Shown here in pieces: positions 1 to 54,909 of a stretch of DNA of 54,909 nucleotides. Positions within the stretch are counted from its first letter, which is position 1. Each line of letters starts with the position of its first letter. The DNA is from a virus. Lineage: Duplodnaviria > Caudoviricetes. Location of the stretch: positions 1 to 54,909 of the IMG/VR virus record IMGVR_UViG_3300021425_000049; one strand, given 5' to 3'. The notes beneath the pieces are model-generated. The model was not told the DNA's origin. It made no database searches and saw only the letters and a program-made list of their open reading frames with translations. The translations under genes and the position numbers were made by a program.

Positions 1-270
1 ATAGGCTTTAAAGGAATGGGCTCTGAGAAAAAGCAACCCAAGGGTAAGTGTTTTCGCTTGTTAGGGAATAACTGCCTTCCGTTGATATGACGAAGCTAGA
101 GTAGGGGGATACAGGTCAACCGCCTCCGACAACGAAAGTTGAATCTCTTTTAACAAGATGGCTGAAGCGACTCGAATGATGTTTCAAAGCTACCTTCGCC
201 CGGCAACGGGCGAATTATGACTTCACAATCTGAATGATATTAAAAGCAATACCACTTCGTTGTATTGCAT
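1..270 (+). ncRNA. Candidate large structured RNA, 5' end outside the window
   Basis: No ORF of 60 aa or more. GNRA-capped hairpins CAAC-GAAA-GTTG (130-141) and TTCGCCCG-GCAA-CGGGCGAA (195-214). Long-range pairings 57-63/151-157, 81-85/116-120, 104-108/123-127. Strand inferred from the GNRA loops. Confidence 0.55.
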
Positions 271-349
271 TTCTCATTATCAATTAAGAAATTATAATTG
301 TGTTGAGTGTAAACGAAAACACAGTTGAACGTAGTTCAACTCAAATGTA

Positions 350-357
350 TATAAATA
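350..357 (+). promoter_or_regulatory. T4-type late promoter TATAAATA
   Basis: Exact T4 late -10 consensus, 30 nt before ATG 388. Confidence 0.7.
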
Positions 358-387
358 CATTATCAATTAATTGGATTAACACGAACA

Positions 388-2250
388 ATGGTAAAACTCC
401 TAGAAGTAATTTCGTATAATGACTATGAGATAGTGAATGAAGAAGAAACACCTGACGCATCACGAAGGCCTCCTGTTGGAACTATTATGTCAGCAGGTGG
501 AAACACTTACGAATTCAAAGGAGCTATGTGGGTTAAAATCAACTCTGATGGTAGTGATGGAAGACCTGCATCTCGAGATATACGAGCAGAACTAGATGCT
601 CAGTGGGATGAAGTAAGACGTAATCCTGCTGGAAGTGCTGATGATATGGAATCTGCAAGACGTGGCAGAGTCAATGTTGAAGCAAGAGCTGCCCTTTGGA
701 CAAGCAACAATACAAATCATTTTGTTAAAGTTGGATCTCATGCTTTTAAATTTGATACTGAAGATGCTGCAAAAGATTTCATGCGCACTTGGAATAGAGG
801 CAACAGCACAGTTAGAACTGACATGCTGGAGCAGTTTGGTAACAGGCGAGTAGGAGCAGGCACAAGATTTGCTGAAGGTTGGAGATCTGCCGGATTCCAA
901 AGCATCGATGAAGCTATTGATCGTATGCCTTTTGTTAGAACTATTCTTGCAAACAGATTTGTTCAATCAGTTTTTAAAGTTTTTGAAGTGTTTGGTTGGT
1001 CAACTCTGTTGTTGCAAACTCACGTTGTAAACGTAGCATACTGGAAAGACTTAGCCGACAAAGGCGAATTAACACAACAAGAAGCTGAAGATCTTATTAT
1101 GAGCAGCCAAGCAGCATTTGGTGCTCAAGTTACTGTGTTGCTTCTTGCTATGTTTAGAAGTGGCAGACAAATACGTTTGTTCCTCAGTGGCGCCCGTGTT
1201 ATTACAAACATGTGGGCAGCTGTCGCTGCCAGCACTGGTGTTGGTATACCTGGTGCATTAGCATTAATTGCTGCTAGAGAAACAGCATTTTTCCTAGTTC
1301 AATACCTGTTGACAAGACCTGCAATACAAAGAAAACTTGCAGAAACCATTTCAAGTTTCTTAGACTATACTATTATTAGATTTGCAGTTGAAAGTCTAGC
1401 TGGAATAACTGGCGCAGGACTTGGCGTAGCAAGTAGAGCACTGGATGACATAGGCTTGGGTTTTGAAAATCTCATTAGAGATGGCGGTTGGGAATACACT
1501 CCTAAAGATCAAGAAGATGTAACACAAGCATTTGCAAGCACAGAGTGGGCCAAGTTGATTTTCCAAGATGTGCTGTTTCCTCCTGATAGAAATTTTGAAG
1601 TTCCTTATATTGCTACAGGAGAACGTAGAAGATTATTGCAAAGCAAACTGGGCAGCATGTTTAGAATTACTTTTGAATCACAGTCTGATGCAGAACTGGG
1701 CACACCTTCAAATCCAAAACCAATGTCCAGTCAACAACTAGGACAGTTGAGAGATCATGTGTTTGTATTTTCGTCAACTGAGTATGAAAGATTGAAAGAC
1801 ACACACGAGGTTGTAGCTATATCGGATGTAATGGGCCAACGTCCAGGTGGTAGCAACGAAATGACATTCCTTGCACCAACACCAGAAGCACTTGCATCAG
1901 GACAACCGTTGCCTGAACCTGATAATGTTTTGTTTACATCTAGTGGACAAATGATAGAAAGACCTGCGCCGCAGGATGCAAGTGGAGACAACATTGTAAG
2001 GATTGCTCAAGATGCAATTGACAGTGTGCCTGCAGATCCAAGCACAAGCCCAAGACGTGGATACGAAAGCGGACAAGATACACAACAAGAATTACCCAGT
2101 TACTTACAAAGAGGCAATGATGTTTCGGCTATGAGAAATGCTCAAGCAAACGCTGATGCATATGGAGACATGGGCGACGATATGCCAAGACTGGCTGGAC
2201 CAGATACAATAGTCGGAAGAACTATTAGCAGAAATCAAAGAAGACGTTAA
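388..2250 (+). CDS. Hypothetical late protein, possibly internal virion or ejected protein with a hydrophobic central region
   Basis: 620 aa ORF behind a late promoter; long Ala/Leu/Val/Phe-rich helices at about aa 185-350; no recognisable family. Confidence 0.75.
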   Translation: MVKLLEVISYNDYEIVNEEETPDASRRPPVGTIMSAGGNTYEFKGAMWVKINSDGSDGRPASRDIRAELDAQWDEVRRNPAGSADDMESARRGRVNVEARAALWTSNNTNHFVKVGSHAFKFDTEDAAKDFMRTWNRGNSTVRTDMLEQFGNRRVGAGTRFAEGWRSAGFQSIDEAIDRMPFVRTILANRFVQSVFKVFEVFGWSTLLLQTHVVNVAYWKDLADKGELTQQEAEDLIMSSQAAFGAQVTVLLLAMFRSGRQIRLFLSGARVITNMWAAVAASTGVGIPGALALIAARETAFFLVQYLLTRPAIQRKLAETISSFLDYTIIRFAVESLAGITGAGLGVASRALDDIGLGFENLIRDGGWEYTPKDQEDVTQAFASTEWAKLIFQDVLFPPDRNFEVPYIATGERRRLLQSKLGSMFRITFESQSDAELGTPSNPKPMSSQQLGQLRDHVFVFSSTEYERLKDTHEVVAISDVMGQRPGGSNEMTFLAPTPEALASGQPLPEPDNVLFTSSGQMIERPAPQDASGDNIVRIAQDAIDSVPADPSTSPRRGYESGQDTQQELPSYLQRGNDVSAMRNAQANADAYGDMGDDMPRLAGPDTIVGRTISRNQRRR

Positions 2251-2468
2251 ATCAACGGCAACTTTGTATTCTTAGTGTTCTCAACATTTTCTTTTATAAT
2301 TTTTTGTATTATTTCTCTATCTTCAAGATCCATGTCGTATAGATAATTTTCTACACTAACACCGCCACGCATATACCAAGACACTCGATAGGCTAGATCT
2401 TTTATTGCTTTAATATCTAGTTCGTATCCATCGGCTAGTGTCTGTATCTCGTCATCTTCAAGGAACAC
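2247..2468 (-). CDS. gp51-like / tail assembly chaperone C-terminal extension, probably reached by -1 frameshift
   Basis: 73 aa ORF in the -1 frame of the upstream gene; its GTG overlaps the upstream TAG; no strong SD. Confidence 0.6.
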   Translation of the reverse strand: MFLEDDEIQTLADGYELDIKAIKDLAYRVSWYMRGGVSVENYLYDMDLEDREIIQKIIKENVENTKNTKLPLI

Positions 2469-3307
2469 TAGCCTTTGACGAAAAAATCGGATTGATCAAT
2501 CCTAACTGCAACTTTATCTTCTTTTTCACAGGCTTCACACTGAACATTTTGCGTTGGCATTTGCCAAACTTCTACTTGAGATTCTATGTGTTCTTTTATT
2601 GTGTTATAGAAACTAATATCGTTGTCATCCAAAAATTCTTTTATTTCTAAAATATCAGTTTCTTCAATACCGTCAACGGTAATGCTTTTTATGCTTCTAA
2701 AAATAAACTCCACAGTTAAAGTTGCTATTTGTTGTAGTGTTTCATTTATAAATGCATCTCTCTTTTGTTCGTCGGTTATCTTTTGAGATTGTATTCTCAA
2801 TGCTCTAGACAATGCTATATTACGCTGTTGTGTTTCACTAAATTCTTGATAGGTCAATGGTCTAATTTGCACTACAAAATTTTCAATTTGTATTTGATCT
2901 TTGTATTCTAAACTGTTGTAATAATCCAAAAGTTTTTGAATATCAATGTCATAAGAATTTTCATGTTTACAATGTTTGCATTTATGATTTACAGTTAGAC
3001 CTGACCCGTATGTAGCTAGTCTAATAGCTAACAATAGATAGTCTATATCCAATGTAACCAACTGCATAGGATTTAAAACACTTGGAACACAACTTCTTAT
3101 GTTGTTTGCTGTTGCCTGTCCGTTGATAAGTGCATCTGGTGTTTTGAAAAGTATTTCGTCGTTTGCTGTCATGCTAAACACTGGCAATTCAGTGAAATCA
3201 CCGTTGTTAACCACAGTTGCATCATAAAATTTGCCTCTGCTGGGCAATGTTGCATAGATCTTAGGTTGTCTACGGTATTTCTTTAAGGGACTGATTTCAT
3301 TTTCCAT
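2468..3307 (-). CDS. gp26-like baseplate hub / tail assembly chaperone
   Basis: Motifs LPSRG, MTAxDEI, DIDYLLLAIRLATYG and two CxxC (CKHC, CEAC); adjacent to the tape measure gene. Confidence 0.7.
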   Translation of the reverse strand: MENEISPLKKYRRQPKIYATLPSRGKFYDATVVNNGDFTELPVFSMTANDEILFKTPDALINGQATANNIRSCVPSVLNPMQLVTLDIDYLLLAIRLATYGSGLTVNHKCKHCKHENSYDIDIQKLLDYYNSLEYKDQIQIENFVVQIRPLTYQEFSETQQRNIALSRALRIQSQKITDEQKRDAFINETLQQIATLTVEFIFRSIKSITVDGIEETDILEIKEFLDDNDISFYNTIKEHIESQVEVWQMPTQNVQCEACEKEDKVAVRIDQSDFFVKG

Positions 3308-3321
3308 TGGTGTATCCTATA

Positions 3322-3351
3322 GGTAAATAGTTATATATCCATATATTTATT
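3322..3351. promoter_or_regulatory. Divergent late promoters
   Basis: GGTAAATA on + (3322-3329); TATAACTA (3328-3335) and AATAAATA (3344-3351) on -. Confidence 0.5.
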
Positions 3352-3378
3352 TGGATATTTCAACACGAGGTTATAGAT

Positions 3379-5676
3379 TTGGCAGATGCAACAGACATAG
3401 GAATTTTAGGCGATGTAGCAAGATATGCTAGCAGTGCATTAGGCGATGCTGCAAAAGCGTCTTTAGGTCTAGCAGGTAACCTTTTATCTGGCAGTAGCAA
3501 GTTAAGTGATTATAGCGAAGCATTAGCTGTTAATACACCCTTACTTAAAGAATTTTCAACTGTTGTAAAAGGTTTAGTTAAGTTTGCAGAACAAAACTTA
3601 GAAGATTACGAAGGTCTAGCCAGCATGGGTGCGTCTTTTGATGCTGACACAACTCGCATGAGAACCGCAGCAACAAAAATGGGATTAACCATGGAGCAGA
3701 TGACCGAAATGGTTGCTAACAATAGAGAAGGGTTAGCAGCATTTGGTGGCACTGTAAACCAAAGCATGACAGACTTGATTAACTTTAATAATCAAATCTT
3801 AACCAGCGATACCGGAACCTACTTGCGTAGATTAGGAATGAATTTCCAAGATGTAAACGACACATTGATTGCATACCAAGAAATAATGGAAGCCGGAGGT
3901 AGAGGCAACAGTTTAACCGAGTTACAAAGACAACAGGCTGTTGAAGAATTTGCAACAGGCATTGACGAACTTGTAAAACTAACGGGCAAAAACCGTAAAG
4001 AAATAATGGAAGAAATGAAGGAACGTAGACGCTCTGGAGAAATGCAAGCGTTCCTTAATACTCTTGGACCAGAACAGGCTGCTGCTGTTCAAGAACAAAT
4101 CAACACAATGCAGCAAACACTCGGTCCTGTTGCTGCACAAGCATTCCAAGAAATACTTGCATTTGGTGCTCCTATTAACGAAGCTACACAAAATTTTGTA
4201 GCAGGTATGGGCGGCGCAGCTACTGATATGTATGCTGCTGGAGATTTATTTAGATCTGGTAACCTAGATGCATTTGCAGCACAAACCGATAATGCTATAG
4301 GCGCTATGACCGATTATCAAAACTCGACTGAGTTTGCACAAACAGCTATGCTTGGTGGAGTGGGAGGTCCGGTTGCTGAGGCACAGGCTTCTGCATTAGA
4401 AGGTAGTTACGTCTTTAGAAATCGCATGGCAGAACTTGCTGAAGAAACAGGAAGTGTTGTTGAAGCTATGAGATTAGCAAGACAACAAATTGCAGAAGAA
4501 CAAAACTTACAGAGAACTGCTGGCGATAGTGCTCCAAACTTAATTGCTGCTACACAAGACTTACAAGAAGCGACAAGGCAACTAGCAGAAGCTACTCAAC
4601 AGGCAGCATTTCCAAGATTAGAAGAAGCAGGTTTAAGAGCAATCGGAATGATAACAGATTCGTTACCACCTCCGGGAGAAGTTGCATCAATTGTTGCAAA
4701 CACTGCTGATAATTTATTCAATCTAGCAGAACGTGGAATTTACGGCGACATTGATACTGCAAACATGGGCAATGTTAACATTGGTAGTGCTAACGGAGAG
4801 TTAACTCCAGGAGATGTTGCAGGGCTTGGAGCAAGCGGAACACCAGACGACCCTCTTTCTGTTACACAAGTTGATCCGGCAGCTGAGCAAACTGTTGAAA
4901 ATATTGAAGCACTTGATAATAGAACAGCGGCAGTAAATGATGCAATTGAAAGATTGCGAGGCAGTAACGATGCAATGGATGCTACTAGAGTATTAGAAGC
5001 TGAACAAATAATGGAAGGCATAGTAACTGCTAGTGCTGAAAGAGCAGCCGCAGAAGAAACTTTAAATGAAGCAAATGCTACGCTAAGTGAAGCAATTGAT
5101 ACAGGTGTTATTCCTGAAATTAGAGCAGCACAAGATGCTGTAAATGCAGCAGAAGAAGCATTAAACACAAAAATAGAAGAAGAAACACAAATATTAAACG
5201 ATGCACTTGCAGCAACTAGTGATATGATAAGATCATCAATGGAATATACAAACAGACAAATTTCTAGATACGAATCTGATCCAAATTTTGTTGGAGGGTT
5301 TGATTCTGGAGGTAACATTCCTAGCGGAGCGTTTGGTATGGTTGGCGAGTATGGCCCTGAACTAATAGGTGGACCTGCTAACGTAGTAGGAAGAAGAGAA
5401 ACCAGTCAAATGATTTCTTCGATGATGAGAAACATCAGTAGTTTAGCAGATTTACCACAAATGATACAAGACCAAACTGTGCCTGACACCGACGTAAATG
5501 AGATAACTACTAGTAGCAACGATAGAACCATGCAAGCACTGGGATCATTGTTCAGTAGATTAGAAGGTAAGTTAGATCAATTGATTACAATAGAAGCTAG
5601 ATTATCTGACACAGGTGTTAAGACACTGAGAGCAACAAGAGGGCTAACTGGCAATCTCCACAGAGGAATAGGATAA
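3379..5676 (+). CDS. Tape measure protein-like (gp29-like)
   Basis: 765 aa Ala/Gln-rich helical protein; C-terminal FDSGG..VGEYGPE motif typical of tape measure proteins; GAGG SD before a TTG start. Confidence 0.65.
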   Translation: MADATDIGILGDVARYASSALGDAAKASLGLAGNLLSGSSKLSDYSEALAVNTPLLKEFSTVVKGLVKFAEQNLEDYEGLASMGASFDADTTRMRTAATKMGLTMEQMTEMVANNREGLAAFGGTVNQSMTDLINFNNQILTSDTGTYLRRLGMNFQDVNDTLIAYQEIMEAGGRGNSLTELQRQQAVEEFATGIDELVKLTGKNRKEIMEEMKERRRSGEMQAFLNTLGPEQAAAVQEQINTMQQTLGPVAAQAFQEILAFGAPINEATQNFVAGMGGAATDMYAAGDLFRSGNLDAFAAQTDNAIGAMTDYQNSTEFAQTAMLGGVGGPVAEAQASALEGSYVFRNRMAELAEETGSVVEAMRLARQQIAEEQNLQRTAGDSAPNLIAATQDLQEATRQLAEATQQAAFPRLEEAGLRAIGMITDSLPPPGEVASIVANTADNLFNLAERGIYGDIDTANMGNVNIGSANGELTPGDVAGLGASGTPDDPLSVTQVDPAAEQTVENIEALDNRTAAVNDAIERLRGSNDAMDATRVLEAEQIMEGIVTASAERAAAEETLNEANATLSEAIDTGVIPEIRAAQDAVNAAEEALNTKIEEETQILNDALAATSDMIRSSMEYTNRQISRYESDPNFVGGFDSGGNIPSGAFGMVGEYGPELIGGPANVVGRRETSQMISSMMRNISSLADLPQMIQDQTVPDTDVNEITTSSNDRTMQALGSLFSRLEGKLDQLITIEARLSDTGVKTLRATRGLTGNLHRGIG

Positions 5677-7424
5677 TGAGCTGGAAAAAATATTTTACAC
5701 CTGTAAAAACAGGCAATAACCCAAACGGTAGTTATTCACCGTTTAGCGGCAGAGGAGTAGGAAATCCAGGACCTGCGTCTGCAAATTACAGCAGTCACCT
5801 CCCTGACGTTTATGTTGGCTCACCTAATCGTATTGAACGATACAATCAATACAACACTATGGACAGCGACAGTGAAGTAAATGCTGCATTGGATATTCTA
5901 GCAGAATTTACTACACAAAAAAACAAATCAAACGACACACATTTTAGATTAGATTTCAAAAAAGAAGCAACTGGTTCTGAAGTTAAAATTATTGGCGAAT
6001 ATCTGCGCCAATGGTGCAAATTAAATCAGTTTGAAACAAGAATGTTTCGAATATTGCGCAATTCTTTCAAATATGGAGACCAATTCTTTATTCGTGATCC
6101 AGAAACTCAAAAATGGTTTCATGTTGATCCTAGTCAAGTTACCAAAATCATTGTTAACGAAAGCGAAGGTAAACGTCCAGAGCAGTATGCAATAAAGAAT
6201 TTAAATTTCAGTTTTGGAAATTTAGAAGCAACACCGTTGAACCAAACAAACAGCTATGGTCCAGGAGGCACAGCAGGTTATCAGCAAGTGCCTAATCAAT
6301 TTGGAACAGGCGGCACTAACACTCCACCTGCAACAACTTCTAGATTTGAACAAGGCGAAAATGAAACTTTTGTAGATGCAGAACATGTTGTTCACTTGTC
6401 AATGAGCGAAGGATTGGATCAAAACTTTCCATTTGGCAATAGTTTACTAGAAAGTATTTTTAAAGTATACAAGCAAAAAGAATTGCTTGAGGATGCGATT
6501 ATTATCTATCGTGTCCAACGTGCGCCAGAGCGCAGAGTATTCTACGTTGATGTGGGCAACATGCCATCACACCTTGCTATGCAATTTGTGGAGCGTGTAA
6601 AAACGGAAATACATCAAAGACGAATCCCATCCAAGACAGGTGGCGGAACAAATGTCATAGACTCATCTTACAATCCACTGTCAATCAACGAAGACTACTT
6701 CTTTCCACAAACTGCAGAGGGCCGTGGATCAAAAGTTGAAACTCTACCAGGTGGCACCAACTTAGGAGAGATTGATGATCTTAGATACTTCACCAACAAA
6801 CTGGTTAGGGGTTTGCGTATTCCTTCAAGCTACCTACCTACTGGGGCTGATGATGGTGCATCGCAATACAATGACGGGCGAGTGGGCACAGCATATATTC
6901 AAGAATTGAGATTCAACAATTATTGCGAACGTTTGCAATCAATGCTTGAAGAAGTATTCAATAGAGAGTTTAAACTTTACTTGAATAGCAAAGGTGCAAA
7001 CATTGATTATGCAATGTTTGATCTAAAATTAACACCTCCGCAAAACTTTGCAGCATATAGACAGGCTGAACTTGATAACAATAGAATAAACACCTTTAGC
7101 CAAATGACAGCTATTCCGTTTGTTTCAAATAGATTTGCATTGAAGAGATTCTTAGGACTCAGTGATGAAGAAATCAAAGAAAATGAACAGCTATGGAAAG
7201 AGGAAAACGAAGATATTATTCAAGTTGACGTTGATCCGGCAGGAGAAATGCGCGGCGCTGGAATTAGTGCAGCAGGCATGGCAGGAGATGTTGGTGGCTT
7301 AGAAACTGACTTAGGTGGAGACTTAGGAGGAATCGAAGGAGGAGATGCTGCACCACCCGACACTAACACAGGTGCCGACTTAGGTGCTGCACCTGCTGGC
7401 GCAGAAACTGCTCAAACGATATAA
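5676..7424 (+). CDS. gp20: Portal vertex protein
   Basis: T4 gp20 motifs LEDAIIIYRVQRAPERRVFYVDVGNMP, EDYFFP, GSKVETLPGG. Confidence 0.95.
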   Translation: MSWKKYFTPVKTGNNPNGSYSPFSGRGVGNPGPASANYSSHLPDVYVGSPNRIERYNQYNTMDSDSEVNAALDILAEFTTQKNKSNDTHFRLDFKKEATGSEVKIIGEYLRQWCKLNQFETRMFRILRNSFKYGDQFFIRDPETQKWFHVDPSQVTKIIVNESEGKRPEQYAIKNLNFSFGNLEATPLNQTNSYGPGGTAGYQQVPNQFGTGGTNTPPATTSRFEQGENETFVDAEHVVHLSMSEGLDQNFPFGNSLLESIFKVYKQKELLEDAIIIYRVQRAPERRVFYVDVGNMPSHLAMQFVERVKTEIHQRRIPSKTGGGTNVIDSSYNPLSINEDYFFPQTAEGRGSKVETLPGGTNLGEIDDLRYFTNKLVRGLRIPSSYLPTGADDGASQYNDGRVGTAYIQELRFNNYCERLQSMLEEVFNREFKLYLNSKGANIDYAMFDLKLTPPQNFAAYRQAELDNNRINTFSQMTAIPFVSNRFALKRFLGLSDEEIKENEQLWKEENEDIIQVDVDPAGEMRGAGISAAGMAGDVGGLETDLGGDLGGIEGGDAAPPDTNTGADLGAAPAGAETAQTI

Positions 7425-7427
7425 ATA
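7420..7427 (+). promoter_or_regulatory. Late promoter TATAAATA
   Basis: Overlaps the portal stop codon; 5 nt before ATG 7433. Confidence 0.65.
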
Positions 7428-7432
7428 ATAAT

Positions 7433-7681
7433 ATGCTACTACGTGAACTATATTATTTTGATCCAAAAACAATGGAACCTGTTGAAGATTCTACCTATGA
7501 AGAACAGGACGATACCAGTGTGATTACTGTTGATGACAATCGTAAAACACGATTAACATTAAAAGATATTAACAAAGCACGTAAAGCAACTGATGCTCAT
7601 ATCAAAGAAAAAGAAAAAGAGCAAGAGTTTATAAAACAAATGTATGGTCAGCCACCCGAAGGAGCAGCTGGCGGACTATAA
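7433..7681 (+). CDS. Hypothetical protein, head module
   Basis: 82 aa ORF directly after portal and a late promoter. Confidence 0.7.
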   Translation: MLLRELYYFDPKTMEPVEDSTYEEQDDTSVITVDDNRKTRLTLKDINKARKATDAHIKEKEKEQEFIKQMYGQPPEGAAGGL

Positions 7682-8275
7682 ATGGAAATATCATTTGTTT
7701 TAGGCAATGGTGTAAGCAGACAATCAATTAATCCAGATAATTTAAAAGCACACGGAAAAGTTTACGGGTGCAATGCCCTGTATAGAGAGCACAAGCCAGA
7801 CTTTTTAGTTGCTGTTGATACAAAAATGATAATGGAAATTACAGATGCAGGGTATCATAAAGATAATGTAGTCTGGACAAATCCAAACAAACTTACCAAA
7901 AATTACAATGACTTAAATCTTTTCAACCCTAATAGAGGTTGGAGCAGCGGACCTACTGCACTATGGTTAGCAAGCAAACATGGTGCAAAAGAAATTTACA
8001 TTTTAGGATTTGATTACGCCGGTTTAGGCGTCAATAATGGCAGTGTAAACAACGTATATGCTGGCACAAAAAACTATAAAAGTGTTAACGATAGAGCCAC
8101 GTATTTTGGCAATTGGGAAAGACAAACTATGACTTGTATTAAAGAGTTTCCAAGAACTAAATACTATAGAGTGGTAGAACACGAACACAGTTTTATCCCT
8201 GATAAGCTAGAAGGATTAGCTAATTTAACGCACATAAGTATTGAAAAATTAAACAATAAATTTAATATTTCGTAA
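7682..8275 (+). CDS. Maf/DUF115/sialyltransferase-like fold protein
   Basis: Motifs FVLGNGxS, YGCNA, PDFLVAVD, SSGPTALWLA, IYILGFD. Confidence 0.55.
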   Translation: MEISFVLGNGVSRQSINPDNLKAHGKVYGCNALYREHKPDFLVAVDTKMIMEITDAGYHKDNVVWTNPNKLTKNYNDLNLFNPNRGWSSGPTALWLASKHGAKEIYILGFDYAGLGVNNGSVNNVYAGTKNYKSVNDRATYFGNWERQTMTCIKEFPRTKYYRVVEHEHSFIPDKLEGLANLTHISIEKLNNKFNIS

Positions 8276-8331
8276 TAATATTTTAAAATGGGCTGTTTTG
8301 ACCCCATTTTCTGCGTATTTTTTCTAAAAAG

Positions 8332-8339
8332 TGTAAATA
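8332..8339 (+). promoter_or_regulatory. Late promoter TGTAAATA for the core-capsid operon
   Basis: One mismatch to consensus; followed by AAGGAG SD and ATG 8380. Confidence 0.55.
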
Positions 8340-8379
8340 TAATAGACAGCCTTGTAAACATATATAAAGGAGATAAACA

Positions 8380-9342
8380 ATGGCAAAAGCAAACAAATTT
8401 GAAGAAATGCTTGAGCGCCTAGTAAACGAAGATCGTGCAGGTGCAGAAGAGCTATTTCATGAAATCGTGGTAGAAAGATCACGTGAGATTTATGAAAACC
8501 TACTTGCAGAAGATGAAGAAGTTGAAGAAACAACTGACGAAGAAGTAGATGAGTCTGCAGAAGACGAGCTAGATGAATCAGATGATGAAGATCTAGATGA
8601 AGCAACTGACGAAGAAGTTGACGAAGCAACTGACGAAGAAGTTGACGAATCATTTTTTGATGAAATGGGCGGTGACCCAGCAGACGACATGATGGGTGAC
8701 GTTGAAATGCCTGGTGCTGACGAAATGGGCGGCGACATGGGCATGGCTGGCGATGACGACATTGAAGACCGTGTAATGGATCTAGAAGACGAACTAGAAG
8801 CATTAAAGCAAGAGTTTGAAGCTATGATGGACGGTGAAATGGACGACGAAGAGCCTGCAGATGACATGGACATGGACATGGACATGGGCGACGAAGAGCC
8901 TGCAGATGACATGCCAATGGATGTTGATTCAGAAGAAGGCGACGACGAAGAAGAAGCTGAAGAAGAATCAACTGAAGAAGCAGTTGATAAGTCAGAAACT
9001 GAAACAATGCGTGAATATGTTGAAAAAGTAACTGCTAAAATGGGCGACAATGGTGCAAACACTCAGTCAACTGTAGCAAGTGCAAACAACATGGGTGGCA
9101 CAGCAGGTAATATTGCTCAGTCAGCAACAGCTAGCGATCCAGAAGTAGGCGCTGGTAAAAAAGTTGCAGGTTCAGCATTAAATGATCAAAACCCAAAAGA
9201 AGATTCGGCTGGTAATATTAACACACCAGGCGGTAAAGCGGCAAAAGCAATGAAAGCTATGCCAAAAGGCCACGGCGCTGAGAAAAAAGGCGCAGGTGAG
9301 ACTGCCGACAGTAGTGCAGGAAGCACAATTAGCGGCAACTAA
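8380..9342 (+). CDS. Acidic prohead core protein (gp67-like)
   Basis: Extremely Asp/Glu-rich; lies between portal and prohead protease as in T4-like head modules. Confidence 0.65.
   Translation: MAKANKFEEMLERLVNEDRAGAEELFHEIVVERSREIYENLLAEDEEVEETTDEEVDESAEDELDESDDEDLDEATDEEVDEATDEEVDESFFDEMGGDPADDMMGDVEMPGADEMGGDMGMAGDDDIEDRVMDLEDELEALKQEFEAMMDGEMDDEEPADDMDMDMDMGDEEPADDMPMDVDSEEGDDEEEAEEESTEEAVDKSETETMREYVEKVTAKMGDNGANTQSTVASANNMGGTAGNIAQSATASDPEVGAGKKVAGSALNDQNPKEDSAGNINTPGGKAAKAMKAMPKGHGAEKKGAGETADSSAGSTISGN
8599..8649 (+). repeat. 24-nt tandem coding repeat (EATDEEVD x2)
   Basis: GAAGCAACTGACGAAGAAGTTGAC twice; also (GACATG)x4 at 8863-8886. Confidence 0.9.
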
Positions 9343-9349
9343 GGACTGA

Positions 9350-9976
9350 TTGATGAGATTACTAAACGAACATTTGAGTTTCGACCAAGCTAAAATAGTA
9401 GTTGAGTCTGCTAATGAAGGTAAAGATCTTTATATGAAAGGTATTTGCATTCAAGGCGGCGTTAGAAACGCAAACCAGCGTGTTTATCCCGTTAATGAAA
9501 TTGGCAGGGCTGTCACCACGCTCAGCGAGCAAATTAGCGGTGGCTACTCAGTGTTAGGTGAAGTTGATCATCCAGACGGTCTAAACATTAACCTTGACCG
9601 TGTGTCACACATGATTTCAGAAATGTGGATGGACGGACCAAATGGTTACGGAAAACTAAAAATCCTACCTACTCCGATGGGAAATCTAGTGAAAACAATG
9701 CTTGAAAGCGGCGTTAAACTAGGCGTCTCATCGAGAGGTAGCGGTAATGTTACAGAAGATGGTAGCGGTGAAGTTTCAGATTTTGAAATTATCACTGTAG
9801 ACGTTGTGGCGCAACCAAGCGCCCCAGGCGCATACCCAACACCGATTTACGAACACCTTATGAATGCTCGCGGTGGTTATAAGGCGTTTCAAACATCTAG
9901 GGAAGTTCAAGGCGATAAACAGGCACAGAAGTATTTAAAAGAGAGCTTATTAGGTATAATAAGCAAACTCCAATAA
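9350..9976 (+). CDS. gp21: Prohead core protease
   Basis: NANQRVYP, LGEVDHP, GVSSRGSG, DVVAQPSAPGA; real start may be ATG 9353. Confidence 0.93.
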   Translation: MMRLLNEHLSFDQAKIVVESANEGKDLYMKGICIQGGVRNANQRVYPVNEIGRAVTTLSEQISGGYSVLGEVDHPDGLNINLDRVSHMISEMWMDGPNGYGKLKILPTPMGNLVKTMLESGVKLGVSSRGSGNVTEDGSGEVSDFEIITVDVVAQPSAPGAYPTPIYEHLMNARGGYKAFQTSREVQGDKQAQKYLKESLLGIISKLQ

Positions 9977-9993
9977 CGAGGAGAGGATAGACA

Positions 9994-11088
9994 ATGTTAG
10001 ATGCTTTAAAATCACTCTTCGAAAACTCAGCACTATCGGAAGAAGTGCGCACTGAACTAGAAGAGGCATGGAACGCAAAGGTGAAAGAGAATCGCCTAGC
10101 TGTAACCGCTGAACTACGTGAAGAATTTGCTAAAAAATATGAGCATGATAAGAATACAATGGTAGAAGCTATTGATTCTATGATCTCAGAAAAACTTAGT
10201 GAAGAAATTGCAGAGTTCCAGGAAGATCGTAAACAACTTGCAGAAGCAAAAGCAAAGTTTGCGGTAGCAAAGCGTGAAAATGCCAATCTAATGAAGACTT
10301 TTGTTAGCGAACAGCTAGCCAAGGAAATCAAAGAACTACACAAAGATCAAAAAGCAACAGCAGATAAATTTGTTGCTCTTGAAGAATTTGTTGTAGAATC
10401 ACTAGCTAAAGAATTAGCAGAGTTTTACGAAGACAAAAAAGATCTTACGGAAACAAAGGTTCGCCTTGTCCGTGAAGGTAAAGCACACATTGACAAAGTT
10501 AAATCAGACTTTGTTAAGAAAAGTGCTAAACTTGTATCAGAAACTGTATCAAAAGGGCTTACTAAAGAGATTACAGCTCTTAAGGAAGACATTGAAGATG
10601 CACGTAGAAACGACTTTGGTCGCAAGCTATTCGAAGCGTTTGCTAACGAATATCAGCATTCTTATCTAAATGAAAAGAGTGAAACTGCAAAAATGTTGAA
10701 AGTAATTGCTGCAAAAGACAAGCAATTAAAAGAAGCAAAGCAGGCTGCGGGTAAAGCAATAGAACTTGCAGAAGCACAGGCTAATCAGAATAAAATGATT
10801 ACCGAAAGTGTTCAACGCAAAGACAAAATCACAGAGTTAGTTGCTCCATTAAGCAACGATCAACGTGAAATTATGACAGACTTACTGGAATCAGTTCAAA
10901 CTAGCAGACTACAATCTGCGTTTGACAAATACCTACCGTCAGTTATTGACAGTAAAGGTCCAGCGAAGAAGAAGGCAGTTTTAGCAGAAGGCAAAGAAGT
11001 AACAGGCAACAGACAACAAACAAATGACGTTAAAGCAGGCGCAGACCACAATGTGGTAGATCTAAAACGCCTTGCTGGATTGAGTTAA
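9994..11088 (+). CDS. gp22: Prohead scaffold protein
   Basis: Coiled-coil Glu/Lys-rich protein between protease and major capsid. Confidence 0.8.
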   Translation: MLDALKSLFENSALSEEVRTELEEAWNAKVKENRLAVTAELREEFAKKYEHDKNTMVEAIDSMISEKLSEEIAEFQEDRKQLAEAKAKFAVAKRENANLMKTFVSEQLAKEIKELHKDQKATADKFVALEEFVVESLAKELAEFYEDKKDLTETKVRLVREGKAHIDKVKSDFVKKSAKLVSETVSKGLTKEITALKEDIEDARRNDFGRKLFEAFANEYQHSYLNEKSETAKMLKVIAAKDKQLKEAKQAAGKAIELAEAQANQNKMITESVQRKDKITELVAPLSNDQREIMTDLLESVQTSRLQSAFDKYLPSVIDSKGPAKKKAVLAEGKEVTGNRQQTNDVKAGADHNVVDLKRLAGLS

Positions 11089-11098
11089 GGAGATACCA

Positions 11099-12280
11099 AT
11101 GTCAGAACTATTAGAAAGCCGTTGGAATGATACCAAGTCAGCACTTCTTGAAGGCCTAGGTGGCACAAAGAAAGCAGTTATGGCTACTACACTTGAGAAT
11201 ACTCGCAAGTATTTGGCTGAGACTGCAACAGCAGGTGCTACTTCAGCAGGTAACATTGCAACTTTAAACCGTGTGATCCTACCAGTGATCAGACGTGTAA
11301 TGCCAACAGTTATTGCAAACGAACTAGTTGGTGTGCAACCAATGACTGGTCCAGTTGGCCAGATTCACACTCTACGTGTTCGTTATAGCGATACACAAAA
11401 CGCAACTGGAACAGACAATGATGTAACAGCAGGTGATGAAGCACTAAGCCCATTCAAAATTGCTGAAGCATATTCAGGTGATGGCACAGCCGGTAAAGCA
11501 GCAGCAACAGCAGCTCTTGAAGGTAGTGCAGGTAACCGTCTAAGCATCCAGATCTTAAAGCAAACAGTTGAAGCTAAAACTCGTAAGTTGAGCGCACGTT
11601 GGACTTTCGAAGCTGCACAAGACGCACAGTCACAGCACGGCATCGACGTAGAAGCAGAGATCATGGCTGCTCTAGCACAAGAAATCACTGCTGAAATTGA
11701 CCAAGAAGTTCTTGGTTCACTAGATTCACTAGCTGGTGGAGCTGCTGAAACATACAACCAATCAGCGGTATCAGGCACAGCCACTTTCGTTGGTGACGAA
11801 CATGCTGCTCTAGCTGTTCAGATCAACAGAGTGTCAAACCTAATCGCTCAGCGCACACGCCGTGGCGCTGGTAACTGGGCAGTTGTTAGCCCATTTGCGC
11901 TAACAATTCTACAGTCAGCGACAACTTCAGCATTTGCTCGCACAACTGAGGGCACATTTGAAGCACCAACAAACACTAAACTAGTTGGAACTCTAAACAA
12001 CGCAATGAAAGTATATGTAAACACATATGCTGGCGACGATGCAGCAGTTCTAATCGGTTACAAAGGTTCAAGCGAATCAGATGCAGCGGCATTCTACTGC
12101 CCATACATCCCGCTAATGAGCTCAGGTGTTGTTCTAGATCCGTCAACATTCGAACCAACCGTATCATTCATGACACGTTATGGTTATGTTGAACTAACAA
12201 ACACTGCGTCATCGCTAGGTAACGCAGCTGACTACCTAGGCAAAGTTGATATTACTGACACAGCAGTAAGCTTCAGCTAA
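11099..12280 (+). CDS. gp23: Major capsid protein
   Basis: VIRRVMPTVIANELVGVQPMTGP, VEAKTRKL, AFYCPYIPL, FMTRYG. Confidence 0.96.
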   Translation: MSELLESRWNDTKSALLEGLGGTKKAVMATTLENTRKYLAETATAGATSAGNIATLNRVILPVIRRVMPTVIANELVGVQPMTGPVGQIHTLRVRYSDTQNATGTDNDVTAGDEALSPFKIAEAYSGDGTAGKAAATAALEGSAGNRLSIQILKQTVEAKTRKLSARWTFEAAQDAQSQHGIDVEAEIMAALAQEITAEIDQEVLGSLDSLAGGAAETYNQSAVSGTATFVGDEHAALAVQINRVSNLIAQRTRRGAGNWAVVSPFALTILQSATTSAFARTTEGTFEAPTNTKLVGTLNNAMKVYVNTYAGDDAAVLIGYKGSSESDAAAFYCPYIPLMSSGVVLDPSTFEPTVSFMTRYGYVELTNTASSLGNAADYLGKVDITDTAVSFS

Positions 12281-12302
12281 GTCTATGTAGACATAAAAAT
12301 AC

Positions 12303-12329
12303 AAAATAGGCCCTACGGGGCCTATTTTT
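12303..12329 (+). terminator. Rho-independent terminator
   Basis: AAAATAGGCCC-TACG-GGGCCTATTTT after the major capsid gene. Confidence 0.9.
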
Positions 12330-12358
12330 ATGATAAGTAGTTCTAGTGGAGATACAAT

Positions 12359-12556
12359 ATGCCAATTGGAACAATTTACAAATATAATTCAAAAAGAAAG
12401 TTCAGTGTAATTAGACCTAAAGAATGGAAGACTGAATTGTTTGATGTCTTGTTTGAAACAAAAAGTTTTGCATGTAAATTAGGGGACAAAGTTGAGTATG
12501 ATGAAAAAGTAGTCAACGGAAAAAAATATGCAGAAAATTTAAAAAAAGTTGAATAA
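12359..12556 (+). CDS. Divergent cold-shock-domain (OB-fold) protein
   Basis: 65 aa; GTIYKYNxxRKFSVIRP..DVLF..LGDKVEY..AENL parallels CspA GTVKWFNxxKGFGFITP..DVFV..GQKVEF..AANV; GGAG SD. Confidence 0.6.
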   Translation: MPIGTIYKYNSKRKFSVIRPKEWKTELFDVLFETKSFACKLGDKVEYDEKVVNGKKYAENLKKVE

Positions 12557-12561
12557 AAAGG

Positions 12562-12590
12562 TTGACCTACTTAGGTTTATTTGCTATATT
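12562..12590 (+). promoter_or_regulatory. Sigma70-type promoter
   Basis: TTGACC (12562-12567), 17 nt spacer, TATATT (12585-12590). Confidence 0.75.
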
Positions 12591-12596
12591 ATAAAC

Positions 12597-12847
12597 ATAA
12601 CAAAGACGACGGTCCGAGTTAGATAGTGCAAGGAAACGCTGCTTGGTAGAGGCAGTAACTTGGCTAGTAGCTGTAGTGGCAGCGCATGAGCATGGAGACA
12701 TGAAGATGCGTATTTTGGAAGTAACTATCCGATGCTAGGCTCCGCTGAATTAATGGACAGGATCTGTTGAGGCGGTTGTTGGTAATCCTTAATCCAACCT
12801 ATCAATATTATAAGGAAGGTCTGCTATATTTTAGCAGGCCTTTTTTT
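12597..12847 (+). ncRNA. Candidate ~250 nt structured non-coding RNA
   Basis: Bounded by a sigma70 promoter and an intrinsic terminator; no sense ORF; many helices including a GAGA tetraloop hairpin and potential pseudoknots. Confidence 0.7.
12816..12847 (+). terminator. Rho-independent terminator
   Basis: AAGGTCTGCTA-TATTT-TAGCAGGCCTT followed by a T run. Confidence 0.85.
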
Positions 12848-12875
12848 ACACATTATAACCCATTTTTTCTTATTT

Positions 12876-12964
12876 GATAAATACTTATGTCTAACAGCGA
12901 GCCGCGAGGCGGACTTATGCAGGAACCCACTGCGTAGACCTAGAACGTCAAAAAGGAGAAAACA
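12876..12964 (+). promoter_or_regulatory. Late promoter GATAAATA plus structured 5' leader
   Basis: GATAAATA 12876-12883; hairpins GCC-GCGA-GGC and TATGCAG/CTGCGTA; AGGAG SD. Confidence 0.55.
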
Positions 12965-13330
12965 ATGGGACGTCCAGTAAATAAAAGAAACTTCGGTGCA
13001 ACCGGTGTTGATGCAACACCTACAGTGCCAATTAGATTCCACGATGGATCAAGCCTTATTGAAGGTAAAATACTTTCACAAAGAGGAACAAACAAATTTA
13101 ACTGCTCAAACGACGGTGATACAATCACAAGAATTTGCAGATTAACATCAGATGGTTCTGCTCCAAATGCAGAATTTGAAGCACAAATAATCGGTATAGC
13201 AGCAGGCGGTAATGCAGTAGCTATTAAAAAACTGTTTAACAGAACAGCAGTTGATTATGATAACAATCGTTATACATGGACAACTGAAGACGACTCGACA
13301 GAATCACTACTACGTTTGACAGCTATCTAA
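12965..13330 (+). CDS. Hypothetical protein, probable virion component
   Basis: 121 aa; strong SD; late promoter; first gene of the fibre operon. Confidence 0.75.
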   Translation: MGRPVNKRNFGATGVDATPTVPIRFHDGSSLIEGKILSQRGTNKFNCSNDGDTITRICRLTSDGSAPNAEFEAQIIGIAAGGNAVAIKKLFNRTAVDYDNNRYTWTTEDDSTESLLRLTAI

Positions 13331-13341
13331 GGACTTTATAG

Positions 13342-14553
13342 ATGGCCAGCAAGATTCAACGATTAGGCGTAAAGGATTATAGGATTATTCTAGATACCGT
13401 AGGAGATGTCTCTGGCGGTGCTGATAATGCTTCAATCACATTGGATGTTGGTGAATTTGGTGCTGTTAATATAACCGGAGCACTAGATGTTGCCGGTGAA
13501 CTTACTTCTATTTCTAGCACAGATTTAGAAGTTTCTGACAACATTATCTACATCAACGTTGGAGGTGGATCAGCAGGTGGTATACCTAACACAAATCCAT
13601 TATTTGGACAAAGTGGTATCACTATAGAAAGATTTGCCATAGACGGTAATAATCCGCAGCTAGTCTTTGATGAAGCGTTAAGAACAATTGATGGTTCAAA
13701 CTTTGGTGACCCTAGTATTTTACCAGGTAGAAAAGGTGCATTCAGTTTCCAATCTGAAAATTCAGGAGCAGATCCTGATACTAGACTTAGAACAAATTTT
13801 GGTTTATGGACACAGAGTGTAAGTGTTGCAGATGATCAAAATCTATATTTGTTAAACAACCAAGCTACGGCAGGAGCAAATGTAGGAGATGCAGCTGAAG
13901 CTACCACAGGTATTGTTACAGTAAGAGGAACTGCATGGGAATTAGATGGTGGTAGCACTCTTGTTCCATATGAGGAAAGAGTATTTCCATATGAAAACAG
14001 AGATGCAACTAGAAAGATTATCAATGTAGACGGTAATCAGGATAGACTAGCAAGTCCTCCAGATCAGGATGCATTAGTAACAGTTAAAACATTAACAGAC
14101 TATGTAAGAGATTATCACGAGTTCAATTACCAAGGTAAAATTGCAAAAGATTATATTTTTGGTAGTGAAACCAAAGTTGAAATTTTTGATGATGACGCCG
14201 ACGGATTAGGTTCATTTAGAATCGACGTAGACGTTAACGGATCACCAAGTGCAAAGTTTTATTCTACAAGAGTAGAATTAAATCAAATACAAGTTTCGGC
14301 AACTGAAATATCTTCTATCGGTGCTAATACAAGTGTAACACTTAGAGGCAACGGCGAAGGTGTTGTAGTAGACGACTTCCAAGAGTTTACAGTTCAAGAT
14401 CCTCTTACTGTTGATACACCAGTAGCAGGAACAAGAGTTTATGCTAATACTTTAGCAGACGGAGGCACAGGACTTTACTTTGCACATCAAGACGGAACCA
14501 GAGATGAATTAGTTAGTAGAAATAAAGCATTACTTTTCAGTATAATATTTTAA
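13342..14553 (+). CDS. Putative virion structural protein
   Basis: 403 aa beta-rich; ITGALDVAG..DLEVSDNII segment resembles phage fibre shaft motifs. Confidence 0.7.
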   Translation: MASKIQRLGVKDYRIILDTVGDVSGGADNASITLDVGEFGAVNITGALDVAGELTSISSTDLEVSDNIIYINVGGGSAGGIPNTNPLFGQSGITIERFAIDGNNPQLVFDEALRTIDGSNFGDPSILPGRKGAFSFQSENSGADPDTRLRTNFGLWTQSVSVADDQNLYLLNNQATAGANVGDAAEATTGIVTVRGTAWELDGGSTLVPYEERVFPYENRDATRKIINVDGNQDRLASPPDQDALVTVKTLTDYVRDYHEFNYQGKIAKDYIFGSETKVEIFDDDADGLGSFRIDVDVNGSPSAKFYSTRVELNQIQVSATEISSIGANTSVTLRGNGEGVVVDDFQEFTVQDPLTVDTPVAGTRVYANTLADGGTGLYFAHQDGTRDELVSRNKALLFSIIF

Positions 14554-14563
14554 GGAAGCAAAA

Positions 14564-14896
14564 ATGGCAATAGCGAATACAACAATAAATTTAACAGACA
14601 CTTTGATACTAACTGTTCCTGCTGATAAGTCTTATGCTATTACTACTATTTTGGTTTGCAACACTGCGGTAGACGACGGAACCGGTTTAAGCGATACAGG
14701 ATTTGACATGCATGTTATTCCAAATGGACAAACAAAAACTGATACAAATCTAGTTATCAATAATGTAAGAGTAGCAGCGGAAGATACATTTACTTTTAAT
14801 GTAGAAAGAATAGTATTAGAACAAGGCGATAGCGTGGTATTTGTTGGTAGAACACCGACAAATTTAAGTGCAACAATTAGTTATTTGGAAGTGTAA
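14564..14896 (+). CDS. Putative small virion structural protein
   Basis: 110 aa all-beta-like; SD AAGGA; co-operonic with fibre genes. Confidence 0.7.
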   Translation: MAIANTTINLTDTLILTVPADKSYAITTILVCNTAVDDGTGLSDTGFDMHVIPNGQTKTDTNLVINNVRVAAEDTFTFNVERIVLEQGDSVVFVGRTPTNLSATISYLEV

Positions 14897-17800
14897 ATGA
14901 AGTTTTTTAAGAGACAAACCATACATGAGAGAAAGGTCGGAGACGGTAGTATAATACTGACTGCTGACGGTAATGTTGAAATTACTCCTCCAAGCGGAGA
15001 GGTAACAATAGATGGTAATGTCAACATTTCCGGAGATGCCTCTGGACCAAAAACAACTGATGTATTATATGTTAGCCAAGATGGCGACGATGCAAACGAT
15101 GGGCGCAGCGAAGGAAAGTTTGGTGCTAAAAGAACTATCAAAAGTGCAGTAGAACAGTCTGTTCCTGGAACAACAATTATTGTTGCACCAGGTGATTACT
15201 ATGAAAACAATCCAATTACTTTACCTGACTTTGTAACTATAACAGGGCAAGGCGAACTACGTAATACAAGAATATTTCCAAAAAATAACACACAAACAAT
15301 TTTTTATGTAGGTAACGGTTGTTATCTATACCAGTTAACATTCCGTGGTTTAAGATATCCAGGCTGGTGTGCAGAAATACGTCCAGGCACACTTTGCACA
15401 ACCTCACCTTATATTCAAAACTGCACAAACATGAATGGTCCTTGGCTTAATGATGGAACAGAATTTATACCTTTTGAAACAGTTCAAATAGAAGGCATCG
15501 AACCTAGTGCAAGACCACTGATGGTTGAGGATTATCCAGATTTACCATTTGACAAACAAATAAATGACACTGGCGGCGGTGGAGGTATGTATGTCGATGG
15601 TGACGCATACGATCCTGCTTCGCTTGTGTTTTCATTTGTTGCAGACGCATTTACGCAGATTGCTCAGGGTGGTATAGGATTCTGGATTGATAACTTTGGT
15701 TATACTCAAATCGTTTCTTGCTTTACAGTTTTCTGTTCAACAGGATTTAAAACTACAAACGGCGGTTACCTGTCAATTTCAAACTCAGTTAGTGACTTTG
15801 GATTAGAAGGTTGTGTTGCTGACGGGTTTTATCCAATTGCATACACCACAGCAAAACCTACCCAAGACTATTTTTCAAGTGTAGCTAGTGTGACTGTAGA
15901 TAATCCTGGCGCAGGGTATACATCAGCACCTACAGTTACTTTTGAAGCACCTGAAGGTGCTGGCGGAATTACTGCTACAGGCACAGCAGACATTGATAAC
16001 ACAACAGGTAGAGTTTCTGGAGTAACAATTCTAAATGGAGGAAGCGGGTATACTAGAATTCCTTCAGTTACATTTTCAGGAGGCGGACCTACTGTTGACG
16101 CCCAAGGTATTGTAAACTTATCAAGTAACACAGTTATACAAATTGACAGTTTGAGAGACAAGCCGGCAACAGGTAGTATTATAAAATTCCAAGAGGACGA
16201 CACATACTATTTCATTACTGGTTCTGAAATAGTTCAGCCTCCTTTTGTTTACGATGAGGACGTATGTAGAAGAGATACAAGGCGAATAATTGATGCTGTA
16301 ACCGGGGATGTTGTTCTAGGAACAACCTATCAATCTCAAGCAGCAGCTACAAGTTATTTACGTGCTACAGCAAGCAAAGTTTTACTCGATCAATTAGCAC
16401 CTACAGTTTATGCATTAGAAGCAGCTAGAGACTACATGAAAGCTGAAATTACTAATGAAGCAATGAAGGATGAAATTGATCAGCGCTTTAACATTATTAC
16501 CAGCACATTAAATGCGGGTGATAGCAGTGTTATACCAGAAGCTGGCAGTGATTTGGTTTTAAATGATCTACCAGATATTGATCCAGGTATAAAACAAGCT
16601 AAAGACAACATCTTAGATAATAGAGATTTTATTATTGAAGAAGTAACTGCATACATAAACGATCAGTTTACAGAACTCAGCTACAACCAATTGCAATATG
16701 AAGAAGATATGCAAAATCTAATAAAAGGTATTGCAATGTATGTTGCTTTAGGCAGCAATCAACATGTTGTTAGATTAGGACAAGAAATTGAGATTAGAGC
16801 TAGATTTAAAACATTGTATATCAACAGTTTTAAATTTATACAAAATGCACTAGAAAATCTTGCTCAAGTCCAAGCAGATGCTACAGCTTTAGAGCGTGTA
16901 ACTGAAGGAATGAATACGTTTGTTAACATCACAGACGATGGCGATAGCAGTCTTATTGTAATCGATATTCCAAATCACGATGGTGCATCAGGAACTTCAA
17001 ATCCAAAAGACGCAAAGGATCAATTGCTTGCAAACAAAGATTTTATAACAGCTGAATTTGTTGCCTATATACAAAATGAAAATCCTGATTTTACAATTGA
17101 TGCAGCACAGTTTGAATTAGACTTTGAAAGATTTGTAGAAGCATTAGCATTTGACGTGTTGTATGGTGGCGATAGTGCTACAGTGCAAGAAACCAAATAC
17201 TATTATGGAAATTTTGATTTTACTGCTCTAGAGTCAACTGAATTACAAACAATGGTTGATGCATTTGCAAGAATGAGATTTGTATTAGGAAGAGTTGTTA
17301 GAGGACTATTTGTAACAAAAACACCAGGCAATGCTGAATCACAGGACTTTTCACAACTAACAGCAACAGCCAGTGAAGCTGATGCTATTGATGCTTTGTT
17401 ATTCAACACACAAGATGTTATTGAAAATCTTACACTTACAAGATTGCCTACTGAAAAAACATATCCAGTTTTTGAAACAGAAGCGCAAGCATTGCAAGAT
17501 GCAGCAAACACAGTATTAGGCCAAGAAACAATAATTATAGCTAATGCACAAGCAGATATAAATGCTACATATCCTACGCTTACTTACAACATAGACAAGT
17601 GTAAACGTGATGTAGGATATATTATTGATGCTGTGTATATTGATGCACAATTGGAATCAAACCACAACAGTATTACAGCCGGTCTTGCTTATCACAGAGC
17701 AAACACTGCGTATTTGAATGTTGAACAAAAGCCAGCAACAATTATAGCATTATTAGAAGCTAAAAGATTGAGTGTAGATGCAGCAGCTAGAGATGTAAAT

Positions 17801-20800
17801 TTTGCTAATAGAGTAGATGCTCTTTGGACAGATGTAATCAATCTAATACAATATGATCAGTTACCAAGCGAAGGAACTGAATATACTGTTCCTGGCCCAG
17901 CAAGCAATGAACTTATATACACACGAGATCAGTTGGTAGCCAACAGAGATTTCTTAAAAGCAGAAACCACTGCATACATTAACAACAACTACTTTGTATA
18001 CGACCAAGCCAAGTGCGAAAGAGACACTGGTTTAATTATTGATGCTGCTTATTATGATGCTGCATTAGGAACGAATTACAATGCAGTAACAGCAGGTCTT
18101 GCTTATCAGAGAGCAAACAGTGCATATGTTCAAAGCGATCAACAAACAGAAACTGTTGCTGCAATCAATTTTGCAAAAGGCGAAGCTAGCACAGCAACAG
18201 CAGGCGATGCTACTGCACAAAGTCGTGTTGAAGCAGCATTTGATGAAGTAGTTGATATTATTGTTAACGGAACAACCAGCACAGATGATGCTGCTGATAC
18301 ACTAGTATGGAACACAGTAAACTTACAAACTGCATTTCAGGTTCAAGCAAAAAATCAACTGCAAAATAACAGAGAATTTTTAGCAGCAGAAGCAGTAGCA
18401 TTTATTGAAAATAACTATGTAAACTTTACTTACGACCAGGCCAAGTGTGAAAGAGATATTGGCCTAATGTTGGATGCAGTAGCACTTGATGTTGCACTTG
18501 GAACAAACTATAACAGTGTTACAGCAGGTCTTGCTTATCAGAGAGCAAGTAGCAGTGTAGTTCAAGACGGTCAGCTATTACAGACAAAAGCAGCAATTGA
18601 ATTTTTAAGAGATGCAACAGTTCTTTTAGGATTTACTCAAGATGCAGAAACAAGAGTATTAGCAGGTTTTAACGAAATAATTGATATACTTGAAAATGGA
18701 GTTGTTAGCACAGATACAGCAGCAGATGCATTGGTATTTCCAACTCCAACAGGAGCAAGTGCAGACAAAGTTGCAGCAAAAGATCAATTAATTGCAAATA
18801 AAGAATTTATAAAAGATGAAATTATAGCATGGATTGCTGCAAACTTTCCAAGTCTAACATATGACTCAACCAAATGCGAAAGAGATGTTGGTTATATTGT
18901 TGATGCATTGTGTCATGATATTTTATACGGAGGAAACTTTGCAACTCGAACAGTGGCAAACAGCTACTTTGTAGATGGAGTCAGTCAACTAGGCGATCCT
19001 GCAGAAGAAGCTGCAACGGCAGATGCTTATGGAAGATTAGCAGATATTGTAGGCGATATTGTAATTGAAGCTGCTGTAGTTAAAACACCAGCAAACGCAT
19101 TAAATCAAGACACAACAGGCACTCCAGCAAGCTCTACAGAAGCAGATGAAGTATCGGGCTTAGTCCAAGTTATAAGACAAGTTATTGCAGATGGCAATTT
19201 AACAAGTCTTCCAACAGAACAACTTCCTAGTGTGCTTTGGGCAACAGTAGATTATCAGCAAGGTTACAATACTATTAAAGGCAACAAAGTATTGCTTCAA
19301 ACTGATACAACTGACTTTATATCAGATACCTTCCAAAGTTTTACATTTAACACTGATAAATGTAATAGAGACACAAAATACATTGTTGATGCACTAACGT
19401 ATGATATCTTTTATGGTGGTAATAGTGCAAGTGTTGAAGCAGCAAGAAGCTACTTTGTTGGTGCCGTTAGTCAAGTTGCTGGACAGCAAACCGAAACAGC
19501 AAATGCCTTAGCATATATTTCTACAATAATTAGAGATGTGTTACTAGATGTAGCGGTTGCAAATCCAGAACAAACTGATGAAACACAAGATACAACTGCA
19601 AGCACTGCTACTAATGATGAAGTTACAAAAGCACAATCATTACTACAGACTTTCCAGGATGTAATTATCAACGGAATTGATAATCTTCCTACTGTAACTT
19701 ATCCAAATGCAAATCCAATTACACCAAGTGAATTAAGCATACAGGCTGCTGTTGATAATTTAGCATCTGAAAAATCTACTATTATTACAGATACAATAGA
19801 CTTTATTTCAACTACATACAATGGATTTAGTTATGACGAAGATAAATGTGCTAGAGATGTAGGATACATTGTTGACGCTGTTGTTCACGATGCATTATAC
19901 ACAGGTAATTATGCTACACTGGTAGCAACTAATGCTTATTTCTTAGGAGCAGCGCAATACATTCCTCCTAGTCAGGTTTCACAAACTGTAGATGCATTTA
20001 CACATTTGAAATCAGTAGCAGGTGAATGTATTAAAGGTGTTGCTGTTACTCCTACACCAGGAAATGCAGAAACACAAGTTTTAGGTGGAAATTACGGCAC
20101 CACAATAGAAGAAGCAACATGCGATGATTTATTTGATCTTGTAATTGATGCTATTAATACAGGTGGCACAGTAGGACCTCAGTATACACAAGTATTACCA
20201 GACTTTACTTGGTTAAGTGATGCAACAAAATTGGTTGCAGCAGATCTACTAAGTCAAAAAGCCATAATACAAAACACTGTTATTACATACATTACTGATA
20301 ACTTAATTGGTTTCGAATACAATATTGACAAGTGTAAAAGAGATACAGGTTATATTATTGATTCTGCAATATACGATATGATGTATGGCGGTAACAAGCA
20401 AACTAAACGTGCAGCAGAAGCATATTATAATGGAGCAATCCTAGGTGCTGCAAAAGTCGGAAATGCAGATCAAACCTTAGTAACTGCCTATACATATTAT
20501 CATTTGGCAAATGTAATGCAAAAGGTAGCAAACAATGTTGCTATCACAAAGAGTTATAATAACCCGGAAACGCAAGATTTAAGTATACCAGATGGATCTA
20601 CCATAGGCGGTGATACATTAAAAATACTAGTTGATAGAATAGGTTTAGCTATACAACAAGAGTATACTACAGGTTGGACACAACTAGAACACAACTATCT
20701 ATTAGGTAGTAGTGAATACTTAGAAGATCGAAATACAATTCTCGAAGCCGAAGATTCAATTGTAGATAATACTATTGCAGACTTGAATTTACAATTTGGT

Positions 20801-21571
20801 GGTATTGCTAACATTACAGTATTCCCAGGAGTTGTAAGTGTAACTACAGATAAATTTGCTGCACTTTATAACGTGTCAACTATTTCAACATCGGGTCATG
20901 CCTTTGAATACGTAGGTGCTGGTATAACATACAATGCACTTCCGTTCTTTGGCGGAACTGCAATACCTGAAGAAGAAATTAAAGAATCAAACCAAGGTAA
21001 AGTGTTTGCCGGAGGCACAGTTGACCAAATTGGTAACTTTAGAGTTGGTAACTTCTTTGCAGTAAATGCTCTTAATGGTAGTATTACACTTAACGCTAAT
21101 CAATTAAACCTAAGCGGTTTAACAAGTATTGGACCACTGATTAGAGACGGTGTGCCAGTTGGTGTTGAGATGAAAGAAATCAGCAACAACCCAGCATTGT
21201 TAGCAAGCACAGGTGCAATAGATGCAAACACTGTTCCTACACAAGCAGCAGTTTCAACATATGTTGAAAACAGATACTTAAACAAACTTACAGGTGGCAC
21301 TGTAAACGGTAGCACAACGTTTGATATTGACGTAACTGTTGACGGAACTTTAATTCTAACAAATAACGATTTAGAAGTTCAATACGGCGGAACGGGTGTA
21401 AGCGAATTCACAGAAGATGGTATTTTGTATGGTGACACTGCTAACCCTATAAAAGTTACGGCAGCAGCAGGCACATCCGATGCAACAGACAGTTTCCAAA
21501 TACTCACTGTAACAAGTGATGTTGATAGCACTCCAATATGGACTGACACAATTGATGGTGGTAGCTTCTAA
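14897..21571 (+). CDS. Giant fibre/appendage-like protein: beta-helix domain with 10 phycobiliprotein-like repeats
   Basis: N-terminal YVSQDGDDANDG..RTIKSA..PGDYYE beta-helix cap; repeats Yx3KCxRDxGYIxDA..D..YGGN; C-terminal IDGGSF. Confidence 0.8.
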   Translation: MKFFKRQTIHERKVGDGSIILTADGNVEITPPSGEVTIDGNVNISGDASGPKTTDVLYVSQDGDDANDGRSEGKFGAKRTIKSAVEQSVPGTTIIVAPGDYYENNPITLPDFVTITGQGELRNTRIFPKNNTQTIFYVGNGCYLYQLTFRGLRYPGWCAEIRPGTLCTTSPYIQNCTNMNGPWLNDGTEFIPFETVQIEGIEPSARPLMVEDYPDLPFDKQINDTGGGGGMYVDGDAYDPASLVFSFVADAFTQIAQGGIGFWIDNFGYTQIVSCFTVFCSTGFKTTNGGYLSISNSVSDFGLEGCVADGFYPIAYTTAKPTQDYFSSVASVTVDNPGAGYTSAPTVTFEAPEGAGGITATGTADIDNTTGRVSGVTILNGGSGYTRIPSVTFSGGGPTVDAQGIVNLSSNTVIQIDSLRDKPATGSIIKFQEDDTYYFITGSEIVQPPFVYDEDVCRRDTRRIIDAVTGDVVLGTTYQSQAAATSYLRATASKVLLDQLAPTVYALEAARDYMKAEITNEAMKDEIDQRFNIITSTLNAGDSSVIPEAGSDLVLNDLPDIDPGIKQAKDNILDNRDFIIEEVTAYINDQFTELSYNQLQYEEDMQNLIKGIAMYVALGSNQHVVRLGQEIEIRARFKTLYINSFKFIQNALENLAQVQADATALERVTEGMNTFVNITDDGDSSLIVIDIPNHDGASGTSNPKDAKDQLLANKDFITAEFVAYIQNENPDFTIDAAQFELDFERFVEALAFDVLYGGDSATVQETKYYYGNFDFTALESTELQTMVDAFARMRFVLGRVVRGLFVTKTPGNAESQDFSQLTATASEADAIDALLFNTQDVIENLTLTRLPTEKTYPVFETEAQALQDAANTVLGQETIIIANAQADINATYPTLTYNIDKCKRDVGYIIDAVYIDAQLESNHNSITAGLAYHRANTAYLNVEQKPATIIALLEAKRLSVDAAARDVNFANRVDALWTDVINLIQYDQLPSEGTEYTVPGPASNELIYTRDQLVANRDFLKAETTAYINNNYFVYDQAKCERDTGLIIDAAYYDAALGTNYNAVTAGLAYQRANSAYVQSDQQTETVAAINFAKGEASTATAGDATAQSRVEAAFDEVVDIIVNGTTSTDDAADTLVWNTVNLQTAFQVQAKNQLQNNREFLAAEAVAFIENNYVNFTYDQAKCERDIGLMLDAVALDVALGTNYNSVTAGLAYQRASSSVVQDGQLLQTKAAIEFLRDATVLLGFTQDAETRVLAGFNEIIDILENGVVSTDTAADALVFPTPTGASADKVAAKDQLIANKEFIKDEIIAWIAANFPSLTYDSTKCERDVGYIVDALCHDILYGGNFATRTVANSYFVDGVSQLGDPAEEAATADAYGRLADIVGDIVIEAAVVKTPANALNQDTTGTPASSTEADEVSGLVQVIRQVIADGNLTSLPTEQLPSVLWATVDYQQGYNTIKGNKVLLQTDTTDFISDTFQSFTFNTDKCNRDTKYIVDALTYDIFYGGNSASVEAARSYFVGAVSQVAGQQTETANALAYISTIIRDVLLDVAVANPEQTDETQDTTASTATNDEVTKAQSLLQTFQDVIINGIDNLPTVTYPNANPITPSELSIQAAVDNLASEKSTIITDTIDFISTTYNGFSYDEDKCARDVGYIVDAVVHDALYTGNYATLVATNAYFLGAAQYIPPSQVSQTVDAFTHLKSVAGECIKGVAVTPTPGNAETQVLGGNYGTTIEEATCDDLFDLVIDAINTGGTVGPQYTQVLPDFTWLSDATKLVAADLLSQKAIIQNTVITYITDNLIGFEYNIDKCKRDTGYIIDSAIYDMMYGGNKQTKRAAEAYYNGAILGAAKVGNADQTLVTAYTYYHLANVMQKVANNVAITKSYNNPETQDLSIPDGSTIGGDTLKILVDRIGLAIQQEYTTGWTQLEHNYLLGSSEYLEDRNTILEAEDSIVDNTIADLNLQFGGIANITVFPGVVSVTTDKFAALYNVSTISTSGHAFEYVGAGITYNALPFFGGTAIPEEEIKESNQGKVFAGGTVDQIGNFRVGNFFAVNALNGSITLNANQLNLSGLTSIGPLIRDGVPVGVEMKEISNNPALLASTGAIDANTVPTQAAVSTYVENRYLNKLTGGTVNGSTTFDIDVTVDGTLILTNNDLEVQYGGTGVSEFTEDGILYGDTANPIKVTAAAGTSDATDSFQILTVTSDVDSTPIWTDTIDGGSF
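16243..20797 (+). repeat. Tandem ~140-162 aa protein repeats (10 units, 8 with CxRD)
   Basis: Cys codons at 16265, 17600, 18014, 18446, 18875, 19361, 19847, 20333; Cys-less units near 16690 and 17105. Confidence 0.9.
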
Positions 21572-21594
21572 AAAGCTACCACTTTTACTCCTAT

Positions 21595-21679
21595 GATAAA
21601 TAACTTTATAACGATTTCTATCGTATAAAAACGGGCGTCTGCATAGACCTGACCCAGACCTAAATAGGAGGCAGCCGTA
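21595..21679 (+). promoter_or_regulatory. Late promoter GATAAATA plus structured 5' leader
   Basis: GATAAATA 21595-21602; hairpins ACGAT-TTCT-ATCGT and GTCT-GCAT-AGAC; AGGAGG SD. Confidence 0.55.
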
Positions 21680-24600
21680 ATGGCAACAAAGATTAGACAC
21701 AAGCGAAGTGCGGTCGCGGGTAAACAACCCCTAGTATCTCAATTAGATTCAGGCGAATTAGCAATTAACACAGCAGATGGTAAAGTTTTCCTACTGCGTG
21801 ACGATTCAACAGTTCAAGATATTACAAAACGTATTTTTGACAATGATACAGAAATTGTTGTCACCGATCAAGGTGCAGAGAATGTAGCAGAAATAAATGT
21901 TAGAATGAACGGAGTTGATACTGCTCAATTTACAGCAGCAGGTATGAACTTGTATAATGATTTAGATATCGAAAATGCAAAAACTTTAACATTCAAAGAA
22001 CTTACCGCAGCAGGCGACGACGGTGTAGGTATTAAAGCACCGGATGTGTTAGACTCAGGTTACAATATGACATTGCCTCCGTCACAAGGAACAGTGGGTC
22101 AGATATTAGCAACAAACGGAAGCGGTGAATTATTTTTCCAAGATGCTGATATCTTTGGAGGAAACACAGTATATGTTTCGCAAGAACAAGGTGATGATGC
22201 TAACGATGGACAGAGCGCTCCAGTTAGAACTGTTAAAAGAGCCTGTCAAATTGCCTCCGGGTTGGTTTACAATGCAGACGGTAGTATCAACTTTAAACGT
22301 GTAAACATCAAAGTTGCGGTTGGCGACTATACAGAACAAAACCCAATTATTGTTCCAGATAACACAGTTATCAAAGGCGACGGTTTGCGTGGTTGTATTA
22401 TCCGTCCTGCAAACGCCAACTTGGACATGCTACGTGTTCGTAACGCATGTTACTTTGGTGAATTTACGTTCCGTGATGGTGTAGACAACAACTTTGTTCC
22501 TACTATTACAGCAGACTATGCCGTGGCATTTGACGATCCTTTTGATCCTGCTGTAACAGACCGTGCAGATTATACAAATCTACCAGATACAAGACCAACA
22601 ATCTTTACATCACCATATATTCAGAACTGTTCGATTATTTCGTTCTTAGGTATGAACGGTGCTAAGATTGACGGTTCAAAAGTTGAATCACCCAACGTTC
22701 CGACATACGGTATTGAGGCTGAGAATCCGGTTATTGGTGCTATACCTGAACAAGGTAAGTCAATGGTTGCTAACGCATTTACTATTCTATCATTTGGTGG
22801 AACAGCGTGGCGACTAACCAACGATGCTTATGCACAGATCGTGTCTTGTTTCGAAATTTTCCTACTCAACGGTGTTTACTGTCAGTCAGGCGGATATTGT
22901 TCAATTACCAACTCTGCTACAAACTTTGGTTTATATGCTCTTAGAGCTAGTGGGTTTTCGCCAAAAGCATTCCAATTTGATAGAAGTTTTGTTACAGCAA
23001 CCGGTGCTGCTGACGGAAAACAAACAGTAAGCATTGTAGGTATTAATCGTGACGCTCCTGTTGAAGAATTTGTTTTACGCTTTAGAGAATCAGAATATAA
23101 GAAAGCATATGAGTTACTTTTATCAAACAAAGATCTAATTGCTTCAGATGTTGTTACATGGATTAACGGACAAATCAGTGCAGCAACACCTAGTATCTGG
23201 GCAGGCTTTACATACAATGAAGACAAATGTAAAAGAGATGTTCAAAAAATATTAGATGCAATTAGATATGATATTTTATTCAACAGTAATTACAGAACAA
23301 TTAGTGCAGCATTACGCTATTTTAACGGTAATGGAACATATTTCTTAAACAACCAAGTCGACCAAACTGTTGCAGCTTTTGCTCAAGCAAAAACGTATAC
23401 AGCTAACTATTTGTCAGATGCAACTGCGACCAGCAGAGCAAATGCGCTGTGGGATGAAGTAATTGACATTATTCAAAATGGTGAAGGTAATGCTGATGCA
23501 TACAGCTATCCTACACCAACAAGCGGCACTGATAATGCTAGTGATACTGGTTATTTAAATGCAGCTACCCAATTAACAAACAACACTGCATTTATAAAAG
23601 ACGAAGTAAACAGCTGGATTGCAGATCAGGTATCCGGAGAAATAGCACCTTTTACAAGTAGTTTTGTTTACGACACTGCAAAATGTGCAAGAGACATTGG
23701 TCTTATAATTGATGCGTTAATTTATGACTTAACCTACGGCGGTAATTTACAAACTTACGAAGCAGCACTTGCATACTTTGTTGACGGTGTAGCACAATAC
23801 GGTAGCGGCCAGTTAGAAGAAACTGTTGCTGCTTATGGTAGATTGAAAACAGTAGTTGAACAAGTTATTGTTGAAACTGCGGTAACAACATCAAGTGGAA
23901 CTGTAGAAACACAAGACACAACAGCAGATGCTGGTAGTGCAGCCGCAGCAACCACAGCCGGCGATAGAATACAAGAAATTATTGATTACCTAAACGATTC
24001 GTCAACTCTTCCAACTAGAATTGAGCCGGATCTTACTTGGGTAAACAGTAATCCGGAATATAGTGCCTATGCAGAATTAGACACCACAGGTCAAATTAAT
24101 ATAGCACAAAATGTTACACAATGGATTAATGAACAAATCCAGGCTAACATTTGGTATGGATTTACATACGATGCATCCAAGTGTAACAGAGATACTCAAC
24201 TTATTGTAGAAGCTGTTGCAAAGGACACTTGGGACACAGGTAACAGATATTCACGTAGTGCTGGTCTTGCATACTATACACGTAACTTGCAAGATAGTTC
24301 TCAGATAACAATCAGTGGGCAGGAATTACAAACTATTGCTGCTATTGATTATGCTAAAACAGAAGCATTAACGTATATTTCAAGTTTGGCAACAGCAGTG
24401 CAAGATTTTGTCGGAGCAAGTTTTGATATTGTTACTACAATTATTAATGATCCTAATGACTTGCCAGATCCTACTGAAGTAAGTAGTGCAGGCGATATTA
24501 CAAATAATTACAAAACTACTCCTACAGAAACAACATTTAATGCTGCCACAGCAGTCAATGCAACTACTAACATTATAACAATTGTAGGACATGGATTTAC

Positions 24601-27600
24601 AAACGGACAAAAAGTTATTTACGATCCAAATGGTAATGCAGTAATACAAGGACTTGACGACGAACAACAATATTATGTCAAACTTCTTAGTGAAGATGAA
24701 TTTACACTAGCGTTTGACGATAGTTTGGATTTTGATGTTAACATTATTTCTACAAGCACAGGCACACACAAATTCCTTTCTGGTGTAATAGAATTCTTTG
24801 TTGACGAGATTTTAAGTAGTCACACAACTTACCAAACACTAGAATTAGAATCTGGATCTGAAGGATTTGAATTTGTTCCTGGTAGAGCAATTACAGGCAC
24901 AACAGGATCAAATAATAACAGTGCTATTGTTACAAGTTGGACACCTAGAGATCGTTTACTTGTAGTCAGTATTGAAGAGGTTGCAGTAGGACAAAGTCTA
25001 CTGCGTATCCAATTTGACGAAACAAGTGTTATTGATTCGGACCATACAAGTGGCACACCTAATACTAATATTGGTGTTAACGAAGCTGCTTCTAAACTAG
25101 GACTAGGCACAGCAACATTCAGTGTTACAGCTACAGACGGAAGTAGTGCATTGTCTAATCTATCAAACCTGCCAGAAGTGCAATGTTGGTTCCACAGGCC
25201 TTCTGTTGTTAACTCATCTGCACACACTTGGGAATATGCAGGTTCTGGAACAGACTATAATGCATTACCACAAAACGGTGGTAACACTAGATCAGAATAC
25301 GAACAGTTTGAAGAATTGCCAGGACGAGTTTATTCATCAGGAACAAACGAACTTGGTGACTTTAAAGTTGGTGACTTTATTACAGCGTTTAACAGAACTG
25401 GTAATATTACCTTTAGAAACAAAGTGCAGGTGGACGAACTTGATGCACTGAGATTGAGCTTGTCAGATGTTGCTATTGAAGAAATTTCAACCAGTGTTAA
25501 CTTGGGTGACGATGAAATTGGCGGACCTGCTGATAGTAGACTTCCTACACAGTTAGCAGTAAGAAGCTTTATTAGTAACAGACTAGGTGGCTTTGTTGAC
25601 AAAACTGTATCTACTGCGGCCGTGCCGGGTGCTATTGTTCAGTTGAACGTCAATGGCCAGCTAAACCCTGATTTGATTCCGGCCACACGTCAGTTTACAA
25701 ACACAAATACACCAGGTTACCAATCACGACTAGAACAAGTAGACGATATTCCAGCTGTTGATTTGAAAGCTGGTGATATTGCTACTGAGAACTACGAACA
25801 GGTAGAACTTGCATTGAGCGGCATCATCACCGCTAATGACGGCGATGAAATAACACAACCTGGTGTAGCAGGAGCCGTGGCGTATTCAAAAGGCAACTAC
25901 AGCCTAAGCACTAACATACTTGTTGTTACACAGGGCGGTGCCTGGGATGATAACGAAGACTCAACAGGAGATCCATGGGAAGTAAGTGCAGGAAATCTTT
26001 TTGTAAATGGCGTAGATTCAGGCGTAAACATTACATCTAAAGGACCAAGCACAGAGATTGTTGACAACTGGTTCTTACGTAGTTCAAATTCAAGTCAGTT
26101 CTTGGTATTAGATGCAACTCAAAGTTATACGTTTACCACTGATGAAACATGTAGTTTGACATTTGCAGAACGTAACAGCGATATTGCAACTGTAACAACC
26201 AGTGCTGCACACAATCTACAAGTAGGTAATACAGTTCAAATTTTGAACACAACAGACGAAACATTTAATGAAAATGGTCTAGTTTTAAGTGTTCCTAGCT
26301 CTACGACATTTACTTACACAAACGTAGACAGTGCTGATCCTACAAAAGCAAGTGCAGCAGCAACAGGAACAGTTAGAACTATTGTTACCTCTGCAGACGG
26401 TAATGCTCAAGGTGCTGTTACAGAATTCCGCAGTGGTATTGCTGTAAACGTAGACAACGCAAATATCGTAGGCGGTAGTGGTTACCAGCCTGTTTTAGGA
26501 ACACTGGTTTACGAAAGTGTGCCATTACAAGCCAAAACAGGGTCAGGAACAGGAGCAACAGCTAACCTTACAATCACAGCAGGACAGGTAACAGATGTTG
26601 ATGTAAACAGAGGTGGAACCGGGTATGCTGTGGGCGATCTATTAGAAATCAATGCCAGTGATGTGGGTGGCACAGGAAGCGGATTTGAAATAGAAGTAAC
26701 AGCTATTGAAAAACGTGCATATGTGAATATTTTAGGTGGCGAACTGTTTGTTGCTAGTGCATCATCATTAGACTTTGTGGAAGATAACACTGCTGTTGCT
26801 ACTGCAAAAGAAATAAACCTAGACGATGTTATAACACATAATTTCTTAGCTGGTGATGTAAGTGGTGGCGGTAATGTTGACTATACAACTTATAGAATAA
26901 CAATTCCAAACCACGGAATGAAAAATGGCGATCCGGTATTGTATGATACTATAGGAAACGTTCCAATTGGCGGATTGTTAAACGAACAGGTATACTATGT
27001 AAAGCGTATTGATAGTAATACTATTGAATTATATGAAGGCTTTGCACTACTTAATCAAGTTGAATTTACAAGCACACCGGCTAACAACAATCATAACATC
27101 ACACGTCAAACAATAAACATAACAGATAATAGTATTATTGTTGAGGATCACGGTTTAACCACAGGTGATGCTATACGTTTTGAATCATTAACTGATGGAT
27201 CAAGTGCTAACGAACTGTTCGGCACAGTTGGCGCAGGCGGACCAGTTGACACCGGCTCTAGATTCTTTGTTGGTTCTGTTACTACAAACTCATTTACAAT
27301 ACACGCACTGCGTTCTGACGCATTGAGTAGCATAAACGACTTGGTAACAAATGCTCAAGATATTACAACAATAGGTGTAGGAACTGCTGAAGTTATTACT
27401 AACAATGTTCAAGTTGAAAGTGTAATTAATACATCAAGTAGATTGCTTGATAACTGGAACACACTTGCTGTTACAAACATTGACGCAGAAAATATTATTT
27501 CGGGAACTATTTCACCTTCGAGATTGGCAAGTGCAGGAACACCTAACACAGATACTTTCTTGCGTGGTGATAGTAGCTATCAAACTGTTGTTCAAAGTCT

Positions 27601-30600
27601 TAAAGTTGCAAATACAACAGACAACCCAATTACACTTACAGGATCGAGTTTAAGTGGCGAATTCTATGGTGATCCAGTTAACATTGGTATTTCCAACGTC
27701 GACCTAGATGTTCTTGGAACATTTTCAACATTAGGTGTTGCTAGATTCTTACAGTCACAATTTGATGTGGATGCAGGCGGATCAGGACAAGTATTCATCA
27801 AAGACGGTGTTGTTGACGCAGGAACGTTGGATAGTTTAGACAGTGCTTACTTCCTCAATCCAAACAACCTAACCAGTCTTGTTCCTGTAACTAGAGGCGG
27901 AACAGGCATTGGAACTTATACTGTTGGTGCTATTGTATATGCACAATCAACATCAACACTAAATGAATTAGAAATAGGAAGACAAAATACTTTCTTAAGA
28001 TCAAACGGCACTACACCAGAGTGGGGCACAGCACTTGATCTTGCTGAAGGATTGGACGTTGGATCAGCAGCACTTACATCATCAAGCACAGGTGCTGGTA
28101 GAGTTTATAACAGCAATGTAAGTAGTTTAAAAATTGGAGGCGATGCAACCAATATTACAATTGGTAGTGCAGCAGGATCAAGAAATTTATTTACATTTAT
28201 TGCTAGCTATGAAGCAACAATTTCTAGAGATGTTGCAGTAAATTTAGAAAGCATAGTTGCAAACACTGCTGAAGCAGCAGGCAATGGCGACAAAGAAATT
28301 ATCTTATCAGATACAACTGGCATTTTGGCTGGAATGATTGTAACTGGTAGTGTGGCTATTCCTGCTAATACAACTGTAAGTGGTGTCACTGACGATGCAA
28401 TATATCTAAGTAATGCTACAACAGGAAGTATACTTACTAGCACTGCACTAACCTTTACTTATACTCCTTATACTTTAGGTATATCAGTTGGTGATAGAAT
28501 TAATATTGCAACCAGTGGTGTAACCAATCTAGACGGAACATGGCCTGTTAGTGGTGCTACGGCAACTGCTACATCTTTTACAATTAGAACAGACGATCTG
28601 GTTACAGCAGATCCGTTAGATGTTCCTGCAGGATCAGCTACCATTAACGGTAACCTAGTTCTTCGTAACGAAAGTATTGTAATAGGACAAGCAGAAACAG
28701 ATACTGCACCTAACGATGGAATTATAAAAGGGGTAAACGCACTTGGAACAGATGTTTCAGGTGGTGATCTTACTATACAAGCAGGGTTAGGCACAGGCGC
28801 TGCTACAGGCGGAGATGTTATTATCAAAACGGGAGACGTAGGTTCTACCGGTGATATACAAAATGATGCACAAGTAAGAATGCGTTTTAATGCAGGCGGC
28901 GATACAGAAGTTACTGGATACACAAATTTCTCAACAGATGGTGCAATAAACTTTCCTGTTGGTAATACCGCAGCTAGAACATCCCCACCAGCAGCAGGTG
29001 ATGCAAGATTCAACAGTGAGATTGTAGCATTTGAAGGCTACGATGGAACAAACTGGGCACCACTAGGTGGTGTAATTGATGTCGATCAAGACACAAAAAT
29101 CATTGCAGAGACAAGTGCAGGTGCTGATAACGATGACTTAGACTTCTTTACAGCAGGTGTCCAAAGATTGTCGATTGACCAGGATGGTGATTTTAGATTT
29201 GGTGCATCTATTAACAAAGTTATAATGGACGGCGCAACCGGCGACACTAACATTGCAGGCACATTAACTGTAGAAGGTGACTTTGTTGTAAATGGAACAA
29301 CCACAACAATCAACGCTACAACACTTACAGTTGATGATAAAAATATTGAACTAGGATCGGTTGCATCACCAACAGATGCAACAGCTAACGGTGGTGGTAT
29401 AACACTAAAAGGTGCTACAGATCACACAATAACATGGTCAAATGCTAACGCTAGTTGGGATTTCAGTGAACATGTAAATATTGTTAGCAACAAAGAATAC
29501 AGAATTGCAGATACCAAAGTGTTAGATGCAACATCTCTAGGTGCTAACATTGTTGATAGTAGCCTAGTAACCAGTGCGTTAACAACTGTTGGAGCTCTAG
29601 ACTCAGGTAGCATTACCAGCGGCTTTGGAAATGTTAATATCGGAACAAATACATTTACTGGTAACGGTAGTGGATTGACTACGCTAAATGCTAGCCAACT
29701 TACAACTGGCACTGTTGCAGGTGCTCGCTTAGGCGGTAATCAAACAATGGCAGGTGTTAAAACATTCAGTAACACCAGTTCTGCAACTTCAACTACAACA
29801 GGTGCTGTTAGAATAAGCGGAGGCTTAGGTGTTGCAGGAGCATTGTTTGCTGGTAGTCTAAACACAGCAGACGGTAGTGGTATAGGAAACTTGAATGCAA
29901 GTAACCTGGATAGCGGAACTGTTCCAAACGGTAGAATCACAGGCATATACAGTAACCTAACTGGAACTGGTGCTTTAAACCAAGGTAGTATTACAAGCGG
30001 CTTTGGAAATATTAATATTGGAACAAGCACATTTACAGGTAACGGTAGCGGTCTAACAAACGTGGATGCAGAAACACTAGATGGGTTAGATAGCACAGAC
30101 TTCTTACAACGCACTGGCGGAACAATGACTGGTAACATCACTTTCAGTGATGACCAAGAAGGTGTTGTTTGGAGTAGAAACACCGACGGTGCAAGTATTA
30201 GATTCTACAACACAGGTGATGGCGATAGTAACAGTAGACTAGAATTTAACATCAACGACAACGCCAACGAAGACTTCCGTTTCACATATACTCAAAGTGG
30301 AACAACAACAGAACTGCTTCGTATGTTACCAGATGGTGGACAAAATGGTATCACATTCCGTGGAAACACTGTTTGGCATGCTGGCAACGATGGACCAGGG
30401 TCAGGACTAAATGCAGACCTATTTGATAACCTAGGTAGCGGATCATTCTTACGCAGTGATGCAAATGACAGTTTCTCAGGAACACTTAGTGGTAGCGGCG
30501 CTATCAACATCAGCGGTAATATTACAGCTAATGTATTCACCGGAGATGGTAGCGGACTAACAGGTATCAGTGCCGACAATGCTAACACATTAGATGGATT

Positions 30601-31441
30601 AGATAGCACACAGTTCTTACGTAGCGATGCAACTGATATCATGACAGGTTGTTTGGTATTTAGAGGACAAGTTGACAACTATGACGGTAACGACAGAAGT
30701 GCCTACTGGGATTATGACAACAAAGTTGCAGCAGCTTTTGAACCAGCTGCTAACGACGGTGCTGTTGCTATACTATTCAAATCGGTAGGTAACTCACCAA
30801 GTGACTTTGCATACATTGTTTATGACGAAGATTATCCAGAAGCAGGAGTTTCTGCTGGTGAAATTGGTTGTTTACTTTTAAGTTCACAAAATGACGGAAC
30901 AGGATCATCTGACCATGTGCGTGTGAAATCTCGTTTGGTTGTTGAAGCTGATATCTCAAGTAGTGATCCTACCAATGCTTTCCAAGTTAAAGCAACCAAC
31001 ACCACAACAGACTTGTTTAGAGTTGCACGTGGCGGCGGAGTTTTCTCATCCGGCGAAGTTACAGCTTATTCATCAGATGCCAGATTGAAAACAAATATAA
31101 GCCCAATTACAAATGCTATTGAAAAAGTAAAACGCTTGAATGGTGTAAATTATGATTGGGTTGAAAACATCGAAGAGTTAGGATTTAATCCTAAAATCAA
31201 ATACAATGATGCAGGTGTGTTAGCACAAGAAGTGCAAAAAGTGCTTCCACAGGCTGTTGCACCAGCACCGTTTGATGTAAGTGTTAATCCGTCAACTGGA
31301 GAAGAAACCAGCAAGTCAGGCGAAGAATACTTAACAGTTAAGTATGAAAAGATGGTTCCGTTGCTTATAGAAGCAATCAAAGAACAGCAAAACGAAATCG
31401 ACGAACTCAAGGAGATGGTTAAGAAACTACTCGATAAATAA
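21680..31441 (+). CDS. Giant tail fibre protein with beta-helix, 3 phycobiliprotein-like repeats and a C-terminal S74 intramolecular chaperone
   Basis: N-terminal IRHKRS..GELAINTADG fibre motif; HG(F/L/M)xxG(D/Q) beta modules; LDGLDSxxFL fibre repeats; SDARLKTNI..GVLAQEV..LLIEAIKE chaperone. Confidence 0.85.
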   Translation: MATKIRHKRSAVAGKQPLVSQLDSGELAINTADGKVFLLRDDSTVQDITKRIFDNDTEIVVTDQGAENVAEINVRMNGVDTAQFTAAGMNLYNDLDIENAKTLTFKELTAAGDDGVGIKAPDVLDSGYNMTLPPSQGTVGQILATNGSGELFFQDADIFGGNTVYVSQEQGDDANDGQSAPVRTVKRACQIASGLVYNADGSINFKRVNIKVAVGDYTEQNPIIVPDNTVIKGDGLRGCIIRPANANLDMLRVRNACYFGEFTFRDGVDNNFVPTITADYAVAFDDPFDPAVTDRADYTNLPDTRPTIFTSPYIQNCSIISFLGMNGAKIDGSKVESPNVPTYGIEAENPVIGAIPEQGKSMVANAFTILSFGGTAWRLTNDAYAQIVSCFEIFLLNGVYCQSGGYCSITNSATNFGLYALRASGFSPKAFQFDRSFVTATGAADGKQTVSIVGINRDAPVEEFVLRFRESEYKKAYELLLSNKDLIASDVVTWINGQISAATPSIWAGFTYNEDKCKRDVQKILDAIRYDILFNSNYRTISAALRYFNGNGTYFLNNQVDQTVAAFAQAKTYTANYLSDATATSRANALWDEVIDIIQNGEGNADAYSYPTPTSGTDNASDTGYLNAATQLTNNTAFIKDEVNSWIADQVSGEIAPFTSSFVYDTAKCARDIGLIIDALIYDLTYGGNLQTYEAALAYFVDGVAQYGSGQLEETVAAYGRLKTVVEQVIVETAVTTSSGTVETQDTTADAGSAAAATTAGDRIQEIIDYLNDSSTLPTRIEPDLTWVNSNPEYSAYAELDTTGQINIAQNVTQWINEQIQANIWYGFTYDASKCNRDTQLIVEAVAKDTWDTGNRYSRSAGLAYYTRNLQDSSQITISGQELQTIAAIDYAKTEALTYISSLATAVQDFVGASFDIVTTIINDPNDLPDPTEVSSAGDITNNYKTTPTETTFNAATAVNATTNIITIVGHGFTNGQKVIYDPNGNAVIQGLDDEQQYYVKLLSEDEFTLAFDDSLDFDVNIISTSTGTHKFLSGVIEFFVDEILSSHTTYQTLELESGSEGFEFVPGRAITGTTGSNNNSAIVTSWTPRDRLLVVSIEEVAVGQSLLRIQFDETSVIDSDHTSGTPNTNIGVNEAASKLGLGTATFSVTATDGSSALSNLSNLPEVQCWFHRPSVVNSSAHTWEYAGSGTDYNALPQNGGNTRSEYEQFEELPGRVYSSGTNELGDFKVGDFITAFNRTGNITFRNKVQVDELDALRLSLSDVAIEEISTSVNLGDDEIGGPADSRLPTQLAVRSFISNRLGGFVDKTVSTAAVPGAIVQLNVNGQLNPDLIPATRQFTNTNTPGYQSRLEQVDDIPAVDLKAGDIATENYEQVELALSGIITANDGDEITQPGVAGAVAYSKGNYSLSTNILVVTQGGAWDDNEDSTGDPWEVSAGNLFVNGVDSGVNITSKGPSTEIVDNWFLRSSNSSQFLVLDATQSYTFTTDETCSLTFAERNSDIATVTTSAAHNLQVGNTVQILNTTDETFNENGLVLSVPSSTTFTYTNVDSADPTKASAAATGTVRTIVTSADGNAQGAVTEFRSGIAVNVDNANIVGGSGYQPVLGTLVYESVPLQAKTGSGTGATANLTITAGQVTDVDVNRGGTGYAVGDLLEINASDVGGTGSGFEIEVTAIEKRAYVNILGGELFVASASSLDFVEDNTAVATAKEINLDDVITHNFLAGDVSGGGNVDYTTYRITIPNHGMKNGDPVLYDTIGNVPIGGLLNEQVYYVKRIDSNTIELYEGFALLNQVEFTSTPANNNHNITRQTINITDNSIIVEDHGLTTGDAIRFESLTDGSSANELFGTVGAGGPVDTGSRFFVGSVTTNSFTIHALRSDALSSINDLVTNAQDITTIGVGTAEVITNNVQVESVINTSSRLLDNWNTLAVTNIDAENIISGTISPSRLASAGTPNTDTFLRGDSSYQTVVQSLKVANTTDNPITLTGSSLSGEFYGDPVNIGISNVDLDVLGTFSTLGVARFLQSQFDVDAGGSGQVFIKDGVVDAGTLDSLDSAYFLNPNNLTSLVPVTRGGTGIGTYTVGAIVYAQSTSTLNELEIGRQNTFLRSNGTTPEWGTALDLAEGLDVGSAALTSSSTGAGRVYNSNVSSLKIGGDATNITIGSAAGSRNLFTFIASYEATISRDVAVNLESIVANTAEAAGNGDKEIILSDTTGILAGMIVTGSVAIPANTTVSGVTDDAIYLSNATTGSILTSTALTFTYTPYTLGISVGDRINIATSGVTNLDGTWPVSGATATATSFTIRTDDLVTADPLDVPAGSATINGNLVLRNESIVIGQAETDTAPNDGIIKGVNALGTDVSGGDLTIQAGLGTGAATGGDVIIKTGDVGSTGDIQNDAQVRMRFNAGGDTEVTGYTNFSTDGAINFPVGNTAARTSPPAAGDARFNSEIVAFEGYDGTNWAPLGGVIDVDQDTKIIAETSAGADNDDLDFFTAGVQRLSIDQDGDFRFGASINKVIMDGATGDTNIAGTLTVEGDFVVNGTTTTINATTLTVDDKNIELGSVASPTDATANGGGITLKGATDHTITWSNANASWDFSEHVNIVSNKEYRIADTKVLDATSLGANIVDSSLVTSALTTVGALDSGSITSGFGNVNIGTNTFTGNGSGLTTLNASQLTTGTVAGARLGGNQTMAGVKTFSNTSSATSTTTGAVRISGGLGVAGALFAGSLNTADGSGIGNLNASNLDSGTVPNGRITGIYSNLTGTGALNQGSITSGFGNINIGTSTFTGNGSGLTNVDAETLDGLDSTDFLQRTGGTMTGNITFSDDQEGVVWSRNTDGASIRFYNTGDGDSNSRLEFNINDNANEDFRFTYTQSGTTTELLRMLPDGGQNGITFRGNTVWHAGNDGPGSGLNADLFDNLGSGSFLRSDANDSFSGTLSGSGAINISGNITANVFTGDGSGLTGISADNANTLDGLDSTQFLRSDATDIMTGCLVFRGQVDNYDGNDRSAYWDYDNKVAAAFEPAANDGAVAILFKSVGNSPSDFAYIVYDEDYPEAGVSAGEIGCLLLSSQNDGTGSSDHVRVKSRLVVEADISSSDPTNAFQVKATNTTTDLFRVARGGGVFSSGEVTAYSSDARLKTNISPITNAIEKVKRLNGVNYDWVENIEELGFNPKIKYNDAGVLAQEVQKVLPQAVAPAPFDVSVNPSTGEETSKSGEEYLTVKYEKMVPLLIEAIKEQQNEIDELKEMVKKLLDK

Positions 31442-31470
31442 AAGGATAGCCAGATTTACTGGCTATCTTT
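31442..31470 (+). terminator. Rho-independent terminator
   Basis: AAGGATAGCCAG-ATTTA-CTGGCTATCTTT. Confidence 0.8.
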
Positions 31471-31471
31471 C

Positions 31472-31500
31472 TTGACACGTTTTAAATAGTGTGTTAGCAT
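31472..31500 (+). promoter_or_regulatory. Sigma70-type promoter with an embedded late-like TTAAATA
   Basis: TTGACA, 17 nt spacer, TAGCAT; TTAAATA at 31482-31488. Confidence 0.6.
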
Positions 31501-31522
31501 AAACTAAGAAACAGGAAAAATA

Positions 31523-31699
31523 ATGCCATTACCTCCTACCGGAAGCCAAATTACAATGAGTCAGATCCGCAACTACTTTGGATCATCAACAACTCCGATA
31601 AACCTAGGCGGAACATTGGGCCCTTTTATTGGCATTTCAAATGGTAATACTATTTCAATGAGTAGTAGTTTTGGTGGTTATTATTTCCCAGCAACATAA
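31523..31699 (+). CDS. 58 aa protein missing from the ORF track, possibly fibre-associated
   Basis: AGGA SD then MPLPPTGSQITMSQIRNYFGSSTTPINLGGTLGPFIGISNGNTISMSSSFGGYYFPAT; fills the intergenic gap. Confidence 0.75.
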   Translation: MPLPPTGSQITMSQIRNYFGSSTTPINLGGTLGPFIGISNGNTISMSSSFGGYYFPAT

Positions 31700-31711
31700 T
31701 AGGAGCACACT

Positions 31712-32083
31712 ATGAAAACACTTTATGAAGTCTTGAATGTAGACTTGGCCGAAGAATATACAAAGGTAAGAAAAGAAAACACTTTACTTGCTCTTGATCT
31801 AGACGACGAACTAGAAGCACAAGTTATTGCAGAAATTCAAGCTATGGATATTCCAGAAGATGATGAAAGTTATCACTGGACACACAAATTTGGAAAATTA
31901 GCAGGAGCAGATCTTTTAACCTTAGGAAAAGTTCAACCAGAAAACATGTTGGCTATGGCTAATCTAGGAGACGAAGATTTCCAAAAAGCAGTGAAAATTG
32001 CAACAACTTCTGCACGTTCAATGAATACGCTTACAGTAGAAGCAGAAAAAGAACTTAATCAAGAGACAGCACCAACACTATAA
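31712..32083 (+). CDS. Hypothetical protein
   Basis: 123 aa; AGGAG SD. Confidence 0.75.
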   Translation: MKTLYEVLNVDLAEEYTKVRKENTLLALDLDDELEAQVIAEIQAMDIPEDDESYHWTHKFGKLAGADLLTLGKVQPENMLAMANLGDEDFQKAVKIATTSARSMNTLTVEAEKELNQETAPTL

Positions 32084-32673
32084 TGCAATTAAGTATTTGT
32101 ATTCCTGCTCGAGATCAGGTTCATACAGTATTTGCTCGTAGTCTTGCGTATCTTACAAGTAAACTTACTGCAAAGAATATAAATTATGATTTGCATATTG
32201 TGTCAAGCAGCGTTATTGCTGAATCAAGAACACGGTTAGCAAATGAAGCATTGAATGCAAATGCTACTCATTTGCTTTGGTTAGATACTGATTTACATTT
32301 TCCACCAACTATAGTAGATACCTTTTTAAAACACGACAAAGATATTGTAGCAGCAAACTATAGCACTAGATACAGTCCTTACCAATCTGTTGCATTTACT
32401 GATCCTGACAATATAGAGGAAAGATTGGATGCTACTCGTGGTTTACACAAGGTGTGGGCAGTGGGTATGGGATGTATGATGATAAAAGCAGAAGTTTTTG
32501 ACAAACTTCCTAAACCTTGGTTTGCTCATCAATATAATAATGAAACCGATAACTTCAGCGGCGAGGATATATATTTTTGTAATCTAGCATACAAACACAA
32601 CATTGATGTTTGGATTGATGCAGATGTAAGTATGCAAATGGCACATATAGGAATAAAGGCTAATAAGTTATGA
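32083..32673 (+). CDS. GT-A fold glycosyltransferase (GT2-like)
   Basis: ICIPARD start, IAESRTRL, LWLDTD (DxD), GMGCMMIK, GEDIYFC. Confidence 0.8.
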   Translation: MQLSICIPARDQVHTVFARSLAYLTSKLTAKNINYDLHIVSSSVIAESRTRLANEALNANATHLLWLDTDLHFPPTIVDTFLKHDKDIVAANYSTRYSPYQSVAFTDPDNIEERLDATRGLHKVWAVGMGCMMIKAEVFDKLPKPWFAHQYNNETDNFSGEDIYFCNLAYKHNIDVWIDADVSMQMAHIGIKANKL

Positions 32674-35300
32674 GAGCTATAGACAGATTTGAAAAATATG
32701 GTAGTCCGACTTTTAATGGACAAGATTATTTAAAAAATCATATTTTGGATAAATTTCCAATTGTAAAAACTGGAGATACAAATAATCTCGAACAAGTATG
32801 GAAAAACAATTATGATAGCGAATATGTATGGCTTGTTGATGACAGTATAAGAACCTTTGATACATTTCCTTGGTATTTTAGGCCTAGACAAGAAGAAGAA
32901 ACGTGTATTCATAAATTTCCATATGTGCATAAGAATAGCAAGAAAATTATCAGTTATGATAAAGTAAAACTGGTTCCTACACAAAAACAAAAGTATAAAG
33001 AAATAGAACACAATTATATTTGCGGATGTTACGATCCTTATTATGGAAAAGAAAAGTTTGATATTTTCTTTATAGACGGCGACAGCACTCAAAAAGAATG
33101 GGCTATGAATAATATTCCTAATGTGCAAATCGTAGAATCTTTTGAACAAGCACAGCAAAGATCGTTTACTGATATGTTTTGGGTTGTATGGCATGATACA
33201 ATAATGCGTCCAACATTTAAGTTTTCATATGTGCCAGACGATTGGAGTTTAGATTATGTTCATACTTTTGGCAATGGAGATTTAGATCAGCTTGATGGCA
33301 TTATACTTTGTCCAAAAAACTATGCAATGACTGATAAAGAGTTAGAACACAGATTTTTTGCCAAAAAGAAAGAAATAAGAATTGTAGCTAGCGATCCAAG
33401 AAAGTTTGATCAATTTAAAATAAACAATTACAATGATTATCAACACGCATTCAAATACAGCACTACAGAAATGTTTTGGGGAATACCCGACTGTATTGAC
33501 ATTGTAAATGATGATATTTTTTCAATGTATATTTCTTATCATAATAAAGCTGATAGAAAACAAAATCATGTGTTTAAAAATGGAACACGCTACGACGGGC
33601 TTGTGTTGTATAGCAAGCATAGCATAGTGACCGAAAAAGAAATAATTTATAAATTTATTGCATCTAGAATTGAACACGATTTAGAAGTAAGTAAACCTAA
33701 ACCATTTGATAGATTTACTATAAACACTTACGAAGATTATCTCAATGCTATAAAAGATACTACCACAGATATGTTCTGGGGCATTCCGGATGACGTTGAT
33801 GTAAAAAAAGATTTTAAATGGGACGAAGAATTAGACAAAGATGAAATAGATAGAAGAACAAATTACATTTTCTTAAATGGTGAGCATAGAGACGGTGTAG
33901 TGCTGTTTAATAAGTTTGAAGAAGTTACAGTTAAAGAAATTGAGAATAGATTTTTTGTTAACAAAAAAGAATTAGATATTGTTGCCAGCGAACCAAAGAA
34001 GTATGATAAATTTACCATAGATACTTATGAAGATTATACTAATGCATTGTATAGCAGCAAGACAAATATGTTTTGGGGAGTGCCTAGCGATGTAATTGTT
34101 AGAGACGATTTTGATTTTTCATTGTATTTTAGTCATTATAATAACCATGATAGAAATACTAATCATATTTTCAATAATGGAAAATACAAAGACGGAGTTG
34201 TGCTTTTTAGTAAAAATTCTTTAGTCAGTGAAAAAGAAATAGAACATAGATTTTATATTACAAAAAAAGAATGGAATATAGTTGCTAGCGATCCTAAGCC
34301 GTATCCTGTTTTTAATGTTAATAATTACAAACAGTATTTAGAAGCATTTGATAAATCTCCTACTGATTTATTTTTTATTAAACCTGATGATATCATTGTA
34401 AATGATGATTTCAATTGGAATTTTTATATCGATCATCATAATCAATACGAAAGAAAAATAAATCATGTTTGGAAAAACGGCGAGTATTTTGACGGTATTG
34501 CATTAACTAGTAAATCTTTGAATTTAACAGATAGAGAAATTGAGCATAGATTTTATGCCATCAAAAAAGAATACGACACACAAGCCAGCAAACCTAAACC
34601 TTTTGATATTGTTTTTATAAGTTACAATGAGCCTAATGCAGATGAAAATTTTAAAAAACTTACTGAAAAATTTCCTAATGCAAAAAGAGTAAATGGTGTA
34701 AAAGGAATACACCAAGCACATATTGCTGCTGCCAAAATAGCAAAAACAGATATGTTTTGGGTTGTAGATGCAGATGCACAAATTATTGATGACTTTGAAT
34801 TTGATTATCAAATTAGTCATTACGATTTAGATGGACGAAACACAGTGTATGTATGGAGAAGTTTAAATCCTATAAACGGATTAATTTATGGGTATGGCGG
34901 AGTTAAATTATTACCTAAGCATTTAACTTTGAATATGAATACAAACACGCCTGATATGACTACAAGTATAAGTCGAAACTTCAAAAGTGTGCCACAAATG
35001 AGCAACATAAGTGCATTTAACACTGACGAGTTTTCTACATGGAAAAGTGCATTTAGAGAATGTGTAAAGTTAGCCAGCAAATCTATAGACAGACAAAATG
35101 ACGAAGAAACTGAGTTTAGATTAAATGCATGGTGCACCAGAGGTATTGACAAACCATTCGGTGATGCGGCGATTAGCGGTGCTATTCACGGCAAAAAATA
35201 CGGTGAATTTGCGGCGAATAATACTGAAGCATTGAAAAAGATAAATGATTTTGAATGGCTAGAAGAACAGTTTAAGCAATCATATCAACAAGACGTATAA
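32670..35300 (+). CDS. Protein with tandem degenerate GT-A-like repeats and a C-terminal glycosyltransferase-like domain
   Basis: About 100 aa repeats with TxMFW motif; last unit FISYNEPNA..GIHQAHIAAA..MFWVVDAD..YGYGGVKL. Confidence 0.7.
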   Translation: MRAIDRFEKYGSPTFNGQDYLKNHILDKFPIVKTGDTNNLEQVWKNNYDSEYVWLVDDSIRTFDTFPWYFRPRQEEETCIHKFPYVHKNSKKIISYDKVKLVPTQKQKYKEIEHNYICGCYDPYYGKEKFDIFFIDGDSTQKEWAMNNIPNVQIVESFEQAQQRSFTDMFWVVWHDTIMRPTFKFSYVPDDWSLDYVHTFGNGDLDQLDGIILCPKNYAMTDKELEHRFFAKKKEIRIVASDPRKFDQFKINNYNDYQHAFKYSTTEMFWGIPDCIDIVNDDIFSMYISYHNKADRKQNHVFKNGTRYDGLVLYSKHSIVTEKEIIYKFIASRIEHDLEVSKPKPFDRFTINTYEDYLNAIKDTTTDMFWGIPDDVDVKKDFKWDEELDKDEIDRRTNYIFLNGEHRDGVVLFNKFEEVTVKEIENRFFVNKKELDIVASEPKKYDKFTIDTYEDYTNALYSSKTNMFWGVPSDVIVRDDFDFSLYFSHYNNHDRNTNHIFNNGKYKDGVVLFSKNSLVSEKEIEHRFYITKKEWNIVASDPKPYPVFNVNNYKQYLEAFDKSPTDLFFIKPDDIIVNDDFNWNFYIDHHNQYERKINHVWKNGEYFDGIALTSKSLNLTDREIEHRFYAIKKEYDTQASKPKPFDIVFISYNEPNADENFKKLTEKFPNAKRVNGVKGIHQAHIAAAKIAKTDMFWVVDADAQIIDDFEFDYQISHYDLDGRNTVYVWRSLNPINGLIYGYGGVKLLPKHLTLNMNTNTPDMTTSISRNFKSVPQMSNISAFNTDEFSTWKSAFRECVKLASKSIDRQNDEETEFRLNAWCTRGIDKPFGDAAISGAIHGKKYGEFAANNTEALKKINDFEWLEEQFKQSYQQDV

Positions 35301-35709
35301 CTGTTTCTAATTTGCTTTGATTTGTTTTATTTCTTAACGTATTGTTTAGACCTTGATGCAAAGGCTTGGGCCATTTTTTAAATGCTACCCATGCATATCC
35401 ATCATGTTCGTTGTTTAATTTTGGAATAAATTCGTTTTCTACTACACACAAATATGTGTGAAAATGGAAAAACTGATCATTAGAAATAAAACTTTCCAAC
35501 GGAACAGTTTTCTTTATTTCGGGTGTTTCGCCTATCTCTTCTACGATTTCTCTTTGCAAACCTTCCCAAGGAGTTTCGCCGTCTTCATTAGTGCCTCCAA
35601 CTAGTCCCCATAATTCTTTTTGTTTACCTTGGGTTCTATGGAGTAGCAAAAAACGTTTAGTTTTTAAACTATAGAATAAGGTTCCGCTGCATGTAATTTT
35701 TTTATTCAT
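35272..35709 (-). CDS. Nudix hydrolase
   Basis: Nudix box GTNEDGETPWEGLQREIVEEIG (Gx5Ex7REUxEExG). Confidence 0.9.
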   Translation of the reverse strand: MNKKITCSGTLFYSLKTKRFLLLHRTQGKQKELWGLVGGTNEDGETPWEGLQREIVEEIGETPEIKKTVPLESFISNDQFFHFHTYLCVVENEFIPKLNNEHDGYAWVAFKKWPKPLHQGLNNTLRNKTNQSKLETVIRLVDMIA

Positions 35710-35722
35710 AAAAATAGTTATA

Positions 35723-37573
35723 TTATAAAACCAAATCCCAGGTGCCGTTTGAATAGTAACCGTCGATGGCTTTTTGCCAAAAATAACTGTTGAAATAGTA
35801 TTGTGTGTTTGTTGTAAGATTTGTTATGTAAACAGTTTCTGTCGATTCGCTTGCGTCAAATACTATATTCCACTTGCTACCATCCCATTCTACAATATCA
35901 TAATGGTCTGCAATAAAGTCATCACCTGATACACTCTTCCAGGCATCAGCCCCATCTTCGTTCAAGTATAATACATAACGAACAGTTACATCAGCAGGCG
36001 CTGGCGAGTCTAGTTTAATCACATACTTGTCGTCTTTGTTAATTGCAGTAGATGTTACCTTAACACCGTTAACAAAAATATCATGTCCATATACAGCATC
36101 AAAGTCTGTTTCTGTATCAATAGTATTATCAGGCAACAAGAAAGATTGCTTGCGCTCAACTTTACCGCCAATAGGTGCTAACATAAGCAAACGTGCTCCT
36201 AAAGGAATATCTGATTTAGTAGCACCGTAGTGTGTAATAGGATTAAATGTTCTAGGATTAATTATATAATCAATTGTGCCTTCATCGTTTGCGCTACGAG
36301 CAATACCCGGTATTAGCGTATCTGTAGGCAAAGTATCTACATCCCATTCAATGTCTAATGTATATTTGTCGGATGCGTTAATAGTAAATGTTCCAACAAT
36401 TGGATTTATTAATTCGGCTCTTTTTAATCTTATTTGACTAATACCTTCTTGATATGTAGCAAACTCCTCAGCCTCTATTACATTAAGCCATGTAACTTCA
36501 CCTATGCGTAATTTTTTATTAATACTTAGTTTAGCAGTATCACTATCAATAATTATATCAAGATTTCTGTAAGTTGTAACTAATGGAGCCTTTAATGTTA
36601 ACTGCGTATCAGAAGCCACGCCATAAACATTTCGTGGTCTTGAATCGTCATCTGGATCGACAATTACATCGTCAAATTCGCCTTTGACTAATCCATCTTT
36701 TGGAGCAACTGTTCCTGGTTCGACAGTGTTAGCACCAACACCTATCACTGTATTAGATGGATCTGTTAAATCTGTTAATCCGTTGCCTATGTTTGTTTGA
36801 CCATCGTTAATAACACTTCCATCAGGTAAAACTGTTATATCGGAGGTGTTAGACACATCTGTTCCTGTATCTGGATTGAAGCCATCTAGTTCAACTGTTC
36901 CTGTATCTACGTTGAATACACTTGTAATAATACTTGTAATTACACCTAGCTTCTTAACTTTTGCAGGAGGTGAAATGTATATAGGAGCAGTAAATGCCAT
37001 TGTAGCAACATCTATATCTGATTCGGTGCCAGTAGGTATACTTCTACTGCTAAACGTCAGGCTGTCCATATTTAATACAGTAAGACTTGTCCAGTCAACA
37101 TAATTGTCACTGGTTTGTAATTCTAAATCAGGATTAAAGATCATTAGTATCTGTTCCATGATTTGCAATTTTTGTTCTGTGTTTGTAGTCCATAAATCTA
37201 CATTAACGCTGAGATTATAAGGCGTAGGATGCAAACGTTCTACTGTATAACCATTGCCTTGTGTGGTTTTATATTCTTTAGCAACAGGATCCCATTCACG
37301 CTCTCTTACATTGACCTTGCTAACAAAACTACTGTCGCTCAAACGTGTTCTATCCATTTCTAATGCAGTAATATAAACTGCCATGCGAGGAGCACTTGGC
37401 ATTTTGTTTTCACTATTATCTCGCATGATATTAGAAACTTGTCTAGTCAAGTCTCCATACATAACAGGAACATTTGTTAAGTTACCGTCACTGTCCTTGT
37501 ATTGGAAATAACTGAAAGCTCTTATAATTTGGCTTATATATCTACGTATTTGTCCATCATAAAAAAATTGCAT
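35723..37573 (-). CDS. gp15: Tail sheath stabiliser / tail terminator with a long C-terminal extension
   Basis: FFYDGQIRRY, VPVMYGD, PTPYNL, QIMEQILMIFNP. Confidence 0.75.
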   Translation of the reverse strand: MQFFYDGQIRRYISQIIRAFSYFQYKDSDGNLTNVPVMYGDLTRQVSNIMRDNSENKMPSAPRMAVYITALEMDRTRLSDSSFVSKVNVREREWDPVAKEYKTTQGNGYTVERLHPTPYNLSVNVDLWTTNTEQKLQIMEQILMIFNPDLELQTSDNYVDWTSLTVLNMDSLTFSSRSIPTGTESDIDVATMAFTAPIYISPPAKVKKLGVITSIITSVFNVDTGTVELDGFNPDTGTDVSNTSDITVLPDGSVINDGQTNIGNGLTDLTDPSNTVIGVGANTVEPGTVAPKDGLVKGEFDDVIVDPDDDSRPRNVYGVASDTQLTLKAPLVTTYRNLDIIIDSDTAKLSINKKLRIGEVTWLNVIEAEEFATYQEGISQIRLKRAELINPIVGTFTINASDKYTLDIEWDVDTLPTDTLIPGIARSANDEGTIDYIINPRTFNPITHYGATKSDIPLGARLLMLAPIGGKVERKQSFLLPDNTIDTETDFDAVYGHDIFVNGVKVTSTAINKDDKYVIKLDSPAPADVTVRYVLYLNEDGADAWKSVSGDDFIADHYDIVEWDGSKWNIVFDASESTETVYITNLTTNTQYYFNSYFWQKAIDGYYSNGTWDLVL

Positions 37574-38991
37574 TAGTAATCTGACCTCGGTCTAAGTGCT
37601 TTAGAAATAGCTTGTCTTTCGGCCTCACGTCTTGCATATATGTAGATATCATACCTACCAGTAAGTTCAAGTTTTTCTTGAACGTTGTTGATAATGGGCA
37701 ACTGAATACGCAATTTTCCGGTTCCATCGTCAGAAAATAGATCTGGATGATCTTCTAAAGCATAATCATATTCTAACAATGTGTTTTGGTTTTTTATCAC
37801 TACAAAAAGAGCTGTTGTAGGATAACTTATATCAGTATCGATAATTATATCATCCTTTTCTGCATTAACAACGTCTGCACCTAATTTATTAAAATACATA
37901 TAGTTTGTATTATTAATAAATGTGCCTTTTTGTGTATCTCGTGTATCGTTTGGTGTCATTGTAGTGCGAACATCGTCTTCAACTTTTTTCCATGTTCTTC
38001 CTGTATAGTAAAATAAACGGTTTGGAAAAAAATCTTTTCTTAAAAAATAATCTCCTTGTGAACTTAAATTACTTGCAGGAAAATTTACTCCTTCGCCATA
38101 AGGAACACCATTTGGTGGCAACCCATCGCCAACTAAGTATCCCAAATATGCACTATTAGGAGGATTCATCATCAACATATCAGCAGATATTAATCCGTCC
38201 GCAGTTAATTCTGTAGTGTCTGCACTGAGTATATATACTTCTCCGTTTTCTCTAACTGTAACTGTAAAGAATTGAGTTGTATCATATCCGCTTGCTTTTA
38301 CATCTAATTCTGCTTGTGCAATAACAGCCTCATTAATTTCCATTTCTTTGCTATACGTGCTAAGAACATCACGTAAAGTATTGCCTTCAGGATTGTCTTC
38401 GTCTGCTGGCAAGTTCAAAATATCTTTGTATTCTTGAGAATCAACAAGTTGTTTTAGTTTAAGTCTATACAAGTGCGGATACCAAGTCTGACTAAATCCT
38501 TCTGCTGCACGATTTACATCTTCTACTACATAAAATCTTTTTAGTGCAACGTCAAAATCATTAAGTGCATACTCATCTTTAAGGTGCGGTAATTCAATTA
38601 CATCACCACTAATAAATTTTCTACCTAATGTTTTTACACTGCTGTTAATATGCACGGTCAAGAATATCATATCATTGCTTAAAAAAATACCAAACTGACT
38701 AAGATCAAAGTCGGCATCTTGGACACTGTAATGTCCTCTAAGCGTATAAACGTCTTCGTCATACTTTCTGTCACGATTCTCTAAAAAAAGTAAGTCTTGT
38801 ATGTTCTTAACGCTAACATTTTCATACTGAGGTTTGTCAGCAGTGGCATCACCTTCGCTGGCTAATTTTGGACCTAGATACTTATGCACAACTACATCTG
38901 TTCCACCTACAGTGAATTGTTCAAAGATAATATTATCTATAAAATCGTAGTCGTTGCTTTTAGTTGGTCTATATAAACTTAATCGTGGCAT
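37573..38991 (-). CDS. gp14: Neck / head closure protein with a C-terminal extension
   Basis: DLLFLENRDRKY, LSQFGIF, GDVIELPH; adjacent to gp13 and gp15 homologues. Confidence 0.65.
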   Translation of the reverse strand: MPRLSLYRPTKSNDYDFIDNIIFEQFTVGGTDVVVHKYLGPKLASEGDATADKPQYENVSVKNIQDLLFLENRDRKYDEDVYTLRGHYSVQDADFDLSQFGIFLSNDMIFLTVHINSSVKTLGRKFISGDVIELPHLKDEYALNDFDVALKRFYVVEDVNRAAEGFSQTWYPHLYRLKLKQLVDSQEYKDILNLPADEDNPEGNTLRDVLSTYSKEMEINEAVIAQAELDVKASGYDTTQFFTVTVRENGEVYILSADTTELTADGLISADMLMMNPPNSAYLGYLVGDGLPPNGVPYGEGVNFPASNLSSQGDYFLRKDFFPNRLFYYTGRTWKKVEDDVRTTMTPNDTRDTQKGTFINNTNYMYFNKLGADVVNAEKDDIIIDTDISYPTTALFVVIKNQNTLLEYDYALEDHPDLFSDDGTGKLRIQLPIINNVQEKLELTGRYDIYIYARREAERQAISKALRPRSDY

Positions 38992-38995
38992 ACTA

Positions 38996-39016
38996 TATTT
39001 ATCGACACGATAAATA
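38996..39016. promoter_or_regulatory. Back-to-back late promoters forming an inverted repeat
   Basis: TATTTATCG-ACA-CGATAAATA gives GATAAATA on both strands. Confidence 0.75.
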
Positions 39017-39032
39017 CTATTGGAGATAACTT

Positions 39033-39794
39033 ATGGCTGATACTACTACAGAGAAACAAGAAATTTTTAATTATGTTAATACCTTCTTGGGTGGAGGTAT
39101 GGTTGATGTAGAATTGGATCCTATACATTATGAAACAGCGTTGGAAAAATCACTAAGCAAATATAGACAACGCAGTGAAAACAGTGTAGAAGAAAGTTAC
39201 ATTACTTTACCTTTAGAGCAAGACAAGAACGAATATATACTTCCGCAAGAAATAATCGAAGTTAGAAAAATATACAGACGTAGTATAGGAAGTAGACTTG
39301 GCGGAAGCGCCGACGGTGGTAGTTTGTTTGAGCCATTTAACCTAGCATATACAAACACATATTTGCTAGCAGGCAGTGGCATAGGCGGATTAGCCACATA
39401 CGATTTCTTTGCACAGCAACAAGAACTTGTAGGACGTATGTTTGGTAGTTTTTTAGAATTTACTTGGAACACCAGCAATAAAAAATTAACAGTATTACAA
39501 AGACCACGAGCAGATGAGGAAGTATTACTTTGGTGCTACAACTATAGACCAGACTTTGAACTGTTTAAAGATTATAAAGCATACCAGTGGATCAAAGATT
39601 ATACACTTGCTAACTGCAAATATATGTTAGGCGAAGCACGTAGTAAATTCTCAACAATTGCTGGCCCAGGCGGCGGAACAACATTAAACGGTGATACGCT
39701 AAAAGCCGAAGCACAGCAAGAAATGGAAAAACTTGAAATGGATCTTGCAATGGCTGTTGCAGGTGGAACAGGATACGGGTTCTTAATTGGATAA
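39033..39794 (+). CDS. gp13: Neck protein (head-tail adaptor)
   Basis: LGGGMVDVEL, WIKDYTLANCK..LGEARSKF, GPGGGTTLNG, FLIG C-terminus. Confidence 0.85.
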   Translation: MADTTTEKQEIFNYVNTFLGGGMVDVELDPIHYETALEKSLSKYRQRSENSVEESYITLPLEQDKNEYILPQEIIEVRKIYRRSIGSRLGGSADGGSLFEPFNLAYTNTYLLAGSGIGGLATYDFFAQQQELVGRMFGSFLEFTWNTSNKKLTVLQRPRADEEVLLWCYNYRPDFELFKDYKAYQWIKDYTLANCKYMLGEARSKFSTIAGPGGGTTLNGDTLKAEAQQEMEKLEMDLAMAVAGGTGYGFLIG

Positions 39795-40287
39795 ACGTAA
39801 CAGAATTGCTGTTGAACAAACAATTGAATACACAGGAAAAACACATCGGAGACATTTTTTAAATTGGTTTGTAAAAGAAAACAATATAAAAAGTATGGCC
39901 GAAGTTGGAGTAAGGCACGGTAGCACTTGTTTTCATTTGCTAAACAATAATCCAGAATTAAAAATATATGCTATAGATAAAAGCATAAATGGATTTTACA
40001 ATGAAACAATTAAAAAAAGATATGGTAATAGATTAATTGCTATAGAAGCATTTAGTCACATAGCTGCTGATTCAATCAAAGACGGTTGCTTAGATTTAGT
40101 TTTTATCGATGCAGACCATAGTTATGAATGTGTAAAAAATGATATTCTAGCATACACACCTAAACTGAAAGCAGGAGGATGGCTTACTGGTCATGACATA
40201 GATTTTCCTGGTGTGAATAAAGCAGTAAATGAATTAGTAAAACATTACGAAGTTGGAACCAATAATGTTTGGTTGACAAGCATTTAA
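39787..40287 (+). CDS. Class I SAM-dependent methyltransferase (Methyltransf_24-like)
   Basis: AEVGVRHGST, DLVFIDADHSYE, LKAGGWLTGHD. Confidence 0.85.
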   Translation: MDKRNRIAVEQTIEYTGKTHRRHFLNWFVKENNIKSMAEVGVRHGSTCFHLLNNNPELKIYAIDKSINGFYNETIKKRYGNRLIAIEAFSHIAADSIKDGCLDLVFIDADHSYECVKNDILAYTPKLKAGGWLTGHDIDFPGVNKAVNELVKHYEVGTNNVWLTSI

Positions 40288-40301
40288 TTTTCATATATTA
40301 T
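40273..40301 (+). promoter_or_regulatory. Sigma70-type promoter
   Basis: TTGACA, 17 nt spacer, TATTAT; predicted +1 at about ATG 40308. Confidence 0.65.
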
Positions 40302-40307
40302 GTAACA

Positions 40308-40811
40308 ATGCAAAAATTAAAATTACTAGTAATCGGTCACGGCAGGCACGGTAAAGATACTGTTTGTGAAATATTACGTGATAAGTATGATTATAGTTTT
40401 GAGAGCAGTTCTCGGTTCTGCTCTAAGTTGTTTATATACGATATGTTGAAGGACAAATATGGATATACTGATGAAGAACAGTGCTACGCTGACAGGCATA
40501 ATCACCGAGCAGAATGGTATGATGCTATCTGCGATTATAATGTTCCTGACGCGGCACGTCTAGGCAGAGAAATATTTAAAGCGCATGATATCTACTGTGG
40601 ATTGAGAAACAAGCGTGAATTTTTTGCTATGAAGAATACAGGTGTATTTGACCATGTTATTTGGGTAGACCGCAGCGACTATCTTCCTCCAGAAGACAAA
40701 AACAGCATGAGTTTAGAACCTTGGATGGCAGACTATCATATTGACAACAACGGAACACTTAATGATTTAAAATTTTGGGTTAAAGATTTGATGTCATATT
40801 TACATAGTTAA
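40308..40811 (+). CDS. P-loop kinase, deoxynucleoside monophosphate kinase-like
   Basis: LLVIGHGRHGKDTV P-loop; IDNNGTLNDL C-terminal motif; start reassigned to ATG 40308. Confidence 0.65.
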   Translation: MQKLKLLVIGHGRHGKDTVCEILRDKYDYSFESSSRFCSKLFIYDMLKDKYGYTDEEQCYADRHNHRAEWYDAICDYNVPDAARLGREIFKAHDIYCGLRNKREFFAMKNTGVFDHVIWVDRSDYLPPEDKNSMSLEPWMADYHIDNNGTLNDLKFWVKDLMSYLHS

Positions 40812-40855
40812 ACACGCATTTTTCTTGTTATAAACCCCATTTTCTATGCGGATCA

Positions 40856-40863
40856 GGTAAATA
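40856..40863 (+). promoter_or_regulatory. Late promoter GGTAAATA
   Basis: Upstream of the sheath SD AGGAG. Confidence 0.55.
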
Positions 40864-40895
40864 ATAGTAATAATGACCCATAGGAGAAAAAAACA

Positions 40896-43800
40896 ATGGT
40901 AGGATTAGTATCACCAGGCGTTCAGGTAAATGTAATTGACGAGAGTTTTTACACACCGGCCGAACCTGGCACAACGCCAATTATTTTTGTTGCTACAGAA
41001 CAAAATAAAGTTAACGGAGCAGGCACAGGTATAGCTCCAGGAACACTAAAAGCAAATGCAGATAAAGTTTACTTGATTAGTTCACAAAGAGAACTTGTTG
41101 AAACTTTTGGTGATCCTAAATTTATTACTGATGCAAATAACAATCCTGTTCACGGAGGGGAACAGAATGAATACGGACTTCAAGCAGCATACAGCTACTT
41201 AGGCGTAAGTAATCTTGCTTATGTAGTAAGAGCCGATGTTGATCTTGCTGCACTAAATGGTAGTCCTATTCCTACTGCGGCTGATCCAGATGATGGCACA
41301 TACTGGTTAGACACAGAATCATCTACTTACGGTGTATTTGAGTGGAATGGTGCTAGCATTTTGACAGCAGGCGGACAAACATTTACAAATAAATTACCAA
41401 TAGTAATTTACGACGAAACACAACTTGTAGGTAACAGTGTTACAGGTATACCAAAAGGGTCAGTTGGTGCTGTAGGCGATTATGCACTTGTTGCAACTAC
41501 AAACATTGTGAAATCATATTATAAATCTCCAGGTAACGCTACAGGACTTTCAGCAGGACAATGGGTCGAAGTTGGTAGCGCAAATTGGAAAGCAAGCTGG
41601 CCTGTAGTAACAGCAGCTAATCCAAATGTAACTATCGTTGCAGGTGATGCATTTGACATCATTACAAATGTAGGAACAACAACAGTTACATCAACTGGAG
41701 ACTTAGAGCAATTTGTTATTGACATTAACACAGCATGTGTAAGTGCTGCAAACGGTGTAAGTGTTGCACTAGTTGATGGCAAAATGGAATTTTATGTGGA
41801 TGGTAGTGATGGCGAAATGACACTAGCAGATGGTAATAACACACCGCTTGCTACACTAGGTATCACAGCTGGACAATATGTAACTCCTAAGTTACAAATT
41901 ACTCCTCACACAGAAGTTCCAGAATACAAAACAAATGACACAACACCACGTCCGACAGGTTCGCTTTGGATTAAAACCACAGAACCAAATCTAGGCGCAC
42001 GTTGGAGAGTAAGACGTTGGAACGAAAGCACAGAGCTTTGGGATTCAGTAGATGCACCAATTTATGATTCAAACGTAGATGCATTATATGAGTTAGATCG
42101 CTCTGGTGGCGGATCAAACTTAGCAGCAGGTGATTTATATATTCAAGCAAACGTTGCAGCAGATACAAGCCCAATTGGTAATTTCAGAATTTATGTAAGA
42201 AATGCTAGCGGTGCAACAACTGTAACAACAGGAAAGTTTGATACAACAACATTAACTGCTGGTTCAAAATCTTTTGATATTGCAGAAAGTGATGCAGGCT
42301 CAGGCACAATGGGTGCAGCGAAAACAGCAACATTTGTTGCCACTGGTAGCTCAGACGATGCAGACTTAATGGCAGAAGCAATCAACTCATTAAACTTTGA
42401 AAACATTGTAGCAAGTGTTGACAGCCAAGATAGGGTTACAATCACTCATAGAGACGGCGGTGAAATACACTTTGTTGATACAAGCAATGCATTAACTGAT
42501 GCAGGGTTTACACCATATGATACGTCTGCACTAACAGGCACAGTAAACTTGTATTGGCAAGATGGCGCATCTGGATCAGATCCAGAGCAATATAAAGCAT
42601 CTCTTTGGAAGCCACTAACATATACTGCAAGCGATGATGCACCAACAGCACTAGCAGCTGACGGCGCATTATGGTATAGCAGCGTCATTGACGAAGTAGA
42701 TATTATGGTTCACAACGGTGAAAAGTGGGTAGGTTTACTATATGATGGTGCTTCTGGACAAAGCAATATTGCTAGCCCATACTATGATGTAGATCCAGCA
42801 CAAGCACCAGATCCAGCAGGACCTTTTGTAAGAGTTACAGCACCAGAAGACGGTGATCGTTCAGACGGCGGTAACCTAGTAGATGGCGATATTTGGGTAA
42901 GCACAGCAGATATGGATAACTATCCAAGAGTTTACCGTTATAATACTTTACTAGCACAATGGGTAGAGCTAGACGGAACAGATCAAACAACTGAAAATGG
43001 CGTCTTATTTGCAGACGCACGTTACAACACAAACGGTGCAAACAGTGACGAAGCAGGTGATATAGCAGACTTGATGACAACTGATTACGTTGATCCAGAC
43101 TGCCCAGATCCAGCACTATATCCAAAAGGAATGTTGCTTTGGAACCTGCGTAGAAGCGGATTTAATGTAAAGCGTTTTGTGCGTAACTATATTGACACTG
43201 CGCAAGACAACCCACAGTATGGTCCAGGTGATGGCGAATCAATGATTAACTATTATCCAAACCGTTGGGTTACAGAATCAGCTAACCAAGAAGACGGAAA
43301 AGGTAGCTTTGGTAGAAAAGCACAAAGAAAAGTTGTTGTGCAAGCACTACAAGCTACTGTAAACAGTAATGAAGATATTAGAGACGAAGAAAGACGTATC
43401 TTTAACTTGATTGCTACTCCAGGATATCCAGAGCTAATTGGTGAAATGATTAGTTTAAACTACGACAGAAACTTAACAGCATTTGTTGTTGGCGATACAC
43501 CATCTAGACTAGCACCTAACACTACAGAACTAAACGATTGGGCAACTAATGCTGCACTAGCATTAGAAGACAATGATAACGGTTTAGTTAGTAGAGACGA
43601 ATACATGGGTGTTTGGTATCCATGGGGCTTTACAAGTGATAATGTAGGTAACAACATTGTTGTTCCTCCGAGTCATATGGTTCTTAGAGTAATTGCGCTT
43701 AATGACCAAGTTGCATTTCCTTGGTTCGCACCAGCAGGAACAAGACGCGGCGGTGTTACAAACGCAACCAGCGTAGGATATGTAAACAGCGAAGGCGAGT

Positions 43801-44258
43801 TTGAGAGTATTTCTCTTAACGAAGGACAGCGTGATACACTGTATACACAAAATGTAAACCCAATTACATTCTTAGTAGGCGCAGGACTAGTTGTCTTTGG
43901 ACAAAAGACTCGAGCAAGAAACGCAAGTGCGCTAGACAGAGTGAACGTAGCAAGACTTATCATTTACATGAGAAGTCAACTTACAAAACTTGCTAAACCT
44001 TATCTATTTGAACCAAATGATAAGATTACAAGAGACGAAGTAAAACAAGCAGTAGAAAGTTTGTTAGTTGAGCTTGTAAGTTTGAGAGCACTATATGACT
44101 TCTTAGTTGTATGTGACGAATCAAACAACACACCGGCTAGAATTGACAGAAACGAACTATATGTTGATATTGCAATCGAACCAGTCAAAGCAATTGAATT
44201 TATTTACATTCCATTGCGTATTAAAAATACTGGTGAAATATCTGGACTATCTGCTTAA
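40896..44258 (+). CDS. gp18: Contractile tail sheath protein, enlarged
   Basis: LVSPGVQV, WFAPAGTRRG, FGQKT, LDRVNVARL, FEPND, IAIEPVKAIEFIYI. Confidence 0.95.
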   Translation: MVGLVSPGVQVNVIDESFYTPAEPGTTPIIFVATEQNKVNGAGTGIAPGTLKANADKVYLISSQRELVETFGDPKFITDANNNPVHGGEQNEYGLQAAYSYLGVSNLAYVVRADVDLAALNGSPIPTAADPDDGTYWLDTESSTYGVFEWNGASILTAGGQTFTNKLPIVIYDETQLVGNSVTGIPKGSVGAVGDYALVATTNIVKSYYKSPGNATGLSAGQWVEVGSANWKASWPVVTAANPNVTIVAGDAFDIITNVGTTTVTSTGDLEQFVIDINTACVSAANGVSVALVDGKMEFYVDGSDGEMTLADGNNTPLATLGITAGQYVTPKLQITPHTEVPEYKTNDTTPRPTGSLWIKTTEPNLGARWRVRRWNESTELWDSVDAPIYDSNVDALYELDRSGGGSNLAAGDLYIQANVAADTSPIGNFRIYVRNASGATTVTTGKFDTTTLTAGSKSFDIAESDAGSGTMGAAKTATFVATGSSDDADLMAEAINSLNFENIVASVDSQDRVTITHRDGGEIHFVDTSNALTDAGFTPYDTSALTGTVNLYWQDGASGSDPEQYKASLWKPLTYTASDDAPTALAADGALWYSSVIDEVDIMVHNGEKWVGLLYDGASGQSNIASPYYDVDPAQAPDPAGPFVRVTAPEDGDRSDGGNLVDGDIWVSTADMDNYPRVYRYNTLLAQWVELDGTDQTTENGVLFADARYNTNGANSDEAGDIADLMTTDYVDPDCPDPALYPKGMLLWNLRRSGFNVKRFVRNYIDTAQDNPQYGPGDGESMINYYPNRWVTESANQEDGKGSFGRKAQRKVVVQALQATVNSNEDIRDEERRIFNLIATPGYPELIGEMISLNYDRNLTAFVVGDTPSRLAPNTTELNDWATNAALALEDNDNGLVSRDEYMGVWYPWGFTSDNVGNNIVVPPSHMVLRVIALNDQVAFPWFAPAGTRRGGVTNATSVGYVNSEGEFESISLNEGQRDTLYTQNVNPITFLVGAGLVVFGQKTRARNASALDRVNVARLIIYMRSQLTKLAKPYLFEPNDKITRDEVKQAVESLLVELVSLRALYDFLVVCDESNNTPARIDRNELYVDIAIEPVKAIEFIYIPLRIKNTGEISGLSA

Positions 44259-44266
44259 TATCATAA

Positions 44267-44305
44267 TGAGGGGGCAAAAATAAATGTCCCCTCAAATGAT
44301 AAATA
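44267..44305 (+). promoter_or_regulatory. Hairpin followed by late promoter GATAAATA
   Basis: TGAGGGGGCA/TGTCCCCTCA stem (44267-44294); GATAAATA 44298-44305. Confidence 0.6.
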
Positions 44306-44329
44306 CATGTGAATAGGAGAATAGATTAA

Positions 44330-44956
44330 ATGGCAATCTCAACACTTACAAATATCACAGTTCCATTAGCAAACGATACAAGTGCTAATAACCAAGGCCT
44401 ATTAATGCCTAAGCTACAGTATCGTTTCCGTGTAACGTTAGAAAATTTTGGAGTTTCTGCAGATACACAAGAACTAACAAAACAAGTTGTAGACGTATCG
44501 CGTCCAAATGTAAACTTTGAACAAATGACACTTGATGTGTATAACTCAAAAGTATTCCTTGCCGGTAAACACACATGGCAAGAAGTATCACTTAACCTAC
44601 GTGACGATGTAAACGGTAACGTTCAAAAATTAGTAGGTGAGCAATTACAAAAGCAGTTCGACTTCTTTGAACAAGCAAGTGCTGCTTCAGGCTTAGATTA
44701 CAAATTTACAATGCGTATGGAAATCCTAGACGGTGGCAACGGAACCGCTGCACCTATCGTATTAGACACATGGGAATTATACGGTTGTTACCTAACTAGT
44801 GCAAACTACGGAACATTAGATTATTCGCAGAGCGCACCTGTTCAAGTTGAACTAAGCATCCAATATGATAATGCAGTTCAAACACCGCAAGGCTCAGGCG
44901 TTGGAGCACCAGTTCCACGTAACGTTAGCTCGTTAACAACAGGCGGCGGTATATAA
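44330..44956 (+). CDS. gp19: Tail tube protein
   Basis: Follows the sheath; PKLQYRFRV, LAGKHTWQEVSLNLRDD, WELYGC, IQYDNA. Confidence 0.88.
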   Translation: MAISTLTNITVPLANDTSANNQGLLMPKLQYRFRVTLENFGVSADTQELTKQVVDVSRPNVNFEQMTLDVYNSKVFLAGKHTWQEVSLNLRDDVNGNVQKLVGEQLQKQFDFFEQASAASGLDYKFTMRMEILDGGNGTAAPIVLDTWELYGCYLTSANYGTLDYSQSAPVQVELSIQYDNAVQTPQGSGVGAPVPRNVSSLTTGGGI

Positions 44957-44983
44957 ATTAATTAAGAGATTGCTAACTAAATT

Positions 44984-45007
44984 AAGGAGCCTATGGCTCC
45001 TTTTTTT
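44984..45007 (+). terminator. Rho-independent terminator
   Basis: AAGGAGCC-TAT-GGCTCC followed by T7. Confidence 0.85.
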
Positions 45008-45044
45008 ATAATCTACGCACTTATATAATAAGATAAATATTAAT

Positions 45045-46337
45045 ATGAGTAACTCGGCACAATTTGACAATTTAGGAGCAATAGGTGCGCCCAAAGGTGA
45101 TGTAGGCGATTACGCCCATGCGGCTGCATTATATTTACGTAGTAATTATAGACTAACTCCAAAAACAAAATTTCTTTATCATGTTGTATTCAATCTGAAT
45201 CAAGAAGCATTGTCTACATTGGGTTCTGCTGGTAACAGTTTCAACAAGAAAGAATTAAATCTATTGTGTAGCCAGGCTGAAGCACCAAAGTATTCAATTG
45301 ATACAGATACAAAAAATCAATACAATAGAAAAAAAGTTATACAGACTAGAATGCGCTATATGCCATTGCGTTTTACATTTCACGATGACAGACAAGGAAC
45401 AACCAACTTGTTTTGGGAATCTTACTTTAGATACAATTACCAAGATCCTAATTTAAAAGAAAGTGATTTTAATCCTAGAAATTTATATGCAGGAAGTTTG
45501 AATAGCCGTTATGGACTTGATAAATTAAAGTCGGCCGGTCCGTTGATAAAATCTATAACAGTAAATCAAATATACAGCATTGCAGCTAATCCAAAATTTG
45601 AAGCATTTACACTTGTTAATCCTATCATAGCATCTTGGGATCACGACGAATTAGATCAAACTGATGGCGCCAACTTTTTACAAAATACCATGTCTATCGA
45701 ATATGAAAGTGTGTATTATGAACGAGGTAATACTGGAGAAGACAATCCTGTCGGGTTCAGAGATCCAGCACATTATGATACTGGACAAAGTAAATTATCA
45801 ACCGGCGGCGGCACTAACACAGGATTTATCGCAGATAATAGTAATGCATTTTCTGATCTTGTAAAAGGAAATATTCCTATATCTACACTACTTGCTGGGT
45901 TTAATATATTCAATCAAAACTTGCCTACAAACAATACTGGATTTAGTATATCAGGACAACCAACTACAAATCCTATCCCAGCAGGACAAAATAGTTTTCA
46001 ATTTCCTAGACAGACTACCTACAGTTCAAGCACAGAATCAACTCAAGCATCTTCACCTGTTATAAACGGTATTACAGGAAGAAGTAGAGGAGAAATTGCA
46101 CAAGCAGCTTCACAAAATAGTTTGTTTGCATCTGAACTAGCACAGAGCGCTTTCGCTGTATTGCCTAGTTCTTCGTTTGATAGCGACTTACAAAACGCAC
46201 TACAAGACTATTCACTTGCAGGTAATATAACAGAACGTAATGCAGTATTTGCCAGTTTAAGCGAATCTCAAAAACAGAGTGCTGTAAATACAGCAATAGA
46301 AAACATACCTAATATACAAAGAAGGTTATCGGCATGA
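45045..46337 (+). CDS. Tube-fold baseplate protein (gp48/gp54-like)
   Basis: N-terminal half parallels the tube protein (APKYSIDT..YNRK..LRFTFHDD; WDHDELD..MSIEYE); GATAAATA at 45032-45039. Confidence 0.6.
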   Translation: MSNSAQFDNLGAIGAPKGDVGDYAHAAALYLRSNYRLTPKTKFLYHVVFNLNQEALSTLGSAGNSFNKKELNLLCSQAEAPKYSIDTDTKNQYNRKKVIQTRMRYMPLRFTFHDDRQGTTNLFWESYFRYNYQDPNLKESDFNPRNLYAGSLNSRYGLDKLKSAGPLIKSITVNQIYSIAANPKFEAFTLVNPIIASWDHDELDQTDGANFLQNTMSIEYESVYYERGNTGEDNPVGFRDPAHYDTGQSKLSTGGGTNTGFIADNSNAFSDLVKGNIPISTLLAGFNIFNQNLPTNNTGFSISGQPTTNPIPAGQNSFQFPRQTTYSSSTESTQASSPVINGITGRSRGEIAQAASQNSLFASELAQSAFAVLPSSSFDSDLQNALQDYSLAGNITERNAVFASLSESQKQSAVNTAIENIPNIQRRLSA

Positions 46338-46717
46338 GTAGTTTAACAGATCCTAGTATTAATCCAGAAACAGATCCTAATAATCCCAAAGGCAGTGTAA
46401 AAGCCTTTTTTGACAAATACTTTGTTAAAAAAATCAGCATGAGTGCTAACGAAGTAGACAGTGTAGTTGGATTTTTTGAAAAACGAGGGTTTGATAAACA
46501 AAGTGCAATTGCAACAGCAAGTGTTTTACTTCAGCAGGCTAAGATTGACAATGTAAAAGTTTTTAGTTTACTTGATACTTTGAGAGGATTAAATGAAGTT
46601 CAAATAAGTCAGTTGGTAGCAGCAATACTTAACAGTAACAGAAGTGCAGTTAGCGGATTAGGCTATAGAATTAACAGCGACTTTATTACAAAAGAACAAA
46701 GAAATATTAAACTATAA
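46334..46717 (+). CDS. Hypothetical protein
   Basis: 127 aa, translationally coupled in the operon. Confidence 0.7.
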   Translation: MSSLTDPSINPETDPNNPKGSVKAFFDKYFVKKISMSANEVDSVVGFFEKRGFDKQSAIATASVLLQQAKIDNVKVFSLLDTLRGLNEVQISQLVAAILNSNRSAVSGLGYRINSDFITKEQRNIKL

Positions 46718-47154
46718 TGTCACGTTTTGCCCAAGGAAAATACACATGCAAAAACCCTGACAAGTATATTGGAGGAAGAAATCCTACATATCGTAGCAGC
46801 TGGGAATTTGCATTTATGCGTTTTTGTGACACAAATGAAAGCGTAGAACAGTGGGCTAGTGAAGCAATAAAGATTCCTTATAGAAATCCTCTAAGTGGAA
46901 AATATACAATTTACGTGCCAGACTTTTTTATTGTTTATGCAGATAAGACTGGCAAAAAGCATGTGGAACTTATAGAAATAAAACCTGCTAACCAAACAAT
47001 ATTAGAAAAAACAGGAAAAAGTAGAGCTAATCAATTACATTTTGCTGTAAATCAAGCTAAATGGGCAGCAGCAAGAGCATACTGCAAACAAAAAGGCATT
47101 ACCTTTCGTATTGTAAACGAAGGAGATATTTTCCATCAAGGCAAGCGTAGATAA
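46717..47154 (+). CDS. gp4: Head completion nuclease (TnsA-like PD-(D/E)xK)
   Basis: YRSSWE..FM.FCD, WASE..IPY, YVPDF, IEIKP, NQAKW.AA. Confidence 0.88.
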   Translation: MSRFAQGKYTCKNPDKYIGGRNPTYRSSWEFAFMRFCDTNESVEQWASEAIKIPYRNPLSGKYTIYVPDFFIVYADKTGKKHVELIEIKPANQTILEKTGKSRANQLHFAVNQAKWAAARAYCKQKGITFRIVNEGDIFHQGKRR

Positions 47155-47183
47155 ATAATAGTAGTATTTAATGGACTACAACA

Positions 47184-47669
47184 ATGACAAAAAAACTTGA
47201 AGAAATGTTAAATTTGCCAGAAAACAAAGATTTACCGGAAACTGAGCCCGAAATTGAATTGCCTGCCGAACACGAATCGACATTTAGAGACATAGAAGAA
47301 TTTGATAAAATTGCTAGTGCGCTGCCAACTGTAAAAGGGCTAGGTGACATGGCAGACAAAGAACTAAACGAAGTAGCTAACAAGGCAATGAGTGCATATG
47401 AAGATTTAATGGACCTTGGAATGAATGTTGAAAGTAGATATTCAGGTAGAGTATTTGAAGTTGCCGGCACTATGTTAAAAACAAACCTAGATGCTAAAGT
47501 TGCAAAATTAGATAAAAAACTTAAAATGGTCGAACTACAACTTAAAAAAGAAAAGATGGATAGAGATAGTGGACCAGGTGATGGCGATATTGTCAATGGC
47601 GAAGGCTATGTTGTCACAGATAGAAACAGTCTGTTAGAGCGTCTAAAAGGTCTTGATAAAGATAAATAG
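47184..47669 (+). CDS. Putative terminase small subunit (gp16-like)
   Basis: Helical 161 aa; GRVFEVAGTMLK and DRNSLLERL motifs; upstream of the large terminase; GATAAATA at 47150-47157. Confidence 0.55.
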   Translation: MTKKLEEMLNLPENKDLPETEPEIELPAEHESTFRDIEEFDKIASALPTVKGLGDMADKELNEVANKAMSAYEDLMDLGMNVESRYSGRVFEVAGTMLKTNLDAKVAKLDKKLKMVELQLKKEKMDRDSGPGDGDIVNGEGYVVTDRNSLLERLKGLDKDK

Positions 47670-47690
47670 TATATAATAGGATCCATTAAA

Positions 47691-48248
47691 ATGAAAAAAT
47701 TTGCTGATTATTTAACTGAGTCTAAAAAGACATATGAATTTAAAATTGGAATTGCAGGAGAGTTGCCCGAAGATTGTGCAGACCGTATGGAAACAGCCAT
47801 GCAAAAATTTGGTTGCATTAAATTATCAGATGGTAAGAAAACTCCAATTCAAGAACGTCCATTAGATTTTCCACAGTTGGAAAACATGGAAGTAACATAT
47901 TTTGAAACAGAATGCACTTATCCCACAACTCCTCAAGTGCTACAACACTACTTAGGAAGTTGCTGCAATATTCCACAAAGCCATTTGATTGTGCGTAATC
48001 CAAACGAACAGCAAGAACTTTATCAGCAAGAAAAAATGGAAGAAGTATACGAGCCTATGCTAACAAAAGAAGACATGGGCGGCGAGAGTGCGCAAGAATC
48101 AGTTGGCGGCAATCGTGTAATGGATCTACTAAAAGAATTAGAAACTGCTCGCAGTGAACGCGGCAACGACTATGTAGGCGATGCGCCAGTGGGCGAAAGT
48201 GCTGATATTAGCGATGCTGAAAATACAAAAAGCACTATAGGAGCCTAA
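47691..48248 (+). CDS. Hypothetical late protein with a capsid-targeting-like N-terminus
   Basis: Starts MKKFADYLTES; GATAAATA at 47661-47668. Confidence 0.7.
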   Translation: MKKFADYLTESKKTYEFKIGIAGELPEDCADRMETAMQKFGCIKLSDGKKTPIQERPLDFPQLENMEVTYFETECTYPTTPQVLQHYLGSCCNIPQSHLIVRNPNEQQELYQQEKMEEVYEPMLTKEDMGGESAQESVGGNRVMDLLKELETARSERGNDYVGDAPVGESADISDAENTKSTIGA

Positions 48249-48249
48249 A

Positions 48250-49104
48250 ATGACAAAAATAAACGAAGAAATTAATATCAGCGGTAGTGCAGAAGAATTA
48301 TTACAGTTAATGAAATTAGCTGGAGCCGATAATGCAAAAGCAGTAGACGCTGGCGATATCAGTAGTCATACTCATGCAGAACCAGAAACAGGCAGCTGCG
48401 GAAGTTCGCCTGAAATGGACATGGGCGATTATATACGCATGGTATCTACAGAGGAAGAAGAAGTAGACGGCGAGTTTCAAGATGCAAGCACAGAACCAGA
48501 CGAAGAATATATGAATGACGTAAGTGCTAGTATTCCTGCAGGTAACGATTTAAATAGAAAGAAAGGTTCGCATCCTCCTACTAATGGCGCCGATAATCCA
48601 ATGGCATTAGAAGACAAACTACGTGCAGAATTAAAAGGTGTGTTGGCCGAAAAAATGGCAGCGTTACAAGAACATGAGGATGAGCCAGAATGGATGCGTA
48701 TGTTTATGCCAGGAGTAGCTAATGCACTTCGTGGTCATCCTGACTTTAGAACAATGTCATCTGACAAAATGCGTTTACCAGGAACAAAAGGTAACAAGCC
48801 TGGCAAGTTTTATAATCCAGATGAACTAGCAATGCCAGATCCAGAATTAGATAATCCACTAGCAAGAATGATAAGCAAACTTTATGCTGCTGGCAAAATT
48901 ACACATGACGAATACGAAGATAGCATGGAAAAAATTACAGCCTATACTGGAGACCCAGAAGACTTTCAATGGTCAGGGCATCCTAAAGAATCGAAAAATG
49001 AACAAGGCAAAGAACAAGGTGCAGACGGCAAGGCCTGCTGGGACGGTTATAGATATGCCGGAACAGAAGATGGCAAAGACAAGTGTGTGCCAACCGGCAG
49101 ATAA
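48250..49104 (+). CDS. Acidic hypothetical protein, probable internal head protein
   Basis: 284 aa; LMKLAG motif; C-terminal CWDGY..KDKCVP. Confidence 0.7.
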   Translation: MTKINEEINISGSAEELLQLMKLAGADNAKAVDAGDISSHTHAEPETGSCGSSPEMDMGDYIRMVSTEEEEVDGEFQDASTEPDEEYMNDVSASIPAGNDLNRKKGSHPPTNGADNPMALEDKLRAELKGVLAEKMAALQEHEDEPEWMRMFMPGVANALRGHPDFRTMSSDKMRLPGTKGNKPGKFYNPDELAMPDPELDNPLARMISKLYAAGKITHDEYEDSMEKITAYTGDPEDFQWSGHPKESKNEQGKEQGADGKACWDGYRYAGTEDGKDKCVPTGR

Positions 49105-49122
49105 TTAATCCCCCCAGAACTC

Positions 49123-49149
49123 AATAGCGCCCTTGGGCGCTATTTTTTT
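49123..49149 (+). terminator. Rho-independent terminator
   Basis: AATAGCGCC-CTTG-GGCGCTATT followed by a T run. Confidence 0.85.
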
Positions 49150-49162
49150 GATTAAATACAGT

Positions 49163-50740
49163 ATGAGTAAAAGTTTAGACGGTGTTTTAACCAAAAAAGC
49201 AAATCAAAGAGAAACTTATACAGAAGATCAAATACAAGATCTTATGAAATGCATGGATCCTGATTTAGGATATTTGCATTTTGCTAGACACTTTGCACAC
49301 ATACAGCATCCTATACAAGGAAAACTTTTGTTTGATCCGTTTGAGTATCAACTAGGACTCATGCACAGTTATCACACTTATAGATTTAACATAAACATGA
49401 TGCCTAGACAAACAGGTAAGACTACTTGTGCAAGCATATACCTTGCGTGGTATGCAATGTTCAAGCCTGATCAAACTATTCTAATTGCTGCACACAAATA
49501 CACAGGTGCGCAAGAAATCATGCAGCGCATACGCTATGTATATGAATTGTGTCCTGATCATATACGTGCAGGCGTTACAAGCTACAACAAAGGCAGTATT
49601 GAATTCGAGAATGGATCACGTATAATTAGTCAAACTACCACAGGAACTACAGGACGTGGTTTGAGTATTTCATTGTTATACTGTGACGAGTTTGCATTTG
49701 TGCAGCCTAATATTGCAGAAGAATTTTGGACTTCGATTTCACCTACGCTAGCAACAGGTGGTCGTGCTATTATTACCAGCACACCTAACAGCGACGAAGA
49801 TACGTTTGCAACTATTTGGAAACAAGCAGAACAAAAGTTTGACGAGCATGGAAATGAAAGCGATGTTGGTATAAACGGATTTCACGCTTTCAAAGCACAT
49901 TGGAGCGAACATCCTGACAGAGATGAAGAATGGATGAAGAACGAAATTGGTCGTATTGGCGAGGAAATGTTTAGACGAGAATACGAATGCGAATTCTTGG
50001 TATTTGATGAAACATTAATCAACAGTATTAAATTAGCAGCAATGGAAGCAAGAGATCCTATAGTAAAAATGGGAGAGGTGCGCTGGTATAAAAAATTGGA
50101 TAGCAAAAAGTCTTATGTAGTAGGCTTAGATCCTGCAATGGGCACAGGAGGAGATTTTGCTGCAATACAAGTTATTGAGTTACCAACCTATGAACAAGTA
50201 GGAGAATGGCAACACAATACAACTGCTATACCAGGACAAGTTAGAGTATTAAGAGATGTATGTTCATACATTTACGAGCAAACTAACTCAAACAACATTT
50301 ATTGGAGCGTAGAAAACAACGGTATTGGCGAAGCTGCACTATTAGTAATACAAGATTTTGGAGAGGAAAATATACCAGGATTGTTTATTAGCGAACCTAT
50401 ACGTAAAGGACATGTGCGCAAGTTTCGCAAAGGATTTAACACTACGCATGGCAGCAAAACCACAACCTGTGCAAGATTAAAAACCATGGTTGAAAATGAC
50501 AAACTAATTGTCAACAGCAAACCTTTGCTCAGTGAGCTAAAAGCATACATTGCATCAGGCAGTAGTTTTCAAGCCAAGCCTGGACATAATGATGACCTTG
50601 TTAGCAGTCTTTTATTAACATTAAGAATGATGACAGTGATGAAGGACTGGGATCCTACAGTGTATAATACCTTTAGTCAAATTGAACACGAGGACGATTA
50701 TGAGATGCCCATGCCTATCTTTATAAGTAGCAATTATTGA
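49163..50740 (+). CDS. gp17: Terminase large subunit
   Basis: Walker A PRQTGKTT, Walker B LLYCDEFAF, ITSTPN, nuclease GLDPAMG and HNDDLV; start reassigned to ATG 49163. Confidence 0.96.
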   Translation: MSKSLDGVLTKKANQRETYTEDQIQDLMKCMDPDLGYLHFARHFAHIQHPIQGKLLFDPFEYQLGLMHSYHTYRFNINMMPRQTGKTTCASIYLAWYAMFKPDQTILIAAHKYTGAQEIMQRIRYVYELCPDHIRAGVTSYNKGSIEFENGSRIISQTTTGTTGRGLSISLLYCDEFAFVQPNIAEEFWTSISPTLATGGRAIITSTPNSDEDTFATIWKQAEQKFDEHGNESDVGINGFHAFKAHWSEHPDRDEEWMKNEIGRIGEEMFRREYECEFLVFDETLINSIKLAAMEARDPIVKMGEVRWYKKLDSKKSYVVGLDPAMGTGGDFAAIQVIELPTYEQVGEWQHNTTAIPGQVRVLRDVCSYIYEQTNSNNIYWSVENNGIGEAALLVIQDFGEENIPGLFISEPIRKGHVRKFRKGFNTTHGSKTTTCARLKTMVENDKLIVNSKPLLSELKAYIASGSSFQAKPGHNDDLVSSLLLTLRMMTVMKDWDPTVYNTFSQIEHEDDYEMPMPIFISSNY

Positions 50741-50753
50741 TAAATAACATATA

Positions 50754-53700
50754 ATGATTAAATTAGATAACATAGCAGAACAACTGTTCAATAAAATTCG
50801 CGGAAGATTTTCCAAAGTAACAATTGGCGATAGCGAAGGCAACGTGACCAATGAACCTAACCTAGCACGATACTTTGACTTTGATTACACAGTCGGAGGT
50901 GACAAAAGTTTAGGAAATGTAAGTGTTAGTTTAGACGAGGAAGAAGGTCTTGTTGTTATGTTCAGCAAAGATTTTGTAGAAGGCAGTTATGGTTCTACTA
51001 AAGACGATTGGTATAATTTTTTAAAAGAAATGCGCCAGTTTGCAAAGAAGCGTTTAATGAAATTTGAAGTTCGTGATTTGAACAGATCTAATTTAACACG
51101 TAGAGATTATCAATTTCTAGCACAGAACCGCCCTGGAGATAAAACAATGCAAGAATCAAAAATGTATGGAACAAACAAAACCAGTTTCCAAAAAATAGGA
51201 AATGCAAAGATACATATAAAACATTCAGCACCTATTAACACTGAATCTGTTAACAGCAGAACAGGGAAAATTGGTAGCATATTCATTGAATCTCCTGATG
51301 GTGAAAAATTTAAATATCCATTTAAACATTTAAGCGGTGCTAGAGCTCTTGCTCGTCATGTTGCAGAAGGCGGACATGCATATGACGATTTTGGCAAGCA
51401 TATCACTGGGCTAAGTGGCGAGATGGCTAAACTACGCAAATTTAACACATACATGAATCGTAGTAGTGTAATGGCAGAAGCATTACAAGAATACACTGAT
51501 ATTGTTAAAGAGCGTGTTAATAATATAAAGAAAGAAATACAAAATTTACAAAAACCAGCATACTATACATCGGCATTAGAAAGTTTTGAACCATCTATTG
51601 TAGAAGATGTTCCTACAGATGTTGCAGATGCTTGGATTGACCAATTAACTGTCAAGCAGTTTAATGAAGAATTAAAAGATGTATTTCCTTACATATACAA
51701 TCTAGTAGGCGAAACAAAAGTAAAAGAAATTGCACTAGAAGATATTATTACAGAAGCTGATCAATATGTAGTTAAGGCAGGAGACACTGTTGCATCTATT
51801 GCTAGAAAAGCTGGTGTGCCTGTTGATACAATTATCAAGAATAACAATTTAGATGATAAGGCAACAATCTATCCAGGACAAAAACTAGCTATTCCACCAA
51901 AAGGTGTAGCAGAAGAAGTTGGCGTAGACGATGTGACTAAAACCGGCAGTATAGATAAACTTGAAGGCCCAGCTGCCACTGTAAAAATTAGACCAGGAAT
52001 GACACTGTTTGCTATAGCAAAAATGTTCAATGATTTGAACAATCATGGCGGCGACATTGAAGAGTTTATCAAAGAGATAATGCAAGCAAATGGTATAATG
52101 GATCCACGTAAATTGCAAGTAGGTGATGTAATTGAAATACCATATTCAATGGGCACTAATGCAAGTGGATCAAGCAGAGGCTTACCACCAGGTGGATTTA
52201 CTGCATACGAAACAGCAGTAGATGAAGCAATTGAAGGCTTAATGGGACAGTTTGCAGAACCTATAACAGAAGCAAGAGCATGTAACTGTAACGAAGATTG
52301 TGCATGTGGAGGCAACTGCGGCCCAGACTGTAACTGCGGCCCAGGATGTGGATCAGTTACAGAATCAAAAAAAAAATTAAGTGAGCACGATACAGGTCTC
52401 CAACTAAACACTGAAAAAGTTAAAGACTTAATCAATCGCTTTGTTGCATGGGCAAACAAAGAAACACCTCCGCCCGCAGATGTAGATCCTGCAGATGTAG
52501 ACGCTGCTATACGTTTCAATGACATAACTCCTATGAGTGAAATAAGCCAAGAAATTTGGGATACTGCACACGAACTAGCAGGAGAAGGTGCAGTAACTCT
52601 TGACCATTGGGATAAAGCTACAGAACAGGTTATTTCTGCTTTACCAGAAGATGAGCAAGCATTTGTTAGACAACAGTTAAATGTTCCCGATCCAACAGAT
52701 AGCAAAGGCAATATAGATCTTAGCAAGTTGCCACCTGAGTTTGCAAAATGGTTTAAAAAACTAAAAGATTGGGCAGCAGAAACATACAAAAATATTGATC
52801 CTCGTAATCCTAATGTAGACCCAGGTGCGGATGAACAGTTTAACGACTACCCGGATGCAATACGTAGACTAGGCGAAGACGGCCACGACGAGGCCACCGC
52901 CAAAATAATTGAAAGATTAACCAAACTATTAAAAAAAGCCGAAGCAGCAGGTGATAAAGAAAAAGCAGAAAAAATAAAAGCAACAATAGACAGCTTGATG
53001 CCTAATTATGGCATCGAAGATCCAAGAGGACCAGAATATACAGGTATAGGACTTGGAACTAAATTAAGTTCTAGCATGTATGATGAAGCGTCAGTGCGCG
53101 GTGGCCAAAAAGCATGGAACGCAAGATACAAAAAGCATGAGACTGCTTTACAACAAGCTATAGATTTATACACTCCAAAAGACCCAAGTCGTTTTGTGAC
53201 TGCACTAAGAAAATTATTAATGTCAGACGATGATTTTAGAGATTGGTATACTGCTAGTAAAACTTCATCTCATGTTTTAGACAAAGCAATGGCTATTGTG
53301 GATGAAATCGGTTCATCAAAGTCAGAAGGCAATGAATTTACCAAAGCACTAGCAAAGGCAAGAGCAAACAACGATGACGAAATGGAAGTAGATGGAAAGA
53401 AGATTCCAGTAACAGAATTTATTCTATCATATTTTGATCGTCATACAGGCCAGTTTCCAAAAGGCGAAACAGCCGTATTGACAATGGTAGAAAAAGAATA
53501 CGGCGAAAACTTTATTAAGCCAGCTCAAGAGTTCATAGAACAAATTCATAACAAAGTATCAGAGATAATGGGATATAAAGACAACGAATTAGGCGAAGGG
53601 TTTGATCCAGAGCATTTTGACGACGAAGTTGAAATGGAAATACCAGGCGACGACGGTGAAATGGATGATGCAACTATTAGTTACACAGCTACAATAATAG

Positions 53701-53942
53701 ATGGTAAACCTGTAGTTCATCCAAGATCAATTCGTGCATCTGCACATGGTAACAATCCAAATGCAAAACTAGCTAACGATGACGAGACTGCAACATACAT
53801 AGCACAACAAGATAAAGAAGTTTTAGCTATTCTACAGCAACATGCAGAAGAATTATGGGCAGAGCGAGACAACGACTACAAAGGCGGTTATGGCGAAAGC
53901 GAAGAACTAAACAGAATTACAGCGTTAGCCGGTATAAGATAA
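50754..53942 (+). CDS. Large mosaic late protein with two LysM domains and a Cys-rich motif
   Basis: YVVKAGDTVASIARK..IYPGQKLAIP; VKIRPGMTLFAIAK..LQVGDVIEIP; CNCNEDCACGGNCGPDCNCGPGC; GATAAATA at 50739-50746. Confidence 0.8.
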   Translation: MIKLDNIAEQLFNKIRGRFSKVTIGDSEGNVTNEPNLARYFDFDYTVGGDKSLGNVSVSLDEEEGLVVMFSKDFVEGSYGSTKDDWYNFLKEMRQFAKKRLMKFEVRDLNRSNLTRRDYQFLAQNRPGDKTMQESKMYGTNKTSFQKIGNAKIHIKHSAPINTESVNSRTGKIGSIFIESPDGEKFKYPFKHLSGARALARHVAEGGHAYDDFGKHITGLSGEMAKLRKFNTYMNRSSVMAEALQEYTDIVKERVNNIKKEIQNLQKPAYYTSALESFEPSIVEDVPTDVADAWIDQLTVKQFNEELKDVFPYIYNLVGETKVKEIALEDIITEADQYVVKAGDTVASIARKAGVPVDTIIKNNNLDDKATIYPGQKLAIPPKGVAEEVGVDDVTKTGSIDKLEGPAATVKIRPGMTLFAIAKMFNDLNNHGGDIEEFIKEIMQANGIMDPRKLQVGDVIEIPYSMGTNASGSSRGLPPGGFTAYETAVDEAIEGLMGQFAEPITEARACNCNEDCACGGNCGPDCNCGPGCGSVTESKKKLSEHDTGLQLNTEKVKDLINRFVAWANKETPPPADVDPADVDAAIRFNDITPMSEISQEIWDTAHELAGEGAVTLDHWDKATEQVISALPEDEQAFVRQQLNVPDPTDSKGNIDLSKLPPEFAKWFKKLKDWAAETYKNIDPRNPNVDPGADEQFNDYPDAIRRLGEDGHDEATAKIIERLTKLLKKAEAAGDKEKAEKIKATIDSLMPNYGIEDPRGPEYTGIGLGTKLSSSMYDEASVRGGQKAWNARYKKHETALQQAIDLYTPKDPSRFVTALRKLLMSDDDFRDWYTASKTSSHVLDKAMAIVDEIGSSKSEGNEFTKALAKARANNDDEMEVDGKKIPVTEFILSYFDRHTGQFPKGETAVLTMVEKEYGENFIKPAQEFIEQIHNKVSEIMGYKDNELGEGFDPEHFDDEVEMEIPGDDGEMDDATISYTATIIDGKPVVHPRSIRASAHGNNPNAKLANDDETATYIAQQDKEVLAILQQHAEELWAERDNDYKGGYGESEELNRITALAGIR

Positions 53943-53958
53943 TCGGCTAACTCCTACT

Positions 53959-54666
53959 ATGGCAAACAAGCTATGGATATTTGGCGATAGTTATGCTGAT
54001 CCTAAATACAACGATCCATTATCTTGGCCTTATCTAATACAAGAAAATTTTGATGTTGTTAACAAAGCAAAAATAGGAACCGGCATTGACTGGTCTTTGC
54101 AAAAATTTTATTGGTCTACACACTACACATACGAAAATAATATAGACACAAGCAATATAAATGTTCTTTTTTTCATGTCTGGCCTTAGTCGTAACAACCT
54201 AAAATTTTACGATCCTCCATCAGATCAAGTTTGGGATTTTGATGCGTCCTGGACAGGTAACAAAGAATATAATCTGCATATGCTTAAAAAATACAAACAT
54301 GAAAAAAAATATTATAATTGGTTTTTAAAAAATTGGTTTTTTCATTCTTCTTACATACAAACAGAAAATTTAAAAATATTATCATATTTACAACAGTGGA
54401 GTAAAAAATTTAATAAAATATTGGTGTTCAACAATTTTGAAGAGTTTGATTTTATGGATATGGAAATTTGGCCGGAATCTACAAAGAAGTTTCACGCAGA
54501 AAGCAAGCCTTTGGCTACAGTGTTTGGACATGTTGACGGTTACGCAACAGACCAACGTGCGAACCATATGGATGCAGAACATCATCCAATCTTTGCTAAA
54601 CAACTAGTAGATCACTTCATATATGATAAAAAAATTAATTTGTCAAGTTTCAAAAAAAATATTTGA
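53959..54666 (+). CDS. SGNH/GDSL hydrolase-like protein
   Basis: IFGDSYA, SWP, NKAKIGTG, C-terminal NH. Confidence 0.5.
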   Translation: MANKLWIFGDSYADPKYNDPLSWPYLIQENFDVVNKAKIGTGIDWSLQKFYWSTHYTYENNIDTSNINVLFFMSGLSRNNLKFYDPPSDQVWDFDASWTGNKEYNLHMLKKYKHEKKYYNWFLKNWFFHSSYIQTENLKILSYLQQWSKKFNKILVFNNFEEFDFMDMEIWPESTKKFHAESKPLATVFGHVDGYATDQRANHMDAEHHPIFAKQLVDHFIYDKKINLSSFKKNI

Positions 54667-54691
54667 CTTTTGATAAATAAGAATGTATAGT
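54663..54691 (+). promoter_or_regulatory. Nested sigma70 and late promoters for the SSB gene
   Basis: TTGACT, 17 nt spacer, TATAGT, with GATAAATA (54672-54679) inside the spacer. Confidence 0.7.
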
Positions 54692-54751
54692 AACAATTGT
54701 GCTATACGAATAAGGCACAAGCACATAGGCAATTTATAAGGAGGCATAACT

Positions 54752-54909
54752 ATGGCATCATTAGCAGAAATTCGAGCAAAGCTCAAAGAACAAGAAAATC
54801 GTTCAAGCGGTGGCAACACAGGCGGTGGCGATAACGCAATTTACCCATTTTGGAATATGAAAGAAGGCGAGCAAGCAACGCTACGCTTTTTGCCTGACGG
54901 CGATGATTC
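54752..54909 (+). CDS. gp32: Single-stranded DNA-binding protein, truncated by the window end
   Basis: AAGGAGG SD; MASLAEIRAKL..DNAIYPFW..ATLRFLPDGD. Confidence 0.8.
   Translation, partial: MASLAEIRAKLKEQENRSSGGNTGGGDNAIYPFWNMKEGEQATLRFLPDGDD

Follow-up and report, generated by a model that had tools for sequence, protein, structure and literature searches.

The manA motif was described as a putative cis-regulatory 5' leader (PMC2864571; PMC9964418), and Weinberg et al. (2010; PMC2864571), who drew a contact marked 'pseudoknot?' in it, rated it a riboswitch candidate. The copy in the Prochlorococcus phage P-SSM2, which scores 181.6 bits against the Rfam model, ends 16 nt before a CDS annotated purL. 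In Rfam, manA is likewise listed as cis-regulatory and as a candidate riboswitch; to our knowledge, its ligand has never been found. In a cryo-EM preprint, five manA RNAs are reported to assemble into decamers, octamers or an icosahedral cage of 60 subunits (Ren et al., 2026; bioRxiv 10.64898/2026.07.01.735769). According to this work, which is in vitro only, with refolding in 10 mM MgCl2, the pentamers that make up these particles rely on kissing loops between molecules (L5-L7' and L8-L9'); in another variant, an L6-P6' GNRA contact takes this part together with L5-L7' and L3-L8'. RNA-only multimers are also formed by GOLLD, ROOL and OLE, large RNAs borne by phages or bacteria (10.1101/2024.12.08.627333).

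Here, we consider an RNA gene on the plus strand of a 54,909-base IMG/VR virus record (estimated completeness 15%), the whole of which is called the window below. An earlier note on this DNA had proposed a standalone functional structured RNA gene that could not be assigned to a known family. The first part of that proposal is borne out by covariation, by a conserved promoter and terminator and by contigs from RNA libraries. The second has to be given up in the face of a full-length match to Rfam manA, a reverse match by our own covariance model and sister RNAs that score above the Rfam cut-off; this match to a described family removes the novelty of kind.

The phage and the surroundings of the RNA gene

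Upstream of the RNA, Pfam and PHROG matches give the order prohead protease, conserved 364-aa gene and gp23-type major capsid protein gene (11099-12280, plus strand; Pfam PF07068 Gp23, E 5.1e-98; PHROG 138, major head protein), an order common to the window and its giant-myovirus relatives. The capsid protein is 66-70% identical to those of Vibrio phage 2.275.O, Sinorhizobium Phosso, Pectobacterium CBB, Cronobacter GAP32 and Pseudomonas PA5oct, which are the nearest cultured relatives by this protein and are all giant myoviruses. Judged by these genes, the host of the RNA is an uncultured giant gp23-type myovirus.

The gp23 unit is closed by a predicted hairpin and T-run (12303-12328, plus strand; fold -17.8 kcal/mol, z -5.69), a site that the consensus terminator scan placed on the minus strand. 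Between gp23 and the promoter of the RNA, and outside the RNA gene, the ORF list gives a plus-strand ORF of 65 codons (12359-12556) for which no Pfam or PHROG family was matched; in sister loci L013, L040, L014, L039 and L061, this interval is occupied by a glutamine riboswitch. A tRNA search of the window found none.

On the far side of the RNA gene, the alignment of homologues brought out the motif GATAAATAC (12876-12884, plus strand), which stands ahead of the leader of the next gene and recurs in 12 of the 14 rows of alignment A1 and in six of seven diverged loci. It resembles the T4 late promoter consensus, TATAAATA, and may be a T4-type late promoter. The leader itself, a freshwater-2 element (RF02980; 12901-12967, plus strand) belonging to the ORF at 12965-13330, scores 45.7 bits in the window against a cut-off of 49.9 and is above the cut-off, at the same position, in ten sister loci (L013, L040, L078, L004, L032, L060, L050, L014, L061 and L039). 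It is a separate element, outside the RNA gene, and a literature search on freshwater-2 found nothing relevant.

In 71 of 88 instances among the matches listed, the RNA follows gp23 on the same strand at a distance of 119-1383 nt (median 293). In another 12 of those listed, the upstream DNA is a full 1.8 kb long and has no gp23 in it, from which it seems that the RNA gene moves as a cassette.

Homologues and membership of the manA family

Our starting set was the best 80 IMG/VR capsid-gene loci, 16 of which hold a relative of the RNA by blastn, and 24 by our own covariance model. Many of the loci of this set without the RNA end soon after gp23. A pattern scan of IMG/VR gave at least 120 stretches; removal of duplicates and of four further rows left 82 distinct full-length cores, among the matches listed, for alignment. 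The four rows were those of L096, L112 and L104, which shared nothing beyond the seed pattern, and of L138, a truncated copy. The covariance model R1 was built from these 82 clade members only and scores the window itself at 220.4 bits (12600-12807). A more diverged alignment of 22 rows includes seven diverged sister RNAs and the P-SSM2 RNA; it was fitted to the model, and is hence biased towards it.

Further afield, a DNA search of 50,697 phage records returned a single short match of 91 nt, which is unrelated, and an Rfam manA search of Syn9 and S-RSM4 gave no match. R1 found no copy in Vibrio phage 2.275.O, Phosso, PA5oct or GAP32, an empty result of little weight; as these four cultured giant-phage relatives yielded no copy, a laboratory phage system is not at hand.

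At Rfam gathering thresholds there is no match in the window, manA and freshwater-2 emerging in a permissive run alone. The Rfam covariance-model search delivered a manA match that is full-length and yet below the curated cut-off: RF01745 aligns to 12603-12808 over positions 1-192 of 192 with 33.9 bits against the required 55.2 (E 5.3e-7 when 701 bases are searched, E 9.9e-9 with the whole record). In the reverse direction, R1 picks out the P-SSM2 manA, at the coordinates of the Rfam match there, over all of its own positions (1-207 of 207) with 35.1 bits, the next best score in that locus being 6.1. R1 also finds eight diverged RNAs at the same place behind gp23, and these score 79.9, 78.6, 56.4, 55.7, 55.5, 53.3, 49.8 and 49.8 bits against Rfam manA, so that five of the eight pass 55.2; in the 16 closest loci, none has manA above the cut-off. 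The reverse match, the agreement of loop and junction bases and the presence of diverged RNAs at the same place argue for homology rather than resemblance. On these scores, there is a continuous series from catalogued manA through the diverged sister RNAs to the window RNA, which by the same measures is a diverged manA-class RNA and not a new kind.

Secondary structure and covariation

The whole RNA core is c. 210 nt long (12602-12803), and its predicted architecture comprises a 5' hairpin, a closing stem, a long hairpin, a four-way junction with three hairpins, and two 3' hairpins, all read on the plus strand. The 5' hairpin, P1 (12602-12617, with a GACG loop and core pairs 12605-07/12612-14), has six pairs, all of which change on both sides among homologues, the window itself forming only three of them; its CGACGG loop is also present in the P-SSM2 manA. 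It is followed by a manA-type core (12622-12803), delineated from the Rfam manA alignment (1-192), RNAalifold, pair counts and R1, and closed by P2, in which GATAG (12622-26) pairs with CTATC (12799-12803). Within this, P3 is made up of 12629-32/12659-62 and 12638-44/12650-56, P4 of 12664-69/12733-38, P5 of 12670-72/12678-80, P6 of 12682-87/12706-11 and 12691-94/12699-12702 (capped by a GAGA loop at 12695-98), P7 of 12715-19/12728-32, P8 of 12742-46/12771-75, and P9 of 12778-82/12794-98. An inner P8 helix, as drawn, proved to be only 59.1% paired and was dropped from the model.

Folded as a single sequence, the 252-nt RNA reaches -80 kcal/mol (z -2.80), and two of 200 shuffles do as well. The alignments are more telling. 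RNAalifold, given 14 sequences and no family model, returned 44 pairs, 24 of them with compensatory changes, and recovered both 3' hairpins and the long middle one, as well as the closing and junction stems. Over the 82 rows, 89.7% of cells are paired, compared with 76.1% in column shuffles, and the covariation score is 0.428, a value that none of 500 shuffles attains (shuffle score 0.190); with the 3' partners slid, it drops to 0.07-0.11. Wherever a helix varies, two-sided changes are seen. P2 and a CAAG/CTTG helix are invariant in these rows, and with the diverged RNAs added, P2 covaries at five of five pairs and CAAG/CTTG at four of four (22 rows). In that 22-row alignment, with its bias towards the model, pairing extends to 95.8% of cells, with a score of 0.776 against 0.227 and two-sided changes at 50 of the 56 pairs. 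Covarying pairs are thus present in both alignments (82 and 22 rows, among the matches listed).

Eight pairings had been proposed in the earlier note from the window alone, and six of them are supported by covariation in the 82 homologues among the matches listed. Two-sided changes are seen in GCTGCTT/AGGCAGT, CTAGTA/TGCTAG and GTTGG/CCAAC and in the CCGC/GCGG part of CCGCT/GGCGG, and all ten pairs of the hairpin CGCAT..CATG-GAGA-CATG..ATGCG covary; the sixth, a loop-loop pairing offered tentatively, is taken up in the next section. The other two do not stand. CCGAGTTA/TAACTTGG is paired in 83.8% of cells and is broken in up to 25 of the 82 rows per pair, and the GATAGT/ACTATC helix that was thought to cross it shows no two-sided change, its GAUAG forming the 5' side of the closing stem instead, and its ACUA being the loop-loop partner of UAGU. 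Taken together, these two helices have only seven cells with two-sided changes. Absent from that list were the 5' GACG hairpin, CAAG/CTTG, two small hairpins and the UAGU/ACUA contact.

Loop-loop contacts and what they may join

The tentative pairing AGGAT/ATCCT has turned out to be the strongest of its kind. Pair counts and mutual information both point to a contact, here called L8-L9, between AGGA(U) at 12759-63 and (A)UCCU at 12785-89 (plus strand), of which the AGGA/UCCU part covaries. In the 82 rows, pair 12759-12789 is AU in 37, GC in 21 and CG in 9, and pair 12760-12788 is UA in 35, GC in 20, AU in 12 and CG in one; when every complementary column pair is scanned for mutual information without prior bias, 12760-12788 comes first and 12759-12789 eighth. 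Four of the five L8-L9 pairs change on both sides, and by these counts L8-L9 is the best-supported tertiary contact. A subclade of ten rows (L092, L114, L127, L155, L156, L166, L182, L185, L188 and L190) is without L8-L9 complementarity, and has small, A-rich L8 loops; this echoes, by analogy, the preprint's picture of related manA RNAs that reach pentamers via different interfaces.

The second contact, L5-L7, would pair UAGU (12674-77) with ACUA (12724-27), also on the plus strand, and is moderately supported by pair counts. It is paired in 95.4% of cells; one of its four pairs changes on both sides and two never vary. The informative pair is AU in 58 rows, GU in eight, GC in seven and something else in nine, so that nine of the 82 rows break it. 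By a 5'-3' count of helices, the GAGA loop, UAGU/ACUA and AGGA/UCCU of the window RNA would correspond to L6, L5-L7 and L8-L9, respectively, in the labels of the preprint.

Covariation is blind to the difference between contacts within and between molecules. Carried over from the preprint's other manA RNAs, the most likely mode of assembly for the window RNA would be one in which the L5-L7 and L8-L9 complementarities and the GNRA loop L6 serve as contacts between molecules, joining copies into pentamer-based closed oligomers that could range from decamers up to 60-mer cages. The L5-L7 and L8-L9 covariation fits intramolecular pairing equally well, and we accordingly keep in view, as a less likely alternative, a trans-acting monomer in which intramolecular pseudoknots lock a compact fold that binds a protein or a small molecule, as a sponge or sensor, and does not assemble. 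The evidence for a free-standing gene, given below, applies equally to such a monomer, and the 'pseudoknot?' and the riboswitch-candidate rating of Weinberg et al. (2010; PMC2864571) would suit it; but the only structural data on the manA family put these loops at intermolecular interfaces (Ren et al., 2026), and no protein or ligand partner of manA is known that such a monomer would bind.

A free-standing transcription unit

The sigma70-type promoter that the earlier note had seen is present at 12562-12590 (plus strand), with a -35 element TTGACC (12562-67), a TG (12582-83) and a -10 element TATATT (12585-90) after a 17-nt spacer; the promoter scan matched it to consensus at 10 of 12 positions, with TG before the -10. 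In 3 kb of this AT-rich stretch, promoter-like sites number 12, compared with 6.8 +/- 2.6 in shuffles, and since sites thus occur at about twice the shuffled rate, a single match is weak evidence. Conservation speaks more strongly: TTGACN-N16-18-TAnnnT precedes the closing stem by 25-36 nt in 84 of the 87 distinct instances, among the matches listed, whose upstream sequence reaches 70 nt or more; L084, L156 and L185 are the exceptions, and 68 of the 84 carry TGn. The layout of promoter and terminator is the same in all seven diverged sister loci examined, five of which are above the Rfam cut-off. Transcription would probably start near A12595-A12597, and the type of promoter suggests that the RNA may be made early.

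The intrinsic terminator, likewise noticed earlier, occupies 12812-12847 on the plus strand (stem 12812-26/12832-46, U-run 12841-47). Folding of 12806-12850 gave a 15-pair hairpin of -20.1 kcal/mol (z -6.61; equalled by none of 200 shuffles) ending in U7; the consensus terminator scan, which reported two minus-strand sites only, did not list this plus-strand terminator. Our own script found a hairpin and T-run within 90 nt of the core in 55 of the 85 instances, among the matches listed, that have enough downstream DNA, a count that is a minimum, as the script's criteria skipped at least L091. In three of the 85 (among the matches listed), a tRNA-Gly begins 11 nt after the core, and in 27 neither terminator nor tRNA-Gly follows directly; most of these 27 continue with other conserved structured-looking RNA modules or tRNA arrays. 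That there is no sense ORF also holds good, inasmuch as the plus-strand ORFs over the RNA are TTG-started only, with 31 aa (12643-12738) and 36 aa (12767-12877); on the minus strand there is an ORF of 44 aa.

Read from the sequence, the manA-type RNA is a free-standing transcription unit with its own promoter and terminator, both here and in 80-odd relatives (among the matches listed). The promoter, the terminator, tRNA or other RNAs that come after the core, and the separately promoted next gene all argue that it is not a 5' leader, and the 5'-UTR position expected of a cis-regulatory manA in Rfam was not found here. Could the terminator nonetheless be the expression platform of a riboswitch or attenuator acting in cis, with the manA core as aptamer and a ligand gating read-through at the 12812-12847 hairpin into ORF 12965 and the genes behind it? 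The classification of manA as cis-regulatory and the position of canonical copies just before genes, as with P-SSM2 and purL, would favour this (PMC2864571), as would the presence of a terminator within about 10-45 nt of the fold in the 55 of 85 instances just mentioned (among the matches listed). However, fold and terminator are separate here, with 8 nt and no overlap between the end of the closing stem (12803) and the start of the terminator (12812). Inspection of the alignment revealed no conserved competing helix linking the two; terminator stems vary freely in sequence between homologues and the RNA core is constant, so that no conserved anti-terminator partner is apparent by this inspection. 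In addition, a tRNA takes the place of the terminator in three instances and other RNA modules do so in many (among the matches listed), and the gene that follows comes with a late-type promoter motif and a leader of its own. We consider regulation in cis improbable on these grounds. It is more improbable still that the RNA is cut as a 3' piece from the messenger of gp23 or of the small ORF, with an incidental promoter-like site, as its position behind gp23 on the same strand (71 of 88 instances, 119-1383 nt, median 293, among the matches listed) might suggest, given that gp23 has its own terminator at 12303-12328, that the promoter keeps a fixed distance in 84 of 87 instances and that, of the 12 gp23-less instances with 1.8 kb upstream, only L156 and L185 are without the motif (all among the matches listed).

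Occurrence in RNA libraries

Small shares of a 1.6-kb stretch are contained in 18 RNA-library runs. Four runs (X1-X4) were mapped, and the three that cover the RNA have three study codes and the same year and habitat, possibly representing one campaign. The cover from metatranscriptomes that the earlier note had looked to as a check does exist: contigs of these three runs span 12610-12825, and there are zero-difference contig pieces at 12713-12798 (depths 308 and 261) and 12648-12741 (depth 83), although contig depths and uncovered parts are of no use for ranking expression or defining ends. Run X2 has three low-depth contigs only, none of them over the RNA. In X1, X3 and X4, there is little or no cover of 12286-12555 and 12826-12933, and gp23 and the RNA are much covered. 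The RNA sequence occurs in RNA libraries, then, which lends weak support to its existence as a transcript, as assembled contigs tell nothing of strand, ends or level and may stem from carried-over DNA.

A proposed mode of action

How might such an RNA act? The reading that we favour, and regard as probable, is that the locus is a self-contained manA-class gene for a trans-acting RNA of c. 250 nt whose loops would join copies into closed oligomers. A host-type (sigma70-like, extended -10) promoter would start the RNA near 12595-12597, and the transcript would fold into the 5' GACG hairpin and then the core, which GAUAG/CUAUC closes and in which one long hairpin is followed by the four-way junction, the middle one of its three hairpins being GAGA-capped, and by the two 3' hairpins. 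The strong intrinsic terminator would then stop the transcript at about 12847. The product would be a discrete RNA of c. 250 nt acting in trans and not controlling the next gene; the RNA's own promoter, and the terminator, tRNA or further RNA genes that close it off, fit an RNA product in its own right. Both action in trans and early transcription by the host polymerase are conclusions that we draw from this layout. Nothing in the analysis favours any of the functions that had been suggested earlier, namely a ribozyme, a protein sponge or an anti-defence RNA.

The locus and its 80-odd relatives (among the matches listed) thus offer a manA-type RNA that cannot be a leader, and the covariation of the loops that form the interfaces in the preprint provides separate grounds, drawn from sequence, for looking into assembly in cells. 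It may conceivably be, and we put this forward only tentatively, that in giant aquatic phages an abundant free-standing manA RNA assembles within the infected cell into RNA-only, pentamer-based shells, that the covariation of the loops reflects selection on intermolecular contacts, and that one subclade has swapped its L8-L9 interface. If so, manA would be a natural RNA cage selected in vivo, and neither an in-vitro curiosity nor a riboswitch.

There is also a practical side. The Rfam threshold misses a whole subfamily, none of the 16 closest loci passing it, and a model like R1 would improve the annotation of uncultured giant phages. No mention of free-standing manA copies in giant phages was found in the main texts of the papers on manA that were consulted, although supplements may list some, or this clade.

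Comparison with known systems

The window RNA and manA RF01745 are both phage-borne and share the same order of helices over the full model, a GACG-type 5' loop, AGUG after the closing stem, UAAC-type junction and loop bases, and the 3' hairpin UUGUUGGUAAU...CCAACCU. They differ in the closing stem, which is GAUAG/CUAUC in the window RNA and GGGAG/CUCCC in canonical manA, and in the loop pairs, canonical UGGU/ACCA and CUGUA/UACAG being replaced by UAGU/ACUA and AGGA/UCCU. The phage is a giant gp23-type myovirus and not a cyanophage as for canonical manA, and whereas the latter is a 5' leader, the window RNA appears to be a gene in itself, equipped with both promoter and terminator.

In having a complex conserved fold with a hairpin and U-run close behind, the window RNA resembles riboswitches that terminate transcription. 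It is unlike them in that fold and terminator neither overlap nor, on inspection of the alignments, share a conserved competing helix, that the terminator can be replaced by a tRNA or other RNAs, and that the next gene is separately promoted.

The interface loops of the manA assemblies of Ren et al. (2026), L5-L7', L8-L9' and the GNRA loop L6, have counterparts in the window RNA, which does not appear to be among the constructs of the preprint. GOLLD, ROOL and OLE offer a broader parallel, as structured non-coding RNAs that self-assemble without a known protein partner (10.1101/2024.12.08.627333). They are several-fold longer than the window RNA, and Rfam gave no match to them in the window. 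GOLLD and ROOL often adjoin tRNA genes in phages, and in the same way, some homologues of the window RNA are followed by tRNAs.

RNA neighbours downstream of the manA-type RNA

In three of the homologous IMG/VR loci (L086, L094 and L142; also L029, 4499-4570), the manA-type RNA lacks a terminator and a tRNA lies a few bases 3' of the fold, so that tRNA processing would free the manA-type RNA in these four. Scanning of the first three with aragorn placed the start of a tRNA-Gly 11 nt past the fold in every case. A further arrangement is found in L157, L172 and L188, where a short ORF that has a ribosome-binding site lies 3' of the fold and precedes a tRNA array of which the first member is tRNA-Trp.

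At least five distinct conserved, structured-looking modules were also found 3' of the manA-type RNA. One occupies the first c. 110 nt past the fold (L088, L124, L145, L152, L162, L198 and L201), and others are shared by L089, L114 and L168, by L099, L154, L159 and L147, by L105, L133, L173 and L195, and by L108 and L190; one module is closed by a long helix of about 18 pairs. They occur in loci without a terminator directly 3' of the manA-type RNA, many of them not behind gp23, and look like additional RNA genes, lying together with the manA-type RNA in one RNA island.

Variation in the L8 and L9 loops

Complementarity between L8 and L9, the loops of the two 3' hairpins, is absent from one subclade, comprising ten rows of our alignment of distinct homologous cores (L092, L114, L127, L155, L156, L166, L182, L185, L188 and L190). 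In these rows the L8 hairpin is short, its loop is rich in A, and L9 has the sequence UAGAAUGUAAU, UAGACUGUAAU or similar. This suggests that the subclade makes some other tertiary or quaternary contact. Strong covariation (mutual information 0.99) was found between window positions 12785 and 12790, two L9 bases that flank the UCCU tract and lie outside every pair of the drawn structure (AU 45, UA 24, GU 7, UG 4, GC 2).

The gp23-manA interval and the freshwater-2 leader

In five sister phages, the interval that separates gp23 from the manA gene contains a glutamine riboswitch scoring 43-55 bits against RF01739 (L013, 4234-4281; L040, 4236-4282; L014, 3972-4021; L039, 4233-4280; L061, 4666-4713). 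The window has no glutamine riboswitch match in this interval, which is occupied instead by a 65-codon ORF (12359-12556).

Beyond the small genes that trail the manA-type RNA, the window has a 2,224-codon ORF (14897-21571). An ORF at 12965-13330 has its ribosome-binding site and start codon within the 3' end of a freshwater-2 RNA (RF02980), which scores 45.7 bits, slightly below the Rfam cut-off of 49.9. This RNA starts about 17 nt after a GATAAATAC motif (the two together spanning 12876-12967), and the same pair recurs in ten sister loci, there above the cut-off. In L138 (4191-4411), a truncated manA-type copy ends past the GAGA-capped hairpin, and the GATAAATAC motif and freshwater-2 leader follow it directly, as though the 3' half of the RNA had been lost in a natural deletion. 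From comparison with the T4 consensus, we take GATAAATAC to be T4-late-promoter-like.
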